Source of the DNA: a phage
Direction: 5' to 3' (one strand)
Length of the DNA stretch: 64,000 nucleotides
Sequence record: PZ583742.1
In this document: in pieces, positions 1 to 64,000 of the stretch
Layout of the letters: each line of letters begins with the position of its first letter
Numbering within the stretch: the first letter of the stretch is position 1
Translations under genes and position numbers: made by a program
Notes under the pieces: model-generated
Told to the model about the DNA's origin: nothing
Seen by the model: only the letters and a program-made list of their open reading frames with translations
Databases searched by the model: none

Positions 1-372
1 AAGTTATATGACTCATTAACTCCAGAGCAACAAAAATATGCAAAAGACCTGGGAGCTGCGTTAACTCGTGAGATTGAACAAATAGACCCTGCAACGCACT
101 GGATGGCGGAAGCAGCAACATTGGAAGAAGCAATTAAGCGAAATGAATGGATTGTGGATACCAAGATTGGCGCTGATGGTTGCTCTGTTGAGGTGTCAGC
201 TGTAGTTAAAGGTACTCATGGTGAAAAATCATGGGGTTGGCATAATGAGGTAAACAAATATATTGTTCTCTCAACGTCAAAAACTTATGGTCAAAAGGTT
301 CCTGTATCCAAAGCTATTATTAAGCAAGCTCAATGGGAAGCCAATGAAATCTGCCTCGCAAAAATGAAATAA
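1..372 (+). CDS. hypothetical protein, probably 5'-truncated at window edge
   Basis: Frame is open from nt 1 to stop at 372; first in-frame ATG at 103 has no RBS, so gene likely begins upstream. Confidence 0.4.
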   Translation, partial: KLYDSLTPEQQKYAKDLGAALTREIEQIDPATHWMAEAATLEEAIKRNEWIVDTKIGADGCSVEVSAVVKGTHGEKSWGWHNEVNKYIVLSTSKTYGQKVPVSKAIIKQAQWEANEICLAKMK

Positions 373-375
373 AAT

Positions 376-405
376 GTTTACATACCTCTGGGAACATGAT
401 AGTAT
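376..405 (+). promoter_or_regulatory. early promoter-like element (GTTTAC -35, TAGTAT -10) overlapping an inverted repeat
   Basis: GTTTAC at 376-381, TAGTAT about 18 nt downstream; 8-bp inverted repeat gggaacat/atgttccc flanks the -10. Confidence 0.45.
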
Positions 406-447
406 GTTCCCTGGATAATAAAACTTTAACCATCTGAAGGAAATACC

Positions 448-1041
448 ATGAATACTTTAAAGAAAATTGTTGAATTCATCCGCTCCAAACTGGGTACTGC
501 AATGGCAAAAAACCTGTCTATTGAAGACCAATATACTCAAGCGGCTTCTACCCTAATTGACAAGATTACTGAGCTCCAGACTGCCCATGTTAAGTCTGTT
601 AATGAAGAAAAACGCATCCGCGAGTTAGCGAATGAAAAAGACCAGCTTGCTTCTTCTAAAGAACGTGAAATTCGTAAACTGATTGCTGATGGTGCTGATG
701 TTCAAGTTCATGCTAAACTAGGTCTCCTGTATCGTCGCACTGCTAAACAACTTCGTAAGAAGGCAGATGATTATGTTGAAATGCGTAATGAAATTAAATT
801 GAAAGTTAAAGAGCTGGATGACTCTCGTCAGGAACTAGCTGTTAAACTGGAATACATCCGCGAAACCCGTAAGGTGTCTGCACTGGGTATTGCAACCGCA
901 GATGATGTTGTTGAAATCGCTGCATTGACTAAGATTGATATTGAAGACACTCTGATGCGTGTTGAAACCTTCAAAGGTCCACAGGTTGGTGTGGATACCA
1001 CATCCGCTGACATTGAAGAATACATCAATTCACTTAAGTAA
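448..1041 (+). CDS. coiled-coil protein (long amphipathic helices, PspA/IM30-like in character)
   Basis: 197 aa ORF, charged heptad-rich sequence; preceded by early-promoter-like GTTTAC..TAGTAT and RBS GAAGGAAA. Confidence 0.5.
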
Positions 1042-1083
1042 GATAAAGGGGGCTTTGCCCCCTAATTGGGAGAGGAGAATATT

Positions 1084-1638
1084 ATGAGCTTATATAATGA
1101 CCTTATATCAAATGTAGAATGGTTTGGCGGTAGTGGTCTTGCTACTGAAACTAATACAGTTCTTTATAGAATCCGTGGTGACTTGGGTTATTCCAATGAT
1201 TTCTTAAGAAGAACAACAAGTCGCGGCGATACTACCAAATTGCCTTTTATTTTTGCTTTAGCTGAAGACCTTTCTTTCGCAGATGCCTTGGAAATTATTG
1301 ATGTAAATCTGGGTATTCAACGAGTGGAATTCGGTGGGCTGAGTTATTCCGTGTATGCGTTAAATGACCCAGATGATTATAGGCAACTTATTAATGCGAA
1401 CGATGATGACCATTTGGTGTGTTATTTGATGTTGGAAAATGGTGACCACTTTGGAATGGTTGACCGCCGACCAACTTATACTGATATTAAAAATTATGAT
1501 AAAGATGAGCTTCTTGATTTGGCGGCTGAGTATACATTAGAGAGTCGTAAACGGAAACGGAAGCTTAATCGTTTTATTGCTGAATGTCGTGAATACGCTA
1601 AAGGGGTTCAAAATGCGAACGTTATATCTGCCAAGTAA
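1084..1638 (+). CDS. hypothetical protein
   Basis: ORF with RBS GGAGAGGAG 6 nt before ATG 1084; C-terminal FIAEC motif shared with neighbouring genes. Confidence 0.5.
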   Translation: MSLYNDLISNVEWFGGSGLATETNTVLYRIRGDLGYSNDFLRRTTSRGDTTKLPFIFALAEDLSFADALEIIDVNLGIQRVEFGGLSYSVYALNDPDDYRQLINANDDDHLVCYLMLENGDHFGMVDRRPTYTDIKNYDKDELLDLAAEYTLESRKRKRKLNRFIAECREYAKGVQNANVISAK

Positions 1639-1972
1639 ACCAGAAAAATTTGTATACGCAGACAAGATTGATAAAGACCTTATGCCTGCATTTGCAGGCC
1701 TGGTACTGTGTATCGTTGGAATTATAATGATGGTGGTTTGTGGGGATATGAATATTGTTAGTGTTAACATTGCATGGACACTAACAATTTTATCTCCTTT
1801 TATTACAGTCCTGATTATGCTATTGATAAATGTGTGGCATCAAAATCATAAGAATAAAGGATATCGCGGGCGAGTTAAAAAGTGGGAACAAAAATGTGTT
1901 TCCCTGCAAGAAGAGCACAAAATTAAATGTGCTGAAGAATTTATTAAGGAGGTTCGTAATGGAACGGCCTAG
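1613..1972 (+). CDS. small membrane protein
   Basis: ATG 1613 after AAAGGGG; hydrophobic core LVLCIVGIIMMVV..ILSPFITVLIMLLI; C-terminal EEFIKEV tail. Confidence 0.45.
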   Translation: MRTLYLPSKPEKFVYADKIDKDLMPAFAGLVLCIVGIIMMVVCGDMNIVSVNIAWTLTILSPFITVLIMLLINVWHQNHKNKGYRGRVKKWEQKCVSLQEEHKIKCAEEFIKEVRNGTA

Positions 1973-2312
1973 TCTTGCATCACATGTTTATCAATTGGCT
2001 GAATATGATATTGGTGCCAATTTATTATTAGGGATTGTCACCGCCATGCTTGGTGGTTTGGTTGGTCTGGTAATGACCACGGTTATGGCTGCAATCGAGG
2101 GAGTCATGCCTATTGAGATGGGTTTCTTTATGATAATCGCTCCGGCCGTTGTGTCTTATTTTATCCCGGTTGTGTATGATATCTGTCACACAAATGCCGT
2201 GAATGCTCCCAGCCGTAAGAGATATGCTTTGGCAATGGCTGAGTATAATAAGTTCCTAGACAAAACAAAACGTAATGACCTTGAAACCTTTATTAAGGAA
2301 TGTAAATCATGA
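1959..2312 (+). CDS. small membrane protein
   Basis: ATG 1959 after TAAGGAGG; two hydrophobic segments; C-terminal ETFIKEC tail. Confidence 0.45.
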   Translation: MERPSLASHVYQLAEYDIGANLLLGIVTAMLGGLVGLVMTTVMAAIEGVMPIEMGFFMIIAPAVVSYFIPVVYDICHTNAVNAPSRKRYALAMAEYNKFLDKTKRNDLETFIKECKS

Positions 2313-2599
2313 ATAAAATTGAAATTGCTATCCCCAAGTATTATGATGAGAAATCTGCAGAAAAAGCCATCTATTCTCTTCTAAATAAGACCTCTGAAAT
2401 TGAAAAACACTGTGAAGAAATCGCAGATGAATATGGCATCGAATTCAGCACTGGTGATTACGGCAGCGGCCGTACATATCACCCAGTCGGTTATGAATGT
2501 TCCGAATGGTTCGCTCACCATATTGAAAACAACGGCGGGCAAGTTGAAAACGGCATTGTTACTGTTGGTGCCTGGGTTTCATCTTCTGAGGTGTGCTAA
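2309..2599 (+). CDS. small protein, tandem paralogue family member 1 (C-terminal WVSSSEVC)
   Basis: ORF overlapping upstream stop (ATGA); conserved C-terminal G-W-V-S-S-S-x-C tail. Confidence 0.5.
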   Translation: MNKIEIAIPKYYDEKSAEKAIYSLLNKTSEIEKHCEEIADEYGIEFSTGDYGSGRTYHPVGYECSEWFAHHIENNGGQVENGIVTVGAWVSSSEVC

Positions 2600-2600
2600 T

Positions 2601-2882
2601 ATGATGAATGATTACCGTAAAAATAAAGAACTGGCTAACGCAGTAAATGATATCCATAAAGCTATTCGTCGTGCTGAGGAAATTGCAAACAAATATGAGA
2701 CTCATTTTAATATATACCCTGCTCGCGGTATGGGCGGTGACTATTATTCTCCTGGCGCCCTGAAAGCCGACCTTGCTCATTGGGAAGAACATGGCCATCC
2801 TGAATGGGCTATTGTTAATACTCATGACTATACAACTGACCTGGAAAAAGGCGGTTGGGTGTCCTCCTCTTCTGAATGTTAA
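2601..2882 (+). CDS. small protein, tandem paralogue family member 2 (C-terminal WVSSSSEC)
   Basis: ATG 2601 immediately after stop of previous gene; same C-terminal motif. Confidence 0.5.
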   Translation: MMNDYRKNKELANAVNDIHKAIRRAEEIANKYETHFNIYPARGMGGDYYSPGALKADLAHWEEHGHPEWAIVNTHDYTTDLEKGGWVSSSSEC

Positions 2883-2890
2883 GGAATTAT

Positions 2891-3088
2891 ATGTCTCGTG
2901 AATTAGATTGTGCAATCCGTACTGCCGCAGCAGCTATTGAAAACGTTATCCAGATTTGCAAAGAAGAACGCGAAGAAGCTGATATCTATATCGATGGTGT
3001 TCGTGACCTAGACCGACATATTACGCTTTATAATGGTTGTATTACTATTAGTGGTACCTCTTGGGTGTCCTCCTCTTACGAATGCTAA
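2891..3088 (+). CDS. small protein, tandem paralogue family member 3 (C-terminal WVSSSYEC)
   Basis: ATG 2891 preceded by AAGGAA; same C-terminal motif. Confidence 0.45.
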   Translation: MSRELDCAIRTAAAAIENVIQICKEEREEADIYIDGVRDLDRHITLYNGCITISGTSWVSSSYEC

Positions 3089-3097
3089 GGTTATAAA

Positions 3098-3316
3098 ATG
3101 ACTGCTAAAACTGTTAAAGAAATTGAAAAACAAATCCGTGCACTAATCTGTGAAGGTCTGACTGCGGCGGATGAAACCGGCGAACACTTCCACGCTGGCG
3201 GCGAAGAATATATTCCAGCTTCTAGTCCGGAATATAACGATTATGAATGGGTTCGTGACGAATATTGTATTCCAGAAGGTGAAGGTTTCTGGTTTAACTC
3301 CTCTATGTCTTGCTAA
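3098..3316 (+). CDS. small protein, tandem paralogue family member 4 (C-terminal WFNSSMSC)
   Basis: ORF with AAGG RBS; related C-terminal motif. Confidence 0.45.
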   Translation: MTAKTVKEIEKQIRALICEGLTAADETGEHFHAGGEEYIPASSPEYNDYEWVRDEYCIPEGEGFWFNSSMSC

Positions 3317-3325
3317 GGTGATAAA

Positions 3326-3559
3326 ATGACTACTACTGTTGAACATGGTGAATTAGAAAAAGCTGCCCTTGAACTGGCTGCATTGTATAAGAAAGTAAAA
3401 GATATGGCTAACGCTCAAGATTTCGGTATTGAGCTTGACGAATATGATGGCGAGGTTCGTCTCGAAGACTGGTTGTACAGCTCTTGCTACGGTGAAGACG
3501 CTGGTCGCACCTTTGTTGCTCAACCTGACGGTAAAATCTGGTACCCGAGTAGCTGCTAA
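3326..3559 (+). CDS. small protein, tandem paralogue family member 5 (C-terminal WYPSSC)
   Basis: ORF with AAGG RBS; related C-terminal motif. Confidence 0.45.
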   Translation: MTTTVEHGELEKAALELAALYKKVKDMANAQDFGIELDEYDGEVRLEDWLYSSCYGEDAGRTFVAQPDGKIWYPSSC

Positions 3560-3603
3560 AATTATCACAAGGATGTGATAGGAAAACTTATGTGCAGAAA
3601 TTT

Positions 3604-3635
3604 AGTGTACAAGTCTAAAGAAACGGAGTATCATT
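3604..3635 (+). promoter_or_regulatory. early promoter-like element TGTACA-N17-TATCAT
   Basis: One of at least 10 copies of the recurring motif (a)GTGTACA-N16/17-(T/C)AT(A/C/G)AT upstream of gene starts. Confidence 0.45.
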
Positions 3636-3662
3636 ATCTCGTCAACTAATGAGGAAAATATT

Positions 3663-3830
3663 ATGTATAATGTTCTTATTGTTTTTGTCACTCACCCGCA
3701 AGGTGGAGTAAGACAGAATACTTCTCAAGTGGTTCAATTTTCTTCACTAGAGGCCGCCAATCTTGCTGCTTCACGAATTGAAGCGAAAAAATCGGCACTT
3801 GGAAAATATGAAGTAACTCGTCTTTACTAA
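3663..3830 (+). CDS. small hypothetical protein (55 aa)
   Basis: Short ORF flanked by repeated RBS module AATGAGGAAAATATTATG; below ORF-track size cutoff. Confidence 0.3.
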   Translation: MYNVLIVFVTHPQGGVRQNTSQVVQFSSLEAANLAASRIEAKKSALGKYEVTRLY

Positions 3831-3843
3831 TGAGGAAAATATT

Positions 3844-4803
3844 ATGATGTTAGTTATTGGTTCTCGTGCATTACATAACGCTGGTCTGATTGAAAGTCAG
3901 AAAATTGAAAACTCTGATTGGGACTTCATCGCTGACCAGGTCTCATGGAACCACTTTAAAGCACGTATGTTCGGTGCTCATGTTCCTGTGGATAACCCTG
4001 ATGTCCAAGCTTTTAAATGTATGTACAATGGCAAAGAAACCTATTTTGAAGCTTATATTGTCCGTGCCCTGACCAACGTACGAGAAATTACTGGCGAGCT
4101 TCAAGACGAAGATTTCACCTCAAGTTATCGTCTCCTGAAATATGCTGAAAATCATATTAAAAAAGATCGTCTTACAGGTTTTTACTGGGCGACTCCTGAT
4201 ATTTGTCTGGCAATTAAATTGTCTCATCGTTACCTGAAGAACAATCCATTCTTCTTGAAGACCATGAGTCATATTAATTACCTTCGCAATAAGGGTGTTG
4301 TTCTTAATGATGAACTACAAAAAATCATGCTGCAACGTCAGGCAGAAACACTGTCATACAGTCACCCTAAACTAGACGTGGGCAAGAAAACTTTCTTTAA
4401 TGATACAATCTATACCCTTGACCATGACTCCATCCACGAGGCTGTGGCGCTTGCTGATAAGCCTGCATATAAGTTCTATATGAAGGATGATTCAGAAGTC
4501 ATGACCTCGCGTGAAAAATTTGAAGCGCTCCCTGATGTTATTAAACTGGCAGGGGTTTATGAAGAAGCATGTGTGCTCGCTCTGGAGCGTTCGCAGGTTC
4601 CTAATGAGTTCAATATCTCTCCATCTGTGAGCTTCCATATTGCGCTGGAAAAAGTCTGCACCTCCATTACTTCTGGATGGTTCCGTGCCTTCGCATATGA
4701 AAATTACGGCAAAATTATAAGTATGTATAATGCTTTAGGTCATGACGATTATATTAAACGTTTTAAGGCTAACCAACATTTAATTCGTCCTTTCACAAAA
4801 TAA
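3844..4803 (+). CDS. hypothetical protein (319 aa), no T4 counterpart recognised
   Basis: Long ORF with RBS TGAGGAAAA before ATG. Confidence 0.55.
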   Translation: MMLVIGSRALHNAGLIESQKIENSDWDFIADQVSWNHFKARMFGAHVPVDNPDVQAFKCMYNGKETYFEAYIVRALTNVREITGELQDEDFTSSYRLLKYAENHIKKDRLTGFYWATPDICLAIKLSHRYLKNNPFFLKTMSHINYLRNKGVVLNDELQKIMLQRQAETLSYSHPKLDVGKKTFFNDTIYTLDHDSIHEAVALADKPAYKFYMKDDSEVMTSREKFEALPDVIKLAGVYEEACVLALERSQVPNEFNISPSVSFHIALEKVCTSITSGWFRAFAYENYGKIISMYNALGHDDYIKRFKANQHLIRPFTK

Positions 4804-4862
4804 GTGTGTACATCCAAATGAGGCTATGACATAATGGTCCCACAATCAATGAGGAAAATATC

Positions 4863-5549
4863 ATGAATAGTTCTAAAGTGTTTAATAGCCGAGCTCGTGC
4901 CGTAAGTGGTTTTGCTCACGATGTTCAAAACGATCAAATCAAAAATGAACCGATGTTCTTTAACTGTGATTTGAGTTTTGCTTGGGATAAAGGCGGCCCA
5001 ATCACTCGTAGTTTTATTGCCAATCTTCCGATTGATTGGACTAATGAAAATGTCGTATTCGATTCTCGTGTACATATGTTAATGCCTGGTTGGTATCCTG
5101 CTATCCCTGGGTATCACCATGATGATGTACCGCGCCCGGATATTCCGGTTGGTCAACACTTTATTACTGCAGGGCAACCTGATTATGATAATCCTCGTTA
5201 CCATTCTGAACATATTCTCGGTCTTGTTAACGCTGATGTGTGTCCTACTTATTTTGCAACCGGAACTGCCCAATTTAGTCAGATTCCTGAAGGCGAACTT
5301 ATCTATCGCCAGTGGCATAAAGAAGTTCTGGAAAAAATTGAGTCCAATGAATTAACCAAGTGGGATGCTCCTGACCGCACGTTGCTCCAGTTTGATTGGC
5401 AGACATGGCATACAGGTTCTCGTGCAGTAAGTAACGGTTGGCGCTGGTTTGGTCGTGTGTCTCGTAATACCGACCGTGTTAAAAAGATTACAAATGAAAT
5501 CCGCGTTAATGCTCAAGTATATCTGGAATTCCCTATGGAGGGCTGGTAA
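4863..5549 (+). CDS. hypothetical protein (228 aa)
   Basis: Long ORF with RBS TGAGGAAAA; no recognised motif. Confidence 0.55.
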   Translation: MNSSKVFNSRARAVSGFAHDVQNDQIKNEPMFFNCDLSFAWDKGGPITRSFIANLPIDWTNENVVFDSRVHMLMPGWYPAIPGYHHDDVPRPDIPVGQHFITAGQPDYDNPRYHSEHILGLVNADVCPTYFATGTAQFSQIPEGELIYRQWHKEVLEKIESNELTKWDAPDRTLLQFDWQTWHTGSRAVSNGWRWFGRVSRNTDRVKKITNEIRVNAQVYLEFPMEGW

Positions 5550-6136
5550 TGGCCCTTTATGAACCCGGGTGCATGGGTGTTGATGTAAACTTCATCCGCC
5601 GGGCAGAAAATGCGGGTATAATTGTATCAAGAGACGAATTTATGATTACCAAAAAATATTGGGCGAACCTTGATGATGGTGATGAAGGAATCAAGGTGGA
5701 AAATGTTGATTGGTCGCGATGCAATCGTCATGTGAAAGAGCTTTTAATTAAGGAATATAAAATGGGATACATCATTAATGGGCATCAACCAGAACCACTC
5801 AAAGAACAGACACCCGACCCATTAATTTCTTATAGCAAGAAATATGGATTTCGTACCTGGAGTGATGAATTTGATAAATTAATTTGTTCCAGGTTTTATG
5901 CCTGGGCTGGAATCTTATTTTTACCATTCCTGTGGTTTTTCCTGACAGGTAAAAATGAAGCACCTGTAGCTGTAATGGGCGCGTGCTTTTCTACTGCTCT
6001 TGCTGGACTTATTGCATCATTTTTATGGACTATGGTTATTGAAGTGCCTTTTCGTATTTCTAAAGTTAAAAAGGTGTACGACGATATCACTAAGAAAAAT
6101 ACATTGAACTCTTTTATTGAGGAATGCCGTAAATGA
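5549..6136 (+). CDS. membrane protein
   Basis: ATG overlaps upstream stop (TAATG); C-terminal hydrophobic segments; C-terminal SFIEEC tail. Confidence 0.5.
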   Translation: MALYEPGCMGVDVNFIRRAENAGIIVSRDEFMITKKYWANLDDGDEGIKVENVDWSRCNRHVKELLIKEYKMGYIINGHQPEPLKEQTPDPLISYSKKYGFRTWSDEFDKLICSRFYAWAGILFLPFLWFFLTGKNEAPVAVMGACFSTALAGLIASFLWTMVIEVPFRISKVKKVYDDITKKNTLNSFIEECRK

Positions 6137-6369
6137 GTATTGCGATTTATATTAAATCTGAGTCATGTGATTCTTATCTGTATTCCTATGATACAGGCAC
6201 ATCAGAAGAGAAAATCAAAGAAGATTTAGAAAGTGATTTGGATATGTTCCGACCGATTTCTGAATACAGAATTCAAACTTCTGATAGTGAAAGCCCTTCA
6301 TTGGAAAATAGACTTGAATTTTTAATGAGTGATATTTTTAACCAATCATGGAAACGTGACGATGAGTAA
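6133..6369 (+). CDS. small acidic protein
   Basis: ORF overlapping upstream stop; RBS GAGGAA. Confidence 0.4.
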   Translation: MSIAIYIKSESCDSYLYSYDTGTSEEKIKEDLESDLDMFRPISEYRIQTSDSESPSLENRLEFLMSDIFNQSWKRDDE

Positions 6370-6820
6370 GAAAAACAAGGTGAAAGAATTATCGGCTGGC
6401 ATTATTTTCATGACTGAAGATAAAGAGTTATTCATGGGTCGTGTGACCGGTTCTCGTAAACCAGGTATGCCAGCACACAAATGGGACATCCCTAAGGGTC
6501 ATGTGGAAGCTGGTGAATCCCCAATTGAAGCGGCTATTCGTGAAACCGAAGAAGAAACTGGGTTTACCCAATACGACCCGGCATTCTTAAAAGACCTCGG
6601 TGAGTTCCGTTATTCAGATAACAAAAACCTTCACCTGTTTTTGTATACGGTTCCTGTCGAGCATGAGCAATTCAGACACAGTAAATGCTCTGCCTATCAT
6701 ACCTTCCCGGATGGCAGTTCGGTCCCAGAGTTTGATGCATTTGCTCTGATTAAACCGAGCCAATGGCAGTACGTGATGGGCAAATCGATGTACAAGGTAA
6801 TGACTCAAATTTTCGGATAA
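6362..6820 (+). CDS. nudE: Nudix hydrolase
   Basis: Nudix box G-x5-E-x7-RETEEETG (GHVEAGESPIEAAIRETEEETG); position immediately upstream of lysozyme gene as in T4. Confidence 0.8.
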   Translation: MSKKNKVKELSAGIIFMTEDKELFMGRVTGSRKPGMPAHKWDIPKGHVEAGESPIEAAIRETEEETGFTQYDPAFLKDLGEFRYSDNKNLHLFLYTVPVEHEQFRHSKCSAYHTFPDGSSVPEFDAFALIKPSQWQYVMGKSMYKVMTQIFG

Positions 6821-6846
6821 TAAATACTCCTATATAAGGGGGTATT

Positions 6847-7341
6847 ATGAATATATTCGAAATGTTACGTATAGATGAAGGTTGTAAGTTGGATTTGTAT
6901 AAAGATACTGAAGGCTATTGGACCATTGGTATCGGGCAACTGATAACTAAGAACCCATCGAAAGATGTTGCTCGCGCCGAGCTCGACAAGCTTATGGGTC
7001 GCGTCTGTAATGGTCGCATAACCCAGCACGAAGCTGAAACATTGTTTAATCGTTCGGTCGAAAAAGCTAAAGCCGGAATCTTGAGGCATCCTGTCTTAAA
7101 ACCTGTTTATGATGTACTGGATGAAGTTCGTCGTTGTGCGCTCATTAATATGGTATTCCAGATGGGTGTTGCCGGGGTAGCTGGTTTTCCTAAGGGTATG
7201 CGACTGCTGAAGGCTAAATCATGGGAAGCTGCTGCTAAGGAACTGGCTGACTCAAGATGGTATAAAGTCCAGACTCCGAATAGGGCAAAACGAGTTATCG
7301 AAACTTTCCGTACTGGAACTTTTGACGCATACAAAAGGTAA
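6847..7341 (+). CDS. e: T4-type lysozyme (endolysin)
   Basis: [51 protein letters not shown] matches T4 lysozyme along its length. Confidence 0.95.
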
Positions 7342-7344
7342 AAT

Positions 7345-7614
7345 ATGAAAACGTATCAAGAATTTTTGGCTGAATCTGTATTAAATGAATCAGATGAAAG
7401 CCGCATGGCATTTTTAGCTAAGAAAGAAGGCTTTGAGTTTACTTCTATTAAAAAAGTTAATGGAACTTCATTTAAAGTTGGTGATTGGACCTTTGGTAAC
7501 AAAGGAAGTGGCCAGTGGCAAATTGTAGATAAATCTGGTAAAGAAGTGGATTATTTGTTTAATCAGAAATTGGGTGATATCGCTAAACTTATGGGTCAAT
7601 ACTCTAAGAAATGA
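7345..7614 (+). CDS. internal protein (IP) with capsid-targeting sequence
   Basis: N-terminus MKTYQEFLAE matches T4 internal-protein capsid-targeting sequence with L-x-E protease site; sits between e and denV where T4 has ipIII/ipII. Confidence 0.65.
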   Translation: MKTYQEFLAESVLNESDESRMAFLAKKEGFEFTSIKKVNGTSFKVGDWTFGNKGSGQWQIVDKSGKEVDYLFNQKLGDIAKLMGQYSKK

Positions 7615-7645
7615 TGTACATCTCCAAATGATAGGGTTATAATGA
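7613..7645 (+). promoter_or_regulatory. early promoter-like element TGTACA-N17-TATAAT with hairpin around -10, upstream of denV
   Basis: TGTACA 7615-7620, TATAAT 7638-7643; inverted repeat tagggt/acccta brackets the -10. Confidence 0.5.
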
Positions 7646-7669
7646 CCCTATCAACTATGGAGAACAAAC

Positions 7670-8086
7670 ATGACACGTATTAACTTAACCCTGGTATCTG
7701 AACTTGCTGACCAACACCTTATGGCTGAATATCGTGAGCTTCCTCGCGTGTTTGGTGCGGTTCGCAAACATGTACAAAATGGTAAAAAGGTTTCTGACTT
7801 TAAAATCCCATCATCTTTTCTTTTAGGGACTGGTCATGTCACCTTCTTTTATGATAAACTTTTGTTCCTTAAAAACCGCCATCAAGAACTTATTGCGGAA
7901 TGTTTAAAGCGAGGGTTTAACATAAAAGATATTTCTACCCAAGATTTAAATGATATTCCTGATGAATGGAAGAATGATTATCAACCATCAATCTGGTCAA
8001 TTGAAATCAGTCAAGCCAGACTGAATGAGAAAATTTCTCAAAAGCCTACCTGGTACAAATACTATGGGAAAGCAGTGTACGCTTAA
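7670..8086 (+). CDS. denV: endonuclease V (pyrimidine dimer DNA glycosylase)
   Basis: [45 protein letters not shown] matches T4 DenV. Confidence 0.95.
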
Positions 8087-8135
8087 CTAAAAAAGGTTGT
8101 ATACTGATTTTATCAACCAAACAATAGAATATAAA

Positions 8136-8435
8136 ATGTTAACTTATAAAGAATTTATCACAGAAGCTAAAGCTCCTAAAGCATTTCAAATCGGAGTCCA
8201 AGGTAATTTAGACCAACAATATGTTGATGCTATTGTAGCAAGCCTCGGTAAACAGGGCGTGCAAGTGGATTCGGTTGATTTTACTAAAGGCAATACTTTT
8301 AATATTGTTACATCTAAAGGTTCTTTAGCTAAAGTTAAAAAGGCCTTTGGCGTAGCACAAGCATATGAAATTGACCATTCTGAATTAGAAAATAAAGGTC
8401 GCCAGAACACAATTAAAGGTTCTGGTTCTTTCTAA
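8136..8435 (+). CDS. internal-protein-like protein with capsid-targeting-like N-terminus
   Basis: From ATG 8136 the N-terminus is MLTYKEFITEA (CTS-like, I-T-E cleavage motif); the ORF-track start at 8097 is TTG. Confidence 0.5.
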   Translation: MLTYKEFITEAKAPKAFQIGVQGNLDQQYVDAIVASLGKQGVQVDSVDFTKGNTFNIVTSKGSLAKVKKAFGVAQAYEIDHSELENKGRQNTIKGSGSF

Positions 8436-8599
8436 TAAAGGCAAGCCGACCCTCTCCTCATGAACGTCGCGTCCTCTGAGTGATGGACCTTTCCCTACCT
8501 GTAATAAGGTCGAGCCCAAGTGCGGTAAAGGGTTTACATACGGATACATGGACGAATTATGTGCCAAGGAATGGCCCCACCACTTAAAAAGAGACAATT

Positions 8600-9145
8600 A
8601 TGAAAACGTTTTTAACCGGTAGTTACCTATCCCTGATGAATGCTTTTGCAAACCATTCTGATGCTAGAGTAGAACACATTTGTAATAGTGGGTTTTATGT
8701 ACCCGATTCACAAACCTTGTTTAAAGAATGCTGCACCTTAAAACTTGATGGTGGGCGCCAATCTGGTAAAACTAAAGCAGTATCCATTTTTGCTACGGAA
8801 TGGTTAGCTGATGGCGGCTCTATTGTTATTTTGTCTAATAACACGGCATATGCTAATGTTTCGGCTACTGCAATCCGAAAGGAATATTTTAATAACCACA
8901 CAGAAAGTATTAAGCACCGTTTGTACACTGATTCTGTTCGTAGTTTTATTGGTAACACTGCATGCAAATTCCGTGGATTATCACTTTCACGGGTTCTGTA
9001 TATAATTGATGAGCCTGTTAAAACACCTGATATGGATAAGATTTATGATGCCCACATAAAGGTTGTGCATTATTGCTGTCGTGCATCATGTGAAGAAACC
9101 AATCAAACCACACGTCCTCTGTTCTTTGTGATAGGAATGCAATGA
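8600..9145 (+). CDS. hypothetical protein with P-loop-like motif
   Basis: Walker A-like GGRQSGKT and Walker B-like VLYIIDE. Confidence 0.4.
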   Translation: MKTFLTGSYLSLMNAFANHSDARVEHICNSGFYVPDSQTLFKECCTLKLDGGRQSGKTKAVSIFATEWLADGGSIVILSNNTAYANVSATAIRKEYFNNHTESIKHRLYTDSVRSFIGNTACKFRGLSLSRVLYIIDEPVKTPDMDKIYDAHIKVVHYCCRASCEETNQTTRPLFFVIGMQ

Positions 9146-9438
9146 TGACTGATGAAGAACTTTTTGAGTTCTGTTATTTCTCACGTAAGGTCCGAAGAGA
9201 GGACCTTACTACAAATTTCGAATATGCTTATTTCTATCCATTAGAATATGTATTCATGACAGGGCCCTTTAAGGGCTCTCGTTTTAGATGTCATGCACCA
9301 AGCATCCGATTAATGAAACAGGTTCCTTACTTTACTCTGGAATTTATTTCTGGACCGTGTAAGGGTATTATCACTCGCAGTCTCTTAACTTATGACCAAG
9401 AGATTCATATGATTTCTGACTGGAAGAAATATGTCTAA
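9142..9438 (+). CDS. hypothetical protein
   Basis: ORF overlapping upstream stop in the denV-regB interval (T4 vs.3-vs.8 position). Confidence 0.4.
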   Translation: MMTDEELFEFCYFSRKVRREDLTTNFEYAYFYPLEYVFMTGPFKGSRFRCHAPSIRLMKQVPYFTLEFISGPCKGIITRSLLTYDQEIHMISDWKKYV

Positions 9439-9645
9439 ATTGACAATTGAGGGCTCTGATGAAGCTCTGAAGATGTTTGTTGACTGGTTCCACGAACAGG
9501 GCGAACAAGGCTTTATAGAATGTTGGGATGGTGGGCAATGGAACGGTAAAGAAATTGTTTATCCGAGCACATATATCTCTGTTCGTGGTGGATATGATGG
9601 CCTTCGTTTGGTAGAATATGATACTGCATCTGATGAGGAAGTAAA

Positions 9646-9649
<4 letters not shown>
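9431..9649 (+). CDS. hypothetical protein
   Basis: ORF with overlapping start/stop. Confidence 0.4.
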
Positions 9650-10229
<580 letters not shown>

Positions 10230-10285
10230 TGTACAAGCAGGTTGAAATGAGTTATGATTATCCCATCAAACAAAAGGAGATAATC

Positions 10286-10744
10286 ATGACTACTATCGAT
10301 TCAAGTGTTTACATTCGCCGCAATAAACTTCGTCGCATTTTTGAAACGGAGTTCCTCAAAATTAATAATGCTATCAACAAGGCTTGTAAAGAAGCAGGCC
10401 TTGAGGCATTCTTCATTAAGTACAGTCCGCACCTGTTGGACCGTGCAATCCAACGTGAAATTGATGAACAATATGTTTTTGACTTGTTTGGAAAAATCAC
10501 ACCACATGTAAAAGAAATCGTTGAATTCCTGGAGATGAAACCGCTCCCGGAAGTTGAAGCACAAATTGACCCGAATGTGAACTATCGTCCACTTCGTCTG
10601 GAAATCACAGACAAGAACCTATGGTTAGGAATGACAGTTAACCCAGCTCTTCCTGGGAAGTCTCCGACCATGTGTTGTCGTATGGCGTTTGTTAACTCTA
10701 ATCGTCTGGAAGGAAAAATTAGCACAAAAGTGATTTATATCTAA
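10286..10744 (+). CDS. regB: RegB endoribonuclease
   Basis: YIRRNKLRR.FE.EF..HLLDRAIQREIDE.YVF..RP.RLEITD.NLWLG matches T4 RegB; RBS AAAAGGAGA. Confidence 0.85.
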   Translation: MTTIDSSVYIRRNKLRRIFETEFLKINNAINKACKEAGLEAFFIKYSPHLLDRAIQREIDEQYVFDLFGKITPHVKEIVEFLEMKPLPEVEAQIDPNVNYRPLRLEITDKNLWLGMTVNPALPGKSPTMCCRMAFVNSNRLEGKISTKVIYI

Positions 10745-10754
10745 TGGGGAATTC

Positions 10755-11297
10755 ATGAAAAAAGTAATCGCCACCTTACTATTGACAGTTAGTATGTCTG
10801 CCCATAGCGTAGAGCCTACTTTCAGTAATGAACAAATGGGGAACCTCCAATATGCTTATGCGTTTGGAGAACAGTTCCAGAAAAATGGTAAGTACAAAGA
10901 AAATCCGCACCAACATAATGGTTTGGGATATATCATGGCTGGTTTAGCCTGGCAGGAAAGTTCTGCTGGGATTAATACTGGATTAAATAAAGATAAGCAT
11001 CATGCATATGGTATATTCCAAAATTATCTTCCAACCGTGCGCGAACGCGTGAAACAGGTTGGGTGGACAATGACAGATAAAGAAATAATCAAGATGATAA
11101 GCAAGAGAGAGAACAGCGCACGCTGGGCTTATATTGAGCTTTCATACTGGTTGAATATTCATAAGGGGGATATAAGGAAAACACTATCATCATATAACGC
11201 AGGGTGGAATGTGAAAGCTGGTAATACGTATGCTTCACAGGTCCTAGAAAAAGCTAACTACTTAAAATCACGAGGCCTATTAAAAACGGTGGATTAA
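10755..11297 (+). CDS. secreted lytic transglycosylase-like protein (vs.1-like)
   Basis: Signal peptide MKKVIATLLLTVSMSAHS; SLT-like motifs AWQESS and YGIFQ, YNAG; position next to regB as T4 vs.1. Confidence 0.7.
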   Translation: MKKVIATLLLTVSMSAHSVEPTFSNEQMGNLQYAYAFGEQFQKNGKYKENPHQHNGLGYIMAGLAWQESSAGINTGLNKDKHHAYGIFQNYLPTVRERVKQVGWTMTDKEIIKMISKRENSARWAYIELSYWLNIHKGDIRKTLSSYNAGWNVKAGNTYASQVLEKANYLKSRGLLKTVD

Positions 11298-11299
11298 AA

Positions 11300-11659
11300 A
11301 TGGTAAGAGTTATCACTTTAGCCATAGGGTTAGTATTCAGCATGGGAGGAATAGCTTCAGTACAGAGCGATGACAACAACAGCATCATAGAATATGCAAC
11401 GAGGACGGCTAAAGATTATTGCGCAGCAAGCAATGTGGATTGTGTAATCCAGTTCAGTGCCAAGCTCACCGCAGCCTATAAAGATGGCCAAAATGATGTT
11501 GAACATACGCTTTTGAAAAAGAATGTATTATCCAACAAATATGAAAAGAAATTATTTGAAATGGATTGCATTCTATCAAGTGCAAAATATAAGGCGGCCT
11601 GCACCAGTATGGTTGACAGGTTAGTGGATTCATATAATAGAGGATTGAACTCTAAATGA
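11300..11659 (+). CDS. secreted hypothetical protein
   Basis: N-terminal signal-like hydrophobic segment; ORF abuts upstream stop. Confidence 0.4.
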   Translation: MVRVITLAIGLVFSMGGIASVQSDDNNSIIEYATRTAKDYCAASNVDCVIQFSAKLTAAYKDGQNDVEHTLLKKNVLSNKYEKKLFEMDCILSSAKYKAACTSMVDRLVDSYNRGLNSK

Positions 11660-12129
11660 TTACCCAGTATATTAAGGGCGATATCGTCGCCCTCTTTCTT
11701 AGTGGTAAAAACATTGCACATGGTTGCAATTGCTTCCATACAATGGGTTCAGGCGTAGCTGGTCAGTTGGCGAAGGCTTATCCAAGGATTTTAGAAATAG
11801 ACAAAACCTCAACCGACTATGGTTACAGAGGAAAACTCGGTGATATGTCTATTGTTTTTAAACATAAACCTACTGGGTTTGGTATGTGCTATAATTTGTA
11901 CACCCAATATGAACCGGGCCCTAATCTTGATTATGGCGCTTTAGTAAATTGTATGATAGAATTAAATCTACAGGCAGAAATCCTTTTGTTTAAACCGGTA
12001 ATTTATATTCCTCGTATTGGTTGTGGTATTGCTGGCGGCGATTGGGATAAGGTTTCTAAATTAATCGACATGTTTACTCCTGATATTGATTTAATAGTGG
12101 TGGATTATGAGCCAAGCCCGAATTCTTAA
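11656..12129 (+). CDS. macro-domain protein (ADP-ribose binding/processing)
   Basis: Macro-domain-like N-terminal pattern IKGDIV..HGCNCFHTMGSGVAGQL and G-rich loop CGIAGGDW. Confidence 0.6.
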   Translation: MITQYIKGDIVALFLSGKNIAHGCNCFHTMGSGVAGQLAKAYPRILEIDKTSTDYGYRGKLGDMSIVFKHKPTGFGMCYNLYTQYEPGPNLDYGALVNCMIELNLQAEILLFKPVIYIPRIGCGIAGGDWDKVSKLIDMFTPDIDLIVVDYEPSPNS

Positions 12130-12313
12130 AACGGCCAAATGTGAAAAATGTGAATGGCCAGTAATCGCAGCTTTATGCAATGATGAAATGAATTGCGAAT
12201 ATGATTACTGGTGGTACTGTTCTAATAAAGGATGTTCTAATCATAAGGGTGAAGGTTTTCATTCTGGTTATTGCGAACATCCTAAATTTGTGCGATATGG
12301 TGAACCGAAATGA
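12107..12313 (+). CDS. Cys-rich small protein
   Basis: Multiple CxxC-like pairs (CEKCEW, CSNKGC, CEH). Confidence 0.4.
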   Translation: MSQARILKTAKCEKCEWPVIAALCNDEMNCEYDYWWYCSNKGCSNHKGEGFHSGYCEHPKFVRYGEPK

Positions 12314-12495
12314 GTTTAAGCATTAGTCAGAAAAGTAGATTATTTGAGCTTATCCATGAGCTTTTGGATGAGCATACGGAAGCAAACGCCTTTTATGATG
12401 AATATGGTCCGATAGATGCCGAACATCAGGAAGAATTTGCTAATCGATTTGATGCGAAAGAAAACGAATTAATAGCTTATGTGAATACGCTTTAA
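12310..12495 (+). CDS. hypothetical protein
   Basis: ORF overlapping upstream stop. Confidence 0.4.
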   Translation: MSLSISQKSRLFELIHELLDEHTEANAFYDEYGPIDAEHQEEFANRFDAKENELIAYVNTL

Positions 12496-12504
12496 GAAGG
12501 TGAT

Positions 12505-13077
12505 ATGGCGAGTTTAATTTATCATTACGCAGCAATGAATGCAGGCAAAACAGCTTCATTGCTGACTGCAGCTTATTCCTATAAAGAGCGTGGAATGAGT
12601 GTGCTTTTGCTAAAACCTGTTATTGATAATCGGGACTCGGAATCTGAAATCAAATCACGTATTGGTATTAGCCAGGAAGCAAACCTGGTAACGGCCGACA
12701 TGAACCTGTTTGAATTCTATAAATGGGCCGAGTCTCAAAAGGATATCCATTGTGTCCTGGTCGATGAAGCTCAATTTTTGTTACCAGAGCAAATTGACCA
12801 GTTAGCTCAAGTGGTTGATAATTACAATATCCCCGTTATGTGTTACGGGTTAAGAACAGATTTTCGGGGTCAATTATTTCCCGGTTCAGCCAGACTTCTG
12901 GCTATTTCGGATAAACTGGTTGAATTAAAGGGCGTCTGTCATTGCGGCCGGAAAGCAACCATGACCGCGCGAGTAATCGACGGTGCTGCTGTAAAGGACG
13001 GCGAGCAAGTGTTAGTCGGTGGGAATGAATCGTACGTATCTTTATGCAGGAAACATTGGCTCGAATTAACAAGCTGA
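12505..13077 (+). CDS. tk: thymidine kinase
   Basis: P-loop NAGKTASLL, VDEAQF, C-terminal zinc motif CHCGRKA..C; typical TK1-family layout. Confidence 0.9.
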   Translation: MASLIYHYAAMNAGKTASLLTAAYSYKERGMSVLLLKPVIDNRDSESEIKSRIGISQEANLVTADMNLFEFYKWAESQKDIHCVLVDEAQFLLPEQIDQLAQVVDNYNIPVMCYGLRTDFRGQLFPGSARLLAISDKLVELKGVCHCGRKATMTARVIDGAAVKDGEQVLVGGNESYVSLCRKHWLELTS

Positions 13078-13084
13078 GGTTCGC

Positions 13085-13360
13085 ATGATATACAAGGTTT
13101 GGACGTATATCTCTATTTTTGTTATTGCTGGGATTGCATTTATCCCCACACAAACAGATAGCGAGAGATATGAAAGGGAAATTGAAATAGTAGCAAGTAC
13201 GTACCATTCTGTTAATAAAGAATGCCCGAATAAAAATGGAATAAATTTACAAAAATCACATTATATGCTGACTGTTACTAGTCCAGTGCAAAGAATATGG
13301 GTTGATAGACATTTTTCTGATTTATTTGCAATGTATTGTTTCAAATTTAAAAGATTATAA
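13085..13360 (+). CDS. small membrane protein
   Basis: N-terminal TM segment ISIFVIAGIAFIP. Confidence 0.4.
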   Translation: MIYKVWTYISIFVIAGIAFIPTQTDSERYEREIEIVASTYHSVNKECPNKNGINLQKSHYMLTVTSPVQRIWVDRHFSDLFAMYCFKFKRL

Positions 13361-13363
13361 ATA
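13356..13363 (+). promoter_or_regulatory. T4-type late promoter TATAAATA upstream of rI
   Basis: Exact TATAAATA 72 nt upstream of rI ATG. Confidence 0.55.
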
Positions 13364-13434
13364 CAGTTACTAACTAGTATTCCGCTATGTTAAGGCTGCA
13401 AAGCGTAATCATGACCAACAATAAGGAGTCCTTT

Positions 13435-13728
13435 ATGGACCTTATTCGAGGACTTTCTCTAAGTCTATTACTAATGGGCTGTTTAGGCCCAAATATGTCC
13501 TCTGCTACAGATGGTAAATTTACCCAGTATGCAGATAGTGCGATGCAAATCTATTCGCAATTCAAAGAACCCAGCGTCGAGCAGTCCGAACAATTTTGGG
13601 CTTTTATTAAAACTGAATGGAACAATAAGAGTCAATGTGTAAATGAAATCACATGTCAAATTGATGGCCGTGCTGCTGCAGTCGAATACGCTAAATTAAT
13701 GAAGGTAAAATTGGAAGATGAAATTTGA
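13435..13728 (+). CDS. rI: lysis-inhibition regulator RI (antiholin)
   Basis: 97 aa; C-terminal half SVEQSEQFWAFIKTEW..C..AVEYAKLMKVKLEDE resembles T4 RI; exact late promoter TATAAATA at 13356-13363; RBS AAGGAG. Confidence 0.7.
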   Translation: MDLIRGLSLSLLLMGCLGPNMSSATDGKFTQYADSAMQIYSQFKEPSVEQSEQFWAFIKTEWNNKSQCVNEITCQIDGRAAAVEYAKLMKVKLEDEI

Positions 13729-14101
13729 TGATTTCGTAACGGGTCGTGGGTCTGAGGTGGATTCATATATTGGGTGGTTGTTAGTCTCTTTGGCTTATTT
13801 TAAATCCGCCCATCTTGAAACCAAAAGTTACGCCCGCCATAAAGCTTATGATTTCTACTTCACAGAAATCCAAGGTCCACTCGACCAGTTCAGTGAGCAA
13901 TGGTTAGGTTACAGCGGGAAACAATACAAAGCTGCATTACCGTCCGCCTCGGACTTGCCGAAAGATACAATTTTGTTTTTAGATGAAATGATTAAAAGCT
14001 CGGAAAGAGTCTATAAAGTTGTACCTAAGGCTATTCAATCGACTCTGGACGATATCGTTGGAGTTTTCTTTCAGACTAAGTATCTGTTAACACTAGAGTA
14101 A
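13718..14101 (+). CDS. hypothetical protein
   Basis: ORF overlapping rI stop; followed by terminator hairpin. Confidence 0.45.
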   Translation: MKFDDFVTGRGSEVDSYIGWLLVSLAYFKSAHLETKSYARHKAYDFYFTEIQGPLDQFSEQWLGYSGKQYKAALPSASDLPKDTILFLDEMIKSSERVYKVVPKAIQSTLDDIVGVFFQTKYLLTLE

Positions 14102-14107
14102 TTCAAA

Positions 14108-14134
14108 AGGTCTGCCTTCGGGTGGACCTTTTTT
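14108..14134 (+). terminator. rho-independent terminator (UUCG tetraloop hairpin plus T-run)
   Basis: aggtctgcc-ttcg-ggtggacct followed by TTTTTT. Confidence 0.6.
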
Positions 14135-14135
14135 C

Positions 14136-14205
14136 ATTTAGGGGGTTTACATCCTTATAAAAAGGGTGTACTATTATCCCATCAACTACTGAGGAGAATA
14201 CAATG
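14136..14205 (+). repeat. promoter plus RBS-hairpin cassette, copy 1 (PeSL-like)
   Basis: catttagggggtttacatccttataaaaagggtgtactattatcccatcaactactgaggagaatacaatg; about 85% identical to 47341-47412. Confidence 0.6.
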
Positions 14206-14406
14206 AGAATTAAAAATATCAAGATTGATGCAGTTAATACTGGTGATGAGGTTGTTATCTATCTTAATGATTATGCAATCTTTATGGACAGTGCCACTGA
14301 TGAAGAAGTGGTTGAACTCTTGCAGAAAGCTCCATTTGAACTGTGCGAAGAAGATGCTACTCATCTTTCATCAGCAATTTTCTCATTATCATATGTGGTG
14401 GAATAA
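14203..14406 (+). CDS. hypothetical protein
   Basis: First gene after terminator/promoter/RBS cassette; RBS GAGGAGAA. Confidence 0.45.
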   Translation: MRIKNIKIDAVNTGDEVVIYLNDYAIFMDSATDEEVVELLQKAPFELCEEDATHLSSAIFSLSYVVE

Positions 14407-14600
14407 TGATTACTTTAGAACAAGCAAAGAGAATCTCTGCATTAGTTGCAGCAATTCGTGAAGCAGATGATGAAATGGCAGCTTATGCTTGGGCAGCCCC
14501 ATCTGTATCTGGCGGTAAAGAATTAGAAGCAAAAGTTGGCAATGCTCTGGAAGCATTGGATATGTTCCTTGACGAAATTATTGATTACAGGACTGCATAA
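14406..14600 (+). CDS. hypothetical protein
   Basis: ATG overlaps upstream stop (TAATG). Confidence 0.4.
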   Translation: MITLEQAKRISALVAAIREADDEMAAYAWAAPSVSGGKELEAKVGNALEALDMFLDEIIDYRTA

Positions 14601-14782
14601 TGTTAACTACTGAACAGATTGAGAAAATTATCAAACTCGCTTGGCACATTGAAAATGCATCCAATGACCTGGCTGTTGAATATTGTGAAGGTTATTCATA
14701 TTCTGGAATAGAACAGTGTAAGCGTGATTTGAATAGTTCTAAAGAAGAATTAATTGCTTATCTGAATGGGTTGAAAGAATAA
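14600..14782 (+). CDS. hypothetical protein
   Basis: ATG overlaps upstream stop. Confidence 0.4.
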   Translation: MLTTEQIEKIIKLAWHIENASNDLAVEYCEGYSYSGIEQCKRDLNSSKEELIAYLNGLKE

Positions 14783-15039
14783 TGGCTGTTGGATTTGCAA
14801 AAGATGGTGCTGAACAGTTAGAGATGGAAGCGGTTGTACAGGCCGCTATCACCCATGCGAGAGCACAGGTTGCAGTTGAAAGGGAGTCTGCTGAATTCTG
14901 TTTTGACTGCGACGAAAAAATTCCTGAAGCGCGGAGACAAGCGATTAAAGGTGTGATATATTGTGTTGGTTGTCAATCAATGCATGATGAAATTTTTAAA
15001 CGTGAACCAAGAAATTGTTGGCACAGGAGCATGAGATGA
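14782..15039 (+). CDS. DksA/TraR-type C4 zinc-finger protein
   Basis: CFDCDEKIPEARRQAIKGVIYCVGCQ: CxxC-x17-CxxC with IPxxR, characteristic of TraR/DksA family. Confidence 0.5.
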   Translation: MAVGFAKDGAEQLEMEAVVQAAITHARAQVAVERESAEFCFDCDEKIPEARRQAIKGVIYCVGCQSMHDEIFKREPRNCWHRSMR

Positions 15040-15130
15040 TTTATTACTTAGAACCCTGGGCTTGGTCGACAATGATTATAGGTCCTATTTTAATCGGTTT
15101 ATTCTTTTCGTGGTTAGTGAGGAAAATGTA

Positions 15131-15346
15131 ATGTTATATGACCCAAGCGGCAATTCTGAAAATGGTGTGATTGTTCTGGAGCCTGAGCATCCAGTTGGTG
15201 ACGTATACCGCCCAGTTGAAGTATGCGAATGTAATTTTGTTAAAGGTAATACCGGTGGGATTTCCATTGAGCAAGATGATGATGTTATTTACCTGGATGC
15301 AAGCCAAGTAGAAGCACTTTATAGTATTTTAAAACATAACCGTTGA
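15131..15346 (+). CDS. hypothetical protein
   Basis: ATG 15131 after GAGGAAAA. Confidence 0.4.
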   Translation: MLYDPSGNSENGVIVLEPEHPVGDVYRPVEVCECNFVKGNTGGISIEQDDDVIYLDASQVEALYSILKHNR

Positions 15347-15356
15347 GGAACAGAAA

Positions 15357-15917
15357 ATGATTATTGAAACAACTGAATTGTTTGGCGAACTGACCGCTGA
15401 AGTAGTTAATAATGCAATTGAGCTTTGTCAAGAAGACGATAAAATCGTACTGACTATCCAAGATATTAAACCACTTTATGATTTAAAGGTTTTGGATAAA
15501 GACGAATATCTTAGTGGTAGTTTTAGTGGTGTATTTGATATTAACGATGATGTATGTGCTCGCATTTATAAGCACGATGGTGGGTTTAATATTGAAACAG
15601 ATGAAAAATGTCTGAGCATTAGCGATTCTGATAAATTCTTTGATTGTATTTTCAAACTGTTCCAGGAAGAATGTAAGCCAGAAGTTGAATGGAAAGTCCC
15701 AGGTCAAGATGCAGTGATTCGCTCTAGTGAAACCTTTGACGGTGACGAAGAGGAATTGAATTATAATACTGAACTGACTGTTGTTCAGCATGATGGTCGT
15801 GACCAACTATGTATTACCCAAGTACACGATGGTTTTAATGAAGTGGTATTTACTAAGGACGAGCTAAAAGTTTTAGTCTCTTATCTGAACTCTGTTATCC
15901 CAACTATGAACTCTTAA
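15357..15917 (+). CDS. acidic hypothetical protein
   Basis: 186 aa ORF with RBS GAGGAA. Confidence 0.45.
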   Translation: MIIETTELFGELTAEVVNNAIELCQEDDKIVLTIQDIKPLYDLKVLDKDEYLSGSFSGVFDINDDVCARIYKHDGGFNIETDEKCLSISDSDKFFDCIFKLFQEECKPEVEWKVPGQDAVIRSSETFDGDEEELNYNTELTVVQHDGRDQLCITQVHDGFNEVVFTKDELKVLVSYLNSVIPTMNS

Positions 15918-15927
15918 GGAAAATATT

Positions 15928-16380
15928 ATGATTATCAATGCAAACTCTTGGCACGTTAAATTACACGACCGTTTTTATGACCGTCATTCTCGACCACACT
16001 CTTTGTGTGCTTACTTCTGGAAAATGGTTTGGGCTTGTTTTGCTTGTGCTGTTGTTGCAGGTAGTATGCTTTTTGGATTAACTGTTGCAGGAGCTGGTGT
16101 ATTAGAGCATTTCTTTGTATTAAGTACTCCTGTTCTGTTGAGTCTAGGGTTTGTTTTAGGGTTGATTGCAATAGCTCTTATTATTGCGCTATCCATTGGT
16201 TTGGCATTAGGTGCGATGAATTTGCACGCATGGTATGATTTACGTAAAGAAGAAAAGGAATGGCAACGTATTCTAGCCAAACGTGAAGGAAAGGAAACTA
16301 AAGAAAACATCGTTATTCAATACATTAAAGCTCGTAAATCTAAGATGTGTCCTGTAATCCACTTCGAGGGCAAAAAATGA
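15928..16380 (+). CDS. membrane protein (2-3 TM helices, charged C-terminal tail)
   Basis: Hydrophobic segments ACFACAVVAGSMLFGLTVAGAGVL and LSLGFVLGLIAIALIIALSIGLALGA; stop overlaps start of downstream nucleotidyltransferase (ATGA). Confidence 0.5.
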   Translation: MIINANSWHVKLHDRFYDRHSRPHSLCAYFWKMVWACFACAVVAGSMLFGLTVAGAGVLEHFFVLSTPVLLSLGFVLGLIAIALIIALSIGLALGAMNLHAWYDLRKEEKEWQRILAKREGKETKENIVIQYIKARKSKMCPVIHFEGKK

Positions 16381-17387
16381 GAACAGTTATGAAAGGCTAC
16401 TTCGGTAGCCATCTTTATGGAACAAGCACTCCGGAATCTGATGTTGATTTTAAAGAAATCTTTGTTCCTCATCCGCGAGATATCCTGCTCGGAACCGCGA
16501 TGAACCATACAAACCTGAACACGAATAACACGGCTACCAAAAATACAAAAGACGATATTGACCATGAACTTTATAGCCTGAAATATTTCTTTAAACTGGC
16601 AGCCGAAGGCGAAACCGTTGCTCTGGACATGATTCACACCCCGGCTAACCTGGTTGTCAAATCCGATTTACCAGATGTATGGAAGTTTATTCAAGACAAC
16701 CGTTCGCGGTTCTATACAACTAACATGAAAGCCTATTTGGGGTACGTCCGTAAGCAAGCTTCCAAATATGGTGTTAAAGGTTCTCGATTGGCTGCACTGC
16801 GTGGTGTACTGGCAATTGTTAACCAGATTCCTGAACAGTGGGTCGATTATCAAGAAGGAATCCCTGATAGACTTCGTCGTACTAAGGTAGAAGATATCAA
16901 ACACAGACTCCCTGAAAACGAGTTCTGTGAATGGGTATTCCATAACCATGAGAAAACAGGTCCACAAACGTTCTATACTGTTCTCGGACGTAAGTACCAA
17001 ACTACTCTGTCATTAATCGAGCTCAAGCAATCTCTGAATAAACTCGACGCCGAATATGGTGAACGTGCTCGTAAAGCAGAAGCTAACGAAGGTATTGATT
17101 GGAAAGCACTGAGCCATGCTTATCGTGCAGGGTATCAATTGATGGAAATCTACCAAACAGGTGACTTGGTATTCCCATTGCGTGAAGCCTCTATCATTAA
17201 GCTGATTAAAGCTGGTGAATTACCATTTAAAGAAGTTCAAGAACTTCTTGAAGATACTGTCGATTTAGTTGAAGTTCTGGCCATCCAGGCTGCTAAGAAT
17301 GGTATGCCTGATAAGGTAGACATGAAGTTCTGGGACAAGTTTGTTGAAGAGGTATACCTTGACAACCACAATTCCTATTATCGTTAA
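16377..17387 (+). CDS. putative nucleotidyltransferase (Pol-beta superfamily fold)
   Basis: N-terminal GS-x10-DVD signature (GYFGSHLYGTSTPESDVDF) plus downstream DDIDHE; 336 aa. Confidence 0.5.
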   Translation: MRTVMKGYFGSHLYGTSTPESDVDFKEIFVPHPRDILLGTAMNHTNLNTNNTATKNTKDDIDHELYSLKYFFKLAAEGETVALDMIHTPANLVVKSDLPDVWKFIQDNRSRFYTTNMKAYLGYVRKQASKYGVKGSRLAALRGVLAIVNQIPEQWVDYQEGIPDRLRRTKVEDIKHRLPENEFCEWVFHNHEKTGPQTFYTVLGRKYQTTLSLIELKQSLNKLDAEYGERARKAEANEGIDWKALSHAYRAGYQLMEIYQTGDLVFPLREASIIKLIKAGELPFKEVQELLEDTVDLVEVLAIQAAKNGMPDKVDMKFWDKFVEEVYLDNHNSYYR

Positions 17388-17394
17388 TGAAGAA

Positions 17395-17583
17395 ATGAAG
17401 GTCTTCTTATCATACGGAAGACCTAATAAAGGTCGGCGCTGGTATCTCGAAGCAGTCTGTCGGGAAACTGGCAGACGAATCAACAATAAGTACATATGTA
17501 AACCAACTCCCAAACAAACTCGCAGGTTTGTTAACTGGGCTATCAATACTATAAGATTCCATAATTTTTGGAGTGCAATCTAA
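17395..17583 (+). CDS. small basic protein
   Basis: 62 aa ORF rich in R/K; followed by terminator. Confidence 0.35.
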   Translation: MKVFLSYGRPNKGRRWYLEAVCRETGRRINNKYICKPTPKQTRRFVNWAINTIRFHNFWSAI

Positions 17584-17603
17584 GGGCCGGATGGCCCTTT
17601 TTT
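17584..17603 (+). terminator. rho-independent terminator between convergent + genes and minus-strand collagen-like gene
   Basis: gggcc-ggat-ggccc followed by TTTTTT. Confidence 0.6.
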
Positions 17604-17605
17604 GT

Positions 17606-18352
17606 TTATGAAGTCACTGTTTGTTCGGCTACTAACAATGCGGAGGTTATTGTAAAGTTGCCGCCATTTGGCATAACAGTTATAGCTGTACCATTGGTTG
17701 CCATTGCCTCATCTTTATCAATGCTAAAGAACGTTGTAAAAGACAAAATATCTGTAGCATTTTCCGGACGATTCTGTATATAAGTGTTTCCGTTGGTTCC
17801 AACGAAATTTAATGTTATACTTCGAGCTTGCGAGGCTCCTGCAAAATTACCAATAAGGTTGAGTTTAAACATTAGGCTTCTGTCTTGGTTATATGGCCAC
17901 AACTTATCATCAGTGGTTCTAAAAAACGGAGATAGAGTCCCTGCAGTCGGTGGAATCCCCTTTAAAACACTAATTATGTTTGAAGTCGTACCATTAGTTA
18001 ATAGAACGTTTATACCACTCCAAAACACCTCGGATTTTTCCCTCTTTCCTGCTGTATCAGTTAAAAAATCATCAACAGTTCCTGTATTTCCCAAGTCAAG
18101 CCATATCTGATAAGAAGATTTTCCATCCCCACCCGGTTCTCCTTTTGGTCCGGGTACACCCGGTTCTCCTTTGGGACCAGGCGGACCCGGTATCTGAGTT
18201 TCCGAGCTGGACATAGTTTGGAAAAAACGCTCTTTGCTATCTGTAGGGGTATTCGGCAACACCATAGTAGAACCAAACAAATACCAATTATCAGCCAAGG
18301 CAGCCTGGACTTTTTCATTGAGTTCATCAACAGTTCTTCCGGATAAAATCAT
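17606..18352 (-). CDS. collagen-like repeat protein with tail-fibre-type motif and beta-rich C-terminal domain
   Basis: Minus-strand 248 aa ORF with RBS AAAGGAG 8 nt before ATG; seven G-X-Y triplets (GPPGPKGEPGVPGPKGEPGGDG) followed by KSSYQIWLDLGNTGTVDDFL, then N/T/S/G-rich C-terminal domain. Confidence 0.7.
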   Translation of the reverse strand: MILSGRTVDELNEKVQAALADNWYLFGSTMVLPNTPTDSKERFFQTMSSSETQIPGPPGPKGEPGVPGPKGEPGGDGKSSYQIWLDLGNTGTVDDFLTDTAGKREKSEVFWSGINVLLTNGTTSNIISVLKGIPPTAGTLSPFFRTTDDKLWPYNQDRSLMFKLNLIGNFAGASQARSITLNFVGTNGNTYIQNRPENATDILSFTTFFSIDKDEAMATNGTAITVMPNGGNFTITSALLVAEQTVTS

Positions 18353-18397
18353 AAACTTTCTCCTTTATGGTTTTATTAAGTATTTTTATTTAGTATA

Positions 18398-18429
18398 TGT
18401 GTACAACCAGATGGTCATGATGCATAATG
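18398..18429 (+). promoter_or_regulatory. early promoter-like element TGTACA-N17-CATAAT
   Basis: TGTACA 18400-18405, CATAAT 18423-18428; lies in the divergent region between minus-strand collagen-like gene and + strand genes. Confidence 0.45.
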
Positions 18430-18469
18430 ATTCCATACTGAGTTACCAAATAAACAAACGGAGAATAAA

Positions 18470-18676
18470 ATGTTAGAATTAATCAAAGCTGCTGGTGAAA
18501 AAGGTCTGATGGTTAACACTCGTGACCCTGAACAACGTCAAGCATTTGGTGAGTTAAAAGCCAAAGGTCTGGTTAAAGCATCCCTTGGTATTGGTAATGC
18601 TTTGCGTGTGACTTTGACCCCTGCAGGTAAAGCAATGTTCTTCCCTAAACCATTACCAAAACGTCGTCGCAAGTGA
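18470..18676 (+). CDS. small basic protein
   Basis: ORF downstream of TGTACA-N17-CATAAT promoter; RBS GGAGAA. Confidence 0.45.
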   Translation: MLELIKAAGEKGLMVNTRDPEQRQAFGELKAKGLVKASLGIGNALRVTLTPAGKAMFFPKPLPKRRRK

Positions 18677-18682
18677 GGAATT

Positions 18683-18985
18683 ATGAAAAAGTATGAACTT
18701 GACATGATTGAGGCATGTCTGAAATCTGCTGACCATTTTAAGTTGAAAATGCACAAGTTAAGAGGAATGGTCAAAACCCCAGAAGAGAAGAAGCGATATG
18801 CTCTGAAGGAGAAATGTAAAGCTCTTATCATGATGGATAAGTTGCAAATAGTCGCCGCAGAAGCTCACAGGGCACGTAAAGCTGAGGCCCTTGGTGTTTA
18901 TATGGCAGAGCAGCTCCATCGCGCCCAGCAAGCCGTTAAGAGCGTCTGGTTCAGTGGTGAAAATACTGAAAGAACTTTTAATTAA
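18683..18985 (+). CDS. hypothetical protein
   Basis: ORF with RBS GAGGAA. Confidence 0.45.
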   Translation: MKKYELDMIEACLKSADHFKLKMHKLRGMVKTPEEKKRYALKEKCKALIMMDKLQIVAAEAHRARKAEALGVYMAEQLHRAQQAVKSVWFSGENTERTFN

Positions 18986-18986
18986 A

Positions 18987-19018
18987 TGTGTACATGGTAT
19001 GGGGATAGACGTATAATG
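18987..19018 (+). promoter_or_regulatory. early promoter-like element TGTACA-N17-TATAAT
   Basis: TGTACA 18989-18994, TATAAT 19012-19017. Confidence 0.5.
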
Positions 19019-19053
19019 TTCCCATACTGAGTTACCAAATACTGGAGAATAAA

Positions 19054-19578
19054 ATGGAAGCCAAATCAATCTTTAATCTGATTAATTACAATAATGGTAA
19101 TTTTAAATCAGAAGCACAAAGCAAGTTCTTTAATGATGTTGCTTGTGCTGGTGAGATTACAGTATCAGGTGGTCAAACTTATAAAAACACCTGGAACTGG
19201 ATTGTGACTGTTGATTCAGTTGGTATTGTTGATGTGTATAAAAACACCAATAAAAACCGCTCCTTGTTCTGGTCAAGAGAGACTAATGCTGAGTATCAGG
19301 CGACAAGAGCAAAGAAAAATATGCCTACTGAATCTGATGTACAAAACATCAAATCAGATATCCAATATTATGATGGTCTGATTGCTGAACAACAAGTGGT
19401 GCTTGATAAGTTCAATGAAATCAAAGCATGTAAAGAGATTCCTGAATTCATGCGGGAATCAGTTAATGAACAATACAATCTCACTTCAGAGCGTATTGAA
19501 ACCTATACCAAACAAAGAGCAGAGCGCCAGGTACTCCTTCAGAAGTTTGAAGAGCGTTTAAAGACGGTTCTCGCATAA
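19054..19578 (+). CDS. hypothetical protein with C-terminal helical region
   Basis: ORF downstream of TGTACA-N17-TATAAT promoter; RBS TGGAGAA. Confidence 0.5.
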   Translation: MEAKSIFNLINYNNGNFKSEAQSKFFNDVACAGEITVSGGQTYKNTWNWIVTVDSVGIVDVYKNTNKNRSLFWSRETNAEYQATRAKKNMPTESDVQNIKSDIQYYDGLIAEQQVVLDKFNEIKACKEIPEFMRESVNEQYNLTSERIETYTKQRAERQVLLQKFEERLKTVLA

Positions 19579-19641
19579 ACGCTTTATACCAAGGATGGTA
19601 TAATGGTTCTGACCTTTGATTAATCTATTGAGGAAATTATT

Positions 19642-20490
19642 ATGTCACAAGCAATTAATGAAATTCGTTCTGAAGTTAAAAAAGTTGTTAAATTTAACAG
19701 TATTCCAAGCACTAAAGATGTGGTTTTAAATGTTTTATATATGATGTGGAATAAGTTCAATGTTTGTACTAATTCCGCTGAATTCACTAAAATCTTTGAA
19801 AAGACCACTGGTCTTCTTACATTAGAAGACCGAGTCATGAAATCTCTTCATCGTTCAGGTATGTTGTCTCGTGCTAATGCCAAAATTCTACTTAAAAATT
19901 ATAATAAAGGCTATGACCTTTATGGTCGTGCGATTAGCACCATGACGTTTGATGAAGTGGTTAAAGACCTTTGGAAAAACCAGCGCCGTTTATTGGCATT
20001 AGGCGCTCGTTTAGCAAGCGGTCAAGATAAACAAATGACCTTTAAAACCAATAATTCTTTAGATTATAAACTATTTAATGTTATTAAAGGTCAAAAAGAA
20101 GGTGAATACAGTATTTCTTCTTTTAGTGGATGTCAATATGATAATTGGAAATTCCATCTTCGTTTGGCATTGTCTGTACTGGAATGTCACGGCATTCTTA
20201 CCTTTTATGATGTTAAAACTGGAGGCGTCCAGCGTATTAAACTATGTCAAATTAAAGACCAAGTTGAAGTCGAGAGCCCCATTGAACAAGCTCCTAAAAT
20301 GGAACCTGTTCCAGTGCGAAGCAATGAAAAATATTCAGAGCAAATTGAGCTTTTCACTAAACAGATTGAAGAGCTTAACATCACCATCCAGCAGCAAGAT
20401 GATGAAATTTTCCGTCTGTCAGGACTGAATAGCGCAGCGAAAGCCGAACGTCAGAAACTGATGAACGTTATTGAATTGCTTAAGGATTAA
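19642..20490 (+). CDS. hypothetical protein (282 aa) with C-terminal coiled coil
   Basis: ORF with RBS GAGGAAA; C-terminal 50 aa heptad-like. Confidence 0.5.
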   Translation: MSQAINEIRSEVKKVVKFNSIPSTKDVVLNVLYMMWNKFNVCTNSAEFTKIFEKTTGLLTLEDRVMKSLHRSGMLSRANAKILLKNYNKGYDLYGRAISTMTFDEVVKDLWKNQRRLLALGARLASGQDKQMTFKTNNSLDYKLFNVIKGQKEGEYSISSFSGCQYDNWKFHLRLALSVLECHGILTFYDVKTGGVQRIKLCQIKDQVEVESPIEQAPKMEPVPVRSNEKYSEQIELFTKQIEELNITIQQQDDEIFRLSGLNSAAKAERQKLMNVIELLKD

Positions 20491-20574
20491 TTATGGAATG
20501 GCTTGCTGTTCTTGGTTATGCAATCGTTGCCACAGGTATTCTGTGGCTGATATTCTCAAATATTGTAGGTTAAT

Positions 20575-20790
20575 ATGGAAATTGTAGGTTTTATTCTCCT
20601 TTACTTTGTGCTAGGATTCATGACGACCATTATCATTCATAAATCGGGTGATTGGAATCCAATCGAAATTGAATCAAGCTATGATGCAGTATTCATTACA
20701 CTAGTATGGCCTCTGCTTTGGTTTGTTTTGGCAATTATGATGGTGTGTTGGCCTATTGCTAAATTCTATGAAAAATTATTTGGACTATGA
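20575..20790 (+). CDS. small membrane protein
   Basis: Two hydrophobic segments. Confidence 0.4.
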   Translation: MEIVGFILLYFVLGFMTTIIIHKSGDWNPIEIESSYDAVFITLVWPLLWFVLAIMMVCWPIAKFYEKLFGL

Positions 20791-20791
20791 T

Positions 20792-21691
20792 ATGAAAATT
20801 AAAACACGTAAAGAATACGCTAGTAGTTATGAACCACATGACGGTCGTGTGACTCGTCTTATCGCAATGAATTCTTTGGTTAACTTTGGCAAAATCAAAT
20901 CAGGTTCTGCTACCCAGGGGTATGGTCAACGTATTGTAAGAATTAACTCTCTGAATGATTACTGCCGTCGCCCAGCGTTTTTGTTTGGTGCCACGGTTCG
21001 TAAGAGTATCAAGGAAATTCTGGCCGGCGGATTTCGTATTCGCAAAGCTCCGGTTAACATCAAGAACTATAATTTTAACTCTGACAACTTGATTATCAAT
21101 ATTAAGAATGATGGTGTACAGATTAAGTTCAAACCAACTACCAAGGGCGATGTTGCTCTTTGTCATAACTTTAAAGAGGTTATGGGTATTGCGCTGTTTT
21201 ATATGCGCCATGCTGTTGAATCGTACACGTTTGATGAAGATACAAATTATATCCACCAAACGGAAAAATTCCTCAAAACTATAGCCATTGATATTAAATT
21301 GACTAAAGAATATCTTTTATCTTATGCTCCTTATCAAGAGAAAAATGAACCAGAAGATAAAAAGGAACCAGAAATGGAACGTATCCCTACCGCATCATAT
21401 GGCCCAGCATTTGCAGGTCAGTTTAAATCTTACGACCAGACTAAAATTTCACCACTGGAAGTTAAAAATATGTATCAATGGAAAATCCAGCCAAACAGCT
21501 CTCTTGAAATCTTTAACCCACCAATGAAGCCTATTGAGAGCTATCATGCTGATGCTATCCGGGAATCAGTTAACCGCTTAAATGGTCTGATTGAAGATGA
21601 GAAAAAGGGTATCCAGGATGTTCTGAATCGCATCAAGAATATGGAAAAACAACGCAATAAATTGCAAGCGGCAATCAAAGCATTAAAATAA
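20792..21691 (+). CDS. hypothetical protein (300 aa) with C-terminal coiled coil
   Basis: ATG 20792 overlapping upstream stop; ORF-track frame. Confidence 0.5.
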   Translation: MKIKTRKEYASSYEPHDGRVTRLIAMNSLVNFGKIKSGSATQGYGQRIVRINSLNDYCRRPAFLFGATVRKSIKEILAGGFRIRKAPVNIKNYNFNSDNLIINIKNDGVQIKFKPTTKGDVALCHNFKEVMGIALFYMRHAVESYTFDEDTNYIHQTEKFLKTIAIDIKLTKEYLLSYAPYQEKNEPEDKKEPEMERIPTASYGPAFAGQFKSYDQTKISPLEVKNMYQWKIQPNSSLEIFNPPMKPIESYHADAIRESVNRLNGLIEDEKKGIQDVLNRIKNMEKQRNKLQAAIKALK

Positions 21692-21749
21692 TGTTTACTT
21701 CCAGGGATGGAGGGAGTATAATGAATTCCTACTTTATGAGGAGAACACT

Positions 21750-22742
21750 ATGACACGTAACGAATATATCCGGGCCTTTAACACCACTATCGATGCAAAA
21801 GTAAAACCATTAACAGGTGAATCGGCTATCCTTTCGATTATCAATTCCTGGTTAAATCAGATTGATTCGACTATTGTTGCATCTGGTCGCTTTGAAAAAG
21901 ACATCGCGACTATTGCGAGTCGTGCAGGTAAAGATGATATCAAGAAAACTTTTAAAGGTTCCCGAGTCCTGGCATACCTGGTTAATAAAGACCTTCTTAA
22001 TAAGTTTGGCGTTGAATCCAGACATGGTAAAGGTACAATTGGATATCATTGGTTTGGTGATGTTGAAAAATACTACCTTGATAAACAAGGCTATACTGTT
22101 TCTGAATTCGCAAATTGCTGGGCTCGTGAATTCAGAGATAACAAAATGTCTATCATCAAATCAGCGACAAAATTGATGGGTAGCGATTATCGCACTATCT
22201 CCCATTTGGCTGAGCACATGATAAATGTTAAAGAGTCTGGTGAAAACCAGGTAATTATTACAGTTAAGTATGAATTCTTTACGCCGGTAGCTACTCCAGA
22301 AAATGTCAAAAAGTATCTTGATGTCGCGAGCACGCTTACTTCACAGATGCAGTGTGCCCTTAATTATATGCGTACTGTTGAAAAAATTAAAGTAGACCCT
22401 ATCACCAGTACTCATGGTTGGAAAGGTTGGAAAATTGTGGTGACATTGCGTGAAGTTAAATGCGCAAAACAACCAACTGATGCAGAAATTTATAAAAAGA
22501 AAAGTGAGGAAATTATGAATGCTCCGCATGAAGTTACCACCCTTGAAGACCTGATTGATAATCTGAATAATGAGCCAGTGAAACAAAAAGCGCCTGAAAT
22601 TGTTGCCCTGGAAACAGCGTATAATGAAGCTCTTGCTATTAATAAAAAGGCAACTGAAGACTATACCAAAGCCAAGCGACTTTGGGAAGAATCAACTAAT
22701 CGTCTGGATAAACTGGAACAGGCTCTGGAGCTGCTGAAATGA
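21750..22742 (+). CDS. hypothetical protein (330 aa) with C-terminal coiled coil
   Basis: ORF with RBS GAGGAGAA. Confidence 0.5.
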   Translation: MTRNEYIRAFNTTIDAKVKPLTGESAILSIINSWLNQIDSTIVASGRFEKDIATIASRAGKDDIKKTFKGSRVLAYLVNKDLLNKFGVESRHGKGTIGYHWFGDVEKYYLDKQGYTVSEFANCWAREFRDNKMSIIKSATKLMGSDYRTISHLAEHMINVKESGENQVIITVKYEFFTPVATPENVKKYLDVASTLTSQMQCALNYMRTVEKIKVDPITSTHGWKGWKIVVTLREVKCAKQPTDAEIYKKKSEEIMNAPHEVTTLEDLIDNLNNEPVKQKAPEIVALETAYNEALAINKKATEDYTKAKRLWEESTNRLDKLEQALELLK

Positions 22743-23077
22743 AACAACGTTTAGCTGAAGATATTGCAGAAACTGCATTTCCAGAATGGACCCCCGACGC
22801 GGGGCTTAATAAAGGTCTTTTAAAATTTATTGAAAACGCCGAAGGCGAAGACCTTGTGCAATTGGGGAAGATTCATGGGTTTGATGATTATAGTCATGTT
22901 CCTGATTGGGATACGGTAATGGCTATAGTTCGTCGCCGTGAACGTGCTTCTAAACGTGTTCCTAACTGTCCAGAATGTGGAACTGAACAGGTCCAGTTGG
23001 TCCATTGGCAGACTAGTAATCTTCGTTATAAATGCAGACATTGTAAACATAAATTTGAGCGAGAAGAAAATGATTAA
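22739..23077 (+). CDS. zinc-ribbon protein
   Basis: C-terminal CPECG..x17..CRHCKH four-Cys motif. Confidence 0.45.
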   Translation: MKQRLAEDIAETAFPEWTPDAGLNKGLLKFIENAEGEDLVQLGKIHGFDDYSHVPDWDTVMAIVRRRERASKRVPNCPECGTEQVQLVHWQTSNLRYKCRHCKHKFEREEND

Positions 23078-23249
23078 TTTAGATGAATTAAAAAGGCTTA
23101 AAGAAAAGTGTGCTCTTGGTATCGATGACTTTGCAAAACAAATTTGTGAAGTCCAGCCCATGCCAGATAATTTAGTGTCAGACATCCTGGAAGCACTTGA
23201 TGGTAAATCACTTGTAATCAGTCCGCGAGACGAAAATGGCAAAGCGTAA
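23070..23249 (+). CDS. hypothetical protein
   Basis: ATG 23070 overlapping upstream stop. Confidence 0.35.
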
Positions 23250-23481
23250 AGAATATGTTGAGACCGCCGAAAGAGTGGTCCGTGAATTAACTCTGGCCTA
23301 TTATAAAGAACACGGTAAATTTCCGGATAGTTATTCGGTATTGAAATCCGCTTTAACTCGTTCGTATAATAATATCCTTACTGAAGTGCATGATATCAGA
23401 AATGCACACCTTAAAGAAACCGGGACAGAGCTAGACCGCTCTGAAGTATTCAAACAAGTATTAGGAATTCAAGATGTTTAA
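23236..23481 (+). CDS. hypothetical protein
   Basis: ORF overlapping neighbours. Confidence 0.4.
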
Positions 23482-23737
23482 AGTATATGGTTACGATTCA
23501 AACATTCATCGTTGCGTTTTCTGTGACAATGCAAAACGTTTACTTGACGTTAAAAAACAACCTTACGAGTTCATCAATGTTATGCCGGAAAAAGGTGTAT
23601 TTGATGATGAGAAGATTGCTCAACTCCTGGCTGCGCTTGGTCGCGAATCTCAAATTGGTTTGACCATGCCACAGGTATTTGCCCCAGACGGAAGTCATAT
23701 TGGTGGCTTCGACCAACTGCGAGAATATTTTAAATGA
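23474..23737 (+). CDS. nrdC: glutaredoxin/thioredoxin (NrdC)
   Basis: [47 protein letters not shown] is near-identical to T4 NrdC; CxxC active site. Confidence 0.92.
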
Positions 23738-23901
23738 TTGAATTATCGTTGGGTGTTTTGTATCTTATCATCGGTATTGGTTATGCTAAGACCCTAGCTA
23801 AATTAGATGATTTCGGTGCAGGTGACTTTTGTTGGTGGCTGACGTCTATGATTTGTTGGCCTTTATTTCTGGTTGGTGCTTCATTCTGGAACTTTAAATG
23901 A
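23734..23901 (+). CDS. small membrane protein (55 aa)
   Basis: ATG overlaps nrdC stop (ATGA); hydrophobic; below ORF-track size cutoff. Confidence 0.35.
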   Translation: MIELSLGVLYLIIGIGYAKTLAKLDDFGAGDFCWWLTSMICWPLFLVGASFWNFK

Positions 23902-23923
23902 TTGACGAATTTATGGTGGAATT

Positions 23924-24232
23924 ATGAGTGAATTAGACGGACAAACAATTTATCTGGGTGACGGTAAAGAAGACGACCTGGAATATAAACTATACGAATA
24001 CATGGTCGCCCTGGCGAAAGCAGAAGGTATTGACTTTGCTGTGGCTAACCCGTATGGTGAGAACACTGTTGTAATTGGTGGCACTGCTTATGAAGTCCAA
24101 TGGCAATACGTTGGGCTTGAATCTGAAGTATATGAAGAAGATAAGCATGGCGATTGGCATCCGGTTGGTCCTTGGTACTGGGATGACGGCGAGCCCGATT
24201 TTGAAGTAAGTTGTTATTGGTGTGACCGTTAA
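23924..24232 (+). CDS. hypothetical protein
   Basis: ORF-track ORF. Confidence 0.45.
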   Translation: MSELDGQTIYLGDGKEDDLEYKLYEYMVALAKAEGIDFAVANPYGENTVVIGGTAYEVQWQYVGLESEVYEEDKHGDWHPVGPWYWDDGEPDFEVSCYWCDR

Positions 24233-24348
24233 GCCATGGTATACCGCTCGATGGGAAACTGTCGAGCCAGAGGAACCTGTTTACAACGATTCCGAAATAG
24301 ATTATAATGAACCTTCAAACAATGATTTAATTGATATGGAGTTTGGAT

Positions 24349-24522
24349 ATGAGTACCAAAATTGAAGTTGGCCGTCATAAAGGCCGTCTGATTGAGCATT
24401 CGCTTTACGAATTGTCGGATTCTCGTAAGTTACCCGATGAAGAATCTGCTTTAATTTTTGCTGCAGCTGACTACATTCATTGGCTTGAAGCTCAACTCCG
24501 CTTTTCTGATGAGGCCTTTTAA
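24349..24522 (+). CDS. hypothetical protein
   Basis: ATG 24349 in ORF-track frame. Confidence 0.35.
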   Translation: MSTKIEVGRHKGRLIEHSLYELSDSRKLPDEESALIFAAADYIHWLEAQLRFSDEAF

Positions 24523-24794
24523 TGTTTTTAGAAATTGTTAATATTCATGCTGCTGCTCAATCAGGTTTTATGAAAGAGCTTCAAGACGCAGGATTTAAAA
24601 ATGGCGATGTTATCCAGGCGTTAAGACAACGTTTTGACCCTGATGTTGAATGTAATGTTTGGGACGTTGTTGAAACAGATGAATACCTTTTTGATACCAT
24701 AGAAATTGAAGGGTCATGGGCCTGTATCACTGAGTATATGATAATTGATAATGGTAACGTTGACTGCCATTATCCTTGTTTTAGGATTGTTTAA
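24522..24794 (+). CDS. hypothetical protein
   Basis: ORF overlapping upstream stop. Confidence 0.4.
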   Translation: MFLEIVNIHAAAQSGFMKELQDAGFKNGDVIQALRQRFDPDVECNVWDVVETDEYLFDTIEIEGSWACITEYMIIDNGNVDCHYPCFRIV

Positions 24795-24970
24795 TGAAAA
24801 CTGCATTAGTCTATACCGAAAAGTTAAACGGTGGCAAGGTCTGGAAACTCCTTATCAAAGGAAGTCCTACTGACCAGTTTATGGCCACCTGTGTGGGATT
24901 GTATACTCGTCCTACCAAAAAGATGATTCGTCAATTTAAACGGTTACACCGTTCGTTCTATGGGGTCTGA
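24794..24970 (+). CDS. small hypothetical protein (58 aa)
   Basis: ATG overlaps upstream stop; below ORF-track size cutoff. Confidence 0.3.
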   Translation: MKTALVYTEKLNGGKVWKLLIKGSPTDQFMATCVGLYTRPTKKMIRQFKRLHRSFYGV

Positions 24971-25062
24971 TATGGATGCTCTTATTACGGTATTTTGGGC
25001 CGGAGTTGCTTTATTCGGATTGTTGTTAGTGCTAAGTTGCACTGCTAAACTATTAGGATATT

Positions 25063-25096
25063 AATAAATACCCTTATCTAATAATGGTAAGGGTTT
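25063..25096 (+). promoter_or_regulatory. RBS-sequestering hairpin with late-promoter-like AATAAATA upstream of gene 49
   Basis: Inverted repeat accctta (25070-25076) / taagggt (25088-25094) pairs the AAGGG RBS of gene 49; AATAAATA (7/8 of TATAAATA) at 25063-25070. Confidence 0.45.
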
Positions 25097-25099
25097 ATT

Positions 25100-25573
25100 A
25101 TGTTGTTGACTGGCAAATTATACAAAGAAGAAAAACAAAAACTTTATGATGCACAAGCTGGTAAGTGTCCAATTTGCCACCGTGATTTGGACTCTGATGT
25201 TCAGGCTAACCATCTTGACCATGACCACGAATTGAACGGACCAAAAGCCGGTAAGGTTCGCGGGTTACTATGCAATCTGTGCAATGGAACAGAAGGACAA
25301 ATGAAGCATAAGTTCAGCCGTTCGGGTCTAAAAAGTCGCGATGTTGACTACCTGGAATGGTTAGAGAGTTTGCTTGTCTATCTGAAATCTGATTATACCG
25401 AAAACAATATCCACCCTAATTTTGTAACAGACAAAGCCAAAGAGTTTGGTCGTCTGGGGAAAGAAGAAATGATTCGGGAAATGCTTTTGAATGGTATGAC
25501 TTATAATGAATCTGACACCAAAACACAATTAATGGCTTCATTTAAGAAGCAGCTTAGAAAGAGTTTAAAATGA
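25100..25573 (+). CDS. 49: endonuclease VII (Holliday junction resolvase)
   Basis: MLLTGKLYKEEKQK..GKCPICHRDL..HLDHDHELNGPKAGKVRGLLCNLCN..KKQLRKSLK is near-identical to T4 gp49. Confidence 0.95.
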   Translation: MLLTGKLYKEEKQKLYDAQAGKCPICHRDLDSDVQANHLDHDHELNGPKAGKVRGLLCNLCNGTEGQMKHKFSRSGLKSRDVDYLEWLESLLVYLKSDYTENNIHPNFVTDKAKEFGRLGKEEMIREMLLNGMTYNESDTKTQLMASFKKQLRKSLK

Positions 25574-27387
25574 CAATTGAAAACGAAATTGAAGGATTGA
25601 TTCATAAAACTAATAAAGACCTTTTAAACGAGAATGCTAATAAAGATTCTCGTGTTTTTCCAACTCAACGGGACCTTATGGCTGGTATTGTATCTAAACA
25701 CATTGCCAAAAATATGGTCGCGTCTTTTATTATGAAAGCACATGAAAGCGGAATTATTCATTTCCATGATATTGATTATTCCCCTGCTCTTCCATTTACT
25801 AATTGTTGTTTAGTAGATTTAAAAGGAATGCTTGAGAACGGGTTTAAGCTCGGTAACGCACAGATTGAAACTCCTAAATCAATCAGTGTTGCTACTGCAA
25901 TTATGGCACAAATTACTGCGCAGGTTGCTTCCCATCAATATGGCGGAACGACTTTTGCGAATGTGGATAAAGTACTTTCTCCTTATGTTAAACGTACCTA
26001 TGCGAAACATATTGAAGATGCAGAAAAATGGCAAATCACTGATGCATTGAATTATGCCCAATCTAAAACAGAAAAAGACGTATATGATGCATTCCAAGCT
26101 TATGAATATGAAGTAAATACTCTCTTTAGTTCAAACGGACAAACGCCTTTTGTGACAATTACATTTGGCACGGGAACTGACTGGACCGAACGAATGATTC
26201 AGAAAGCAATTCTGAAAAATCGTATTAAAGGTCTTGGTCGTGATGGGATAACTCCTATTTTCCCTAAACTTGTTATGTTTGTTGAAGAAGGTGTTAATCT
26301 TTATAAAGACGACCCGAACTATGATATTAAGCAGCTTGCTTTAGAGTGTGCAAGCAAAAGAATGTATCCTGACATCATTTCGGCTAAGAACAATAAAGCT
26401 ATCACCGGTTCATCTATTCCTGTTTCTCCAATGGGTTGCCGTAGTTTCTTGAGCGTATGGAAAGATTCGACTGGTAATGAAATTCTTGATGGACGTAATA
26501 ATCTTGGTGTTGTAACACTGAATCTTCCTCGCATTGCATTAGATTCTTATATTGGAACACAATTCAATGAACAGAAATTTGATGAATTATTCAATGAGCG
26601 AATGGATTTATGTTTTGAAGCTTTGATGTGTAGAATTAGTTCCTTAAAAGGAGTTAAAGCGACTGTTGCTCCTATTCTTTACCAAGAAGGTGCATTTGGG
26701 GTTCGTCTTAAACCTGATGACGATATAATTGAGTTATTTAAAAATGGCAGAAGTTCAGTGTCTTTAGGATACATCGGTATTCACGAATTGAATATTCTTG
26801 TCGGTCGTGATATTGGACAGGAAATTTTGACTAAAATGAATGCTCGTCTTAAGCAGTGGACCGAAAGAACCGGATTTGCTTTTAGCTTGTATTCTACTCC
26901 TGCTGAAAACCTGTGTTATCGCTTCTGTAAACTCGATGCCGAAAAATATGGAAGTGTAAAAGATGTTACCGATAAAGGCTGGTACACTAACAGTTTCCAC
27001 GTTTCAGTAGAAGAAAATATTACCCCGTTTGAAAAGATTTCTCGTGAAGCCCCATATCATTTCATTGCGACAGGTGGTCACATTTCTTATGTTGAACTTC
27101 CTGATATGAAAAATAACCTAAAAGGTCTTGAGGCTGCATGGGATTATGCTGCACAACATTTAGATTATTTTGGTGTTAATATGCCAGTAGATAAATGTTT
27201 TACGTGTGGAAGTACTCATGAAATGACTCCTACTGAAAACGGATTTGTTTGTTCCATTTGTGGAGAAACTGACCCTAAAAAGATGAACACAATAAGAAGA
27301 ACATGTGGCTATTTGGGAAATCCGAACGAACGCGGGTTTAATCTTGGCAAAAATAAAGAAATCATGCATAGGGTTAAACATCAATGA
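25570..27387 (+). CDS. nrdD: anaerobic ribonucleoside-triphosphate reductase (class III)
   Basis: 605 aa; C-terminal zinc site CFTCGS..CSICG and glycyl-radical motif RRTCGYLG; uninterrupted (no intron). Confidence 0.92.
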   Translation: MTIENEIEGLIHKTNKDLLNENANKDSRVFPTQRDLMAGIVSKHIAKNMVASFIMKAHESGIIHFHDIDYSPALPFTNCCLVDLKGMLENGFKLGNAQIETPKSISVATAIMAQITAQVASHQYGGTTFANVDKVLSPYVKRTYAKHIEDAEKWQITDALNYAQSKTEKDVYDAFQAYEYEVNTLFSSNGQTPFVTITFGTGTDWTERMIQKAILKNRIKGLGRDGITPIFPKLVMFVEEGVNLYKDDPNYDIKQLALECASKRMYPDIISAKNNKAITGSSIPVSPMGCRSFLSVWKDSTGNEILDGRNNLGVVTLNLPRIALDSYIGTQFNEQKFDELFNERMDLCFEALMCRISSLKGVKATVAPILYQEGAFGVRLKPDDDIIELFKNGRSSVSLGYIGIHELNILVGRDIGQEILTKMNARLKQWTERTGFAFSLYSTPAENLCYRFCKLDAEKYGSVKDVTDKGWYTNSFHVSVEENITPFEKISREAPYHFIATGGHISYVELPDMKNNLKGLEAAWDYAAQHLDYFGVNMPVDKCFTCGSTHEMTPTENGFVCSICGETDPKKMNTIRRTCGYLGNPNERGFNLGKNKEIMHRVKHQ

Positions 27388-27854
27388 ATTATGATAGAAT
27401 TTATCCTTGCGATTTTGTGAATGGCCCTGGTTGTAGGGTCGTTCTTTTCGTTACAGGTTGTTTGCATAAATGCGAAGGGTGTTATAATAAATCAACATGG
27501 AATGCTAGAAATGGCGTTCCATTCACTGGTGAAACACTAGAACAATTAATTGAATGTTTGAATAATGATTATATAGAAGGATTAACTATAACTGGAGGAG
27601 ACCCTCTCTATCCTGATAACCGAGATGTTATTCACTCTGTGGTTCAAACTATTAAAAATCTTTATCCCAATAAAAGCATTTGGATGTGGACAGGATATAA
27701 GTTTGAAGATATTAAACAACTAGAAATGCTTAAATATGTTGATGTTATTATTGATGGGAAGTATGAGAAAAATCTTCCGACCAAAAAACTGTGGCGAGGG
27801 TCAGATAATCAGCGACTTTGGTCAAATACCGATGGGGTGTGGAAACATGATTAA
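27384..27854 (+). CDS. nrdG: anaerobic RNR activating enzyme (radical SAM)
   Basis: N-terminal CDFVNGPGCRVVLFVTGCLHKCEGCYN radical-SAM cysteine cluster; start overlaps nrdD stop. Confidence 0.9.
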   Translation: MNYDRIYPCDFVNGPGCRVVLFVTGCLHKCEGCYNKSTWNARNGVPFTGETLEQLIECLNNDYIEGLTITGGDPLYPDNRDVIHSVVQTIKNLYPNKSIWMWTGYKFEDIKQLEMLKYVDVIIDGKYEKNLPTKKLWRGSDNQRLWSNTDGVWKHD

Positions 27855-27968
27855 ATTGAATTACATTATGGGTACTATAAATGATATGATTTTTCATTTT
27901 GGTCCAGAATTTTATTCGCAGTATAGTTTAGTGCTTATCAATGCTTGGTTAATCAATTAAGGGTAAAT

Positions 27969-28184
27969 ATGGATAAATTTAGAAATGCTGCAGCAGATAT
28001 TCTGGCAAACATAACGCTTGTGTTGTTCATCGTTTGTCTGCTTATTCTGGCTATCCCGTTTGGTTTGCTGTTTGTTATCATCGGTTGGTTAAGCACCAAT
28101 CCTGGCCTCGAAAGCTCTGAATTCAACAAACGAATCCAGGCTATCCATAGTACCATTGCAAAAATGATGAAGGTGAAAGAATGA
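27969..28184 (+). CDS. small membrane protein
   Basis: ATG 27969; TM segment LVLFIVCLLILAIPFGLLFVIIGWL. Confidence 0.4.
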   Translation: MDKFRNAAADILANITLVLFIVCLLILAIPFGLLFVIIGWLSTNPGLESSEFNKRIQAIHSTIAKMMKVKE

Positions 28185-28480
28185 AACGTTTTGAAGAATA
28201 TGTAACTACTAATTGGACCGCATGGGACAAGTTCGGTGATGAATGGTACTTCCATGACTGCGACCTGAACCCGGAATTCTTTGTCGGTAAGGAAGAAGAC
28301 CTTAAAGACATCTATGCTCTATCAGAGATTCATGGAATCAAACCGACGGTTTATTTCTCTTTCGATGACACGGGTTTCCTGGTACAGGTTTATGTCCCGT
28401 ACGCAACTGCCAGCGATGAAGAAGTTATTAAAACCTGGAACTACCAAGGAGTGATTTCCTGTGGGCCAAAACTCGACTAA
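28181..28480 (+). CDS. hypothetical protein
   Basis: ORF overlapping upstream stop. Confidence 0.4.
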   Translation: MKRFEEYVTTNWTAWDKFGDEWYFHDCDLNPEFFVGKEEDLKDIYALSEIHGIKPTVYFSFDDTGFLVQVYVPYATASDEEVIKTWNYQGVISCGPKLD

Positions 28481-28778
28481 GATTGAAATCTATGGTATCC
28501 CCGAAGAAGTCGGTCGATGCCCCGGTTGTATGCACGTCAGGAGCCTTCTGGGCTCCTTAAACCTTCCTTATACATTCTATTCAGTCCTTAACAAACAAGG
28601 CTCTGAAATCGCTTATGACAGGCCTTTAATCGTGTCTCTTGCTAAGCGTGCTGGATATCCTACCCTTAACATTCGTTACCCGGTGATTTTTGTCAATGAT
28701 GAAAAAATGACCAATATTCCTGCCTTTAAAACAAAACTGATATCCCTGGGGTATGACCAGGACTTAATTGAAGATTAA
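28461..28778 (+). CDS. glutaredoxin-like redoxin (NrdH-like)
   Basis: GTG start after AAGGAG; KIEIYGIPEEVGRCPGCMHV thioredoxin-fold N-terminus with CPGC motif. Confidence 0.5.
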   Translation: MGQNSTKIEIYGIPEEVGRCPGCMHVRSLLGSLNLPYTFYSVLNKQGSEIAYDRPLIVSLAKRAGYPTLNIRYPVIFVNDEKMTNIPAFKTKLISLGYDQDLIED

Positions 28779-28846
28779 AAAAGGGGTGTACAAGCTCCTT
28801 TGAATGATGTATCATTATCCCATCAACCACTGATGAGGAAAACATA

Positions 28847-29029
28847 ATGACTATTAACGGTAAAGAAATTAAAGTTAACCAGTATTATTCGGTAAATGGC
28901 CATGTGGTCCAAGTAACTCAATTATCAAGTCTGGATGTATGGTATCGCATTTTGGGTTGGCCTGATGCACCCTTGATGGTATGTGACCGTGGTGTATTTT
29001 GTGCAGTGGCAAAGGAAGGTAAAAAATGA
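28847..29029 (+). CDS. hypothetical protein
   Basis: Downstream of promoter/RBS-hairpin module; RBS GAGGAAAA. Confidence 0.4.
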   Translation: MTINGKEIKVNQYYSVNGHVVQVTQLSSLDVWYRILGWPDAPLMVCDRGVFCAVAKEGKK

Positions 29030-29280
29030 GCCTGAAATTACATTCAATGAAAAATGTCGCCACCCTTAATCTTGATGATGAACGTTTGATTTTTATCACC
29101 GTCACTGATAAGAATATTGAAATTGCAAATGGTCCTAAGACTTATTGTTGCCCAGTGAAGAATTGGAAACATGTAACCTTTTTGACCCTGGGTGACCGTC
29201 TGAAAGACCTTAAGTTGGATTTGGATGTCAAAGATATCCAGTACATTAAAAATCTTATTGGATACAAACTGCTGAGGTAA
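29026..29280 (+). CDS. hypothetical protein
   Basis: ORF overlapping upstream stop. Confidence 0.4.
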   Translation: MSLKLHSMKNVATLNLDDERLIFITVTDKNIEIANGPKTYCCPVKNWKHVTFLTLGDRLKDLKLDLDVKDIQYIKNLIGYKLLR

Positions 29281-29282
29281 CT

Positions 29283-29576
29283 ATGGGTAAAACTATTCGT
29301 CGCAAAGAATTGTCTGTAAAAGATTTTTATTATTCAGGGCGTCGTCAGGCACCTGATGGGGTAAGTCAGGAACAAGTTGAAGAAAATATCTTCCGTTCAG
29401 ACAAATGGAAGCGTATGCGTGGTGTTGATTCAGAAGTCAAGAATGAGATGAATCGTCAACTGCGTAAAGAAGTTCGTCAGTTGAAAAAAGATGTATACGT
29501 TGAGGATGATTTTGATTATAATACTTCTCATCGTGTTGCAAAACGTAAATCAAACGAGTGTTATCGTTACAGCTGA
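29283..29576 (+). CDS. basic hypothetical protein
   Basis: ORF-track ORF. Confidence 0.4.
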   Translation: MGKTIRRKELSVKDFYYSGRRQAPDGVSQEQVEENIFRSDKWKRMRGVDSEVKNEMNRQLRKEVRQLKKDVYVEDDFDYNTSHRVAKRKSNECYRYS

Positions 29577-29583
29577 GGAAAAT

Positions 29584-29781
29584 ATGAATCCTGAATCTAA
29601 ATTATCACAGCGAATTGCTGAATCTCGCCGTCAGTTCTTTGAAAATATGATAGCTCAAGGTATTGATGACGAAGTTTTTCTAAACTGGTTTTGGAATCAC
29701 AAATATTCAAGTTGCTCGGGTGCTTTGTTAATTTCCGCCGCAATGATGTATGAAGGTTGGAAAGGCGCTAAAGCGCAGTAA
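29584..29781 (+). CDS. hypothetical protein
   Basis: ATG 29584 after GAGGAAAA. Confidence 0.4.
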   Translation: MNPESKLSQRIAESRRQFFENMIAQGIDDEVFLNWFWNHKYSSCSGALLISAAMMYEGWKGAKAQ

Positions 29782-29853
29782 AAACCAACGGGGTCATGGT
29801 ATAATGACCCCAGGATAATAAAATTTTAATTTAATGAGACTGAGGAATATATC

Positions 29854-30180
29854 ATGACTGCATCTATCACTAACATCATCGCTAATTTCGCATTTGCTAA
29901 AGTCAACACTCTGATGAAATCTGGTTTCGTTACCCCTGAGATTCTGGACCAGTGGGAAGGCGATGTACAGAAGTTGATTATTGCAGAAGGTCAGACAATG
30001 GGTAAAGCGCGTATTCGTGAAAGCCTTGTCCAGTATATCCTGAATGAATTCGATGTAGTAGCGTTTGGTCTGCCGCTTCCACGTGAAAACAAAGAAGTTT
30101 CTGACAAAGCCATCAAGCGTATGAAGTCCCAACGCAAGAAAGGTTTTGTTGACCTGAAAATTGTTAAGGGTGCGAAATGA
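29854..30180 (+). CDS. hypothetical protein
   Basis: ORF downstream of hairpin-embedded TATAAT promoter; RBS GAGGAA. Confidence 0.45.
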   Translation: MTASITNIIANFAFAKVNTLMKSGFVTPEILDQWEGDVQKLIIAEGQTMGKARIRESLVQYILNEFDVVAFGLPLPRENKEVSDKAIKRMKSQRKKGFVDLKIVKGAK

Positions 30181-30425
30181 TTAATTTACCAGAAGGTGTA
30201 GCAGCCATAATTGTCTTTAAAGGTTTATTCGGTTTCCAACGTACAACTATAATGGTTAAAAGCGAAACTATTATAAAAGCTGCAACAAGCCTTGATGTAA
30301 TCAATCGTGATTTCAGAATATTTCCTATAAGCTCTGAGACCACTTATATGGAAATGCCTGAGCCGAAAACAGCATGGAATGAAGGCATGACATTAAATGA
30401 ATTTGAGGATTATCTTAATGATTAA
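30177..30425 (+). CDS. hypothetical protein
   Basis: ORF overlapping upstream stop. Confidence 0.4.
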   Translation: MINLPEGVAAIIVFKGLFGFQRTTIMVKSETIIKAATSLDVINRDFRIFPISSETTYMEMPEPKTAWNEGMTLNEFEDYLND

Positions 30426-30684
30426 AATAAAACTCTCTAATTACGATAAAAACTTGGAAATGATTACTATGAAAGAAGAACTCCTGAATGATGTTCGCTT
30501 TACTGGTTATGCGGTTCAATTTAATGATGTTGGGGTCCTCCAGATTGAAGGTGACCACTTTATTATTGAATATGAATTCCACCAGTATTGGTTGTATGCT
30601 AAAGATGAAGTTGGTGGGATTGATTATGTTGACCAGTTTGATAAGCTTGACGATGTTTTAGAAGCTGCCCAATTGGTGCACTGA
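30418..30684 (+). CDS. hypothetical protein
   Basis: ATG 30418 overlapping upstream stop. Confidence 0.4.
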   Translation: MIKIKLSNYDKNLEMITMKEELLNDVRFTGYAVQFNDVGVLQIEGDHFIIEYEFHQYWLYAKDEVGGIDYVDQFDKLDDVLEAAQLVH

Positions 30685-30950
30685 TGCACATCAATCATAC
30701 AATGATATCCATCCAGGACCTGGGAACGTTTTGGGTGGATGAATTCATGAAAATAACATTCTTCCCACACGCTGAAGGGTATGGCTCTTGGGAGTCCCAT
30801 ATCAGTATGTTGAATGAAGGACAATACCGCAACGAGCATGACCGTCTGATGGAATTCATTAGTGATGCCGAGGTTATCCCTTATATTGACATCCATGAAT
30901 TTAAGGCAATTATGGAGAAGGTCTTCCAGGCTTACTGTTTACTTCGCTAA
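30684..30950 (+). CDS. hypothetical protein
   Basis: ORF overlapping upstream stop. Confidence 0.4.
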   Translation: MHINHTMISIQDLGTFWVDEFMKITFFPHAEGYGSWESHISMLNEGQYRNEHDRLMEFISDAEVIPYIDIHEFKAIMEKVFQAYCLLR

Positions 30951-30976
30951 TGCTTTGTATTAAGGATGATATAATA
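30948..30976 (+). promoter_or_regulatory. middle-promoter-like element (MotA-box-like TGCTTTG plus TATAAT) upstream of gene 55
   Basis: aaTGCTTTg 30949-30957 followed 12-13 nt later by TATAAT 30970-30975. Confidence 0.4.
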
Positions 30977-30998
30977 TTCATATACTAAGTGAGGCGAT

Positions 30999-31556
30999 AT
31001 GAACGAAATTAAATTAACCAAGAATAACTATGTAAATAATAAAGAGCTTTTGAAAGCTATTTCGGAGTGGAAACAGAAGCTGAATGCGAACACCGACCCG
31101 AACAAAATTATTCGCCAGAACGATGTTATTGGTCTGGCGATTATGCTTATAGCCGAAGGTCTTAGCAAACGTTTCAACTTCTCCGGATATACCCAATCCT
31201 GGAAGCAAGAAATGATAGCGGATGGAATTGAGGCCGCAATAAAAGGTCTTCACAACTTCGACGAAACAAAATACGATAATCCACATGCTTACATAACAAT
31301 GGCTTGCTTCAATGCTTTCGTTCAGCGTATCAAAAAAGAACGTAAAGAAATGGCAAAGAAATATAGCTACTTCGTCCATAACGTATATGATTCACGTGAC
31401 GACGATATGGTGGCTCTGGCTGATGAAACATTTATCCAGGACATCTATGACAAAATGACACAGTACGAATCCTCTTTAGTTAAAGCGCCAGGGTCTGATA
31501 AGAGCGCCAAAGATAAAGAAGGTGATTTGGATTTTTTATATGGAACATCAATTTGA
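30999..31556 (+). CDS. 55: late-transcription sigma factor gp55
   Basis: [101 protein letters not shown] is near-identical to T4 gp55. Confidence 0.95.
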
Positions 31557-31773
31557 TATTACCGATTTTTTAGATAAAATCGAGGAAGACTTTACTGCGC
31601 TCCCATATTTCATTAAACTTTATCTGCGAGACATAAAAGGTCTTCCAATTGATATCGACCCTTTAAACGTCCGGAATCTGGAATTTACTTCACCGGATAA
31701 TAACGTTGATTACCGTTATCATGTGGATAATGCTAATCTATATTTTACAATTGAGTTAACTCCCAAGGATTAA
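31540..31773 (+). CDS. hypothetical protein
   Basis: ATG 31540 overlapping end of gene 55. Confidence 0.35.
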
Positions 31774-31774
31774 T

Positions 31775-32086
31775 ATGCAAGCTCCAGATATTTCTCAACT
31801 GACCGATAAGCAGATTGAAGAAGCACAGGAACGTCTCGAAGAAGCGAACGCACTCGAAGCAACCAGTCAAGCAGCGAAGATTCTGAAAAAGAATGCTCGT
31901 GAAATTGCACGACTGAATAAGCATGCTCAAGGCGCAGTGCTGGAAAACAATTTTGAAGCATACAAATATGCTTTAGTTAAACTGCGTGGGATTTACCGCC
32001 AACCCGTTACGGAAGACCTGATTAAGTTGATGTGGGATTCTACTCGCAAACAAATTTGGGAAATCGTAAATGGCATTAGTAAATAA
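31775..32086 (+). CDS. hypothetical protein
   Basis: ORF-track ORF, helical/charged. Confidence 0.4.
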   Translation: MQAPDISQLTDKQIEEAQERLEEANALEATSQAAKILKKNAREIARLNKHAQGAVLENNFEAYKYALVKLRGIYRQPVTEDLIKLMWDSTRKQIWEIVNGISK

Positions 32087-32270
32087 ACCCTTTAAACGGC
32101 TTCTTATTGGAGCCGCTTTCAGACTTCGCTCATATGGTAATATCTGTATCAAACAGACCGAAACCGAATACAAAATGATGGGCCAATATTCTGATGGTAT
32201 TTTTAAGATTGAGCCTGTAGCCAAGGTTTGGGTCGATTCTCATCAACTTAAGAAATGGTGGCAACGATGA
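32070..32270 (+). CDS. hypothetical protein
   Basis: ORF-track ORF. Confidence 0.35.
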   Translation: MALVNKPFKRLLIGAAFRLRSYGNICIKQTETEYKMMGQYSDGIFKIEPVAKVWVDSHQLKKWWQR

Positions 32271-32328
32271 TAACATGGACAGGTGGCTAATGAACGACGA
32301 ACATCCAGATTTTTAAGAGGCTATATGA

Positions 32329-32502
32329 ATGACGAATTCGACGGATTTTGATAAGATTAAATCTGACAAAAATGAGATGATACTTCAATTTGAAGCCGCT
32401 CGCATTAAAGCAGAAAATGAAGGTACTATTACCTATAAGCCTATCAAGTTCAGGTCTTCTCATGAACCTCTGTATGGTGTATTAATTGAAAAGGAAGCCT
32501 AG
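32329..32502 (+). CDS. small hypothetical protein (57 aa)
   Basis: ORF ending inside terminator hairpin; below ORF-track size cutoff. Confidence 0.3.
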   Translation: MTNSTDFDKIKSDKNEMILQFEAARIKAENEGTITYKPIKFRSSHEPLYGVLIEKEA

Positions 32503-32515
32503 TGCTTCCTTTTTT
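32492..32515 (+). terminator. rho-independent terminator
   Basis: aggaagc-ctagt-gcttcct followed by TTTTT. Confidence 0.6.
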
Positions 32516-32539
32516 GCTTTATATTCGGGATGATAAAAT
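32513..32539 (+). promoter_or_regulatory. middle-promoter-like element (MotA box TTTGCTTTA plus TAAAAT) upstream of gene 47
   Basis: TTTGCTTTA 32513-32521, -10 TAAAAT 32534-32539; directly after terminator hairpin. Confidence 0.45.
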
Positions 32540-32559
32540 GAACCAACTGAGGAGAGTAT

Positions 32560-32703
32560 ATGGAATTATTTTTAGGATATGTCGTGCTATTCATGGCATT
32601 CTACACATTCACAAGAGCTTGTTGGATAGGATTCTTTTCTACTCCTGACGGGTTCATTTCAGTAATTTTATTTTGCATTGCGATAACGGTGCTTGGCTTA
32701 TGA
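32560..32703 (+). CDS. small membrane peptide (47 aa)
   Basis: RBS GGAGAG; hydrophobic; overlaps gene 47 start. Confidence 0.3.
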   Translation: MELFLGYVVLFMAFYTFTRACWIGFFSTPDGFISVILFCIAITVLGL

Positions 32704-33719
32704 AAATTTTAAATTTAGGTGATTGGCACTTAGGTGTCAAAGCTGACGACCCATGGGCTCAAAACATTCAACGCGATGGTATTTTACAGGCGATTGCATA
32801 TTCCAAAGCGAATGGGATTAAAGTCTGGATTCAATATGGGGATATTTTTGACGTCCGTAAGGCCGTAACGCATAAGACGATGGAATTCAGCCGTGAGATT
32901 ATGGAACTCCTTCGTGAAGCAGGAATTACTATGCACACGATAGTCGGGAACCATGACATGAATCTGAAGAATAAGATTCATCCTAATGCTATCACTGAAC
33001 TCCTGAATAAGTATGACCATGTTAAAATCTACGATAAGCCAACGACTGTTGATTTTGACGGTTGTCAGATTGATATGATTCCATGGATGTGTGACGAGAA
33101 CGCAACTGACATTCACCAACATATCAAAACTTCTGGGGCTGAATATTGCATCGGTCACTGGGAATTAACCGGGTTTTATTTCTATAAAGGATTGAAATCC
33201 CACGGACTTGAGCCTGATTTCCTTAAGAAGTACAAGCAAGTTTGGTCTGGTCACTTCCACACAATTTCAGAAGCTGCAAACGTTAAGTACATCGGGACAC
33301 CATGGACATTAACAGCAGGTGACGAGAACGACCCACGCGGGTTCTGGGAATTTGATACCGAAACCGAAGAGATGAAATTTATTCCGAATGAAACCACCTG
33401 GCATCGGAAGATTTTCTATCCAAACGAAACTATTAACTACGACGACTTCAAAGACTTATCAGTCCGTGTTATTGTAGAAAAAGTCGATAAAGACCTGACC
33501 AAGTTCGAATCTGAATTAGAAAAGCGTGTGCATGAATTGCGTGTTGTCAATAAGGTTGATAACAGTGTTGACACATCAGACTCTGATGAAGAGTTAGACA
33601 TAAAACGCTTAACAGATATGATGGCAGAATATATCGATGCATTACCTGACGCTAATGAGAAAGAATCAAAAGCTCTCAAAGCATTGGCCAATAAATTATA
33701 TCTTGAGGTGCAACCGTGA
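32700..33719 (+). CDS. 47: recombination endonuclease subunit gp47 (Mre11-like)
   Basis: MKILNLGDWHLGVKADDPW..IQYGDIFD..IVGNHD..GHFH phosphoesterase motifs; adjacent to gene 46 as in T4. Confidence 0.9.
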   Translation: MKILNLGDWHLGVKADDPWAQNIQRDGILQAIAYSKANGIKVWIQYGDIFDVRKAVTHKTMEFSREIMELLREAGITMHTIVGNHDMNLKNKIHPNAITELLNKYDHVKIYDKPTTVDFDGCQIDMIPWMCDENATDIHQHIKTSGAEYCIGHWELTGFYFYKGLKSHGLEPDFLKKYKQVWSGHFHTISEAANVKYIGTPWTLTAGDENDPRGFWEFDTETEEMKFIPNETTWHRKIFYPNETINYDDFKDLSVRVIVEKVDKDLTKFESELEKRVHELRVVNKVDNSVDTSDSDEELDIKRLTDMMAEYIDALPDANEKESKALKALANKLYLEVQP

Positions 33720-33979
33720 GACTTTATGATTTTAATGAAGCGGGTCTTGAACATATCCGCGAATGTGCTGTGGTTGACGACGATAATCAACCGAATACTA
33801 TTAAGTATTGGTTTGAAGCTATCACTGACCGGGAAACTGGTCAACTTATCAAAGTCTATGTAGTCACCGATTGGGCCGTGGAATTTAGCTTTAATGTAAT
33901 GGAAGATGATACTCCAGAGACATTAATTCATATGGCTGAATCATGCATCAAGGATGCTTATTATGATGAAGACTTTTGA
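33716..33979 (+). CDS. hypothetical protein
   Basis: ORF overlapping gene 47 stop. Confidence 0.4.
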   Translation: MRLYDFNEAGLEHIRECAVVDDDNQPNTIKYWFEAITDRETGQLIKVYVVTDWAVEFSFNVMEDDTPETLIHMAESCIKDAYYDEDF

Positions 33980-34172
33980 ATTTAATCTTGATGATGAATT
34001 TGTAGCAAATATTGATTATACCGAAGAAGATTCTAGATATGTCGGAATAATTTATATCACATCAAAAACGGCGCAGGGAGTGGTTTGCATGGCTGAATTT
34101 GATGAATGCTTTTTAGATTATGATGATATGATAGAATGGTCTAAAAGATACATTAAAAGGAATCTTTTGTGA
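33963..34172 (+). CDS. hypothetical protein
   Basis: ATG 33963 in ORF-track frame. Confidence 0.4.
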   Translation: MMKTFEFNLDDEFVANIDYTEEDSRYVGIIYITSKTAQGVVCMAEFDECFLDYDDMIEWSKRYIKRNLL

Positions 34173-35851
34173 AGACTTTTAAGCTTAAGAAAGTTATCTA
34201 TAAAAATATTATGTCGGTTGGTGCTCAACCGATTACTGTTGAACTGGATAAAGTCCAAAAAACTCTGGTCACCGGCAAGAATGGTGCGGGTAAATCTACG
34301 TTCCTTGAAGCGGTTACCTTTGCTATGTTCGGTAAGCCTTTCCGTGATGTAAAGAAAGGCCAGTTGATTAACTCGAGCAACAAAAAAGATATGCTCGTTG
34401 AATTGTGGATGGAATATGATGGAAAAGAATACTATATCAAACGCGGGCAAAAACCCAATGTTTTTGAAATCTCTTGTGGCGGTAAACGTCTTGATGAATC
34501 TGCCAGCAGTAAAGACTTCCAAGCGGAATTTGAACAGCTCATCGGAATGTCCTATGCAAGCTTCAAACAGATTGTCGTACTCGGCACAGCTGGATATACC
34601 CCTTTTATGGGCCTATCCACTCCTGCAAGAAGAAAACTTGTCGAAGACCTTTTAGAGGTTTCTGTACTGGCCGATATGGATAAGCTGAACAAATCTCTTA
34701 TCCGCGAAGTCAATAGTCAAATCCAGGTGATGGATGTGCAGCATGACGGGATTGTTCAACAGATTAAAATCTATCAGGACAACGAAGACCGTCAAAGAAA
34801 ATTATCAGGTGATAATCTGTTGCGGCTGCAAACGATGTATGATGAACTTGCCACAGAAGCACGTGGAATCAAGACAACTATCGAAGAAGCAACAACAAGA
34901 CTGACCGAGATAATCTTGGGAGAAGACCCTGAGCATGAACTCACGAAGCTAAAGCAGGAATCATTTCTGATTAAGTCGAAGATAGACGATTACCGAAAGG
35001 TTGTTGGTCTGTACGAGAAAGGTGGTTGTTGTCAGACTTGTGCCAGTCAGTTGCATCCAGGAGACCCTATTGTCGCCAGGATTGAGTCAAAGATTGAAGA
35101 ATGTAATGCATCAGCTGATAAGCATAAAGCTCGCCAGAATGCTGTTCAAGAGCAATTTGATACGTATTCTGCTGCAAGACAAAACCAGCGTACAATAGCC
35201 CAAGACATTCAAACTAAGAAACAAACCTTAATCCAGACTGTTGAAAAGGCTAAAAAGGTTAAAGCATTAATCGAGCAAGCTAAGTCAGAATTCATTGACC
35301 ATGCAGCAGACATTAAAATGCTTCAAGACCAGCTTGATAAAATAGTCAAACAGAAATCTGACCTTGTGATGGAAAAATATCAACGTGGCATCCTAACGGA
35401 TATGTTGAAAGATTCCGGTATCAAAGGCGCGATTATTAAGAAATATATTCCTATCTTTAATAAGCAGATAAACGCTTACCTTAAAGTTATGGAAGCTGAT
35501 TATAGCTTTACGTTAGATGAAGAGTTCAACGAAACTATTAAATCTCGTGGACGTGAAGACTTCAGCTATGCATCATTTAGCCAGGGTGAAAAAGCTCGTA
35601 TCGATATTGCATTGCTGTTTACATGGCGTGATATTGCTGCGAAAGTATCTGGTGTTAATATTAACACCTTGATTCTGGATGAAGTTTTTGACTCGGCCAC
35701 TGATGTAGAGGGTGTTAAAGCAATTGCTACCATCCTGAACAAATTGGAAGACACCAACATCTTTATTATCAGTCACCGAGACCATGACCCGGAAGCATAC
35801 GGGCAACATCTCCAGATGAAAAAAGTTGGTCGATTCACTGTTATGGAATAA
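34169..35851 (+). CDS. 46: recombination endonuclease subunit gp46 (Rad50/SbcC-like ATPase)
   Basis: GTG start; KNIMSVG..GKNGAGKSTFLEA..FGKPFRDVKKGQLINS; zinc-hook CCQTCAS; SFSQGEKARIDIALLFTWRD and LILDEVFD; near-identical to T4 gp46. Confidence 0.95.
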   Translation: MKTFKLKKVIYKNIMSVGAQPITVELDKVQKTLVTGKNGAGKSTFLEAVTFAMFGKPFRDVKKGQLINSSNKKDMLVELWMEYDGKEYYIKRGQKPNVFEISCGGKRLDESASSKDFQAEFEQLIGMSYASFKQIVVLGTAGYTPFMGLSTPARRKLVEDLLEVSVLADMDKLNKSLIREVNSQIQVMDVQHDGIVQQIKIYQDNEDRQRKLSGDNLLRLQTMYDELATEARGIKTTIEEATTRLTEIILGEDPEHELTKLKQESFLIKSKIDDYRKVVGLYEKGGCCQTCASQLHPGDPIVARIESKIEECNASADKHKARQNAVQEQFDTYSAARQNQRTIAQDIQTKKQTLIQTVEKAKKVKALIEQAKSEFIDHAADIKMLQDQLDKIVKQKSDLVMEKYQRGILTDMLKDSGIKGAIIKKYIPIFNKQINAYLKVMEADYSFTLDEEFNETIKSRGREDFSYASFSQGEKARIDIALLFTWRDIAAKVSGVNINTLILDEVFDSATDVEGVKAIATILNKLEDTNIFIISHRDHDPEAYGQHLQMKKVGRFTVME

Positions 35852-35885
35852 TGCTTTAAACAAGGATGTTATAATAGAGGCTATT

Positions 35886-36077
35886 ATGGCTGACTTCTTA
35901 ACCGGGCAGCATTTACTGGCTGTCCCTGAAATTAAACGGTATGTGTTAGTTAATACCTTTTCGAAAGATGAACACCTTGTTACTGAACGTGACTTACAAA
36001 ACGCTTTCGGTGAAGAATATGTTAAAATAATCGCGAACAGACACAATGCCTGGTTTGCATATGAATACTTTGATTAA
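35886..36077 (+). CDS. small protein (45.2-like by position)
   Basis: 63 aa ORF between 46 and rpbA as T4 45.2. Confidence 0.45.
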   Translation: MADFLTGQHLLAVPEIKRYVLVNTFSKDEHLVTERDLQNAFGEEYVKIIANRHNAWFAYEYFD

Positions 36078-36101
36078 TTGATAATGAATAGAGAGAATAT
36101 T

Positions 36102-36509
36102 ATGAACAACGTAACTGCTAAAGATATCCAAGTTAAAACCATCCGCACCGACGCTAACCCACACAACCAAAACCGCATCCGCAAATCCTGGGTCCTGGCA
36201 TGTGATGAAGCATCTGCTGCCCGTCTGCAGTCTCTGCCGCAAGAAATTAAATTCATGCTGTACGGTGTGATTGATACTGATGTATCTGATAAGTGGATTG
36301 AACTGATGCGTAATCACTACAACGATTCACTGGCTGCTGGTGCTAAACTGGTTATCGACCGTGACGGTTCCGAACGTCTCGAAGATGATTACTGTGTTGA
36401 CTTCGACGACCACCTGGTCCAAGCTGGTTCTATTATTGCTGCGCAACTTCCAGAGTATATTGAATCTCTTCCGGAAGCTATCCGCAAACAAATGGCAGTT
36501 GTTGCGTGA
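36102..36509 (+). CDS. rpbA: RNA polymerase-binding protein RpbA
   Basis: 135 aa ORF between 46/45.2 and 45 as in T4; RBS AGAGAGAA. Confidence 0.6.
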   Translation: MNNVTAKDIQVKTIRTDANPHNQNRIRKSWVLACDEASAARLQSLPQEIKFMLYGVIDTDVSDKWIELMRNHYNDSLAAGAKLVIDRDGSERLEDDYCVDFDDHLVQAGSIIAAQLPEYIESLPEAIRKQMAVVA

Positions 36510-37393
36510 ATTTGATTTATAAAATAACCTTTATAACAAGGGAACAAAATAATGAATTCCCTTGTTATTATATTGGTTCAAAGGTTGATACGACATTTAA
36601 TGGCCAAAATATTCTCGATAAAAATAATAAAATTTATACAGGTTCTCCGAATTCAAAATATACTACGCTGTATAATGAATTAATTGATAGCGGTGACTAT
36701 ATTGTTACTATCATTGGGGAAACAAAACAGGACCCAAGGAAAATAGAAAATATTTTTCAAATGTCAGTTAAAGCTGTAACCAATGAGAAATACTTTAATA
36801 AAACGTATGCACACGACAAAAGCCGCTATGATGCTCCTGGATATGCTCCATACCGAAACTTGAAAACGGGTAAAGTTGTTAAATTACATCCATCTGAACT
36901 TACATCTGATTATGTTGGTGTTCGTAAAGATTGTTCAATTTCAGATAAGCACATTCAAGCAATTAAAGACTTCCAAAAAGAATATTGGACTGACGAAGCT
37001 CGACAAGCAAGGTCTGTTGAAGTCAAAAATCGTTATAAAGATGTTGAGTATGCTTTAAAATTCAAAGCTATAATGAATACATCTGAAGTATATGAAAAAT
37101 ATTTAAAATCAATTACTGAATATTGGAATAATTCAGATAATAGAATAAAGGCTTCAAAACGAGCAACCGAACGAAATGCCAACCCTGAATTTAAAGAAAA
37201 ATTTAGGAAATCTAAAGCAAGAGGAACCTGGTTACAGTATGAAGATGAACTTAAAGCATTGTGGAATGCTTTAGGCCAACCAGGGTATATTAAGTTTAGA
37301 AAACACGCCATTGAACATGGGTTTAATGATGAAAACTATCAGGGTGCAATCCGGTCCTGGTCAAATTATTATGTTAATAGGAAAATGAAATGA
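36506..37393 (+). CDS. GIY-YIG-like homing endonuclease (Seg-like), start uncertain
   Basis: From GTG 36506 the N-terminus is NLIYKITFITREQNNEFPCYYIGSK (GIY..YIG-like); basic C-terminal half; inserted between rpbA and 45, which are adjacent in T4; first in-frame ATG is far downstream. Confidence 0.5.
   Translation: MNLIYKITFITREQNNEFPCYYIGSKVDTTFNGQNILDKNNKIYTGSPNSKYTTLYNELIDSGDYIVTIIGETKQDPRKIENIFQMSVKAVTNEKYFNKTYAHDKSRYDAPGYAPYRNLKTGKVVKLHPSELTSDYVGVRKDCSISDKHIQAIKDFQKEYWTDEARQARSVEVKNRYKDVEYALKFKAIMNTSEVYEKYLKSITEYWNNSDNRIKASKRATERNANPEFKEKFRKSKARGTWLQYEDELKALWNALGQPGYIKFRKHAIEHGFNDENYQGAIRSWSNYYVNRKMK
36535..36566 (+). promoter_or_regulatory. perfect 10-bp inverted repeat (hairpin) inside the 5' end of the Seg-like ORF
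   Basis: aacaagggaa (36535-36544) / ttcccttgtt (36557-36566), 12-nt loop. Confidence 0.5.
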
Positions 37394-38085
37394 AATTTAG
37401 TCGTGACACCATCGCAGTTTTGAAAAACTTCACCTCCATCTACTCTGGCATTATGCTTAAACCAGGCAATACCATCCTAACTCGTTCTGTAACTGGAGCG
37501 TCATATGGTGAATCTGAAATCAATGATACAATCGACTTTGAAGCGGCAATTTATGACCTGAACGGCTTCTTAAGTATCCTGGGCCTGGTAACTGACCAAG
37601 CTGAAGTATCTCTGTCTGAAGATGCATCGAATATCATTATCAAAGACCAACGTTCAACGATTCACTGGCCTGCAGCTGACCCGAGCACTATCGTGTTCCC
37701 TGCTAAGAAGATTCCTTTCCCGGTAGCTAAGGTTATCTTCGACCTGAAAGGCAGTGACCTGCAGCAGCTTCTGCGTGTGGCTGGTGGTTTGTCTCTGGAC
37801 ACTTTTGCAATCACCAACAAAGACGGTAAGATTGTTATCCATGGTTATAACCAGCTCGAAGATAAAGAATTAGCGCGTCCATTGTATTCCCTGGTGTGTG
37901 GCGATTACGAAGGCGATGCAGCGTTTAAATTTATCATTAACAAACTGAATATGAAAATGATTCCGGCTGATTACCGTGTTATGCTTTGGGCGAAAGATGA
38001 TAAATTTGCTACGAAGTTTGAAGGCACACAAGCAAGCTATGTGATTGCAATGGAACAAGGCTCTAGCCACGAATTCCAAGATTAA
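37390..38085 (+). CDS. 45: sliding clamp gp45
   Basis: MKFSRDTIAVLKNFTSIYSGIMLK..IHWPAADPSTIVFPAKKIPFPVA..DLQQLLRV..MLWAK matches T4 gp45. Confidence 0.93.
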   Translation: MKFSRDTIAVLKNFTSIYSGIMLKPGNTILTRSVTGASYGESEINDTIDFEAAIYDLNGFLSILGLVTDQAEVSLSEDASNIIIKDQRSTIHWPAADPSTIVFPAKKIPFPVAKVIFDLKGSDLQQLLRVAGGLSLDTFAITNKDGKIVIHGYNQLEDKELARPLYSLVCGDYEGDAAFKFIINKLNMKMIPADYRVMLWAKDDKFATKFEGTQASYVIAMEQGSSHEFQD

Positions 38086-38090
38086 TAAAT

Positions 38091-38104
38091 GGGGCTTCGG
38101 CCCC
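38091..38104 (+). other. UUCG-tetraloop hairpin between genes 45 and 44 (no T-run; possible RNA processing/stability element)
   Basis: ggggc-ttcg-gcccc without following U-tract. Confidence 0.4.
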
Positions 38105-38143
38105 ATGGAGTACAAAGTAGAAACTAATATGAGGAAAATAATA

Positions 38144-39121
38144 ATGGCAACAGTAATTAACGGTTTGACAGTCAATGAATCCGACTTCATGTGGGAACAA
38201 AAATATCGCCCAGGTACATTATCAGAGTGTATTCTCCCGGCCCATGATAAAGAAACATTAGAGGCGATTGTTAAAAAAGGTTTGATTCCTAACTTGATTC
38301 TGGTCAGTAGTTCCCCTGGTACTGGTAAGACAACAGTTGCAAAAGCTATGTGTGCAGATACGAATTCTGATATGCTGTTTGTTAACGGCTCCGATTGCCG
38401 AATTGACTTTGTGCGTAATGAATTGACTCGCTTTGCATCATCCAAATCAATCGAAGGTCGCCGCAAGGTAATCGTTATCGATGAGTTCGACCGTGCAGGT
38501 CTGGCTGAATCACAACGGCACCTCCGTAGCTTTATGGAAGCTTATTCGAGTAACTGTTCAATCATTATGACCGCGAACAATATCGATGGTATCATCACTC
38601 CGTTGCAGTCTCGTTGTCGCGTCATTAAATTCGGTGAAGCAACTCCGGCTGACCAGACTACCATGATGAAAGAGATGATTCATCGTGCAGTCGCGGTATG
38701 TAAAAACGAAGGCGTTGAAATCGAAGACCTGAAAGTTGTTGCTGCTCTGGTTAAGCATAACTTCCCGGACCTGCGTAAGACAATTAACGAGCTTGACCGT
38801 TACTCTGCAAAGGGTGTTATCGATTCTGGTATTCTGAGTATCGTGACAAACAATCGCACACCAATTGATGATGTGATTGATGCCCTTAAGGACCGTAACT
38901 TTAAAGTTCTCCGTGGCTTGGCTCCTAAGCATGCAAATGATTATTCAAGCTTCATTGCAAAGCTGGCTGATGAAATGTATGGCAAACTGACTGGTGCAAG
39001 TATCATCCGCATGTATGAGATTGTAGGTGAGAATAATCAGTATCATGGCATTGCGGCCAATACCGAAGTACACTTGACTTATCTGTTTGCTCAACTGGCT
39101 GGGGAAATGAAATGGCTGTAA
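38144..39121 (+). CDS. 44: clamp loader large subunit gp44 (AAA+ ATPase)
   Basis: EQKYRPGTLSECILPA..SPGTGKTTVAKA..VIVIDEFDR..SRCRVIKFG..YEIVGENNQYHGIAANTE matches T4 gp44. Confidence 0.93.
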   Translation: MATVINGLTVNESDFMWEQKYRPGTLSECILPAHDKETLEAIVKKGLIPNLILVSSSPGTGKTTVAKAMCADTNSDMLFVNGSDCRIDFVRNELTRFASSKSIEGRRKVIVIDEFDRAGLAESQRHLRSFMEAYSSNCSIIMTANNIDGIITPLQSRCRVIKFGEATPADQTTMMKEMIHRAVAVCKNEGVEIEDLKVVAALVKHNFPDLRKTINELDRYSAKGVIDSGILSIVTNNRTPIDDVIDALKDRNFKVLRGLAPKHANDYSSFIAKLADEMYGKLTGASIIRMYEIVGENNQYHGIAANTEVHLTYLFAQLAGEMKWL

Positions 39122-39690
39122 GTCTCTTTGATGATGACGTTCAATTAAACGAACATGAGGTTGCGTGGAAATCACGCGACTTTAACAAAATTCAGGAATT
39201 GTCCGATTCATACAAAGAGAAAGCAGAAAATGAATTGTTCGCGATTCTTAACGACATAACCGTTAGCAAAAAACCACGGAACCTTATTCAATCAGAAAAC
39301 TACAATAAATTCTGGCTGGATAACGCATTGAGTCAACATGTTGATTGCATCATGCAGGTGAACGTGATGAACTTAATCGGTTCCGGGTTAACAGACCAGC
39401 AGCATTATAATTATTTGTTGCATGCAGTTCCACAAGGCAAGCGTTATGGCAAATGGGCCAAGGCTGAACCGGATGTAGTCAACGTCCAGCTTGTGTTAAA
39501 GCTTTTGATGAAATATTATACAATTAATGCAGATGATGCTTTGATGTATATGGAAACATTGAAAGTCAAAGGTAGTCTTAAAGATGTTTTGAAAAAGACA
39601 AAAGGTCTGGTAACGGATGAATTCTTAAAGACCGTTACCAGTAATGTGAAAGAACAAAAAGAAATTAAAAAACAAATATTGGAATGGTAA
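39112..39690 (+). CDS. 62: clamp loader small subunit gp62
   Basis: 192 aa ORF overlapping gene 44 stop, position between 44 and regA as in T4. Confidence 0.75.
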   Translation: MAVSLFDDDVQLNEHEVAWKSRDFNKIQELSDSYKEKAENELFAILNDITVSKKPRNLIQSENYNKFWLDNALSQHVDCIMQVNVMNLIGSGLTDQQHYNYLLHAVPQGKRYGKWAKAEPDVVNVQLVLKLLMKYYTINADDALMYMETLKVKGSLKDVLKKTKGLVTDEFLKTVTSNVKEQKEIKKQILEW

Positions 39691-39691
39691 A

Positions 39692-40060
39692 ATGATTGAA
39701 ATTACATTAAAGCAACCTGAAGACTTCCTGAAAGTTAAAGAAACTCTGACCCGTATGGGCATCGCAAATAATAAAGACCGTGTACTGTACCAGAGCTGCC
39801 ACATCCTCCAAAAGCAAGGTCGTTACTATATTGTTCACTTCAAAGAAATGCTGCGCATGGATGGTCGTCAGGTGGATATTGACGGCGAAGACTATCAGCG
39901 CCGTGATTCCATTGCTCAACTGCTCGAAGACTGGGGCTTAATTGCTATCAAAGAAGAAGAGCATAATGAATTGTTCGCAGTAACAAACAACTTCCGTGTT
40001 ATCTCATTCAAACAAAAAGACGACTGGAAGCTCGTAGCCAAATATACAATTGGTAATTGA
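39692..40060 (+). CDS. regA: translational repressor RegA
   Basis: MIEITLKQPEDFLKVKETLTRMGIANNKDR.LYQSCHILQK.G.YYIVHFKEML matches T4 RegA. Confidence 0.92.
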   Translation: MIEITLKQPEDFLKVKETLTRMGIANNKDRVLYQSCHILQKQGRYYIVHFKEMLRMDGRQVDIDGEDYQRRDSIAQLLEDWGLIAIKEEEHNELFAVTNNFRVISFKQKDDWKLVAKYTIGN

Positions 40061-40277
40061 TATGAAGCATGAAATTGAAACATGTGAACGCCTTAAAGAA
40101 GTATACGGACTTTCCCCAACTCAAACTATTTTTGACCTTTCCGAAGAACTTCAAATAGAATTTCAAAAGGAACTCAATAAATTATTGCATCCTGGTCAGA
40201 GAGTCTTCCAGGCTATGGTTAGAACTAAAGATGAAAATGGTAATCCGACTATCGAACGTCGTACAATAGAAATTTAA
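40050..40277 (+). CDS. small hypothetical protein
   Basis: 75 aa ORF between regA and 43; followed by UUCG-loop terminator. Confidence 0.4.
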   Translation: MVIDMKHEIETCERLKEVYGLSPTQTIFDLSEELQIEFQKELNKLLHPGQRVFQAMVRTKDENGNPTIERRTIEI

Positions 40278-40282
40278 AGCAA

Positions 40283-40301
40283 AGGGACTTCGGTCCCTTT
40301 T
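40283..40301 (+). terminator. rho-independent terminator upstream of gene 43
   Basis: agggac-ttcg-gtccct followed by TTTT. Confidence 0.6.
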
Positions 40302-40362
40302 GTAGTATAATAGCGTCAAGTCATAAAACAAAAGTCAATCACTCGACTATAAAGGAAACCAA

Positions 40363-43077
40363 ATGCAAGAATTTTATTTAACTATCGAACAAATCGGTGA
40401 CAATCTGCTTGAACGATACATTGACAAGAACGGTCATGAACGTGTTCGTGAAATCCCTTATGCTCCATGCTTGTTTATGCACGCCCGGGAAGGCCAGGCT
40501 GCAAAGTATACAGACATCTATAATAAAGGTTGTGTGAAAAAAGAATTCGATTCCATGCGTGATGCATCCCAGTGGATGAAGCGAATGAATGACATGGGCC
40601 TCGAAGTTATGGGTATGGATGACTTTAAACTCGCATACTTGTCCGACCGTTACCCACACGAAATCAAATATGATTCAAGTAAAATCCGTGTTGCTAACTT
40701 CGATATCGAGGTGACATCTCCTGATGGGTTCCCTGAACCGTCTGAAGCACGTCACCCTATTGATGCCCTGACGCACTATGATTCGGTAGACGATAAATTC
40801 TATGTCTTTGACCTTTTGGGCTCACCATACGCCACTGTGGAGCAATGGTCTATTGATATTGCTGCTAAGCTGCAGGAAGACGGTGGTGATGAAGTCCCTG
40901 AAGAAATCCTGGAAAAAATTGTTTATATGGCTTTCGATTCAGAAGAAGAAATGCTCCAGCAGTATTTGGTATTCTGGAACGAGAAAACTCCGGTTATGTT
41001 AACCGGTTGGAACATCGAGAAGTTTGATATTCCATATATCTACAACCGTCTTAAAAATGTATTTGGTGAAGCTACGGCAAAACGTCTGAGCCCACATCGT
41101 CGTACAAAAGTTAAGGTCATTAACAACGGCTTTGGTGAAGAACAAGAAATCATTCAGATTCTGGGTATCTCTGTTCTGGATTATCTGGACCTGTATAAAA
41201 AGTTCAGCTTCACAAACCAACCGTCTTATTCGTTGGATTATGTTGCGGAATCTGAACTGGGTGTTGGTAAACTCCCGTATGATGGTCCGATTTCTAAACT
41301 GCGTGAATCAAATCACCAGCGGTATATTTCTTATAACATCATCGACGTTTATCGTGTTGTGCAGATTGACCGTAAGCGGCAGTTTATTAACCTGAGTCAG
41401 TCAATGGGTTATTACGCAAAAATGCAGATTCAGTCTGTATTCAGCCCAATCAAAACTTGGGATGCGATTATCTTTAACAGCCTGAAGACTCAAAACAAAG
41501 TCATTCCGGAAACCAAATCGCATGTTCGTCAATCGTTCCCTGGTGCATTTGTTAAGGAACCTATTCCGAACGCGTACAAATATGTGATGAGCTGTGACTT
41601 AACATCTCTGTATCCAAGCATCATCCGACAGATTAATATCAGTCCAGAAACGATTGCCGGTTCATTTGCCCCAGCGCCGATGTATGAATACATCGCAGGA
41701 ACTGCTGACCGTCCATCTGATACATTTAGTTGTGCTCCAAATGGTATGATGTATTTTAAAGATGTTGCGGGTATTATTCCGACAGAAGTCACCAAGGTGT
41801 TTAATCAGCGTAAAGAGCACAAAGGCTATATGCTTGCGGCTCAACGTAATGGTGAACTGATTAAGGAAGCTCTGCGTAATCCAGGAACTGGCACAACCGA
41901 ACCAGAAGTTGATTATCGTCATGACTTTGATGACAATATGAAAACGGCCCTGCATGGTCTGAATCAAACAGTCCTGAATGGTATGTTGTACAAAGCGCAG
42001 ATGGAAGAAGTTGCAGGCATGACCGCACAGATTAACCGTAAACTGCTTATCAACAGTTGTTATGGCGCTCTGGGCAATATCTGGTTCCGTTACTTTGACC
42101 TGCGAAATGCAACCGCGATTACATCTTTCGGACAACTTGCATTGCAGTGGATTGAGCGTAAAGTTAACGAATACTTCGATAGTGTCTGTGGGACAAGCGG
42201 CGAAACTTATGTGTTCTATGGCGATACTGACTCCATTTATATCCAGTGCGATAACCTGATTAAAAAGGTTGGTGGCGAATCTAAATTCCGTGATACAAAC
42301 CACCTGGTTGACTTCATGGACAAGTTTGCGAAAGACCGTCTGGAACCGGCAATCGATAAAGCTTTCCGTGAGCTGGCTGAATACATGAACAACAAACAGC
42401 ACCTTATGTTTATGGACCGTGAAGCGATTGCATGTCCTCCGCTGGGTTCTAAGGGTGTGGGTGGATTCTGGACGGCGAAGAAGCGTTATGCACTGAACGT
42501 GTACGATATGGAAGGCACACGATATGCTGTTCCGAAATTGAAAATCATGGGTCTGGAAACTCAAAAGTCGAGTACTCCAAAGGCATGTCAGAAAGCTCTG
42601 AAAGAATGTATCCGCCGTATGCTGCAAGAAGGTGAAGAATCTCTGCAGACATACTTCAAGGAATTCAATAAGGAATTTAATGAGCTTAACTACATGACCA
42701 TCGCAGGTGTATCATCGGTTAACAACATCCAGAAATATAATGAAGGCGGTTTCCCTGGATTTAAGTGCCCGGCTCATATCAAAGGTGTGCTTGCATATAT
42801 GCGTGCAACTAAAGGTCTGAAGACTGTTCCACAAATCATGGAAGGGGAAAAGGTGTATGTACTTCCTCTTAAAGTCGGTAACCCGTTTGGTGAAACCGTG
42901 ATTGCATGGCCATCTGGGATTGAACTCCCGATTGAAATCCGTGACCAGGTTCTGCAGTGGATGGACTACAACATACTGTTCCAGAAGACTTTTGTTAAGC
43001 CATTAACAGGTTTCTCTGAAGCTGCAAAGGTTGATTACGAAAAGAAAGCAACTCTTTTTGATATGTTTGACTTTTAA
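40363..43077 (+). CDS. 43: DNA polymerase gp43 (family B)
   Basis: 904 aa; N-terminal EFY..IE..G.N..ERYID.NG.ER.RE; exo motifs VANFDIEVT, YNIIDV; polymerase motifs SLYPSII, KLLINSCYGALG, YGDTDS. Confidence 0.97.
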   Translation: MQEFYLTIEQIGDNLLERYIDKNGHERVREIPYAPCLFMHAREGQAAKYTDIYNKGCVKKEFDSMRDASQWMKRMNDMGLEVMGMDDFKLAYLSDRYPHEIKYDSSKIRVANFDIEVTSPDGFPEPSEARHPIDALTHYDSVDDKFYVFDLLGSPYATVEQWSIDIAAKLQEDGGDEVPEEILEKIVYMAFDSEEEMLQQYLVFWNEKTPVMLTGWNIEKFDIPYIYNRLKNVFGEATAKRLSPHRRTKVKVINNGFGEEQEIIQILGISVLDYLDLYKKFSFTNQPSYSLDYVAESELGVGKLPYDGPISKLRESNHQRYISYNIIDVYRVVQIDRKRQFINLSQSMGYYAKMQIQSVFSPIKTWDAIIFNSLKTQNKVIPETKSHVRQSFPGAFVKEPIPNAYKYVMSCDLTSLYPSIIRQINISPETIAGSFAPAPMYEYIAGTADRPSDTFSCAPNGMMYFKDVAGIIPTEVTKVFNQRKEHKGYMLAAQRNGELIKEALRNPGTGTTEPEVDYRHDFDDNMKTALHGLNQTVLNGMLYKAQMEEVAGMTAQINRKLLINSCYGALGNIWFRYFDLRNATAITSFGQLALQWIERKVNEYFDSVCGTSGETYVFYGDTDSIYIQCDNLIKKVGGESKFRDTNHLVDFMDKFAKDRLEPAIDKAFRELAEYMNNKQHLMFMDREAIACPPLGSKGVGGFWTAKKRYALNVYDMEGTRYAVPKLKIMGLETQKSSTPKACQKALKECIRRMLQEGEESLQTYFKEFNKEFNELNYMTIAGVSSVNNIQKYNEGGFPGFKCPAHIKGVLAYMRATKGLKTVPQIMEGEKVYVLPLKVGNPFGETVIAWPSGIELPIEIRDQVLQWMDYNILFQKTFVKPLTGFSEAAKVDYEKKATLFDMFDF

Positions 43078-43146
43078 GTGTTTACAACGGCAATGGATTG
43101 CCGTATGATTACCTCATCAACTGATGAATAACTTAAGGATATTAAA

Positions 43147-43389
43147 ATGGAAACATTAATTGCGGGTACTGTTGTTCTTGGTGCGGGTTCTTTCTTCCTG
43201 GCTGCACTGGCATATTTTCTGCCGTGGATTATCGCGCTGCTGCGTGGTACCAAAAGTAATTGTGGAATCTTCTTTGTTAACCTCCTGTTAGGTTGGACAA
43301 TGGTCGGATGGTTTATTGCATTTATCTGGGCACTCGTTGCTGAACGTAAATCAAACGCACAAGTAATTATCATCAAGGAAGCAAAATGA
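43147..43389 (+). CDS. imm: Imm-like small membrane protein
   Basis: 80 aa, two TM helices; immediately downstream of gene 43 as T4 imm. Confidence 0.5.
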   Translation: METLIAGTVVLGAGSFFLAALAYFLPWIIALLRGTKSNCGIFFVNLLLGWTMVGWFIAFIWALVAERKSNAQVIIIKEAK

Positions 43390-43529
43390 AGATAATTACA
43401 ATTATTGTACTGATTGCATTTTTTAGTATGTCAATCTATTGGGCAATAATGACTCCGCATATGATTCCAACTTTAATTTTGGGTTGGGTATTTTTGGGGC
43501 TCCAAGCCCGCTATGAATGTTTTAATTGA
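43386..43529 (+). CDS. small membrane peptide (47 aa)
   Basis: ATG overlaps upstream stop; hydrophobic. Confidence 0.3.
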   Translation: MKIITIIVLIAFFSMSIYWAIMTPHMIPTLILGWVFLGLQARYECFN

Positions 43530-43539
43530 GGAAAATACA

Positions 43540-44043
43540 ATGAAAAAGTTAGCTATCGCAGCTGTTATGCTGCTATCTGGTTGTGCTTACCAGGGTGATG
43601 TTGTTAATGCCAACGAGATTGGTAAAGCGCGAATTGCTGCAGACCGTCAGGTGCATAATGGTTCCTTTGATTTCAAAGGCGGTACTGGACTTATCTACAA
43701 ACGCGACAACAATCAATGTGGAAACAACTGCGCGAAATATGCTCAACAAGAAATTGAGTACAAACGCGAGCAAGCTGCGAAGCATGACGAAATCATTGCC
43801 AAGCTGGAAGCAGAAACTAAGCGACAAAATGACCTGGATACTGTTAACCAGATTTCACAGGTCTGCATGTCATATATCAATATGCAGATAAACATCATGC
43901 GCGCAGAAGCTTATCAGGCAGCGGAGACGGGTTCTCCAAAAGCTAATGAGTACCGCGATATGTATCAGCGTTCTGCTCAAAACCGTCTGAGCTATATTAA
44001 TAAATGTGTGGCTAAAGAGAAAGCACGCCAAGGTATTAACTGA
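43540..44043 (+). CDS. lipoprotein with coiled-coil region
   Basis: ATG 43540 after GAGGAAAA; signal peptide plus lipobox MKKLAIAAVMLLSGC; occupies the T4 42/beta-gt slot. Confidence 0.6.
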   Translation: MKKLAIAAVMLLSGCAYQGDVVNANEIGKARIAADRQVHNGSFDFKGGTGLIYKRDNNQCGNNCAKYAQQEIEYKREQAAKHDEIIAKLEAETKRQNDLDTVNQISQVCMSYINMQINIMRAEAYQAAETGSPKANEYRDMYQRSAQNRLSYINKCVAKEKARQGIN

Positions 44044-44150
44044 TGTTATTATTACTTCTGATTGTTGTAACAGTAATTGGTTTGTTGCTATTAGAAAAGC
44101 GTAATAAGCATTTGAATGAAGAAAACTGGAAACGTGGTAACGTTTACTAA
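44043..44150 (+). CDS. small membrane peptide (35 aa)
   Basis: ATG overlaps lipoprotein stop (TGATG); hydrophobic N-terminus. Confidence 0.25.
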   Translation: MLLLLLIVVTVIGLLLLEKRNKHLNEENWKRGNVY

Positions 44151-44177
44151 ATTGCTCTGAACTGCGAGAAGAATATT

Positions 44178-44306
44178 ATGATTGGTATGTTATTGATTAG
44201 CCTATGGCTGTTGTCTGCATTTGGTATTGGGTTTATGTACTGGTGGGACAAACGTCAGACCCGGAAGATTGTTGAACGTGCAATTAATCGTGGATTCAAT
44301 CGTTAA
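44178..44306 (+). CDS. small membrane peptide (42 aa)
   Basis: ATG 44178; TM segment LLISLWLLSAFGIGFMYWW. Confidence 0.3.
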   Translation: MIGMLLISLWLLSAFGIGFMYWWDKRQTRKIVERAINRGFNR

Positions 44307-44385
44307 TTGCTCTAAAAATACAGTGATATAATTATCCTATCTTAAACCTGTGAGAAAAATATAATGGTGCCTATGGAAAAAATGA

Positions 44386-45564
44386 ATGTCTATTGCAGAT
44401 TTGAAATCCCGTTTGATTAAAGCTTCTACATCCAAAATGACCGCGACTCTTACCAAGTCCAAGTTTTTTAATGATAAAGATGTAGTTCGTACAAAAATCC
44501 CGATGCTGAACATTGCAATCAGCGGTGCACTAGATGGTGGTATGCAGTCAGGTTTGACTATTTTTGCTGGTCCGTCAAAACACTTTAAATCCAATATGGG
44601 TTTAACGATGGTCTCTGCATATATGAACAAATACCCCGATGCAATCTGTTTGTTCTATGATTCAGAATTTGGTATCACAGAAGCCTATCTTCGTGCAATG
44701 AAAGTTGACCCGGAACGTGTTATCCACACACCAATCCAGTCGGTTGAACAATTGAAAGTTGATATGGTTAACCAGCTTGAAGCAATTGAGCGTGGTGAAA
44801 AAGTCATTATCTTTATTGACTCAATCGGTAACATGGCATCGAAAAAAGAAACAGAAGATGCGATGAACGAAAAAGTCGTTGGCGATATGACTCGTGCTAA
44901 ATCCCTGAAATCTCTGTTCCGTATTGTTACCCCGTATTTTAGTATCAAGGATATTCCTTGTGTCGCGGTTAACCATACAATCGAGACGATTGAGATGTAT
45001 AGCAAAACCGTTATGACCGGTGGCACAGGTGTTATGTATTCCGCGGACACCGTATTCATTATCGGCAAACGTCAGATTAAAGAAACTGGTAAAGAACTTG
45101 AAGGCTTCCAATTTGTTCTGAACGCCGAAAAATCTCGTATGGTCAAAGAGAAAAGTAAATTCTTCATTGATGTAAAATTCGATGGCGGTATTGACCCGTA
45201 TTCTGGCCTGCTTGATATGGCAATGGAAATCGGATTTGTGGTGAAACCAAAAGTTGGTTGGTATAACCGTGAATATCTTGATGTTGAGACCGGTGAAATG
45301 GTCCGCGAAGAAAAATCATGGCGCGCAAAAGATACTAACTGCACCGAATTCTGGGGCCCATTGTTCAAACACGAACCTTTCCGTGACGCAATCAAACGCC
45401 ATTACCAACTGGGTGCAATCGATAGCAATGCTGTTGTTGATGCCGAAGTTGATGCGCTTATTGCCTCCAAGGTTGAAAAATACACTGCTCCTGAAGGTAA
45501 GACAAAACCGTCTGCTGCAGATATTGAAAACGATTTAGATATGATGGAAGACCTTGATGAATGA
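44386..45564 (+). CDS. uvsX: recombinase UvsX (RecA-like)
   Basis: DLKSRLIKASTSK.TA.LT.SKFFN.KDVVRTKIPM.NIA.SG..GGMQSGL..AGPSK.FKSN.GLTMVS.YM..YPDA.CLFYDSEFGIT is near-identical to T4 UvsX. Confidence 0.96.
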   Translation: MSIADLKSRLIKASTSKMTATLTKSKFFNDKDVVRTKIPMLNIAISGALDGGMQSGLTIFAGPSKHFKSNMGLTMVSAYMNKYPDAICLFYDSEFGITEAYLRAMKVDPERVIHTPIQSVEQLKVDMVNQLEAIERGEKVIIFIDSIGNMASKKETEDAMNEKVVGDMTRAKSLKSLFRIVTPYFSIKDIPCVAVNHTIETIEMYSKTVMTGGTGVMYSADTVFIIGKRQIKETGKELEGFQFVLNAEKSRMVKEKSKFFIDVKFDGGIDPYSGLLDMAMEIGFVVKPKVGWYNREYLDVETGEMVREEKSWRAKDTNCTEFWGPLFKHEPFRDAIKRHYQLGAIDSNAVVDAEVDALIASKVEKYTAPEGKTKPSAADIENDLDMMEDLDE

Positions 45565-45898
45565 TATCGATTTATCTGATTTAGATAATTTCGAGAAAGA
45601 TGCGGAGGGAGCTAAGGCTCCTTCTGTACCTTACTACGAAAAAAGTTTGGAGATTATCCGGCAATCCATGGGAACTGTACGACAGGAAATTCTGTTATCA
45701 CTCCCTGATGGGTCCAGTCACATTGTGTACGTAACCGGAATTAAAATTGAACCATCTGGAAAAGTTTCAGTTGATTTCGGCACCCCTTCTGAAGACCGCA
45801 AAGCGGAGCTTGCAGTGCATGTAGAAAAGTGTGTTACAATGCAAATACAAGATGAAATTGATAAGATTAAAATGAAAAAGAGGTGGTGGAAGTGGTAG
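45554..45898 (+). CDS. 40: gp40-like protein
   Basis: 114 aa ORF between uvsX and 41 as T4 gene 40; overlaps both neighbours. Confidence 0.55.
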   Translation: MMNDIDLSDLDNFEKDAEGAKAPSVPYYEKSLEIIRQSMGTVRQEILLSLPDGSSHIVYVTGIKIEPSGKVSVDFGTPSEDRKAELAVHVEKCVTMQIQDEIDKIKMKKRWWKW

Positions 45899-47322
45899 AA
45901 ACTATTTTATCCCAGCTACTCTTTAACAAGGAATATTTTGTTAAAGTCTGGCCATATCTGAATAATACATATTTTGAAAAGGGTCCTGCAAAGACCCTTT
46001 TTAATACGATTAACGAACACGTAAAAGAATATCAAGCGGTACCAACTAAGACTGCACTTGATATCGCGCTCGACAGTTCTGACCTTTCTGAAGTCGAATA
46101 TGAAGGCACAAAGAAACTCTTAGGAGTCCTGGCCGATACTCCAGAAGACCAGGAATGGTTGGTTAAAGAAACCGAGAAGTATGTACAGAAGTCTGCGATG
46201 TTCAATGCCACATCCAGGATTATCGAAATCCAGAGTAATGCCGAACTTCCGAAAGATAAACGTGATAAACGAATCCCGGATATTGGTGCTATCACCGACA
46301 TCATGCGCGATGCATTGTCTATCTGTTTTGACTCTGCTCTGGGCCATGACTGGTTAAACGATTACGAAGCTCGATTCCAGACTTATCTGAACAAATCGAA
46401 GAAGGTTCCGTTCCGTATTAACATCCTGAATAAAATCACAAAGGGTGGGGTTGAGTACGGTACAGAGAACGTTTTACTGGCTGGGACAAACGTCGGCAAA
46501 TCCCTTGGACTTTGTTCGTTAGCGGCTGACTATCTTCAGACTGGTCATAACGTGCTTTATATAAGCATGGAAATGGCTGAAGAAGTATGTGCCAAACGTA
46601 TTGATGCCAACTTGCTGGATGTATCTCTGGATGATATTGATGAAGGTCATGTGTCATGGGCAGAATACAAAAGTAAGATGGAAAAATGGCGCGCAGCCGG
46701 GACTCTTGGGACTCTGAAGATAAAACAATATCCAACTGGTGGTGCTCATGCGGATACCTTCCGTGCATTATTGAATGAATACAAACTGAAACAAGGGTTT
46801 GTGCCGGATGTGATTATTGTTGACTACCTGGCAATCTGTGCAAGCTCAAGATTGAAAACGTTTACCGAAAACAGTTACGGCCTGATTAAAATGGTTGCAG
46901 AAGAACTTCGTGGCCTGGCGGTCGAGAAAAATGTGGTCCTGTGGACTGCAGCACAGACAACCAGGGGCGCGAACGTTGCAGCTGAGATTGATATGGCTGA
47001 CATTGCAGAATCCTTTGGTATTGCTCACACGGCCGATTTTATGTTGGGTGTTGTTGAGACTGAAGAATTCGCTCAAATGGGTCTGCAGTTAATCAAACAG
47101 CTTAAGTCTCGTTATGGTGATAAGAACTACTATAATAAATTCAAGATGGGTGTTAAGAAAGGTAATCAGCGCTGGTATGAGGTTGATGATGATTCGGCTC
47201 CTAAACAAGGCCCTACGGTTAAAGAAGCCACTGGTGAGATGAATCGCCAGGCTGAAATGAATAGACAAACCAGGGTCAACAGGAGCGACCTGGACGACCT
47301 TGCTGCTCAAATGAAATTCTAA
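45892..47322 (+). CDS. 41: replicative DNA helicase gp41 (DnaB-like)
   Basis: From GTG 45892 the N-terminus is MVETILSQLLFNKEYFVKVWPYL (T4 MVEIILSHLIFDQAYFSKVWPYM); Walker A GTNVGKSLG; HNVLYISMEMAEEVCAKRIDAN; ORF-track start is 45883. Confidence 0.95.
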   Translation: MVETILSQLLFNKEYFVKVWPYLNNTYFEKGPAKTLFNTINEHVKEYQAVPTKTALDIALDSSDLSEVEYEGTKKLLGVLADTPEDQEWLVKETEKYVQKSAMFNATSRIIEIQSNAELPKDKRDKRIPDIGAITDIMRDALSICFDSALGHDWLNDYEARFQTYLNKSKKVPFRINILNKITKGGVEYGTENVLLAGTNVGKSLGLCSLAADYLQTGHNVLYISMEMAEEVCAKRIDANLLDVSLDDIDEGHVSWAEYKSKMEKWRAAGTLGTLKIKQYPTGGAHADTFRALLNEYKLKQGFVPDVIIVDYLAICASSRLKTFTENSYGLIKMVAEELRGLAVEKNVVLWTAAQTTRGANVAAEIDMADIAESFGIAHTADFMLGVVETEEFAQMGLQLIKQLKSRYGDKNYYNKFKMGVKKGNQRWYEVDDDSAPKQGPTVKEATGEMNRQAEMNRQTRVNRSDLDDLAAQMKF

Positions 47323-47340
47323 AGACCTTCGGGTCTTTTT
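47323..47340 (+). terminator. rho-independent terminator after gene 41
   Basis: agacc-ttcg-ggtct followed by TTTTT. Confidence 0.6.
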
Positions 47341-47412
47341 CATTTAGAGGTTTACAACACCATAAAAGGGGTGTACCATTATCCCATCAACTACTGATGA
47401 GGATAATAAAAT
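47341..47412 (+). repeat. promoter plus RBS-hairpin cassette, copy 2 (PeSL-like)
   Basis: catttagaggtttacaacaccataaaaggggtgtaccattatcccatcaactactgatgaggataataaaatg. Confidence 0.6.
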
Positions 47413-47659
47413 GTTATTAGTTAATGTGCATTACCAGTTCAAATCTGAAGAAGCTCTCCAAAAGTATGCTGATATTTGTGAGCATAATAAAAGAACAGCT
47501 GCCATTGTTGGTCTGAAGCCTTTTAAAATTTTGGATTGCACCTTGAACAGAGCAAGGCGCTGGTGTAGTGTTGCCTGTCATGCTTCAGTTGAAGGGAATG
47601 ATTATTTTTTCATTACTTTCAATGCACAAGATTTTCATTTAATTAATGAATTAAAATAG
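47411..47659 (+). CDS. hypothetical protein
   Basis: First gene after terminator/promoter/RBS cassette. Confidence 0.45.
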   Translation: MLLVNVHYQFKSEEALQKYADICEHNKRTAAIVGLKPFKILDCTLNRARRWCSVACHASVEGNDYFFITFNAQDFHLINELK

Positions 47660-47689
47660 TGTACAAGCCCCTTGACTTAGGACATAATG
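47658..47689 (+). promoter_or_regulatory. early promoter-like element TGTACA-N17-CATAAT
   Basis: TGTACA 47660-47665, CATAAT 47683-47688. Confidence 0.45.
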
Positions 47690-47738
47690 ATTCCACACTG
47701 AGTTACACAATAAACCAACTGTTAAAAAGGAAAACCAT

Positions 47739-48041
47739 ATGTTTAATCAAACCGACATGAATCGTTACTATTTTGGACAATTCGCTCGCCGTGATGAAAA
47801 CTGTGCCGCTCTTATCGCATCAGGCATTCAAACTGGTAAATTAATAAAGCTCAAAAGCGATGTTCAACCTTCATCTGTTCGCAGCTCTCTTCGTGAGTAT
47901 CTGCTTGCAGGCGGTGAAGTGTACGTCATCGCCGAACCTTTTGTTAACGTGTGTGATGATTACACAATTAGTGTGACTGTTATGCACCCAACTACCGGGA
48001 AAATTCGTTGTCTGACTATGCGCAACTATGAGTTGGTGTAA
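47739..48041 (+). CDS. hypothetical protein
   Basis: Downstream of TGTACA-N17-CATAAT promoter; followed by terminator. Confidence 0.45.
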   Translation: MFNQTDMNRYYFGQFARRDENCAALIASGIQTGKLIKLKSDVQPSSVRSSLREYLLAGGEVYVIAEPFVNVCDDYTISVTVMHPTTGKIRCLTMRNYELV

Positions 48042-48050
48042 GTGAATAAA

Positions 48051-48070
48051 GGGGCTTACAGCCCCTTTTT
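48051..48070 (+). terminator. rho-independent terminator
   Basis: ggggc-ttaca-gcccc followed by TTTTT. Confidence 0.6.
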
Positions 48071-48109
48071 CTTATGTTATAATGACTCTATCAACTACTG
48101 GAGAATAAA

Positions 48110-48427
48110 ATGAAAACCATTGATTGCAAGGCAGAATACAAAGTTTATTATCATGGGTCAAGCTCTAATGCTGGAATCCAAAATATGCTTTGCCCTCCTG
48201 ATGCAACTGGTGTTCTGTCAGAAGTTGGACGTAAGAAAAACCTGAATCGTGTGTTCTTTACTGAAGATATCGGTTTGGCTAAGATTTATGCTGGACGTGC
48301 AGCTCGTTCAGTGGGAGGAGAACCTCGTCTTTATCGTGTAATTGCTCCGGTAGATGTGGTTTGTTTAAATGATACTAAAGGCGCCACGGTTTATCATGCT
48401 GAATGGGCCTTCTGCGAGGAAATCTAA
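48110..48427 (+). CDS. hypothetical protein
   Basis: RBS GGAGAA. Confidence 0.45.
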   Translation: MKTIDCKAEYKVYYHGSSSNAGIQNMLCPPDATGVLSEVGRKKNLNRVFFTEDIGLAKIYAGRAARSVGGEPRLYRVIAPVDVVCLNDTKGATVYHAEWAFCEEI

Positions 48428-48637
48428 ATGGAAGAGTTTGCTAAAGTAGTTTTTATCGGTTGGTTTGAAAATGATAGCATGTTTACCAAAGAAATCCGCA
48501 TGGATATATCAGACAAAGAGCATATCATGTGGGCGACCATGAGTTTTGCTGAAGTAAATAAAGCATTGGTAAAAGCCTTTGTCAACGATGTGAAAGTGTT
48601 TGAATGTGATTGGCGCAACAAGCCTGAGGAAATCTAA
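48428..48637 (+). CDS. hypothetical protein
   Basis: ORF abutting upstream stop; its last 19 nt (ggaaatctaaatg junction) repeat the end of the previous gene. Confidence 0.4.
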   Translation: MEEFAKVVFIGWFENDSMFTKEIRMDISDKEHIMWATMSFAEVNKALVKAFVNDVKVFECDWRNKPEEI

Positions 48638-48877
48638 ATGAATATTACCTTAATGAAACCAACTCCCGGTTCTTTTTGGAACAAATCTTTTGGTAAGCAT
48701 AATATGTTTATCCAACGCACTGTAAGCAACTGGGAACTAGTTCTTTCAGTCGGCCACAACGATTATGAACAAGAATACGTAGAGTTCTTCGATTTTCCTG
48801 TGAAGCCTACTAAGCGTCAGATTCGTCAGACAAAACGTAAATTCCGTAAAATTTATTTGGAAGACGCATTAAAATAG
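48638..48877 (+). CDS. hypothetical protein
   Basis: ORF abutting upstream stop. Confidence 0.4.
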   Translation: MNITLMKPTPGSFWNKSFGKHNMFIQRTVSNWELVLSVGHNDYEQEYVEFFDFPVKPTKRQIRQTKRKFRKIYLEDALK

Positions 48878-48934
48878 TGTACAACAAAGGGATAATGCAG
48901 TATATTATCCCTATCAACTACTGAGGAGATTGAA

Positions 48935-49228
48935 ATGAAAAAGTTATTAATCGCAGCAATTCTTACCGTAGCATCATGTGGTACAGCTCCAGTTACTGCT
49001 GGACTTGATAAAGACCTTTGTGAGTGGTCTATGACTGCGGACCAGACTGATGTTGAACATCAGATTTATGCCGATATCATGAATATTACTAAACGTGACC
49101 GCCCAGATATGGTTAAAGAAGTATCTGACCAATTGACTTCTGGTGACGTTATGCAGTATAACTATGTTCTGTATTGCGATGCTTCATTTGACAACAGCAA
49201 GATTGTTCAATGGGTTACAGGTGAATAA
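48935..49228 (+). CDS. lipoprotein
   Basis: Signal peptide plus lipobox MKKLLIAAILTVASCG; RBS GAGGAGA. Confidence 0.5.
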   Translation: MKKLLIAAILTVASCGTAPVTAGLDKDLCEWSMTADQTDVEHQIYADIMNITKRDRPDMVKEVSDQLTSGDVMQYNYVLYCDASFDNSKIVQWVTGE

Positions 49229-49229
49229 A

Positions 49230-49667
49230 ATGATTAACAGAAATTTAGTTATCAAAAAACTTCGTTGTAAAAATCCAAATGCACAAGCATACAGGGCGTT
49301 TTGGAGCGACGACCATCAATACCTGGGTTATTTTCTTGTTGATAGTGATGATAGAATTACGTTTGCTCATAAACTTCTTAACAAAGAATTAAACCATTGG
49401 AAAGAACTTATTGCGGTCAAGTCCAAATTATTTTCTTGCAATACAATGCACCAATTGGTTTATTTTTTCGCTGATGGTATTCCTGACAAGGTTGAGTTTG
49501 ACGGGTTTGAATTTAAAGACATCAACCCTGATAATGAATTGAATGACAGTATTGTTAATATGGGTATCCCTGGCAAGTACATCAAAAACAGTCTTTTGAA
49601 AATTCTGGAAACCCCTGTTTATTCAGTTGACGACCAGATTTTTAATGCTTTCATGAAGCGAGATTAA
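49230..49667 (+). CDS. hypothetical protein
   Basis: ATG 49230; C-terminal 13 residues identical to next gene (SVDDQIFNAFMKR). Confidence 0.45.
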   Translation: MINRNLVIKKLRCKNPNAQAYRAFWSDDHQYLGYFLVDSDDRITFAHKLLNKELNHWKELIAVKSKLFSCNTMHQLVYFFADGIPDKVEFDGFEFKDINPDNELNDSIVNMGIPGKYIKNSLLKILETPVYSVDDQIFNAFMKRD

Positions 49668-49671
49668 TATG
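49629..49671 (+). repeat. 43-bp direct repeat, copy A (gene 3' end plus next start)
   Basis: gacgaccagatttttaatgcTttcatgaagcgagAttaatatg; 41/43 identical to copy B. Confidence 0.8.
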
Positions 49672-50019
49672 AATGATTACAATTTTCTGAATTTTGAACT
49701 GGCGAGCAATAATGATGGTAATGCTCATTATGAATTCCGCGACCCTCGGTTTAATCAGGCGATTGGTTATATTATCGTTAAAGATGATATTATCATAAAG
49801 GCTCGCTCATTCCTGGTAATGAAAGGACCTTATGAAGATACTCGCGGTTATCCGTTTGATAAAAAGAATGTGCGTGATTGCGCCGCCTGGATAACGGGAA
49901 ATCCCAAAATTGGAGTCATGTTATCTGATGAAGCGAACGACATTTTGAATGGGGTAGGCAAAGCTCAAGAACAGTCTGTCGACGACCAGATTTTTAATGC
50001 CTTCATGAAGCGAGGTTAA
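49669..50019 (+). CDS. hypothetical protein flanked by 43-bp direct repeats
   Basis: ORF whose start and stop each sit inside a copy of a 43-bp direct repeat. Confidence 0.45.
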   Translation: MNDYNFLNFELASNNDGNAHYEFRDPRFNQAIGYIIVKDDIIIKARSFLVMKGPYEDTRGYPFDKKNVRDCAAWITGNPKIGVMLSDEANDILNGVGKAQEQSVDDQIFNAFMKRG

Positions 50020-50023
50020 TATG
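49981..50023 (+). repeat. 43-bp direct repeat, copy B
   Basis: gacgaccagatttttaatgcCttcatgaagcgagGttaatatg; 352 bp downstream of copy A. Confidence 0.8.
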
Positions 50024-50242
50024 TTTGTTTTGACCCAATTCTCTAAAGCAATATATAGTTACTCTTGTCAATGGGAAGTCTTTATTGACACTCCGTCTCC
50101 CAAGTACGGAGTTTTTGGACGAGTAACTACTCAAGCTTACGTTGCTCGACCAACTAAACGCCAGATTCGTAAACTTAAAAAGGCACATCGTCAACTGATT
50201 AAAAGAAGGGAACAATATGAGTGCAATGTGTACGGGCTCTAA
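50021..50242 (+). CDS. hypothetical protein
   Basis: ORF-track ORF. Confidence 0.4.
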   Translation: MFVLTQFSKAIYSYSCQWEVFIDTPSPKYGVFGRVTTQAYVARPTKRQIRKLKKAHRQLIKRREQYECNVYGL

Positions 50243-50408
50243 GATTTCTGTCTTCCAGATTTTTGAAGAATATGAAATCGTATCGCAAGACCAAGAAGCA
50301 ATCCATGTTATCGCTGATGATGGTGTTACCTGGATTATTCCGTTGTATCATGAAGACACTTATGAAGTGACTGATGCAAATGGTGATAAAGCTATCTTCG
50401 TTGTATAA
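50217..50408 (+). CDS. hypothetical protein
   Basis: ORF overlapping upstream end. Confidence 0.4.
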   Translation: MSAMCTGSKISVFQIFEEYEIVSQDQEAIHVIADDGVTWIIPLYHEDTYEVTDANGDKAIFVV

Positions 50409-50411
50409 ATA
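50404..50411 (+). promoter_or_regulatory. T4-type late promoter TATAAATA upstream of CTS-bearing small gene
   Basis: Exact TATAAATA 17 nt upstream of ATG 50428. Confidence 0.55.
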
Positions 50412-50427
50412 GCGGAAAGGGGGTGTT

Positions 50428-50595
50428 ATGAAAACATTCAAAGATTTTATCAACGAAAATATGGTTGCCGGTGATGCGGGTGGAAACCCAACTAATATCG
50501 CAACAGGTACCACTTCCGGGGCAGTTGTCAATAAAGGCCCTGAACAAATCCCATCAAAAAAGCGTAAGAACAAAGACGATAAACCTACAGTATAA
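50428..50595 (+). CDS. small internal-protein-like protein with capsid-targeting sequence (55 aa)
   Basis: N-terminus MKTFKDFINE (CTS-like, I-N-E protease site); exact late promoter TATAAATA at 50404-50411; RBS AAAGGGGG; below ORF-track size cutoff. Confidence 0.55.
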   Translation: MKTFKDFINENMVAGDAGGNPTNIATGTTSGAVVNKGPEQIPSKKRKNKDDKPTV

Positions 50596-50627
50596 TGGTC
50601 CTTCGGGGCCATTGAAATGAGGAAACT

Positions 50628-51656
50628 ATGTCATATATTGATAAAGAATTTGCAGTCAGAGCTTTATCGTATCAACCACGTTATAGAGAAGTCACCGGGA
50701 GCACATTTAAAGCAAACTGTCGTTGCAAGGTTTGTGGGGACTCCCAGAAAGATTCACACAAGGCTCGATTCTGGGCGTATACTAATCCGACTGATGGCGC
50801 GGTTTACGTGAAATGTTTTAACTGTGACTACTCCACGCATATAAGCAAATACATAAAAGAGTTTGAGCCGGATTTACACCGGGAATATATGGTTGAGAAG
50901 TATAAGGAGAATGCATTTGGGCGACAACGCACTGAAGTTGCAGAAGCTCCGAAAGAACCAGAAAAAACTCCGGTTATTGAGCAGCTTGCTTTTTGTGAAA
51001 GACTCGATACTTTACCAGAAGCACATCCGATAATTAAGTATGTAAAAAGTCGGTGTATTCCGAGCAATGTTTGGAACCGGTTATGGTTTACAAACAAATG
51101 GCCTGCATTAGTTAACTCCGTTAATCCTGGGACGTATAAGAATGAAACGAATGAACCACGCTTGGTTATTCCTATCTTCAACGGCAAAAAAGAAATCGAA
51201 TCTTTCCAAGGACGAGCTCTTCGCAAAGATGCACCACAAAAATATATCACAATCAAAGCTCACCCAGAAGCTTCCAAAGTCTATGGCGTAGACAAGATTG
51301 ATGAGCGTAAACGCGTATGGGTAATGGAAGGTCCAATTGATAGTTTGTTTATCCCTAACAGCATTGCGATAACCGGTGGAACATTAGCATTGGAAGCTGT
51401 TCCTTACCCAGAAACCAGAGTATGGGTGATGGATTCAGAAGCAAGACATCCTGATACGATTAAACGTATGAAGAAATTAGTCGATGCAGGAGAAGCTGTT
51501 ATGTTCTGGGACAACGCACCGTGGCATACGAAAGATATAAATGAAATGATTAAATCGGAAGGAGCAACGCCTGAGCAAATTGAAGCCTATATGAATGATA
51601 ATATTGCACAAGGTTTAATGGCAAAACTTCGATTATCCAAATATGCAAAAATATGA
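50628..51656 (+). CDS. 61: DNA primase gp61
   Basis: N-terminal zinc ribbon CRCKVCGDS..x..CFNCDYS; TOPRIM-like VWVMEGPIDSLF; size and neighbourhood as T4 gp61. Confidence 0.9.
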   Translation: MSYIDKEFAVRALSYQPRYREVTGSTFKANCRCKVCGDSQKDSHKARFWAYTNPTDGAVYVKCFNCDYSTHISKYIKEFEPDLHREYMVEKYKENAFGRQRTEVAEAPKEPEKTPVIEQLAFCERLDTLPEAHPIIKYVKSRCIPSNVWNRLWFTNKWPALVNSVNPGTYKNETNEPRLVIPIFNGKKEIESFQGRALRKDAPQKYITIKAHPEASKVYGVDKIDERKRVWVMEGPIDSLFIPNSIAITGGTLALEAVPYPETRVWVMDSEARHPDTIKRMKKLVDAGEAVMFWDNAPWHTKDINEMIKSEGATPEQIEAYMNDNIAQGLMAKLRLSKYAKI

Positions 51657-52420
51657 ATTATCTAAAATTATATAATAAATTAATAGACAAAGGCCTCGCA
51701 AGGGGCCTAAACAAAAAGAATATCCCATTTTATACGGAGTCCCATCATATACTACCAAGGTGTTTGGGTGGACCTGACACCGAAGATAATTTGGTATTGT
51801 TATCAGCAAGAGAACATTTTATTGCACATTTGTTACTTTTTAAAATTTATCGACTTTCTAAATTAATGTTTGCTATACACCGGATGTGCGGTGACAAATT
51901 TGATAGCGCAAAATATGAATGGATGCGAAAAGAACATAGTAAAGCCGTTAGTGAACATATGTCAAACTTATGGAGTCAATCCGAGTTTAAAGACAAAATG
52001 TTAATTGCTTTACACAAGCGACATAACGACCACCCTGTGTCTGATAAAACCAAAAGTAAAATAGCTAACTCATTAAAATTGTATTATCAAAATAATCCAG
52101 TTACTGATGAACAACGGCAAAAGAATCGCGATGCACAAATGAGAAGATTTAAAGAAAATCCGCAAACCGAAGAAACGAAAAAGTTGCGGCGAGAAGCATG
52201 CCGAAAGGCAACTGGAACACCGGTTTGTAGATGCGATGAATTTGGTAATATACTTGAAAAGTATAATTCGGGAGCTGAGGCAAAGGAATTATTACAATTG
52301 GCGGGCAATACTCAAAATATATACACAGCTTGTAAAAGAAATAAAAAGACAGGCCGAATGTATAGGTCAAACGGCCATTTTTGGAAGTATCAAGACGAGG
52401 AAGGGATTCCGGTAAAGTAA
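51653..52420 (+). CDS. HNH homing endonuclease (Mob-like)
   Basis: HNH motif ESHHILPRCLGGPDTEDNLVLLSAREHFIAH; start overlaps gene 61 stop (ATGA); basic repeat-containing C-terminal half. Confidence 0.75.
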   Translation: MNYLKLYNKLIDKGLARGLNKKNIPFYTESHHILPRCLGGPDTEDNLVLLSAREHFIAHLLLFKIYRLSKLMFAIHRMCGDKFDSAKYEWMRKEHSKAVSEHMSNLWSQSEFKDKMLIALHKRHNDHPVSDKTKSKIANSLKLYYQNNPVTDEQRQKNRDAQMRRFKENPQTEETKKLRREACRKATGTPVCRCDEFGNILEKYNSGAEAKELLQLAGNTQNIYTACKRNKKTGRMYRSNGHFWKYQDEEGIPVK

Positions 52421-52596
52421 CCGATGATGGAATGGATATGTTCCATTGTGACCTGGGGTAAGTGTACCCCTTGTGTTGCAGCGATAGGCACAACCAGTAA
52501 GTTCCACAGGAAAACATCAAGAGCTAAAAAGCCCATGATGAGCTTCTTGTCTTTCTTACTGGTTAATTTCCAAATCTGATAGAATAATGTTCCCAT
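52390..52596 (-). CDS. small membrane protein, minus strand (paralogue of 52605..52802)
   Basis: Minus-strand ORF with RBS AGGTGG 7 nt before ATG; TM segment similar to neighbour (FLWNLLVVPIAATQGVHLP vs LLWNFIVAPVAMAHGVILP). Confidence 0.5.
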   Translation of the reverse strand: MGTLFYQIWKLTSKKDKKLIMGFLALDVFLWNLLVVPIAATQGVHLPQVTMEHIHSIIGYFTGIPSSS

Positions 52597-52604
52597 AGTT
52601 CCAC

Positions 52605-52802
52605 CTATATAAGGCCGATTAATGCCAGTGAAACATCTACAACTGATTCGAGCGCGACGACTGGTAATATAACACCATGTGCCATTGCAACTGGAGCAAC
52701 AATGAAGTTCCAGAGTAGAACTAAACAGAGTACCGAAAGGACCAGAATCGTTCGCTTACGACTGCCTTTGATGGCTTGAATTAGACTAGATAGTTTTAGC
52801 AT
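52605..52802 (-). CDS. small membrane protein, minus strand
   Basis: Minus-strand ORF with RBS AAGAAAGGGGG before ATG; late-promoter-like CATAAATA upstream on minus strand. Confidence 0.5.
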   Translation of the reverse strand: MLKLSSLIQAIKGSRKRTILVLSVLCLVLLWNFIVAPVAMAHGVILPVVALESVVDVSLALIGLI

Positions 52803-52886
52803 ACATCCCCCTTTCTTGTATTTATGCTTTAAACCAATACGATATAATTAACATACAAACAACATGAATTGATAAGGAAAAATATA

Positions 52887-53405
52887 ATGGCTCATTTTAA
52901 TGAATGTTCTCAACTGATTGCTGGTGTTGATAAAGCTCAGGGCGCTTATGATAATGCAATTTTTGAAGGCACTGACCCACTGCAAGTTATGCTTGATATG
53001 CAGAAATCATTGCAGGTTCGTCTGGCTAAAGAAAAACCAGAATATAACGAACATCCTGATAACCTGGCGACTGCTGGTGAAGTTGTTACCTGGCTCCGCA
53101 ACCAGAAAGATTATATTGATGATGAATTCCGTGAACTGATTACTGCATTAGGTGGCATGTCCAATGGCGAGAAAGCTGCCTCGGCCGTATGGAAACCATG
53201 GAAAGCACAACATGGCGAAATGCAGCAAACCCTGATTAATGATTTATCTCCTGAAGACCAGCTCGAAATTAAATTTGAGATGATTGATATCCTGCACTTT
53301 GTCCTGAACATGTTCCACGGTCTTGGACTGACTGCAGAAGAAATCTTTAAATTGTATTATCTGAAAAATGCCGAAAACTTTGCTCGTCAAGACCGAGGTT
53401 ATTAA
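52887..53405 (+). CDS. 56: dCTPase/dUTPase gp56
   Basis: MAHFNEC..L..GVDKAQ; DPLQVMLDMQ; IDDEFRELI; SPEDQLEIKFE..D..HFVLNMF.GLG..AEEIFKLYYLKN.ENFARQDRGY is near-identical to T4 gp56. Confidence 0.93.
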   Translation: MAHFNECSQLIAGVDKAQGAYDNAIFEGTDPLQVMLDMQKSLQVRLAKEKPEYNEHPDNLATAGEVVTWLRNQKDYIDDEFRELITALGGMSNGEKAASAVWKPWKAQHGEMQQTLINDLSPEDQLEIKFEMIDILHFVLNMFHGLGLTAEEIFKLYYLKNAENFARQDRGY

Positions 53406-53686
53406 TGGCTCGATTAAATAAACGTCAGCTTAAGAAAGCTCGCAAGAAATATATTAACGATATAATTGAAAATGTTAATACCGAAATCTTCGTAGAACTC
53501 TTATCTAATCAACTAAAACATTTATCTAAACATGAAATTGATACGAATACTGAAAATGCTAAAAATGTAATTGAAACTCATAATGCTTTTGCTAATGCAA
53601 CAGCAGAATGGATGGCGAATCCTACTGCTGAAAATCTAGCTAAAATGACTGAAGCCAATAAAGCAGTTCAAGCCATCAAATTGTAA
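53405..53686 (+). CDS. hypothetical protein
   Basis: ORF abutting gene 56 stop. Confidence 0.4.
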   Translation: MARLNKRQLKKARKKYINDIIENVNTEIFVELLSNQLKHLSKHEIDTNTENAKNVIETHNAFANATAEWMANPTAENLAKMTEANKAVQAIKL

Positions 53687-53688
53687 GT

Positions 53689-53696
53689 TATAAATA
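53689..53696 (+). promoter_or_regulatory. T4-type late promoter TATAAATA upstream of soc
   Basis: Exact TATAAATA 32 nt upstream of soc ATG; soc is a late gene in T4. Confidence 0.6.
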
Positions 53697-53727
53697 CGCC
53701 TGTAATTAAACAACAAAGGAGTTAATT

Positions 53728-53961
53728 ATGGGTGGTTTCGTTAATATCAAAACCTTCACGCATCCAGCTGGTGAAGGTAAAGAAGTTAAAGGTGTTGAAG
53801 TATCTGTTCCGTTTGAAATCTATTCGAACGAGCACCGTATTGCTAATGCACACTATCAGACTTTTCCTTCCGAAAAGGCCGCTTATGTCACCGTAGCGTC
53901 TAGTGCAGCTGATTGGCGAACTAAGAACGCGGCGATGTTTACGCCTACCCCAGTAGTTTAA
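53728..53961 (+). CDS. soc: small outer capsid protein Soc
   Basis: VNIKTF; SGAHYQTFPSEKAAY-type core (ours ANAHYQTFPSEKAAYVTV) matches T4 Soc; exact late promoter TATAAATA at 53689-53696; RBS AAGGAG. Confidence 0.85.
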   Translation: MGGFVNIKTFTHPAGEGKEVKGVEVSVPFEIYSNEHRIANAHYQTFPSEKAAYVTVASSAADWRTKNAAMFTPTPVV

Positions 53962-53966
53962 TTATA

Positions 53967-53989
53967 GGGAACCTTCGGGTTCCCTTTTT
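53967..53989 (+). terminator. rho-independent terminator after soc
   Basis: gggaacc-ttcg-ggttccc followed by TTTTT. Confidence 0.65.
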
Positions 53990-54013
53990 GCTTTTAATAG
54001 AAGCGGTATAATT
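53987..54013 (+). promoter_or_regulatory. middle-promoter-like element (MotA-box-like TTGCTTTTA plus TATAAT)
   Basis: TTGCTTTTA 53988-53996, TATAAT 54007-54012; directly after terminator hairpin. Confidence 0.45.
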
Positions 54014-54037
54014 ATTTCAATTACAGAGGAGAATACT

Positions 54038-54235
54038 ATGTTAAACCGTTGGATTAAACCGAACAAAGTTTTAGATGAAGTTATTGCTCATGATGTCCAT
54101 TTTAAGTATGGATTGGGTGTGTTTGATGAGGTTATCGTACATTCATTCATGATGCATGACGATGACTCTTTAGAATTCAATATTGAAATCCGTTGTGATG
54201 ATGGTAAAGTTGAATTTAAACGAGGTTTCCTATGA
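54038..54235 (+). CDS. hypothetical protein
   Basis: Downstream of terminator plus MotA-box-like promoter; RBS AGAGGAGAA. Confidence 0.45.
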   Translation: MLNRWIKPNKVLDEVIAHDVHFKYGLGVFDEVIVHSFMMHDDDSLEFNIEIRCDDGKVEFKRGFL

Positions 54236-54570
54236 TTAGTTGGCTCAAGAATTTATTCAAGACTAAACCGGGTGAAGGTGTGGTTCCTGTTAGCCTACCA
54301 GATGTTAAACTAAGAGAATATGTTTACATGGGTGATGGTATGATGGAAGAAGTTCGTCGACGACCAGAAAAAGCCGGTAATGTCGGACCAGGCGCATTAC
54401 CATTGAATTCGAAACAGTTAAAAGAGCATCTGGATTCAAGACGTTCTACAAGCCATGTCGATATGACTCCGATTGTAGTCGCTGCTGCCGTCAGTTCGTG
54501 GACTGGTGATTCGTCTTATTCCTCCTATGATTCAGGAAGCTGCGATTCGTCTTCCAGCTCGTGTGATTAA
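54232..54570 (+). CDS. hypothetical protein with Ser-rich C-terminus
   Basis: ORF overlapping upstream stop. Confidence 0.4.
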   Translation: MISWLKNLFKTKPGEGVVPVSLPDVKLREYVYMGDGMMEEVRRRPEKAGNVGPGALPLNSKQLKEHLDSRRSTSHVDMTPIVVAAAVSSWTGDSSYSSYDSGSCDSSSSSCD

Positions 54571-54765
54571 ATGAGAATTACAAGTTGGCTTAAAGATTGG
54601 TTGGTTACCCCAGGGATTGATGATTCCTGGGTGGCCAGAGCCGAGGAAGAAATGCAGCGCGAAGCTGAAGAATGGGCTGCTACAGGGCTTAAAGCCATGC
54701 AGGAAAAGAAGACCGAACGAGCTGCGCTTAAACTGCTGCGTGATATCTACGGGGATAAATCATGA
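54571..54765 (+). CDS. hypothetical protein
   Basis: ORF abutting upstream stop. Confidence 0.4.
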
Positions 54766-54911
54766 CACAAGAAGAAGCCGAACGCCAGGCAAAAGAAGCA
54801 CTGGATTTGCTTTTGAAAATTGGCAGTAAAATGATGGAAGAAAATGAAAAGTACATCAAGGAAAATAAAGTTCCTGATGGTCCATTAGTTGGTAAGAGGA
54901 AATCATTATGA
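54762..54911 (+). CDS. small hypothetical protein (49 aa)
   Basis: ATG overlaps upstream stop; below ORF-track size cutoff. Confidence 0.3.
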
Positions 54912-55390
54912 AAGTATACGAATTAGAATTCTATGTCCGTGATTCGGCTGGGCAAACACGACCTTACTATGCAACAGCCTGTCTTATCTTTGCATATAAT
55001 GGCATGGATTCGGTTACTGAGTTGGAAACAAAATTAATGAACCTGACGATGCCAGAAAACGTTATGCTGAAGGTATTTCATAGAAAAAACGTTAATGTGG
55101 CTGAAGGGTGTCCATTTACTGTTTCCGAAGCTCTGCATATCAAAGGCTATCGCCACCCGGACCTTTATGGCGAAGATACCATTTTCTATAAAGATAGAGA
55201 TAAAATGGCCACTGAACGTCTTCAAGGTCGCACATATCTGATTTCCACTACCGACGACCTTGCTGAAGTTGAACGTCAGATTTGGAAGCACTTTGATATC
55301 GGCTTGCGCTTTACTTTAACAGAAGAAGCTATTCAAGATACTAAAATGCGTGCTCGTATGTATGGTTACGGTCCTATCGGTGGCTACTAA
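54908..55390 (+). CDS. hypothetical protein
   Basis: 160 aa ORF with RBS AGAGGAAA. Confidence 0.45.
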
Positions 55391-55569
55391 TGGATTTATT
55401 TGAACTTTTTGAAGAGCCTAAAGCTCCTACGGAAGCCCGTGTGGACCTAGTTGACGAACTTGATGCGATTATACAGAAGCATGGTTTTAGTCTCCCAATA
55501 GAAGTTCTGCGCGACCTGGCCTCATATTACGACGACCCACCTCCATGGGCACCATGGGTGAAACGATGA
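55390..55569 (+). CDS. small acidic protein (59 aa)
   Basis: ATG overlaps upstream stop; below ORF-track size cutoff. Confidence 0.3.
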   Translation: MDLFELFEEPKAPTEARVDLVDELDAIIQKHGFSLPIEVLRDLASYYDDPPPWAPWVKR

Positions 55570-55799
55570 ACTGGTTAACAAATATTCCCACATCGGCGCT
55601 GGATATCGACCGTAAACAGGCTCATAAGGAAATTGAGCAACAAAAAATTAATCGCTTACAAAGGCTTAAGACTGAATCCGAGACAATTAAAGTCAAACGC
55701 CCGACAGAATCGAAAAGTTCTTACTCATCATATCAATCTCCGATTGGCATGGCCGTAGACATTGCAGTCTTTGGCGTCCCACTTGGAGTATTTAAGTAG
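55566..55799 (+). CDS. hypothetical protein
   Basis: ATG 55566 overlaps upstream stop (ATGA). Confidence 0.4.
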   Translation: MNWLTNIPTSALDIDRKQAHKEIEQQKINRLQRLKTESETIKVKRPTESKSSYSSYQSPIGMAVDIAVFGVPLGVFK

Positions 55800-55855
55800 T
55801 TTACTTACTCCCCTCCTAATGACATAATGGCCTTTCTTACAACAGAGAGGCCATT

Positions 55856-56416
55856 ATGAACATCATCAAATCTGATACCGAACCCAACCAGTTAAAATTT
55901 AGTGAAATGGAGATAGCTTCATTATTTGAGTGTCGCACATCAAAGGTTGATAAGACCTTGCATTCAAACGTTAACTCAATCATCAAGTCAAGGTTATCTG
56001 TACCTGATACAGTCTTGTATCGTGGGGTTACCCAGCAAGAGATTGATTTGTTAGATGAAGCAAAAGAATCAATGCAACCTTTTGAATTTGGAAGGATAAC
56101 CTCCTTTACAGAAGACTATGGTATTGCCAGGGATTTTGCTGCAATGGAATATGTGTCAAGGACTATCATCAGATTGAATCATACAAAAGCTTTTTGTTAC
56201 CATGATGCGATGCGCAAAATCGCGCTTGACGTTCCACTGGAATTCTTCAATACTGCTTCTGGTTCCGAACAGGCAGCAACGTTAAGACGTGAAGAATACA
56301 TGGACATGATTGATTCTGAGCTTGAATGGTTTGTTCCAGTTGACCAGAAATTCGTGGTGGTTGATGCTGGATTTGTTGGTGATTATTATGTTCTTGACTG
56401 TGTACAAGAGCAATAA
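55856..56416 (+). CDS. ADP-ribosyltransferase-like protein (ModB-like by position)
   Basis: R-S-E pattern: LYRGV, SFTEDYGIARDFA, ELEWFVP; paralogue of next gene; sits between 56/soc and dda where T4 has modA/modB. Confidence 0.5.
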   Translation: MNIIKSDTEPNQLKFSEMEIASLFECRTSKVDKTLHSNVNSIIKSRLSVPDTVLYRGVTQQEIDLLDEAKESMQPFEFGRITSFTEDYGIARDFAAMEYVSRTIIRLNHTKAFCYHDAMRKIALDVPLEFFNTASGSEQAATLRREEYMDMIDSELEWFVPVDQKFVVVDAGFVGDYYVLDCVQEQ

Positions 56417-56460
56417 GACACGTTAAGATGTTCCTATCAACTACTGATGAGGATAATAAA

Positions 56461-57075
56461 ATGCTGTACACAAGTCACCAATTAGCAGAGTACATCAATG
56501 CAGTTAAATGTGAATATTTTCGTGAAAATACCCAGATTGAAATTGATGAAATTTACTCTGAGTTGGAACAGAGTACACTCTGGCAGTGTATGGAAAATAA
56601 GCCAGACACTATCCAGGAAACTTTGAACAAAATTATTCGTAAGAATTTGACTTCTGCTGTGCCTGGTAAGTTATATCGCGGGATTTCTAAGAAAACTTTG
56701 GCATATCTTGAAACCGTAGGATGTGTTGGTGCTACGATTGAGTTTGACCGTGTAATGAGTTTCTCCAAAGATTTCAGTGTTGCGCGTAACTTTGCTTCCT
56801 TTAGCTTCTATGGAACCAAAAATATTTTCTGTATTAATGATGCACCATTCGCATTTGATTATCAGGAAGCGATTTTTAAAATGATTTGTGCGGCACCTCC
56901 TGAAGAGTTCAACGGACTATATCCTGAAATAACTCGTTCTTCAAACTTGCAATTAGTAAATGATGAAGATGAGATGATGTTCCCTGCGGGAACTACGCTA
57001 CGCGTGGACTCTATTGAGAGCATTTATAGATGGGAAGACTATAAATTATGGAATCTTTCTGTTCTTTCTTACTGA
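56461..57075 (+). CDS. ADP-ribosyltransferase-like protein (ModA-like by position)
   Basis: LYRGIS, SFSKDFSVARNFA, EDEMMFPAG; paralogue of 55856..56416. Confidence 0.5.
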   Translation: MLYTSHQLAEYINAVKCEYFRENTQIEIDEIYSELEQSTLWQCMENKPDTIQETLNKIIRKNLTSAVPGKLYRGISKKTLAYLETVGCVGATIEFDRVMSFSKDFSVARNFASFSFYGTKNIFCINDAPFAFDYQEAIFKMICAAPPEEFNGLYPEITRSSNLQLVNDEDEMMFPAGTTLRVDSIESIYRWEDYKLWNLSVLSY

Positions 57076-57155
57076 AGTATTCTGGGTTAACAAAAGGCCA
57101 AAAACCTTAGAACCATTATACACAGTAAAAATAAAAGCGTTAAAGGTGAAAAAGT

Positions 57156-57186
57156 AGTGTACATAAAAGATGAATAGTGTATAATG
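57156..57186 (+). promoter_or_regulatory. early promoter-like element TGTACA-N16-TATAAT
   Basis: TGTACA 57158-57163, TATAAT 57180-57185. Confidence 0.5.
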
Positions 57187-57231
57187 ATTTCATACTGAGT
57201 TTTCAATCGTCCGTAAGATGAGAAAAATATC

Positions 57232-57978
57232 ATGACTTTATCAAAAACCAAAACGCTGAAAGTTAAACGTCGTCTGGAACACACTCAAGCTTCCGCTAAA
57301 CGTCGCGGTAAAGACTTTAACCTGGATTTTAATTATCTGGTTAACATTCTTGACCAAAAAGTTTGTGCTTATTCTGGTGAAGCATTTAACAACTCTATTG
57401 AAGGTGAGAAGTTATCATTAGAGCGTTTTAACAATGATATTGGTTATATCAAGGGTAATGTTATTCCTGTTAAAAAGAAATACAATACCATGCGTTCTGA
57501 TTGGTCCCTGGATGAGCTTAAACAACGTCGCGATGATGTTGCTGTAAAAATTGCTCGCCCGTCCGTCAAGAAGATTGAAAAGTTAAATCTGACAGCAGAG
57601 AAATGGGAACAGATTAAAAAGTCGTATACCCATATTAAGAACATCCAACACAAACGTGATAATCGCGTTAAGCATTATGCTCAAATGAGTAAATCAGAGC
57701 AGTCCAAAGAAAACCAATTAAAAATGATTGCTCTGAAGGCTCGCATTGATGGTTCCCGTGTTGCAGAAGGTCATGAGCTTACTAAATTGAATGTCCTGCT
57801 CAAAGGTAATGACTGGAAGGTTACCAAGAAATTAACTAATGCTGAAACGCTTTTTGATTGCTATGATAAAATCATTCAAGGTCTTGAGCGTTTTGAGAAG
57901 ATTGGTTTTATTGGTAAATTAAAACTGAAACGTGGTCTACCTTTGAACGCGTCAATTTTTAAACTGATTAGAGGTTAA
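57232..57978 (+). CDS. Srd-like protein (assigned by synteny and size only)
   Basis: 248 aa ORF between mod-like genes and dda; downstream of TGTACA-N16-TATAAT promoter. Confidence 0.35.
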   Translation: MTLSKTKTLKVKRRLEHTQASAKRRGKDFNLDFNYLVNILDQKVCAYSGEAFNNSIEGEKLSLERFNNDIGYIKGNVIPVKKKYNTMRSDWSLDELKQRRDDVAVKIARPSVKKIEKLNLTAEKWEQIKKSYTHIKNIQHKRDNRVKHYAQMSKSEQSKENQLKMIALKARIDGSRVAEGHELTKLNVLLKGNDWKVTKKLTNAETLFDCYDKIIQGLERFEKIGFIGKLKLKRGLPLNASIFKLIRG

Positions 57979-57982
57979 TGTG

Positions 57983-58279
57983 ATGTACTACGCATATGTG
58001 CTGGTTCACAAAGATAAAGATGGTTTTGAACGCCCATTGGAATACAATGGAAAGGTTACCTTATACACCACAAAAGCGGGTGCAGAATATGAACTTGCCA
58101 ACTATTCATATACCACAAACCGATATTTAAGTATGGGGCGTATTGAAACCATTTACATTCCTAGGAAGTGGTGGTTTGATAAGCGTGAAACAAAAACAGT
58201 TTTTCCTACTGAAGAACACGCACGAGAATTGAAACAGGTTTTATATACTTTATATGTTAAGCGAGTAAAATTGGCATGA
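57983..58279 (+). CDS. hypothetical protein
   Basis: ATG 57983 (GTG 57980 also possible). Confidence 0.4.
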   Translation: MYYAYVLVHKDKDGFERPLEYNGKVTLYTTKAGAEYELANYSYTTNRYLSMGRIETIYIPRKWWFDKRETKTVFPTEEHARELKQVLYTLYVKRVKLA

Positions 58280-59604
58280 TTAAATTTGAAGACTTGAACA
58301 CAGGACAAAAAGAAGCTTTTGATTATATCACCGAAGCTATTCAACGACGTTCAGGGGAATGTATTACTCTGAATGGTCCAGCTGGTACAGGTAAAACTAC
58401 TCTGACAAAATTTGTCATTGACCATCTGGTGCGTAATGGAGTTATGGGAATTGTGCTTGCCGCACCAACTCACCAGGCAAAAAAAGTTCTATCTAAATTG
58501 TCTGGTCAAACGGCGAATACAATCCATAGTATTCTGAAGATTAACCCGACCACATATGAAGACCAAAACGTTTTTGAACAGCGCGAAATGCCTGACATGT
58601 CAAAATGTAATGTTCTGGTTTGTGATGAAGCAAGTATGTATGACGGGTCTCTGTTTAAGATTATTCTTAACTCTGTTCCTGAATGGTGTACTATTCTTGG
58701 GATTGGTGATATGCACCAGCTGCAGCCAGTTGACCCAGGAAGCACACAACAAAAGATAAGCCCATTCTTTACGCATCCTAAGTTCAAACAGATTCATCTG
58801 ACTGAGGTTATGCGAAGCAATGCTCCTATCATTGAAGTAGCGACAGAAATTCGTAACGGGGGTTGGTTCCGCGACTGTATGTATGATGGTCATGGTGTAC
58901 AGGGTTTCACCTCACAAACCGCTTTAAAGGATTTCATGATAAACTATTTTGGTATTGTAAAAGATGCTGATATGTTGATGGAAAACAGGATGTATGCGTA
59001 CACGAATAAATCAGTTGAAAAACTGAACAATATTATTCGTCGCAAGCTCTATGAAACGGATAAAGCATTTTTACCGTATGAAGTCCTAGTTATGCAAGAG
59101 CCACACATGAAAGAGCTGGAATTTGAAGGCAAGAAATTCAGCGAAACCATTTTTAATAATGGTCAGTTGGTTCGCATCAAGGATTGCAAATACACTTCCA
59201 CAATTCTCCGTTGTAAAGGTGAATCACACCAGTTAGTGATTAATTACTGGGACCTGGAAGTTGAGTCAATTGATGAAGATGAAGAATATCAGGTTGACCG
59301 CATCAAAGTTTTACCTGAAGACCAGCAACCAAAATTCCAGGCATATCTGGCTAAAGTTGCTGACACATACAAACAGATGAAAGCCGCTGGTAAACGTCCA
59401 GAGTGGAAAGACTTCTGGAAAGCCCGCCGGACCTTCTTGAAAGTTCGTGCTCTTCCGGTTAGTACAATCCACAAGGCCCAGGGCGTTTCAGTAGACAAGG
59501 CATTCATCTATACTCCATGCATCCATATGGCCGAAGCTTCATTAGCGAGCCAGTTGGCTTATGTAGGAATCACACGAGCGAGGTACGACGCATATTATGT
59601 ATAA
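58276..59604 (+). CDS. dda: DNA helicase Dda (SF1B)
   Basis: GQK.AF; INGPAGTGKTTLTKF; ILAAPTH.AKK.LSKLSG..A.TIHSILKINP; TEV.RSNAPII; STIHKAQG.SVD.AFIYTPCIH matches T4 Dda. Confidence 0.95.
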   Translation: MIKFEDLNTGQKEAFDYITEAIQRRSGECITLNGPAGTGKTTLTKFVIDHLVRNGVMGIVLAAPTHQAKKVLSKLSGQTANTIHSILKINPTTYEDQNVFEQREMPDMSKCNVLVCDEASMYDGSLFKIILNSVPEWCTILGIGDMHQLQPVDPGSTQQKISPFFTHPKFKQIHLTEVMRSNAPIIEVATEIRNGGWFRDCMYDGHGVQGFTSQTALKDFMINYFGIVKDADMLMENRMYAYTNKSVEKLNNIIRRKLYETDKAFLPYEVLVMQEPHMKELEFEGKKFSETIFNNGQLVRIKDCKYTSTILRCKGESHQLVINYWDLEVESIDEDEEYQVDRIKVLPEDQQPKFQAYLAKVADTYKQMKAAGKRPEWKDFWKARRTFLKVRALPVSTIHKAQGVSVDKAFIYTPCIHMAEASLASQLAYVGITRARYDAYYV

Positions 59605-59836
59605 AGTACATAAAGAAGATTTAGATACTCTTATCTATGGTATTCAGGACGCGGTTGAATTTTTCGAAGATAATCCGACTATCGTCCAACAGGGTAATTA
59701 CGTTTTACTGGAACTGAGTCTTATTCAGAAACGTATGGCCGCGATTGAATATTTTAACAATGAAGAGCCAGGAATTTTTATCTCCGACTATGTTGCTGGT
59801 GAAATTCAGAAATTAAAAGAGATGTGCGATGATTGA
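59597..59836 (+). CDS. hypothetical protein (dda.1 position)
   Basis: ORF overlapping dda stop. Confidence 0.4.
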   Translation: MYKVHKEDLDTLIYGIQDAVEFFEDNPTIVQQGNYVLLELSLIQKRMAAIEYFNNEEPGIFISDYVAGEIQKLKEMCDD

Positions 59837-60548
59837 TGCTATTATTGACTTTGAAACTCTGGGAAACGGCTCGAAGGGAGCCGTTATTGACTTGGCCCTG
59901 ATTACATTCGAATCTGACCCTGCTATTGTGGAATCATTCGAAACCCTGGTTAATCGCGGCAAACGTATTAAGTTCAGTCTCGAATACCAAAAAGGAAAAC
60001 GTCTGTTTGACACAACAACCATGGGTTGGTGGAAAAAACAATCAGCAGAAGCACGTGTTAACCTGGCCCCTTCTGCACATGATGTTGATACTCTGACCGG
60101 TATCCAACAGGCGATTGACTATCTGAATGGCAATGGAATTAACAAATACGAAAGCCTTATGTGGTGCCGTGGAATGTCTTTTGACTTCCCGTTGTTTGTT
60201 GACCTTATCCGTGACCTGCAGCGCAATGAGGGTATCCCTGAGCGTGAATTGAATACCTATGACCTGGAGCCGGTTGTATTCTGGAACCAGCGAGATATCA
60301 GGACGGCAATCGAAGCCTTGTCACTCGTCCGTAAGATGTGTGAAACCCCATTACCGAAAGGGACTTTAGATGGATTTGTGGCGCACGATTCAGTGCATGA
60401 CTGCGCGAAAGATATTCTTATGCTGAAGTATGCCCAGCGCTATGCTCTTGGTTTAGATGAAGTTCCTTCCGAAGAAGATGCAGACCCGTTATCTTTACCA
60501 AAAAAAAACGATAAAAGTAGTGTACAAGGCCAATGGAAAGAGACATAA
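59829..60548 (+). CDS. dexA: exonuclease A (DnaQ-like 3'-5' exonuclease)
   Basis: MIDAIIDFETLG exo I motif; position after dda as in T4. Confidence 0.85.
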   Translation: MIDAIIDFETLGNGSKGAVIDLALITFESDPAIVESFETLVNRGKRIKFSLEYQKGKRLFDTTTMGWWKKQSAEARVNLAPSAHDVDTLTGIQQAIDYLNGNGINKYESLMWCRGMSFDFPLFVDLIRDLQRNEGIPERELNTYDLEPVVFWNQRDIRTAIEALSLVRKMCETPLPKGTLDGFVAHDSVHDCAKDILMLKYAQRYALGLDEVPSEEDADPLSLPKKNDKSSVQGQWKET

Positions 60549-60580
60549 TTATCTCATCAACTACTGATGAGGATAACAAA

Positions 60581-60838
60581 ATGATTACTTCTTTTGAAAT
60601 TGGCCAACAATATGAAATGTCCGCTCTTCAAGCTGCTGAAGCAGGTCTGACCGAAGCGTTTGAATGTGCATTTACAAATATTCGTGGTAAAATCTTTACT
60701 GTCAATAAAATTGCGGTATATGATAAAGAAACAGACATGAACAAAGGCATCTACTTGAACGTGTCAAACGCAAAAGGTCGTCGTGAAATTATGGTTGTAC
60801 AACCTAATCAACTGGCGATGTTCAATAAGGTTGCATAA
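60581..60838 (+). CDS. hypothetical protein
   Basis: Preceded by promoter/RBS-hairpin module embedded in dexA 3' end. Confidence 0.45.
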   Translation: MITSFEIGQQYEMSALQAAEAGLTEAFECAFTNIRGKIFTVNKIAVYDKETDMNKGIYLNVSNAKGRREIMVVQPNQLAMFNKVA

Positions 60839-61590
60839 TGAAACCAGAATTTATTGACTTTGATGTTGTAAGTATGTATGTTCGCCCAATTAAACCATTA
60901 AAACTTGAGAAACAAAATATGACTATTGAAATTAACAAAACTTATCAACTGATTGAACCTATTATTCAAAACGCAGCTATGGTTTCTGGGTATAATACTC
61001 TGACTGATGCTTTAGGTGAAGGTGAATTTATTGTTGAAACTTTTGTAAAAAGTAACTGGTTTGATAAAGCATATATTCTACATGCACGTCGCCTTGATAC
61101 AAATAAAGTAGAAAAAATTATGGTTTATGAAGCTGAGATTGAACTCTTCAAAGAAGTTGAAGAAACTCCTATCAAAGTTGACAAAACCTATCAACTTGTT
61201 GGATATGGTGATTTTGATAATACTAATGCATTGAATGCCGGTTGGCGGGTGCTGAAAGGTATTTTTGGATTTGCTCCATTTACCGTTAAAACAGTTAAGT
61301 ACCACAATCACCAAAGCATCTTTGAATTTACTGCGGTCAATGAATCAGGTGACAATCTTGAAGCTATCCTTTATCCACGTGAATCTGTACTGCTGGAAGA
61401 AGTTAGCGAACTGGGTGACCCTATTGACTTGCTGTGTAAACCAGTTCAAATCAAACGCCCATTTAACAGTTCCATTTGTGGTTGGGTAACAGACCAGTGG
61501 ATTGAAGAGAGTGTTGAACTCCTGAACGTTGTCCATGCTGGTGAATTTACTGTTGTACCACGTTCCATGGTTGTTGAAATTTTTAATTAA
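60838..61590 (+). CDS. hypothetical protein with internal repeats; paralogue of 61670..62230
   Basis: Internal repeats INKTYQLIEP / VDKTYQLVGYGDF; C-terminus VTDQWIEESVELLNVVHAGEFTVVPRSMVVE similar to next gene. Confidence 0.5.
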   Translation: MKPEFIDFDVVSMYVRPIKPLKLEKQNMTIEINKTYQLIEPIIQNAAMVSGYNTLTDALGEGEFIVETFVKSNWFDKAYILHARRLDTNKVEKIMVYEAEIELFKEVEETPIKVDKTYQLVGYGDFDNTNALNAGWRVLKGIFGFAPFTVKTVKYHNHQSIFEFTAVNESGDNLEAILYPRESVLLEEVSELGDPIDLLCKPVQIKRPFNSSICGWVTDQWIEESVELLNVVHAGEFTVVPRSMVVEIFN

Positions 61591-61597
61591 ATTTAAA

Positions 61598-61628
61598 GTG
61601 TACAAACTCTTGGGGTCAGAGTATAATG
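61598..61628 (+). promoter_or_regulatory. early promoter-like element TGTACA-N17-TATAAT with hairpin around -10
   Basis: TGTACA 61599-61604, TATAAT 61622-61627; inverted repeat ggggtca/tgacccc brackets the -10. Confidence 0.5.
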
Positions 61629-61669
61629 ACCCCACTGGAGAATAAACTTATTAACCAAGAGAGAAAATT

Positions 61670-62230
61670 ATGAAAGTTGAAGCTGGCGAAATCGTTCGCG
61701 TATCCAAAAAATCTCGTTCAAGAGCCGCTGGACGTTTTGTTGAGGTTGTCAGTATTCGTGCTGATATTTTTGTTGACCATCCTGATAATGAAGTAAAGGT
61801 GCGTATCATTCCCAAAAATGGTCAGACTGAAACTCAATTCGCTTATGTTCGTGCTAAATTCCTGGAATCAACTGCTATTACTGCCGCCAACCTCCCTGTG
61901 GTTGAAGAAGTTGAATCCCATGATGGATATGTGTGCGAAAGCAATGATATCCGTGGCGTAATTGCTCAAGACGTTGAAACCATTGACCAGTCTCATGTTG
62001 GGGTTGATTTTAAATGGAAATTGGGCAAAGGTGTCTTTTTTGTTTCACCTAAACCGTTTGAATATGTTGACGAACCTTTTGGTACTTATGAAACCACTAG
62101 CATGTCTGGTTACATCACAGACCAGTGGGTTGAAGAAGGCGTTAAGCTCTATAACATCGTGTTCCTTGGAACCTTTAAGGTGGTTCCTGAAAGCTTTATC
62201 GTTGAGTATGCTGATATTCATCGTGCCTAA
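61670..62230 (+). CDS. hypothetical protein, paralogue of 60838..61590
   Basis: C-terminus ITDQWVEEGVKLYNIVFLGTFKVVPESFIVE; downstream of TGTACA-N17-TATAAT promoter. Confidence 0.5.
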   Translation: MKVEAGEIVRVSKKSRSRAAGRFVEVVSIRADIFVDHPDNEVKVRIIPKNGQTETQFAYVRAKFLESTAITAANLPVVEEVESHDGYVCESNDIRGVIAQDVETIDQSHVGVDFKWKLGKGVFFVSPKPFEYVDEPFGTYETTSMSGYITDQWVEEGVKLYNIVFLGTFKVVPESFIVEYADIHRA

Positions 62231-62278
62231 ATTATAAAAATGATAGGGTAAAATTACCCTATCAATGAGGAGAATATT

Positions 62279-62509
62279 ATGTTTAATGAAAATTGTGTGA
62301 CCACTTCCCTGACTGCTGAAGAGTTCTGGGACACTGCTGAAAGTGATAAAGTGATTGTGAAGAAAAACATCAATGAATTTCTTTGTACCACTGACATCAT
62401 TTATGTGTACGCAGATAAAGATGCAGAACTACCTAGCTATGCGCTGTTCCGCGAAGAATCAGAAGATGGCACAGATTTTTGGAAGGAGACTTATCATGTT
62501 GAAATTTGA
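62279..62509 (+). CDS. hypothetical protein
   Basis: RBS GAGGAGAA. Confidence 0.4.
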   Translation: MFNENCVTTSLTAEEFWDTAESDKVIVKKNINEFLCTTDIIYVYADKDAELPSYALFREESEDGTDFWKETYHVEI

Positions 62510-62870
62510 AACTGATAAATGGTATTATTTTAAAGATAATGTTGCTGAAAGCAGATTTCGTTTGTTATGCTCTGATAATGATAATATAGCTGATGCTATA
62601 ATCAATGGTGAAGGATTTAGACCAGTCGGAATTGAAGGTGGTGATGTATATCGGATAGAATTTTCGACCGGTGGAATAGAGAGAATATTCATAAAGGAAG
62701 ATGAGCGTCGTTTCTTTGAAGAAGAAAAAGATGACGATACTGAAGATGAATGCGAAGACGCTGATGAAGCATTTGAACCAAGCGAATTCCCTTTGACTAA
62801 AATCACCATTTCTAATAACTCTGAAGCCTGGACCGTTTACCAGATGTTGAAAGCACACTTTAAGGAATAA
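62496..62870 (+). CDS. acidic hypothetical protein
   Basis: ATG 62496 after GGAAGGAGA. Confidence 0.4.
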   Translation: MLKFETDKWYYFKDNVAESRFRLLCSDNDNIADAIINGEGFRPVGIEGGDVYRIEFSTGGIERIFIKEDERRFFEEEKDDDTEDECEDADEAFEPSEFPLTKITISNNSEAWTVYQMLKAHFKE

Positions 62871-62871
62871 C

Positions 62872-63045
62872 ATGCCACTTTATGATTACAAATGTCAATC
62901 CAATGACTGCGCGAAAGAATACGAAAAAATCAAGAAAATCTCTGAAAGAGATAATGATGTTTGTCCTGATTGCCATCGGCTGGCTGTTCGGTTAGTCTCG
63001 GCTCCTAAACATGTTAATGGCGGTTTTTACGACCTTTTGAAGTGA
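62872..63045 (+). CDS. FmdB-like zinc-ribbon protein (57 aa)
   Basis: MPLYDYKCQSNDC..x..CPDCH: N-terminal MP.Y.Y.C..C plus second CxxC, typical of FmdB-family zinc ribbons; below ORF-track size cutoff. Confidence 0.45.
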   Translation: MPLYDYKCQSNDCAKEYEKIKKISERDNDVCPDCHRLAVRLVSAPKHVNGGFYDLLK

Positions 63046-63051
63046 GGATAT

Positions 63052-63312
63052 ATGAAATACATTAATCGTTCTATTGCAGCACTGGTACTGGCGGTTTCAT
63101 TGGCTAGTTGTACTGATGCAGATAATGCCATTCGTGTATTAGATGCAAACGGCTATGAACAAATCCAAATCACCGGTTATAACTGGTTGGGTTGCTCTGA
63201 AGATGATTTCCAACACACAGGCTTTACGGCCGTAGGGCCAACTGGTAAGAAAGTTAAAGGAACTGTTTGTTCTGGATTGCTGTTTAAGAATTCAACCATT
63301 CGATTTGAATAA
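63052..63312 (+). CDS. lipoprotein
   Basis: Signal peptide plus lipobox MKYINRSIAALVLAVSLASC; followed by UUCG-loop terminator. Confidence 0.5.
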   Translation: MKYINRSIAALVLAVSLASCTDADNAIRVLDANGYEQIQITGYNWLGCSEDDFQHTGFTAVGPTGKKVKGTVCSGLLFKNSTIRFE

Positions 63313-63329
63313 GGCCTTCGGGCCTTTTT
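63313..63329 (+). terminator. rho-independent terminator
   Basis: ggcc-ttcg-ggcc followed by TTTTT. Confidence 0.6.
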
Positions 63330-63354
63330 GCTTTAAAATATGTGACTTATAATA
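63327..63354 (+). promoter_or_regulatory. middle-promoter-like element (MotA box TTTGCTTTA plus TATAAT)
   Basis: TTTGCTTTA 63327-63335, TATAAT 63348-63353; directly after terminator hairpin. Confidence 0.45.
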
Positions 63355-63359
63355 CCTCC

Positions 63360-64000
63360 ATGAACTTAAAACAATTTATTGAAGAAAATCTTTTAACTAA
63401 GAACCCGAATCGTCTTAACGGTAATTTGTTCAAAAATGATTTAGAATTTGCCAAGAAATTCTGGGAAAAATATCCAGAAGAAGCAAATGTCTTTAGAACA
63501 GAAGCACTGCATTGTCAAGGAGGTAAAAGAGACCAACATCCGTACAATGAGGTCTGCTACCGTATTTTACATGATATAAAAGGAAAAGTCTTATGTAAGT
63601 GTGGTAAACCTGTTAACTATCATACATTTGCTACTGGCTACCATGAATTTTGTTCCGTTAAATGTCAGGGTGGTGGTATATTTGAAGAAGAGCGTATTTG
63701 TCCTGTTTGCGATACTAAGTATATGGCTACGAATAGGACTCAAAAATATTGTTCAGATTCCTGTGGTAAAGAAGCAAGAGATACTCAATCACTGGACTTG
63801 CCATATAGTCATTCCATAAAGATGAAAAAGCGCGACGTTTTGAAGTTAATTGAGGATACTCCGTATTGTGAAATTTGTAAAATAAAACTAACAAACAATT
63901 CGACTTCTTTATCAAAAAGCACTTGGTTCAATGTAGACCATTGCCACTCGACTGGTAAAGTCCGAGGTATTTTATGTTCAAAATGCAACATAGGCCTAGG
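63360..64000 (+). CDS. zinc-ribbon / endonuclease VII-like His-Me finger protein, 3'-truncated at window edge
   Basis: Frame is open from ATG 63360 to the window end (not in ORF track because no stop); several CxxC pairs; C-terminal VDHCHSTGKVRGILCSKCN parallels the gp49 HLDHDHELNGPKAGKVRGLLCNLCN motif. Confidence 0.55.
   Translation, partial: MNLKQFIEENLLTKNPNRLNGNLFKNDLEFAKKFWEKYPEEANVFRTEALHCQGGKRDQHPYNEVCYRILHDIKGKVLCKCGKPVNYHTFATGYHEFCSVKCQGGGIFEEERICPVCDTKYMATNRTQKYCSDSCGKEARDTQSLDLPYSHSIKMKKRDVLKLIEDTPYCEICKIKLTNNSTSLSKSTWFNVDHCHSTGKVRGILCSKCNIGL

Follow-up and report, generated by a model that had tools for sequence, protein, structure and literature searches.

Two adjacent genes in the analysed stretch of phage DNA (64 kb in length, hereafter the window) very probably encode early-expressed, arginine-specific mono-ADP-ribosyltransferases of the T4 Mod family, within the R-S-E clade. 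Both proteins belong to this family, share its fold in predicted models, retain its catalytic residues, evolve under purifying selection and occupy the locus in which T4 carries its own mod genes. The pair is already annotated as modB and modA in public GenBank records, where proteins 97–100% identical to the two carry Mod labels, and in this sense the reading is correct but ordinary.

Table 1. Coordinates of the mod gene pair and associated elements, counted from the first nucleotide of the window
Feature	Position	Strand	Details
T4-early-type promoter-like site, before the pair	55799..55828	+	-35 GTTTAC 55799-55804; spacer 17-18 nt with TG; -10 CATAAT 55823-55828
Hairpin	55823..55858	+	5' arm 55823-55837; 3' arm 55844-55858
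Upstream Mod-family ADP-ribosyltransferase gene	55856..56416	+	186 aa; PHROG 832, AF2 (AlphaFold2) ART fold
Catalytic codons, upstream gene	R56-G57 56021-56026; S83-F-T85 56102-56110; E155-L-E157 56318-56326	+	
Shine-Dalgarno GAGGA, downstream gene	56449..56453	+	7 nt before ATG 56461; read from sequence
Downstream Mod-family ADP-ribosyltransferase gene	56461..57075	+	204 aa; PHROG 832, AF2 ART fold
Catalytic codons, downstream gene	R73-G74 56677-56682; S100-F-S102 56758-56766; E169-D-E171 56965-56973	+	
Second early-promoter-like site, between the pair and srd	57157..57185	+	GTGTAC ... TATAAT; consensus scan 10/12

The lengths of 186 and 205 aa given in the first-pass annotation hold for the upstream protein and are off by one for the downstream protein. 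The second open frame spans 56428-57075 (215 aa), and some GenBank records use the start at 56428; this start was rejected, as it lacks a Shine-Dalgarno (SD) sequence and homologues begin at the equivalent of M12. The true start is likely to be the ATG at 56461, since an SD precedes it, database homologues and the modA genes of VR7 and VR20 encode 204 aa, and the alignments of T4 ModA and ModB to the downstream protein begin at its methionine.

Family membership, catalytic residues and predicted fold

That the two proteins form a paralogous pair, as proposed at first pass, is borne out by BLASTP (34% identity over 122 aa, E 3e-18), far above chance, and the YRG, SF(T/S) and acidic E-x-E motifs then quoted are all present in both proteins, as LYRGV and LYRGI, SFTEDYGIARDFA and SFSKDFSVARNFA, and SELEW and DEDEM. 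Both match PHROG 832, 'RNA polymerase ADP-ribosylase' (E 2.8e-28 for the upstream and 2.4e-42 for the downstream protein), and both are similar to T4 ModA and ModB (27–38% identity; BLASTP E 1e-23 to 4e-12). Close homologues of both carry the precomputed Pfam family PF26816; the grouping 'Mod family of the RSE clade' has been used previously (PMC9503650).

R56-G57, S83 and E155-x-E157 of the upstream protein fall in invariant columns of a four-way alignment of the pair with the T4 enzymes, as do, correspondingly, R73, G74, S100, E169 and E171 of the downstream protein. The R - S-x-(S/T) - E-x-E arrangement is in register with the T4 enzymes, its catalytic columns matching R73-G74 and E171-x-E173 of ModB and R72 and E163-x-E165 of ModA. 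Conservation at these positions had been put forward as a check on the assignment: among 54 aligned family members, the arginine and its following glycine are found in all 54, and the serine and each glutamate in 52. Experimentally, R73 and E173 are required in ModB and E165 in ModA (PMC10468400; bioRxiv 10.1101/2025.07.11.664405; PMC11404850): ModB R73A/G74A is catalytically dead and gives a smaller burst size (PMC10468400), a model of ModB places the NMN moiety between R73 and E173 (bioRxiv 10.1101/2025.07.11.664405), and ModA E165A abolishes ADP-ribosylation (PMC11404850).

A profile of 52 family members aligns only weakly to the solved arginine-specific toxin Vis (E 0.018), but in the correct register, pairing YRG with YRG, tSFs with TSTS and E-x-E with E-A-E. 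This register settles the 'S' of R-S-E as the serine of the S-x-(T/S) strand, which is S83 in the upstream protein, S99 in ModB and S96 in ModA; opposite ModA S109 and ModB S111, the 186-aa protein has alanines, A96 and A95 (T4 serines as numbered in this analysis).

The family is visible only through exhaustive searching: HMMER run against 1.84 billion representative proteins returned a small family of 83 clusters at E <= 1e-3, falling to 38 at E <= 1e-10, compared with 14 close relatives from a word-indexed homologue search, even with a profile as query. Scans of local copies of Pfam-A and NCBIfam returned no above-threshold family for either protein. Specifically, neither reached the gathering threshold of ADPrib_exo_Tox (PF03496), ART (PF01129) or DRAT (PF07357), the best ART match of the upstream protein being DRAT, at E 0.02 and 14.5 bits where the cutoff is 25. 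For the downstream protein, Pfam gave no match whatever. Over 52 family members, sub-threshold matches were to DRAT in 16, ADPrib_exo_Tox in four and ART in two. Kinship with the Pfam ART families is therefore at the level of fold and clade only. As T4 ModA and ModB likewise have no NCBIfam match, its lack here reflects the content of the library and is not counter-evidence. A Sld5 match of the upstream protein (E 0.002) was discarded as spurious.

AlphaFold2 modelled both proteins confidently as complete ADP-ribosyltransferase (ART) domains (upstream: pLDDT 86.6, pTM 0.81; downstream: pLDDT 91.6, pTM 0.85), with residues 1–11 of the upstream protein disordered. Comparison of the models with solved structures, which the first-pass annotation had suggested, returned only R-S-E ADP-ribosyltransferases as top Foldseek matches in the PDB for both proteins (probability 1.00, E 4e-7 to 1e-5): HopU1, C3 exoenzymes (C3bot), iota toxin Ia, CDTa, Certhrax, Plx2a, Vis, XopAI, Tre1 and ExoS/T. 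Such bacterial toxins (HopU1, C3 exoenzyme, iota Ia, CDTa, Vis, Certhrax, Tre1) share the fold and the R / S-T-S / E-x-E layout, but only 8–18% sequence identity and TM scores of 0.4–0.58; they are secreted and act on eukaryotic or interbacterial targets, whereas Mods are early proteins of phages. Predicted Mod structures from other T4-like phages are closer to the upstream model (TM 0.73–0.83, 2–3 Å rmsd, 18–28% identity). When the PDB was searched by sequence with the two proteins, T4 ModA and T4 ModB, no related solved structure was returned, and neither ModA nor ModB has a solved structure (bioRxiv 10.1101/2025.07.11.664405); matches to truncated haemoglobin and LHC in these searches were attributed to chance. 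With an ART fold present and the R, S and E positions conserved, the ART reading stands, and the original description of the pair as R-S-E mono-ADP-ribosyltransferases resembling ModA and ModB agrees with family, fold, catalytic residues and locus alike.

Tandem paralogues sometimes degenerate, and one member of the pair might be an inactive pseudo-enzyme, retained as a binding or regulatory partner. The upstream protein is N-terminally shorter, lacking the ~20 residues that other Mods have, and its first residues are those modelled as disordered. Nevertheless, R-G, S-x-(T/S) and E-x-E are kept in both proteins, both are modelled as complete domains, and dN/dS values of 0.04–0.14 indicate purifying selection on both genes (0.09–0.12 for the downstream gene against Dhakavirus alleles), which leaves loss of activity very unlikely. 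Isoelectric point and charge do not discriminate between the paralogues.

Locus, putative promoters and hairpin

The window belongs to a Gaprivervirus, a T4-type phage (Straboviridae, Tevenvirinae); over region 54900-59600 it shares 97.5% identity with Escherichia phage vB_EcoM_RZ and 96.7% with Shigella phage SP18, both members of that genus. Gene order runs from an mrh-like gene (modA.3; Pfam T4_MRH, E 4.5e-43) through modA.2, an 84-aa open reading frame and the two ART genes to srd, dda.1 (Pfam Phage_Y01A) and dda, which encodes the Dda helicase. The pair, flanked by mrh-like/modA.2 on one side and srd/dda.1/dda on the other, thus lies in the early-region slot that is syntenic with the T4 modB-modA locus. 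Its placement at the T4 modA/modB position had been recognised at first pass, and SP18, VR7 and VR20 annotate the upstream gene as modB and the downstream gene as modA; the neighbour described only as Srd-sized is Srd itself (57232-57978; PHROG 1400, E 3e-98). The upstream gene shares its slot with T4 modB (UniProt P39423, cited in PMC10468400) and the downstream gene its slot, directly before srd, with T4 modA, although the T4 mod genes overlap by 4 nt whereas those of the window are 44 nt apart. A scan of the 64-kb window with the family HMM found no further Mod- or Alt-like gene elsewhere.

The promoter-like site before the pair matches the consensus at 9 of 12 positions in addition to the TG; its -35 element is identical to the T4 early -35 consensus, GTTTAC (PMC1524935), and both this element and the -10 are conserved in an alignment with VR7, Bp7, PhAPEC2, T4, KP179 and CC31. 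It shares the motif AAGTAGT(T/G)TAC with the second promoter-like site, before srd, as part of a direct repeat (55794-55807 and 57152-57165).

Overlapping the first site is a hairpin with arms of 15 nt, 93% complementary and 6 nt apart. Its 5' arm consists of the -10 hexamer and the following 9 nt, and its 3' arm takes in the upstream mod gene's SD (GAGAGG) as well as its AUG. The predicted RNA fold has an energy of -23.5 kcal/mol (z = -7.07; none of 200 shuffles was as good), the arrangement is kept in VR7, Bp7, PhAPEC2, T4, CC31 and KP179, and a consensus structure over seven phages comprises 14 pairs, six of them with compensatory changes. No T-run terminator tail is found at the hairpin, and the srd promoter site has no significant stem-loop (z = -0.28).

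In its order of early promoter, stem-loop over the -10, then SD and start codon, the segment 55799-55858 resembles the PeSL cassettes of T4-like phages, which have been implicated in modular gene shuffling (PMC2839356, PMC4122927). It departs from the PeSL layout in that the SD and AUG lie inside the 3' arm of the stem, and in having no T-run terminator tail. With its start signals enclosed in a stem, the upstream gene recalls T4 e, soc, 49 and I-TevI, whose translation is subject to masking (PMC3014915), and the hairpin may likewise mask its start on read-through transcripts. Transcripts initiated at the promoter itself would be free of the 5' arm and open to translation, whilst those reading through from upstream would be masked.

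Predicted activity and targets

By analogy with T4, a sequence of events can be proposed. After infection, the pair would be transcribed from the T4-early-type promoter directly upstream. NAD+ would be bound in the cleft formed by the conserved arginine, the S-x-(T/S) strand and the E-x-E loop; nicotinamide would be released and ADP-ribose moved onto arginine side chains of host proteins, the specificity for arginine being predicted from the presence of E-x-E rather than Q-x-E, as in T4. One of the two enzymes may also transfer ADP-ribose-linked RNA from NAD-capped RNA. [quoted passage not shown] The host here is E. coli or Shigella, which offer the same targets as T4's; by the same analogy, Arg265 of RNA polymerase alpha, S1, L2, EF-Tu and trigger factor are the probable targets, whose modification would help turn host transcription and translation towards the phage.

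Side NADase activity is common in R-S-E ARTs, and expression of T4 ModA or ModB is toxic to E. coli (PMC2988021, PMC3014915). The two proteins might on these grounds be mainly NAD+ glycohydrolases or generic toxins as opposed to specific protein modifiers. Given that the T4 homologues are proven protein-arginine transferases with defined targets (PMC2988021, PMC3014915, PMC10468400), and that the E-x-E motif is kept, we consider this highly improbable, and specific modification of host proteins remains the preferred reading.

Orthology, allele exchange and comparative value

Synteny notwithstanding, the names modA and modB appear to be positional here, and not assignable by orthology. By BLASTP, both proteins score higher to T4 ModB than to T4 ModA: the upstream protein at 80 bits against 49 (33% identity to ModB over 152 aa, E 1e-23), and the downstream protein at 84 bits (36% over 154 aa, E 7e-25) against 73 (38% over 153 aa, E 9e-21). 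The presence of a ModA-type enzyme acting on RNA polymerase alpha is in question for this reason. The downstream protein, in the modA slot, also matches T4 ModB in the numbering of its R-G (73-74) and has an N-terminal EQSxLWQCME-K helix in common with it. The gene in the modB slot, by comparison, is 29% identical to ModB and no closer to it than to other Mod clades.

Phylogeny was rejected as a means of telling ModA from ModB: a neighbour-joining tree (200 bootstraps) has well-supported shallow clades but a star-like base, with deep bootstrap values below 40%. T4 ModA groups with a few sequences (P0029, P0033), both window genes falling outside, and T4 ModB with P0023; no supported clade joins either window gene to T4 ModB. 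The downstream genes form one further clade across Gaprivervirus, Dhakavirus and Mosigvirus, and the upstream genes of the latter two genera form another. The two sister genera (Bp7, E33, PhAPEC2) have the same two-gene arrangement, and the window's downstream gene is 76–84% identical to its counterparts in Dhakavirus and 55% to those in Mosigvirus. Their upstream genes, in contrast, are only 27–31% identical to that of the window, whose only companions in the tree are a few metagenomic sequences (P0002, P0026, P0027), a well-supported shallow clade joining it to P0002.

The upstream gene is genus-specific, with no supported one-to-one orthology to T4 ModA or ModB. No other Mod exceeds 33% identity to its product, and this holds for the sister genera's upstream genes too; in trimmed alignment columns, identity to the upstream genes from Dhakavirus, Mosigvirus and T4 is 27–29%. 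Within Gaprivervirus, identity is 95–99%, with 34 phage records at or above 90%. It is possible, if doubtful, that the Mod fold and chemistry are here combined with a target or donor specificity differing from that of both ModA and ModB: the upstream enzyme might modify another host protein, a defence protein or nucleic acid, or take on an 'RNAylating' role with NAD-RNA, in which case the T4 division of labour would not map onto the pair. A divergent lineage that is conserved within its genus under purifying selection, a tree without deep resolution and the closeness of both genes to ModB are all compatible with such a shift. Opposing it are the shared hosts and known T4 targets, which make the same targets the simplest expectation, and the E-x-E motif, which in place of Q-x-E predicts arginine specificity as in T4; nor does the sequence hold a pointer to any particular alternative target.

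The downstream gene has a different history. Its product is 100% identical to that of SP18, but only 65–67% identical to those of VR7, VR20 and TH22, in which flanking genes are mostly 93–100% identical; to that of Dhakavirus E33 it is 84% identical. Nucleotide identity to VR20 falls from ~98% to 45–78% over roughly 56400-57100 and then recovers, and identity to E33 peaks over that same interval. Synonymous divergence (pS) between the two Gaprivervirus downstream alleles is ~0.8, and hence saturated, compared with 0.15 for srd. Saturation at synonymous sites points to an old allele imported by recombination, and not to rapid local evolution. On this comparison, the downstream gene reads as a swapped allelic cassette, with an exchange that was apparently gene-precise.

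A broader proposal, which we regard as rather unlikely and put forward tentatively, is that the T4 division of labour may not transfer at all: an upstream lineage with its own specificity and a downstream allele that recombines between genera, in a locus set between early-promoter cassettes, would together make up a slot in which phages exchange takeover ADP-ribosyltransferases of differing specificity.

For T4-like coliphages, the analysis confirms the routine annotation of two early Mod ADP-ribosyltransferases, and its remaining value is comparative: an upstream lineage that has diverged, a swapped allele and the mapping onto ModA and ModB. Once ModB had been found to link RNA chains to ribosomal proteins (PMC10468400), it became a puzzle why just one T4 ART RNAylates. 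Divergent Mods that nevertheless look active, such as the predicted 186-aa enzyme, are test cases for the sequence features that govern the choice of target and of donor, NAD or NAD-RNA. The allele swap, together with the promoter and hairpin cassette, illustrates how genes of host takeover may be exchanged between phages and silenced on read-through transcripts.

Divergence of the two mod genes

In most 100-nt windows either side of positions 56400-57100, nucleotide identity to the Gapriverviruses VR20 and VR7 is 90-100%; within 56400-57100, the stretch carrying the downstream mod gene (modA slot), it is 45-80%. The closer relative of this gene is the allele of the Dhakavirus E33, at 84% amino-acid identity, and the two Gaprivervirus alleles show saturation at synonymous sites. 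Judged by sequence, the downstream gene is a recombinant cassette, and a gene-precise one.

Matches of at least 90% identity to the upstream mod gene (modB slot, 55856-56416) occur in 34 records, exclusively from Gaprivervirus, and its identity to every other Mod protein is at most 33%, a ceiling that also covers the upstream mod genes in Dhakavirus and Mosigvirus, the sister genera. Tequatrovirus, Mosigvirus, Dhakavirus and Gaprivervirus, which infect E. coli, have two mod genes at the locus; the T4-like genera Jiaodavirus (KP179, Klebsiella) and Karamvirus (CC31, Enterobacter) have one.

Neighbouring genes and their annotation

The ORF just 5' of the mod pair, annotated in SP18 and VR7 as a hypothetical protein of 77 aa, is kept in Gapriverviruses at 83-99%, and tblastn returned no match to it in the loci of Dhakavirus, Mosigvirus, T4, Karamvirus or Jiaodavirus. 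Its C-terminal end is a hydrophobic stretch. Upstream of the mrh/mod region, the SP18 annotation lists soca and socb, two soc genes (for the small outer capsid protein) that lie in tandem and overlap (79-544 in the numbering of the SP18 locus), at a position corresponding to about 53480-53960 of the window.

In KP179, a small modA.2 homologue (2112-2300 of its locus) is labelled 'molybdenum ABC transporter, periplasmic molybdenum-binding protein ModA', and the homologue in UPEC01 and UPEC07 bears the same molybdenum-binding ModA label. The label evidently reflects a name collision between phage modA.2 and bacterial modA rather than a real transporter.

Features around the mod pair (window coordinates)
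Feature	Position	Remark
ORFs in the area corresponding to soca/socb	53405-53686; 53728-53961	
ORF, 84 aa	55545-55799	just 5' of mod pair
Early-promoter-like sites bracketing mod pair	55794-55807; 57152-57185	common motif AAGTAGT(T/G)TAC
Early-promoter-like site with 15-bp hairpin	55799-55858	5' of upstream mod gene

Promoter-like sites and the upstream hairpin

The two copies of the shared motif that flank the mod pair are spaced 1358 nt apart. The second site, promoter-like by its sequence, would drive srd; no significant stem-loop was found at this site before srd. The hairpin at the first site has the -10 box in its 5' arm, and its 3' arm contains the upstream mod gene's Shine-Dalgarno sequence and AUG. 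RNA folding gives this hairpin a dG of -23.5 kcal/mol (z -7.07), and the promoter/hairpin layout is kept, with compensatory changes, in T4, Bp7, PhAPEC2, CC31, KP179 and VR7. The element looks like one of the promoter/stem-loop (PeSL) cassettes of T4-like phages (PMC2839356); on read-through transcripts, its hairpin would also mask translation of the upstream mod gene.

Follow-up and report, generated by a model that had tools for sequence, protein, structure and literature searches.

MotB.1 of a T4-like Gaprivervirus carries two diverged copies of a predicted small barrel and is related to MotB only through its C-terminal module

MotB, MotB.1 and GoF are encoded by conserved early genes of T4-like phages. 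Downstream of dexA in the stretch of DNA analysed here (the window; 64,000 nucleotides, record PZ583742.1), two neighbouring reading frames have similar C-termini, and the first carries an internal repeat. This raises the question of whether the two genes are related throughout, as members of a family built from one duplicated domain, or have only a part in common. T4 MotB, described by Patterson-West et al. in 2018 (PMC6070864) and 2021 (PMC7827196), is an early protein that binds DNA tightly and non-specifically and co-purifies with H-NS and StpA, properties reported for T4 MotB only. A C-terminal domain common to MotB and MotB.1 has already been published (PMC7827196), and Kim et al. [quoted passage not shown] Our overall explanation, which we consider probable, is that MotB and MotB.1 share the C-terminal module only, and that MotB.1 of Gapriverviruses possesses two diverged barrels derived from old variants.

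Organization of the motB.1-motB locus

The window represents a T4-like Gaprivervirus genome, to which vB_EcoM_RZ is 97% identical. The gene order dda, dexA, x, motB.1, motB, cef, goF, 39.2 is identical in SP18, RZ, JS98 and T4. Both reading frames are present on the + strand, and three genes are considered here:

60838..61590, + strand: motB.1 ortholog, 250 aa (phrog_2333, E 6.1e-77; Pfam motB model on residues 210-246 only), with the layout leader motif, repeat A, repeat B, MotB-type C-terminal module
61670..62230, + strand: motB, 186 aa (PF17613, E 2.6e-57; phrog_1671, E 3.5e-69), with a KOW-like N-terminal domain (residues 1-66), a disordered linker (69-107) and a C-terminal beta domain (108-181)
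62496..62870, + strand: goF homolog, 124 aa (phrog_622, E 1.3e-29), whose N-terminal domain (residues 1-77) is assigned to the barrel family that includes repeats A and B

The second frame is MotB itself and the first is the syntenic MotB.1 ortholog, because the Pfam and PHROG matches, the synteny with SP18, RZ, JS98 and T4, and the published classification (PMC7827196) all identify them as such. Table S4 of that paper includes the orthologs of this motB.1 from SP18 (SP18_gp012), VR7, VR20 (VR20_011), VR25 and VR26. The ortholog is called motB.1 in SP18 and "MotB-like" in RefSeq RZ. As in the MotB.1 group of PMC7827196, the gene belongs to the dexA-39 early region and directly precedes motB, and its product has a C-terminal module nearer to the MotB.1 group than to MotB, together with an N-terminal region unlike that of MotB. 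The original prediction placed both genes in the interval from dexA to motB, as is the case, and proposed comparing this interval between related phages; the gene order is indeed conserved, but the second frame, which that prediction did not identify as motB, forms the end of the interval. The ATG of motB.1 overlaps the stop codon of the upstream gene (TAATG), and dN/dS lies between 0.12 and 0.45 across all four of its segments. No Rfam family was found in 60400-62600.

A conserved promoter precedes motB:

61598..61633, + strand: T4-type early promoter of motB (promoter scan 10/12)

It consists of a -35 element GTGTACA and a -10 element TATAAT at 61622-61627, the latter located within a 7-bp stem-loop (61612-61633). 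The same promoter element occurs upstream of motB in T4 and at other loci. Pairing of the stem is complete (100%) across 8 distinct sequences, with compensatory changes at four of its seven pairs.

MotB and MotB.1 share a C-terminal module

MotB matches PF17613 at 193.6 bits (cut-off 25). Each half of the protein matches separately, residues 1-67 alone reaching 79 bits, and PF17613 is present in all 120 MotB homologs. AlphaFold2 (AF2) predicts four strands in the N-terminal domain (pLDDT 61-86) and a C-terminal domain of higher confidence (pLDDT 84-94), separated by residues 69-107 with values below 50. MotB.1 matches PF17613 at only 30.6 bits, over profile positions 118-154 of 162; it therefore carries the core of this domain and is not a full-length member of the MotB family. 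The similarity between both proteins lies in the following segments:

61417..61587, + strand: C-terminal module of MotB.1, residues 194-250 (BLASTP and MotB C-terminal HMM)
61465-61581, + strand: core common with MotB, MotB.1 residues 210-248 (MotB C-terminal HMM)
62096..62206, + strand: core common with MotB.1, MotB residues 143-179 (BLASTP, HMM)

The originally noted parallel between the C-termini is borne out by BLASTP, in which MotB.1 201-247 against MotB 128-179 is the sole significant segment (E 5e-12, with 46% identity in 52 columns). In the DNA, a stretch of 60 nt at 61473-61532 matches 62101-62160 with 72% identity. An HMM of the MotB C-terminal domain matches MotB.1 at profile positions 43-81 only, corresponding to residues 210-248 (E 1.4e-12). 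The conserved core of this beta module reads WVTDQW(I/V)E(D/E)GV(E/K)L(L/Y)N(V/I)V..G.F.VVP.S. The MotB.1 module is about 70% identical to that of other MotB.1 proteins (64% by hhalign) and 46-50% identical to that of MotB; together with the leader, it is predicted at low AF2 confidence (pLDDT 35-54).

MotB and MotB.1 are thus paralogous only in this C-terminal beta module, and the genes, predicted to be paralogs, are so in part, over a core of about 40-50 aa. The same module is paired with a KOW-like barrel in MotB and with an 82-aa "LSm-like" (SH3-topology) barrel in MotB.1. That both genes are whole-length paralogs of a family built from a duplicated domain of about 90 aa, MotB included, is highly improbable. 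The clearly homologous C-termini speak for such a relationship, as does the prediction of every module as a small beta barrel, with tandem Tudor, Agenet and KOW proteins as the best Foldseek PDB matches of both the MotB.1 and the MotB model (E at least 0.007). However, neither repeat of MotB.1 is related to the N-terminal KOW-like domain of MotB by hhalign (probability 0.1-0.2%), neither the A nor the B HMM has a match in MotB, the likeness is restricted to MotB residues 143-179, and a disordered linker of 40 residues occupies the position that a repeat would need. At the sequence level, whole-length paralogy is largely refuted.

MotB.1 contains an internal repeat

The two repeats are located between the leader and the C-terminal module:

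60919..61161, + strand: repeat A, residues 28-108, predicted LSm/SH3-like small barrel of the type found in the 180-aa MotB.1 of Dhakavirus and Tequatrovirus (identity, AF2, hhalign)
61162..61416, + strand: repeat B, residues 109-193, same predicted fold, type of the T4 MotB.1 N-terminal domain (hhalign, AF2)

The internal repeat is genuine and confined to MotB.1. Local alignment of residues 21-112 with 109-205 scores 59, compared with a mean of 25.3 for shuffled sequences (sd 4.6, z 7.3), and none of 2000 shuffles reached this score. Aligned as profiles, A and B match with a probability of 96.8% (E 2.5e-10, 77 columns; hhalign). An HMM built exclusively from the A-type copies of other phages recovers the B copies of Gapriverviruses with i-E values of 3.6e-7 to 8.8e-5 (5.9e-5 in the window). 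The repeat motifs are INKTYQLIEP at residues 32-41 and VDKTYQLVGYGDF at residues 114-126, and a 33-nt DNA repeat with 79% identity lies at the start of both copies, at 60923 and 61169, a spacing of 246 nt, or 82 codons.

Both copies are predicted to contain five strands, one long helix and one short helix in identical order, offset by 82-85 residues. Repeat A comprises strands 35-38, 63-71, 78-85, 91-97 and 104-106 and helices 46-59 and 98-103 (pLDDT 81-90); repeat B comprises strands 117-120, 148-156, 161-168, 173-178 and 186-189 and helices 130-143 and 180-185 (pLDDT 72-86). The period is accordingly about 82-85 aa and not the roughly 90 aa first proposed. As isolated domains, the repeats have no sequence relative in the PDB and no Pfam model.

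[quoted passage not shown] This barrel comprises about 80 aa and forms a bent five-stranded antiparallel beta sheet; Frd.2 is included as a carrier on the basis of the literature (PMC12152347). By hhalign, repeat B aligns over its full length with the N-terminal domains of T4-type MotB.1 proteins (E 2.9e-5) and of GoF (E 1.1e-4). Repeat A aligns over its full length with a family of 123-aa GoF-like ORFs (E 5.6e-7), with which GoF itself aligns equally at full length (E 5.1e-7). Compared directly with the T4-type domains and GoF, repeat A gives weak values (E 0.035 and 0.015), and its link runs via intermediates. The negative controls (MotB N-terminal domain, 101-aa ORF, domain X) gave E values of at least 0.0066 and probabilities of at most 6%. 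The goF homolog of the window matches T4 GoF at E 2.1e-14 (phmmer), and Foldseek relates the MotB.1 model to the predicted structure of T4 MotB.1 (P39415; E 1.6e-8, TM 0.68). A Foldseek search of the PDB with the whole MotB.1 model returned no match with an E value of 0.001 or lower, and its top 50 entries included neither Sm nor Hfq proteins. PCNA, a PDB match that also has a beta-alpha-beta-beta-beta motif, was rejected (probability 0.2-0.5, TM 0.13).

Several further candidates were discarded. The 101-aa ORF upstream (60533-60838) looks barrel-like by eye, with a best hhalign E of 0.011 and a probability of at most 6%; domain X, an extra N-terminal domain of MotB.1 variants of 247-251 aa, gives the same impression by eye but reached E 0.0066, likewise at no more than 6%. 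An exhaustive search with the A+B profile reached neither GoF nor Frd.2 and returned only MotB.1-type proteins and long repetitive ones. Among the latter, P0242 proved on inspection to be highly repetitive and spurious, and eight more long proteins (647-5,855 aa, 5-9 stretches) were taken as spurious uninspected. A second stretch in P0244 scored 4.9 bits only, and in a 239-aa protein at the GoF position (L022), considered as a tandem form, the HMMs found nothing significant in the N-terminal 190 residues.

Position of the leader motif

The repeats are preceded by a short conserved motif:

60847..60909, + strand: leader motif FIDFDVVSMYVRPIKPLKLEK, residues 4-24 (motif HMM)

The HMM of this motif matches the N-terminus of all A-type proteins. 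In T4-type MotB.1 it matches internally, between the N- and C-terminal domains (E 1.1e-6 to 6.5e-10), and there was no further match below E 1. Joined to the C-terminal module, the leader aligns colinearly with a contiguous T4-type segment (hhalign, E 1.9e-49). Since the T4-type motif sits between the N- and C-terminal domains, repeats A and B, as judged from these alignments, interrupt a segment that is contiguous in T4-type proteins. Barrels can occur on either side of the motif, which points to a structural association of the motif with the C-terminal module.

We hypothesize that the leader corresponds to the initial strands of the C-terminal domain of MotB. The hhalign comparison of leader plus C-terminal module with that domain spans 75 columns and places SHIDMD opposite SHVGVD, at low confidence in the leader half; by HMMER, only the last 40 residues are significant. 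A tentative extension, which we judge improbable, is that MotB.1 is a nested-domain protein, in which leader and C-terminal segment form one MotB-type beta domain with the barrels placed in a loop, giving a built-in heterodimer in Gapriverviruses. If so, the position and number of barrels would have been reshuffled repeatedly among close phages (preceding the module in the T4 type, within it in Gaprivervirus), and the locus would represent a natural domain-insertion and permutation series of a nucleoid- or RNA-targeting factor.

Distribution and origin of the two-barrel form

Among 123 MotB.1 protein clusters, 101 have one barrel copy and seven have two, and the two-copy form is represented by one cluster among 1.84 billion representatives. 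The tandem A+B arrangement is confined to Gapriverviruses. By sequence, the A type corresponds to MotB.1 of Dhakavirus and most Tequatrovirus, and the B type to T4 MotB.1. What has been distinguished in the MotB.1 group as two "distinct N-terminal motifs" are diverged copies of one barrel domain, both present on one chain in one genus. We found neither this confinement, nor the A/B type assignments, nor the position of the leader motif described in the two papers dealing with MotB.1. The duplicated domain originally postulated for the family exists in MotB.1; most MotB.1 orthologs are single-copy and MotB is devoid of the barrel, therefore the "family" is not built from a domain of about 90 aa.

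Repeats A and B show 29% identity. Higher values are reached by A with the single N-terminal domain of MotB.1 from other genera (54-72%) and by B with a stand-alone B domain, that of P0110, encoded at the same locus (48%). On these grounds, A+B probably did not arise by recent duplication in place, but through the fusion of two old variants of the domain or the retention of an old duplication. A recent tandem duplication in the Gaprivervirus lineage, with rapid divergence of the second copy, could account for the restriction of the two-copy form to this genus, for the 33-nt similarity at the start of both copies and for the faster evolution of B (dN/dS 0.36, compared with 0.12 for A; both repeats are under purifying selection). 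We nevertheless consider it very unlikely in view of the identities given above, and T4 MotB.1 aligns to residues 112-222, so that the copy matching the T4 N-terminal domain is B and not A. An ancestral A+B layout, from which single-barrel proteins (motif-A-CTD, motif-B-CTD and B-motif-CTD) derived elsewhere by loss or rearrangement, is less improbable but still unlikely. All single-domain variants occur at the same locus, and the conserved repeat start (K-T-Y-x-L, with its DNA similarity) would permit clean deletion of one unit; yet such a history needs several independent losses, leaves the T4-type order, with B before the motif, unexplained, and has to account for the rarity of the two-copy form in a single genus.

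Proposed function

We propose that MotB.1 would act as a non-essential early accessory protein. Its MotB-type module may confer an activity that MotB also has, such as binding to nucleic acid or to the nucleoid, or contact with a partner of both proteins. The two barrels, copies of a domain that elsewhere dimerises between chains, could pair within one chain, and this pseudo-dimer might bind RNA, single-stranded nucleic acid or another protein. T4 MotB.1 migrates both as a monomer and as a dimer; its deletion has no phenotype, and the protein has no effect in an RNA reporter assay (PMC12152347). It is also conceivable, although we hold it to be the less likely case, that the barrels bind proteins, as adaptors of the SH3/Tudor/FeoA kind, and are not RNA-binding LSm domains, with MotB.1 recruiting a host protein to the site of the MotB-type module. 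Against this stand the lack of a known partner, the stabilisation of an mRNA by the GoF D25Y gain-of-function mutant, and structural matches that all fall below significance.

Comparison with known systems

T4 MotB is the full-length ortholog of the second frame, with the same position, early promoter, KOW-like N-terminal domain and C-terminal beta domain. It consists of 162 aa, compared with 186 aa here, where the linker is 24 aa longer and predicted to be disordered, and has only its last 40-50 residues or so in common with the first frame.

T4 MotB.1 (P39415; MotB.1 group, categories 2-4 of PMC7827196) is encoded at the same locus, directly upstream of motB. Its N-terminal domain (residues 1-82) corresponds to repeat B; it has one barrel, whereas MotB.1 of the window has two, and these follow the IDxD..SMY motif, while the T4-type barrel precedes it. 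The reference T4 motB.1 is without this motif and is truncated by a +1 frameshift within its C-terminal core; therefore, the studied protein is not equivalent to MotB.1 of the window. The missing motif and the frameshifted core may explain the absent phenotype, the reference gene being the sole allele tested experimentally. Intact alleles, such as the Gaprivervirus form or a 167-aa form (in L018), would be better experimental subjects. The two-barrel MotB.1 refines a small known family and leaves the general picture of phage biology unchanged.

The tandem Tudor domains of 53BP1 and UHRF1, Agenet pairs, Spt5 KOW6-7 and EF-P/eIF5A likewise contain two or three SH3-topology barrels per chain. These tandem small-barrel readers reach TM values of 0.13-0.26 relative to the query, without sequence similarity, and the likeness is one of architecture class, not of membership.

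The profile links of A and B lead to the GoF/MotB.1/Frd.2 family, whose five-stranded N-terminal barrel occurs in T4-like phages only, in the products of non-essential early genes (PMC12152347). The paper does not contain the words "duplicat*" or "two copies", and both its uses of "tandem" concern the reporter assay. The proteins treated there have a single domain, whereas MotB.1 of the window carries two diverged copies per polypeptide.

Gene order and identity of MotB and MotB.1

The window belongs to the genome of a T4-like Gaprivervirus. Its segment 59800-63100 shares 97.4% identity with Escherichia phage vB_EcoM_RZ and 94% with Shigella phage SP18. The genes of the region are arranged as follows.

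Genes of the dda-39.2 region (window coordinates, strand, gene)
58276-59604, +, dda
59597-59836, +, 79-aa ORF
59829-60548, +, dexA
60533-60838, +, 101-aa ORF
60838-61590, +, 250-aa ORF (MotB.1 ortholog)
61670-62230, +, 186-aa ORF (motB)
62279-62509, +, cef
62496-62870, +, goF homolog
62872-63045, +, 39.2

This arrangement matches the T4 order dexA, motB.2, motB.1, motB, cef, goF, except that the slot held by motB.2 (phrog_1106, 166-169 aa) in T4, JS98 and most relatives is occupied by the 101-aa ORF (phrog_17795, unknown function). The latter is present in 5 of the 23 fetched loci, exclusively Gaprivervirus-like ones (L001, L002, L011-L013).

The original observation of paralogous genes downstream of dexA holds, and its location is right; that the second gene is motB was overlooked. 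Based on its sequence, the 186-aa protein is MotB, matching PF17613 with 193.6 bits and phrog_1671 at E 3.5e-69; all 120 of its homologs carry PF17613. In the AlphaFold2 model, residues 69-107 form a disordered linker between an N-terminal barrel of four strands and a confidently predicted C-terminal β domain (108-181, pLDDT 84-94). The 250-aa protein is the MotB.1 ortholog. Its ORF occupies the slot directly upstream of motB, the gene is named motB.1 in SP18 and JS98 and labelled 'MotB-like' in RefSeq, and its C-terminal module (CTD) is about 70% identical to other MotB.1 CTDs versus 46% to MotB. Across six Gaprivervirus orthologs, dN/dS is 0.12-0.45 in all four segments of the gene, indicating purifying selection.

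The 250-aa MotB.1 contains two homologous predicted barrels

As anticipated from the sequence, the 250-aa protein contains internal repeats, A (28-108) and B (109-193), which are homologous. Their local alignment scores 59, a value reached by none of 2000 shuffles (25.3 +/- 4.6), and hhalign of the A and B domain alignments gives a probability of 96.8% (E 2.5e-10, 77 columns). The B copies are also matched, at 3.6e-7 to 8.8e-5, by an HMM trained exclusively on A-type domains from other phages. At the DNA level, the start of each copy is marked by a 33-nt stretch, 79% identical, with a spacing of 246 nt. In the AlphaFold2 model, both copies follow the same order of strand, long helix, three strands, short helix, and strand, with elements offset by 82-85 residues (pLDDT 72-90). 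This order would suit a barrel of the SH3 type whose first loop holds a helix and whose last strand is preceded by a short one.

The 82-aa repeat unit is the same barrel as that of the GoF/MotB.1 family, described as LSm-like (PMC12152347). T4 MotB.1 maps onto the repeat B side of the protein, at 108-250 by tblastn and at 112-222 by phmmer (T4 residues 2-115). In hhalign comparisons, repeat B aligns with the T4-type MotB.1 N-terminal domain (E 2.9e-5) and, over its full length, with the GoF N-terminal domain (E 1.1e-4). By sequence, repeat A is most strongly linked to GoF through a GoF-like Tequatrovirus ORF of 123-141 aa, which aligns with repeat A at E 5.6e-7 and with GoF at E 5.1e-7. Foldseek against predicted viral structures matched T4 MotB.1 (P39415; E 1.6e-8, TM 0.68). 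Against the PDB, the 250-aa model had no match at E 0.001; its best matches, below significance, were tandem Tudor, Agenet, EF-P/eIF5A, and PCNA, and the MotB model gave weak matches of the same class. The repeat has no counterpart among Pfam models or PDB sequences, and hhalign detects no relation between the barrel family and the 101-aa ORF.

Further family members were observed elsewhere. The 82-aa ORF at window 47411-47659 is a single-domain GoF barrel (phrog_2980 'goF', E 4.7e-20; phmmer with T4 GoF, E 1.9e-4; hhalign with the GoF N-terminal domain, E 1.2e-5). The 123-141-aa ORF (phrog_622, E 3.4e-28) lies downstream of goF in Tequatrovirus-like loci (L016 5171-5542, L014, L017, L018, L019, L020), while T4 itself is without it. 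A possible further case lies in L022, the metagenomic contig with the motif-B-CTD form. There, the goF-position gene (1880-2599) encodes 239 aa and carries the GoF C-terminal domain (E 3.3e-22); the N-terminal stretch of about 190 aa matched nothing and, judged by eye, might comprise two barrel-like units.

Architectural variants at one locus

MotB.1 homologs come in several layouts, which occupy one and the same locus.

MotB.1 layouts (the motif is the leader motif, residues 4-24)
motif-A-CTD: 101 protein clusters, about 180 aa
X-motif-A-CTD: 9 clusters, about 248 aa, extended at the N-terminus by the unrelated X
motif-A-B-CTD: 7 clusters, all Gaprivervirus-like, at least 88% identity to the window protein
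motif-B-CTD: 1 cluster (P0110)
B-motif-CTD: T4 type (L018, L019, L021)

When 1.84 billion representatives were searched exhaustively by profile, the two-copy form appeared as one cluster, and beyond it only MotB.1-type proteins were found, apart from long repetitive proteins that were set aside as spurious. Identity is 54-72% between repeat A and the A domains of other genera, 48% between B and the stand-alone B of P0110, and only 29% between A and B. Because each copy is closer to its counterparts in other phages than to the other, the pair is old. These identities point either to accretion of two variants or to a retained ancient duplication, and not to a recent event.

The X domain (about 80 aa, MNTFDPNAKYIVTPY...) precedes the leader motif in some 245-251-aa orthologs (L006 2862-3617; L007 2868-3617; L023 2840-3580). 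No PHROG matches it, and its similarity to the barrel family is not significant. In P0244, X is joined with a third, diverged barrel variant.

Leader motif and C-terminal module

The predicted C-terminal similarity of the two proteins was confirmed as a single significant segment, in which residues 201-247 of the 250-aa protein align with MotB 128-179 (46% identity, 52 columns, E 5e-12). Its DNA counterpart is a 60-nt repeat, 72% identical, and the common part is limited to positions 43-81 of the MotB C-terminal HMM. Extending the duplicated domain of about 90 aa to the whole family went too far, as the MotB N-terminal domain is unrelated to the repeat (hhalign probability 0.1-0.2%).

The leader motif (FIDFDVVSMYVRPIKPLKLEK) is conserved. 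Its HMM matches the N-terminus of A-type and Gaprivervirus proteins, a position after X in the 249-251-aa variants, and an internal position in T4-type proteins, with the barrel on one side and the CTD on the other (E 6.5e-10 to 1.1e-6); there was no other match below E 1. When leader and CTD are joined in silico, they align along their full length with the T4-type segment in which the two are contiguous (hhalign, E 1.9e-49, 64% identity, 74 columns). That segment can in turn be aligned to the entire MotB C-terminal domain (75 columns, E 2.8e-18), with only the last ~40 columns confident. In the simplest reading, leader motif and C-terminal segment would form one MotB-type domain into which two barrels are inserted here. 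Both parts have pLDDT below 55 in the AlphaFold2 model, so this reading stays tentative.

Expression signals

The placement of the 250-aa ORF in an early transcription unit is established, as are its domain composition, homology, and conservation. The TAATG overlap makes coupling of its translation to that of the preceding ORF probable. A separate conserved early promoter (61598-61627) serves motB, and its -10 hexamer (61622-61627) is looped out by a 7-bp stem (GGGGTCA/TGACCCC; stem-loop 61612-61633), so that promoter and stem-loop together span 61598-61633. Across 8 distinct T4-like sequences pairing in the stem is 100%, with compensatory changes at 4 of 7 pairs; shifting the pairing partner by 1-3 columns reduces pairing to 27-48%. 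This hairpin, which has no Rfam match, would be present only in read-through RNA from motB.1. A perfect 10-bp hairpin (TGATAGGGTAAAATTACCCTATCA; 62241-62264) separates the motB stop codon from the cef ribosome-binding site. Its terminator score is confined to the minus strand, on which no gene ends here.

The T4 MotB.1 allele

T4 MotB.1 runs as monomer and dimer, had no effect in an RNA reporter assay, and its deletion caused no phenotype (PMC12152347). Compared to the intact 167-aa ortholog in L018, the reference T4 motB.1 (L003, NC_000866, 2510-3019) has two defects, namely a 66-nt deletion that removes the IDxD..SMY motif and an extra G that shifts the frame inside the conserved core. The annotated product ends after 119 aa (...WVTDQWIGRWR), with the remainder (EDGVELLNVVHAGEYSVVPRS...) readable in the +1 frame. 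Therefore, the only experimentally studied MotB.1 is truncated. The L017 motB.1 is likewise split, into 93-aa and 85-aa ORFs.

Proposed function and relation to known systems

We postulate that the MotB-type module carries an activity common to MotB and MotB.1; candidates are nucleic-acid or nucleoid binding, or a shared partner such as H-NS/StpA. Tight DNA binding and altered H-NS footprints have been described for MotB (PMC7827196). The barrels may provide a second binding surface, whose putative ligand would be RNA in the LSm view or protein in the SH3/Tudor view. As the single-barrel T4 MotB.1 dimerises (PMC12152347), two unlike barrels on a single chain could act as a fixed heterodimer.

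Patterson-West et al. 2021 (PMC7827196) described a conserved C-terminal domain common to MotB and MotB.1 with differing N-terminal regions, proposed gene duplication, and distinguished categories of MotB.1 proteins having 'distinct NTD motifs'; their Table S4 includes Gaprivervirus orthologs of the 250-aa ORF. In PMC12152347 (2025), the terms 'duplicat*' and 'two copies' are absent and 'tandem' is used for a reporter assay only. Together, these two studies, the only ones in the library searched to mention MotB.1, explain most of the finding. New, as far as we found, are the tandem two-barrel layout confined to one genus, the recognition that the two 'distinct' N-terminal types of MotB.1 are equivalent, and the movable position of the barrel relative to the leader motif.

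Follow-up and report, generated by a model that had tools for sequence, protein, structure and literature searches.

A probable free-standing homing endonuclease gene with an endonuclease VII motif in the gene 39 leader of a T4-type phage

The window, that is, the whole stretch of 64,000 nucleotides that was analysed (record PZ583742.1), is from a Gaprivervirus, a T4-type phage, and its right-hand end is occupied by an open reading frame (ORF) that lies between the terminator of gene 39.1 and the start of gene 39, outside any intron or intein and as a gene of its own. Gene 39 encodes the large subunit of topoisomerase II, a GyrB homologue. The features at this locus, together with gene 49 as a comparator, are listed below.

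25100..25573, + strand: gene 49, the canonical endonuclease VII resolvase (phrog_423), outside the element.
63311..63330, + strand: intrinsic terminator hairpin AAGGCC-TTCG-GGCCTT and a T run, after gene 39.1 (terminator scan).
63327..63353, + strand: putative T4-type MotA-dependent middle promoter (TTTGCTTTA, 12 nt, TATAAT; pattern search with the T4 consensus).
63360..64000, + strand: endonuclease ORF, truncated by the window end after residue 213 of about 235 (Pfam, relatives, dN/dS).
63360..63524, + strand: N-terminal helical region, residues 1-55, specific to a small clade of T4-type phage proteins (AF2, homologue search).
63361..63362, + strand: left insertion junction, with sequence shared with empty-site phages (…TATAATACCTCCAT) up to 63361 and insert-specific sequence from 63362.
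63531..63668, + strand: helix and zinc ribbon 1, residues 58-103 (C79, C81, C98, C102; 'NEvCYRIlhDI…C.C…Y.tF..GYh.FCS.kC'; phmmer).
63699..63764, + strand: zinc ribbon 2, residues 114-135 (C114, C117, C131, C135; CPVC…YCSDSC; BLASTP against the Yepe2 intron ORF).
63852..64000, + strand: nuclease domain of the Endo VII / DHHRN type with a predicted ββα-Me fold, residues 165-235, of which 165-213 lie in the window (PF02945, Hpy99I alignment).
63936-38, 63939-41, 63945-47, 63963-65 and 63987-89, + strand: codons of the motif residues D193, H194, H196, R202 and N210, respectively.

The initial annotation had described a frame that was open from ATG 63360 to the window end and absent from the ORF track. 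Translation gave 213 sense codons (63360-64000) with no stop before the window end, and the only reason for the absence is that the ORF runs off the window. The nearest in-frame stop on the 5' side is TGA 63306-63308, and ATG 63360 is conserved in relatives. The upstream start annotated in phage VR26 (MRPSG…) was rejected because its codon is ATA in the window and ATG 63360 is common to all lineages. The counterpart in phage vB_EcoM_RZ (RZ), whose DNA is 95% identical to that of the window over the 1.2 kb compared, is a complete ORF of 235 amino acids that differs at 1 amino acid over 213 residues and has its stop 6 nt before gene 39; therefore, about 22 codons are missing from the window's ORF. 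These 22 codons are expected to end in …GMFKDNIASLETAIEYLKQSKE and a stop, and every close relative has an intact ORF of 231-241 amino acids.

The residues seen in the window terminate in VDHCHSTGKVRGILCSKCNIGL and contain Cys pairs at C79/C81, C98/C102, C114/C117, C131/C135, C170/C173 and C206/C209. The motif VDHCHSTGKVRGILCSKCN lies at 63933-63989, and D193, H194, H196, R202, N210 and the four zinc cysteines C170, C173, C206 and C209, which are the structural Zn ligands of the nuclease domain, are all inside the window. The order CX2-4C … D-H-x-H … R … CX2C-N, which defines the DHHRN motif (PMC6083498), is complete in the ORF, and the DHHRN residues and the four cysteines are invariant across 9 family sequences. 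The truncated fragment matched Pfam PF02945 (Endonuclease_7) at 42.2 bits (E=7.5e-11; cut-off 23.6), and the full-length RZ protein matched it at 65.2 bits (E=5e-18), with the domain at residues 165-231 of 235. On these profile scores the Endo VII resemblance is beyond chance, and the alignment shows every catalytic and zinc residue intact in a bona fide PF02945 protein. The earlier proposals that several Cys pairs and a motif parallel gp49, which contains the quoted HLDHDHELNGPKAGKVRGLLCNLCN exactly, and that the window encodes a second Endo VII-type nuclease besides gene 49 were thus both upheld, the latter by a PF02945 match obtained even with the fragment.

A phmmer search against the Hpy99I structure 3fc3 gave E=7e-8, with D193/H194/N210 aligned with D148/H149/N165, and Foldseek against BFVD returned 30 matches at E<=1e-3, most of which carry the name of an Endo VII or an HNH nuclease. 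The AF2 model of the nuclease domain was of moderate confidence (pLDDT 51-72), and a Foldseek search of the PDB with the complete model had no significant match, the only one being a sub-threshold similarity to YacG. No NCBIfam family was found with the ORF protein. A classical HNH nuclease (Pfam PF01844 type) was rejected, as no HNH family appeared in Pfam at E<=1; a weak match to an 'HNH endonuclease' PHROG was seen (phrog_36860, E=3.4e-5), and the DHHRN proteins have been set apart from HNH on the basis of the central Asn and the HNH model (Fang et al. 2018).

With gp49 the ORF protein shares its catalytic core and zinc site (CxxC…DH.H…R…CxxCN). This likeness, together with the presence of resolvases in the same Pfam family, is what would favor a second Holliday-junction resolvase or DNA repair nuclease, a functional paralogue of gp49 with branched DNA as its substrate. 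We regard this reading as highly improbable. BLASTP of the ORF against the window's gp49 gave E=4e-5 over 59 aligned columns, and the comparison with T4 Endo VII gave E=0.3. While gp49 matches phrog_423 over its full length (profile positions 4-159, E=4e-59), the ORF matches the same profile at positions 23-74 of 159 only. In gp49 the motif is N-terminal and is followed by a C-terminal half; the ORF protein ends about 25 residues past N210, so that half is absent, and its motif sits at the C-terminus, where the endonuclease clade of Fang et al. (2018) also has it. Moreover, gp49, which this phage already has, is a structure-specific resolvase encoded by a core gene, whereas the ORF is not a core gene in T4-type phages and is missing from most close relatives. 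Membership in the gp49-type resolvases was rejected on these two grounds, the lack of full-length similarity and the lack of core-gene conservation. [quoted passage not shown]

F-CphI of cyanophage S-PM2, an experimentally active free-standing homing endonuclease in which D, H, R and N are essential by mutagenesis (PMC6083498), is likewise encoded by a free-standing gene of a T4-type phage and has a C-terminal Endo VII motif. BLASTP against it gave E=2e-12, with 54% identity over the 41-residue catalytic core and following helix. However, F-CphI has 142 amino acids, against 235 for the ORF, and is without the N-terminal helical region and the two FCS-type ribbons; it also adjoins psbA and targets a psbA intron-insertion site, while the ORF goes with gene 39. 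The Yepe2 intron ORF is 35% identical over residues 106-230 of the ORF (125 amino acids, E=2e-20) and shares zinc ribbon 2, the linker, the nuclease domain, PF02945 and the top PHROGs, but it lies inside a split DNA-polymerase gene (annotated as joined) and is without residues 1-105. No group I intron was found at the Yepe2 DNA-polymerase locus with Rfam at the gathering threshold, and its intron status therefore rests on the joined-CDS annotation and the literature. Hpy99I (PDB 3fc3) is the best solved relative across the zinc and ββα-Me region and has the tail '…GLG.FKDN……IEYLK' in common with the ORF. It differs in that it is a type II enzyme that is dimeric, recognizes a 5-bp site, has an N-terminal β-barrel domain and is paired with a methylase; the ORF shows none of these features.

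The N-terminal region was modeled by AF2 as helices 3-11, 21-24, 29-37 and 39-49 (pLDDT 83-92), and only about 8 full-length homologues were found among 5.8 billion proteins. The ribbon 1 module was recovered by exhaustive phmmer searches in 2-7 copies in proteins of 400-900 amino acids, in tandem beside other nuclease domains. When ten of these tandem-ribbon proteins were scanned against Pfam, three matched DUF7487 and one matched DUF559, and four of five scanned against PHROGs matched phrog_3339 'homing endonuclease', which the window's ORF itself also matches (E=2.4e-5). The helix and zinc ribbon 1 are presumed to form a DNA-recognition module. Ribbon 2 is common to the ORF and the intron-borne ORF of T7-like Yersinia phages.

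Matches of the ORF to the gyrase inhibitor YacG were all below threshold (Pfam 14.7-14.9 bits against a cut-off of 25.5; Foldseek 4tma_K, probability 0.77, E=1.6), and membership in that family was rejected in the absence of a Pfam score above threshold or a significant fold match. These weak similarities and the invariable adjacency of gene 39 would fit a topoisomerase modulator whose YacG-like zinc ribbons bind gp39, the GyrB homologue encoded by the next gene. We give this hardly any credence: besides the sub-threshold scores, the ribbon module is also found in proteins without any relation to topoisomerases, where tandem arrays of it are joined to other nuclease domains, ribbon 2 also occurs in the intron ORF of a DNA-polymerase gene, and the adjacency is explained by homing. 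A broader form, in which the YacG/FCS-like ribbons, the gene 39 adjacency and the strong selection on the ORF reflect a co-opted regulator that engages the phage topoisomerase or gene 39 expression, perhaps made from a leaderless MotA-dependent middle transcript, is also very unlikely. In a milder version, residues 58-103 could define a modular, nuclease-associated zinc-ribbon DNA-binding domain that is not yet in Pfam and is common to DHHRN, DUF559 and DUF7487 nucleases.

The left insertion junction could be placed to the base. Across the junction, the empty-site phages P8 and SP18 read …ACCTCCAT followed directly by ACACAAGAGGAAAGATGATG (gene 39), while the window, RZ, VR26 and VR7 read …ACCTCCAT followed by GAACTTAAAA. 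The left side is thus identical in four genomes with the endonuclease gene and two without it, and it lies inside the gene 39 leader. The shared sequence ends at 63361, and thus the start codon consists of 'AT' from the host sequence and 'G' from the insert. The terminator hairpin is identical in P8, SP18, RZ, VR26 and VR7, with or without the endonuclease gene. The putative MotA-type promoter was called by its match to the established consensus of T4 middle promoters. The window has 4 occurrences of the pattern TGCTTYA-N11-13-TATAAT, always on the + strand, against 0.06 expected, and by the empty-site comparison the same putative promoter would serve gene 39 in endonuclease-free relatives. 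A sigma-70 scan found no promoter on the + strand, because MotA-type promoters are outside the model of the scan. Within the endonuclease gene, no gene 39 promoter was detected except a weak 9/12 match (RZ 5659-5687).

The -10 box of the middle promoter ends 6 nt before the ATG, and no Shine-Dalgarno sequence precedes ATG 63360, the preceding bases being ACCTCC. Middle transcripts may therefore be leaderless or start inside the ORF, and with this arrangement expression is probably low. The predicted RNA fold of 63300-63440 was no stabler than those of shuffled sequences (z=-0.55), and thus, apart from the terminator itself, gave no evidence of a hairpin that would mask the start codon. In these respects the gene resembles MobA and the Seg-type endonuclease genes of T4, which are intergenic and sporadic, target a conserved neighbor, have poor translation signals and displace the promoter of the neighbor, although they belong to other nuclease families (classical HNH and GIY-YIG); T4 MobA targets gene 39 (PMC2988022).

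Every homologue for which the context was read, in six phage genomes or metagenome contigs (Gaprivervirus, Krischvirus and uncultured T4-like phages), adjoins gene 39 directly upstream. The site is occupied in the window, RZ, VR26, TH15 and VR7 and is without the endonuclease gene in P8, SP18, RB49 and G37-3, with another ORF there in SP18. Most genomes of Gaprivervirus and Krischvirus are without the gene, which is present in 13 of 59 Krischvirus records, and among 50,697 phage records the window's allele was found only in RZ, VR26 and TH15. P479 has a Seg-like GIY-YIG endonuclease gene at this very position; within the window, no GIY-YIG-like ORF turned up in a regex scan.

The upstream flank is mostly 80-100% identical to that of phages without the endonuclease gene, except for an unrelated mosaic patch in a MotB-like gene. 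Over nucleotides 1-1140 of gene 39, identity between Gapriverviruses that have the endonuclease gene and those that lack it is 42-90% per 60-nt segment (mostly 60-80%), and thereafter it is 88-100%; this evidence comes from relatives, since the window's own gene 39 starts past 64000. The foreign 5' tract measures about 1140 nt in RZ and VR26, about 720 nt in Krischvirus and about 57 nt in VR7. The 1140-nt boundary common to RZ and VR26 points to one ancestral acquisition, an event that could equally have come about by ordinary homologous recombination among divergent phages.

The predicted proteins closest to the ORF, VR7 gp6 (VR7ORF006c, YP_004063687), RZ gp033 and VR26 gp006, are annotated 'endonuclease VII' and share the 39.1/39 locus, the left junction and the domain order. 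VR7 gp6 is about 49% identical to the window's ORF, and it goes with a foreign gene 39 tract far shorter than that to which the window's allele is tied in its closest relatives. VR7 gp6 has been predicted to be a free-standing homing endonuclease of the DHHRN family (Fang et al. 2018), and a literature search on VR7, homing endonuclease and topoisomerase found nothing specific.

The ORF is under strong purifying selection, with dN/dS values of 0.01 against RZ and 0.06 against VR26 and a single amino acid change from RZ despite a synonymous divergence of 0.19. Homing endonuclease genes commonly degenerate after fixation, and the window's gene could be the decaying or inactive relic of a mobile element, devoid of any activity today, as an internally deleted copy in another lineage (P0014) and the missing Shine-Dalgarno sequence might suggest. 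With these dN/dS values and with the catalytic and zinc residues all intact, we consider such a remnant extremely improbable. The selection is stronger than for a purely selfish, decaying homing endonuclease gene, so the protein may also benefit the phage.

A related reading, which we consider unlikely, is that of a phage-beneficial nuclease directed against co-infecting phages or host DNA, a restriction-like enzyme related to Hpy99I for which mobility is secondary. The kinship with Hpy99I and the strong selection are in line with it, and G37-3 keeps the linked gene 39 allele without the endonuclease gene, as expected if the allele confers resistance. However, no methyltransferase partner lies next to the endonuclease gene in the RZ, VR26 and VR7 contexts, and the strict linkage to one locus with co-transferred gene 39 tracts is what homing predicts. 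Competitive exclusion is a known by-product of homing endonucleases, and the restriction-like reading is an addition to homing more than an alternative to it.

Taken together, the ORF is, with a probability of roughly 0.8, a free-standing homing endonuclease gene of the Endo VII-motif ('DHHRN') family in the gene 39 leader of a Gaprivervirus. The initial annotation had left the function between a homing endonuclease and a repair enzyme. The evidence favors the former because of the sporadic presence at one fixed locus, the base-precise junction, the foreign gene 39 tracts, the kinship with F-CphI and intron ORFs and the published VR7 prediction; the repair enzyme fell away with the missing gp49 C-terminal half and the lack of core-gene status. 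If the protein is a homing endonuclease, its N-terminal helix and zinc ribbons would recognize a long DNA site that lies within, or immediately ahead of, the 5' end of gene 39 in a co-infecting phage without the endonuclease gene, and its C-terminal ββα-Me site would cut or nick the DNA, with H194 as the general base, D193 and N210 holding Mg2+ and R202 contacting DNA. T4-type recombination-dependent repair would then copy the endonuclease gene and a variable stretch of donor gene 39 into the broken genome. The donor would be protected because the insertion, the divergent gene 39 sequence or both presumably destroy the site. Cleavage, the target site and super-Mendelian inheritance are predictions for the clade as a whole.

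The ORF is an ordinary member of an already described kind of gene, and its value lies mostly in annotation: the gp49 resolvase and a probable homing endonuclease share a catalytic motif and should be kept apart instead of both being called 'endonuclease VII'. The locus also illustrates cleanly, in nature, how free-standing endonuclease genes reshape an essential gene: one landing site is used by a GIY-YIG gene and by three lineages of a family unrelated to it, the Endo VII type, and the imported stretch of gene 39 has a different length in each of these three lineages. It thereby adds to the known MobA / gene 60 story of the T4 topoisomerase. If a long target site were mapped, the protein would be the second characterized DHHRN homing endonuclease and possibly a rare-cutting nuclease.

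The initial annotation described an endonuclease VII (Endo VII)-like ORF that stays open from the ATG at 63360 to the window end and carries several Cys pairs, and this description was borne out: translation of 63360-64000 (+) gave 213 sense codons without a stop, and the peptide contains six Cys pairs (C79/C81, C98/C102, C114/C117, C131/C135, C170/C173, and C206/C209) and terminates in VDHCHSTGKVRGILCSKCNIGL within the window. ATG 63360 is the start codon common to all related genes, and the nearest in-frame stop upstream is the TGA at 63306-63308. Even when truncated, the ORF scored above the cut-off for Pfam PF02945 (Endonuclease_7; 42.2 bits, E=7.5e-11, cut-off 23.6), and thus its resemblance to Endo VII is not due to chance. 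Over its final 1.2 kb, the window shares 95% identity with Escherichia phage vB_EcoM_RZ and 89% with VR26, both of them Gapriverviruses (Straboviridae, Tevenvirinae), and the ORF is flanked by dda, dexA, motB-like genes, cef, goF, 39.2, and 39.1, with transcription running left to right. Its RZ counterpart differs by 1 amino acid over the 213 residues in the window and is 235 aa in full, so that about 22 codons are missing from the window; the RZ stop lies 6 nt ahead of the ATG of gene 39 (topoisomerase II large subunit). The full-length RZ protein matched PF02945 at residues 165-231 with 65.2 bits (E=5e-18). All of the family-defining residues, namely, the zinc ligands C170, C173, C206, and C209 and the DHHRN residues D193, H194, H196, R202, and N210, are inside the window. 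Of the upstream neighbors, gene 39.2 (62872-63045) encodes a 57-aa FmdB-like CxxC…CxxC zinc-ribbon protein, and gene 39.1 (63052-63312) appears to encode a small lipoprotein whose signal peptide ends in LASC.

Features of the window cited in the text
25100-25573, + strand, gene 49, containing HLDHDHELNGPKAGKVRGLLCNLCN
35852-35875, 37051-37074, 52825-52848, and 63329-63353, + strand, four perfect MotA-box motifs (TGCTTTA-N11-13-TATAAT)
63311-63326, + strand, terminator, from the terminator scan
63327-63353, + strand, perfect T4 middle-promoter motif TTTGCTTTA-N12-TATAAT, following the terminator

The gp49 sequence with which the ORF had been compared was found verbatim in gene 49. PF02945-type proteins form two clades, resolvases with an N-terminal motif, including gp49, and endonucleases with a C-terminal motif (PMC6083498). 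Gp49 matched PHROG 423 across its whole 157 aa (E=4e-59), whereas the match of the ORF was limited to positions 23-74 of the 159-position profile and its top PHROGs were 2633 and 2914; by BLASTP, the two proteins aligned over 59 columns (E=4e-5). Judged from sequence, the ORF protein does not have the architecture of a gp49 paralogue, and three other proteins are much nearer to it. The first is F-CphI, the free-standing homing endonuclease of cyanophage S-PM2, in which the catalytic core and the helix after it are 54% identical to those of the ORF protein (E=2e-12). The second is the 144-aa product of an ORF located within the split DNA-polymerase gene of Yepe2, a T7-like Yersinia phage. It is 35% identical across 125 aa (E=2e-20), belongs to PF02945 itself (E=4e-23), and shares its top PHROGs with the window ORF. 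The third, Hpy99I, is the best relative with a solved structure (E=7e-8, versus 0.3 for T4 Endo VII), and D193, H194, and N210 of the ORF align with its metal ligand D148, general base H149, and second metal ligand N165. This group is the "DHHRN" homing-endonuclease family of Fang et al. 2018 (PMC6083498), whose mutagenesis of F-CphI showed its D, H, R, and N residues to be essential. The same study predicted that VR7 gp6, an orthologue at the same locus with roughly 49% identity, is a free-standing homing endonuclease, and the homing-endonuclease option of the initial annotation coincides with this prediction. The repair-enzyme option fared worse: a resolvase or repair paralogue of gp49 is very improbable, as the C-terminal half present in gp49 is missing, the motif is C-terminal, and the distribution is sporadic.

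Gene 39 was immediately downstream of every homologue whose context was read (RZ, VR26, and VR7 of Gaprivervirus, JK32 of Krischvirus, and three metagenomic T4-type contigs). In Yersinia phage P8, gene 39 directly follows 39.1 and the site is empty; in SP18, the site holds an unrelated ORF of 132 aa. A search of 50,697 phage records found the window's allele only in RZ, VR26, and TH15; in Krischvirus, the gene was present in 13 of the 59 matching records, and RB49, Phi1, and JSE are without it. Occupied and empty genomes share the 39.1 terminator, the MotA box, the -10 box, and then …ACCTCCAT, after which empty sites read ACACAAGAGGAAAGATGATG (gene 39) and occupied sites read GAACTTAAAA. In these alignments the left junction is base-precise, and thus the ATG of the ORF consists of a host "AT" and a "G" from the insert. 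Some Gapriverviruses have an extra ORF of 132-137 aa (RB69ORF005c-like, weak FRD2 hit) between 39.1 and the terminator/promoter (L004:4524-4922 in SP18 and L001:4509-4922 in RZ); the window lacks it between 63312 and 63327, and it gives the locus a second indel polymorphism that is independent of the first. At exactly the same 39.1|39 site, Escherichia phage P479 carries a gene (L017:1152-1949) for a 265-aa GIY-YIG, I-TevI-type endonuclease matching Pfam PF01541 (2e-11), the I-TevI DNA-binding domain, and NUMOD3, and so two unrelated endonuclease families share one landing site. The P479 gene is linked to yet another 5' allele of gene 39 (80.7% identity to the RZ type). HNH or GIY-YIG genes also adjoin gene 39 in Klebsiella T4-likes, and gene 39 is given as the target of T4 MobA (PMC2988022).

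Synonymous divergence between the window ORF and RZ was 0.19, with one amino acid change, and dN/dS was 0.01 versus RZ and 0.06 versus VR26. By these substitution ratios, the gene is under purifying selection and is not decaying. An inactive remnant of a mobile element, which the ratios contradict, is therefore extremely improbable. Decay is what the Krischvirus-type homologue P0014 (180 aa) looks like, with an internal deletion relative to P0013 (242 aa) that removes zinc ribbon 2 and the first nuclease-domain CxxC. A nuclease retained for competition or a restriction-like role, which would add to homing rather than replace it, fits both the strong purifying selection and the similarity to Hpy99I, but we consider it unlikely.

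Gene 39 of the window genome lies beyond the window, and the evidence for co-conversion was drawn from relatives, with identities counted per 60-nt window. Between Gapriverviruses with (RZ and VR26) and without (SP18 and P8) the endonuclease gene, nt 1-1140 of gene 39 were 42-90% identical, mostly 60-80%, and identity then jumped abruptly to 88-100%. The RZ/VR26-type 5' allele occurred at high identity only in phages carrying the gene. The upstream flank of the window was mostly 80-100% identical to phages without it, apart from an unrelated mosaic patch at 61696-62100 in a MotB-like gene (61670-62230). This patch is 100% identical to RZ and about 70-93% identical to SP18, P8, VR7, and VR26, with adjacent segments mostly at 85-100% identity. 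In VR7, the divergent stretch of gene 39 linked to the variant gene covers only about 57 nt and is largely synonymous, and in Krischvirus the tract measures about 720 nt; on sequence comparison, at least three acquisition events are implied by these three different lengths. The boundary shared by RZ and VR26 points to one ancestral event, which ordinary recombination could also explain in principle. Krischvirus G37-3 (L008:1899-3722), without the endonuclease gene, keeps the linked allele, its gene 39 being mostly 95-100% identical to that of JK32, which has the gene, versus 57-90% to RB49 over the first ~720 nt; either the gene was lost or a resistant allele would exist without it.

The motif TGCTTYA-N11-13-TATAAT occurs 4 times in the window (chance expectation, 0.06), always on the + strand. 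In empty-site phages, the middle promoter predicted from the copy at 63327-63353 would drive gene 39 by way of a short leader containing GAGG. At the occupied site, the -10 box ends 6 nt upstream of ATG 63360, and ACCTCC (63354-63359) directly precedes the ATG, leaving no Shine-Dalgarno sequence there; ACCTCC instead resembles the 16S rRNA anti-Shine-Dalgarno. From the usual -10-to-start distance, transcription would start at or beside the ATG, so that middle transcripts would be leaderless or begin inside the ORF, and only read-through early transcripts would carry it with any leader. The metagenomic lineage L013 has the same -10-to-ATG geometry with a different spacer. Folding supported no start-masking RNA structure near the ORF start, and a strong AAGGAGGT inside the ORF (63517-63524) is followed by no start codon. 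In occupied genomes, the 3' end of the endonuclease gene supplies gene 39 with a new AAGGA ribosome-binding site. T4 free-standing endonuclease genes typically have weak or odd translation signals and displace the promoter of their neighbor (PMC2988022).

An AlphaFold2 model of P0001, a full-length homologue with 91% identity (9 aligned sequences, mean pLDDT 76), has a confident helical N terminus (residues 1-55), a helix and zinc ribbon (58-103), another ribbon (114-135), and a linker made of helices. After the linker, modeled with lower confidence (pLDDT 51-72), come a β-β-α unit (β189-195, β201-203, and α207-216) and a terminal helix. Foldseek comparison with the PDB was uninformative, and against BFVD it gave 30 hits at E<=1e-3, chiefly viral "endonuclease VII" or HNH models. 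In an exhaustive phmmer search with residues 1-110, only a few T4-type phage proteins contained the whole N-terminal region. Residues ~58-103 (helix and C-x-C…FCSxxC ribbon; 63531-63668), for which Pfam has no model, recur as 2-7 tandem copies in proteins of 400-900 aa, with arrays in the proteins P0017, P0019-P0021, and P0032. Ten of the multicopy proteins were scanned against Pfam, with matches to DUF7487 in three and DUF559 in one, and five against PHROGs, with matches to the "homing endonuclease" phrog_3339 in four. On these matches, the ribbon is a modular unit associated with nucleases, whose most plausible role is to recognize DNA. A YacG-like topoisomerase modulator would be suggested only by the adjacency to gene 39 and by YacG hits, all sub-threshold (Pfam, 14.7-14.9 bits versus a cut-off of 25.5; Foldseek, E=1.6), and we regard it as scarcely credible.

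Family membership, the intact active site, purifying selection, the sporadic distribution at one locus, the precise junction, and the foreign gene-39 tracts linked to the gene together argue that the ORF is a free-standing DHHRN homing endonuclease gene (probability of roughly 0.8). A near-identical protein is already in GenBank as "endonuclease VII," and the family and likely role have been published; the junction, tract lengths, shared landing site, selection values, promoter geometry, and modular ribbon are new. As a homing endonuclease, the protein would use its ribbon modules to read a long site in a coinfecting endonuclease-free phage, located at the conserved 5' end of gene 39 or shortly before it, in the region encoding the …KR(S/P)GMYIG… motif; a target that falls in the first ~60 nt of gene 39 or directly upstream of them is somewhat favored. 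The ββα-Me site would nick or cut the DNA with Mg2+, and recombination-dependent repair would copy the endonuclease gene and a variable length of donor gene 39 to the recipient, while the donor would escape because its own site is split or recoded.
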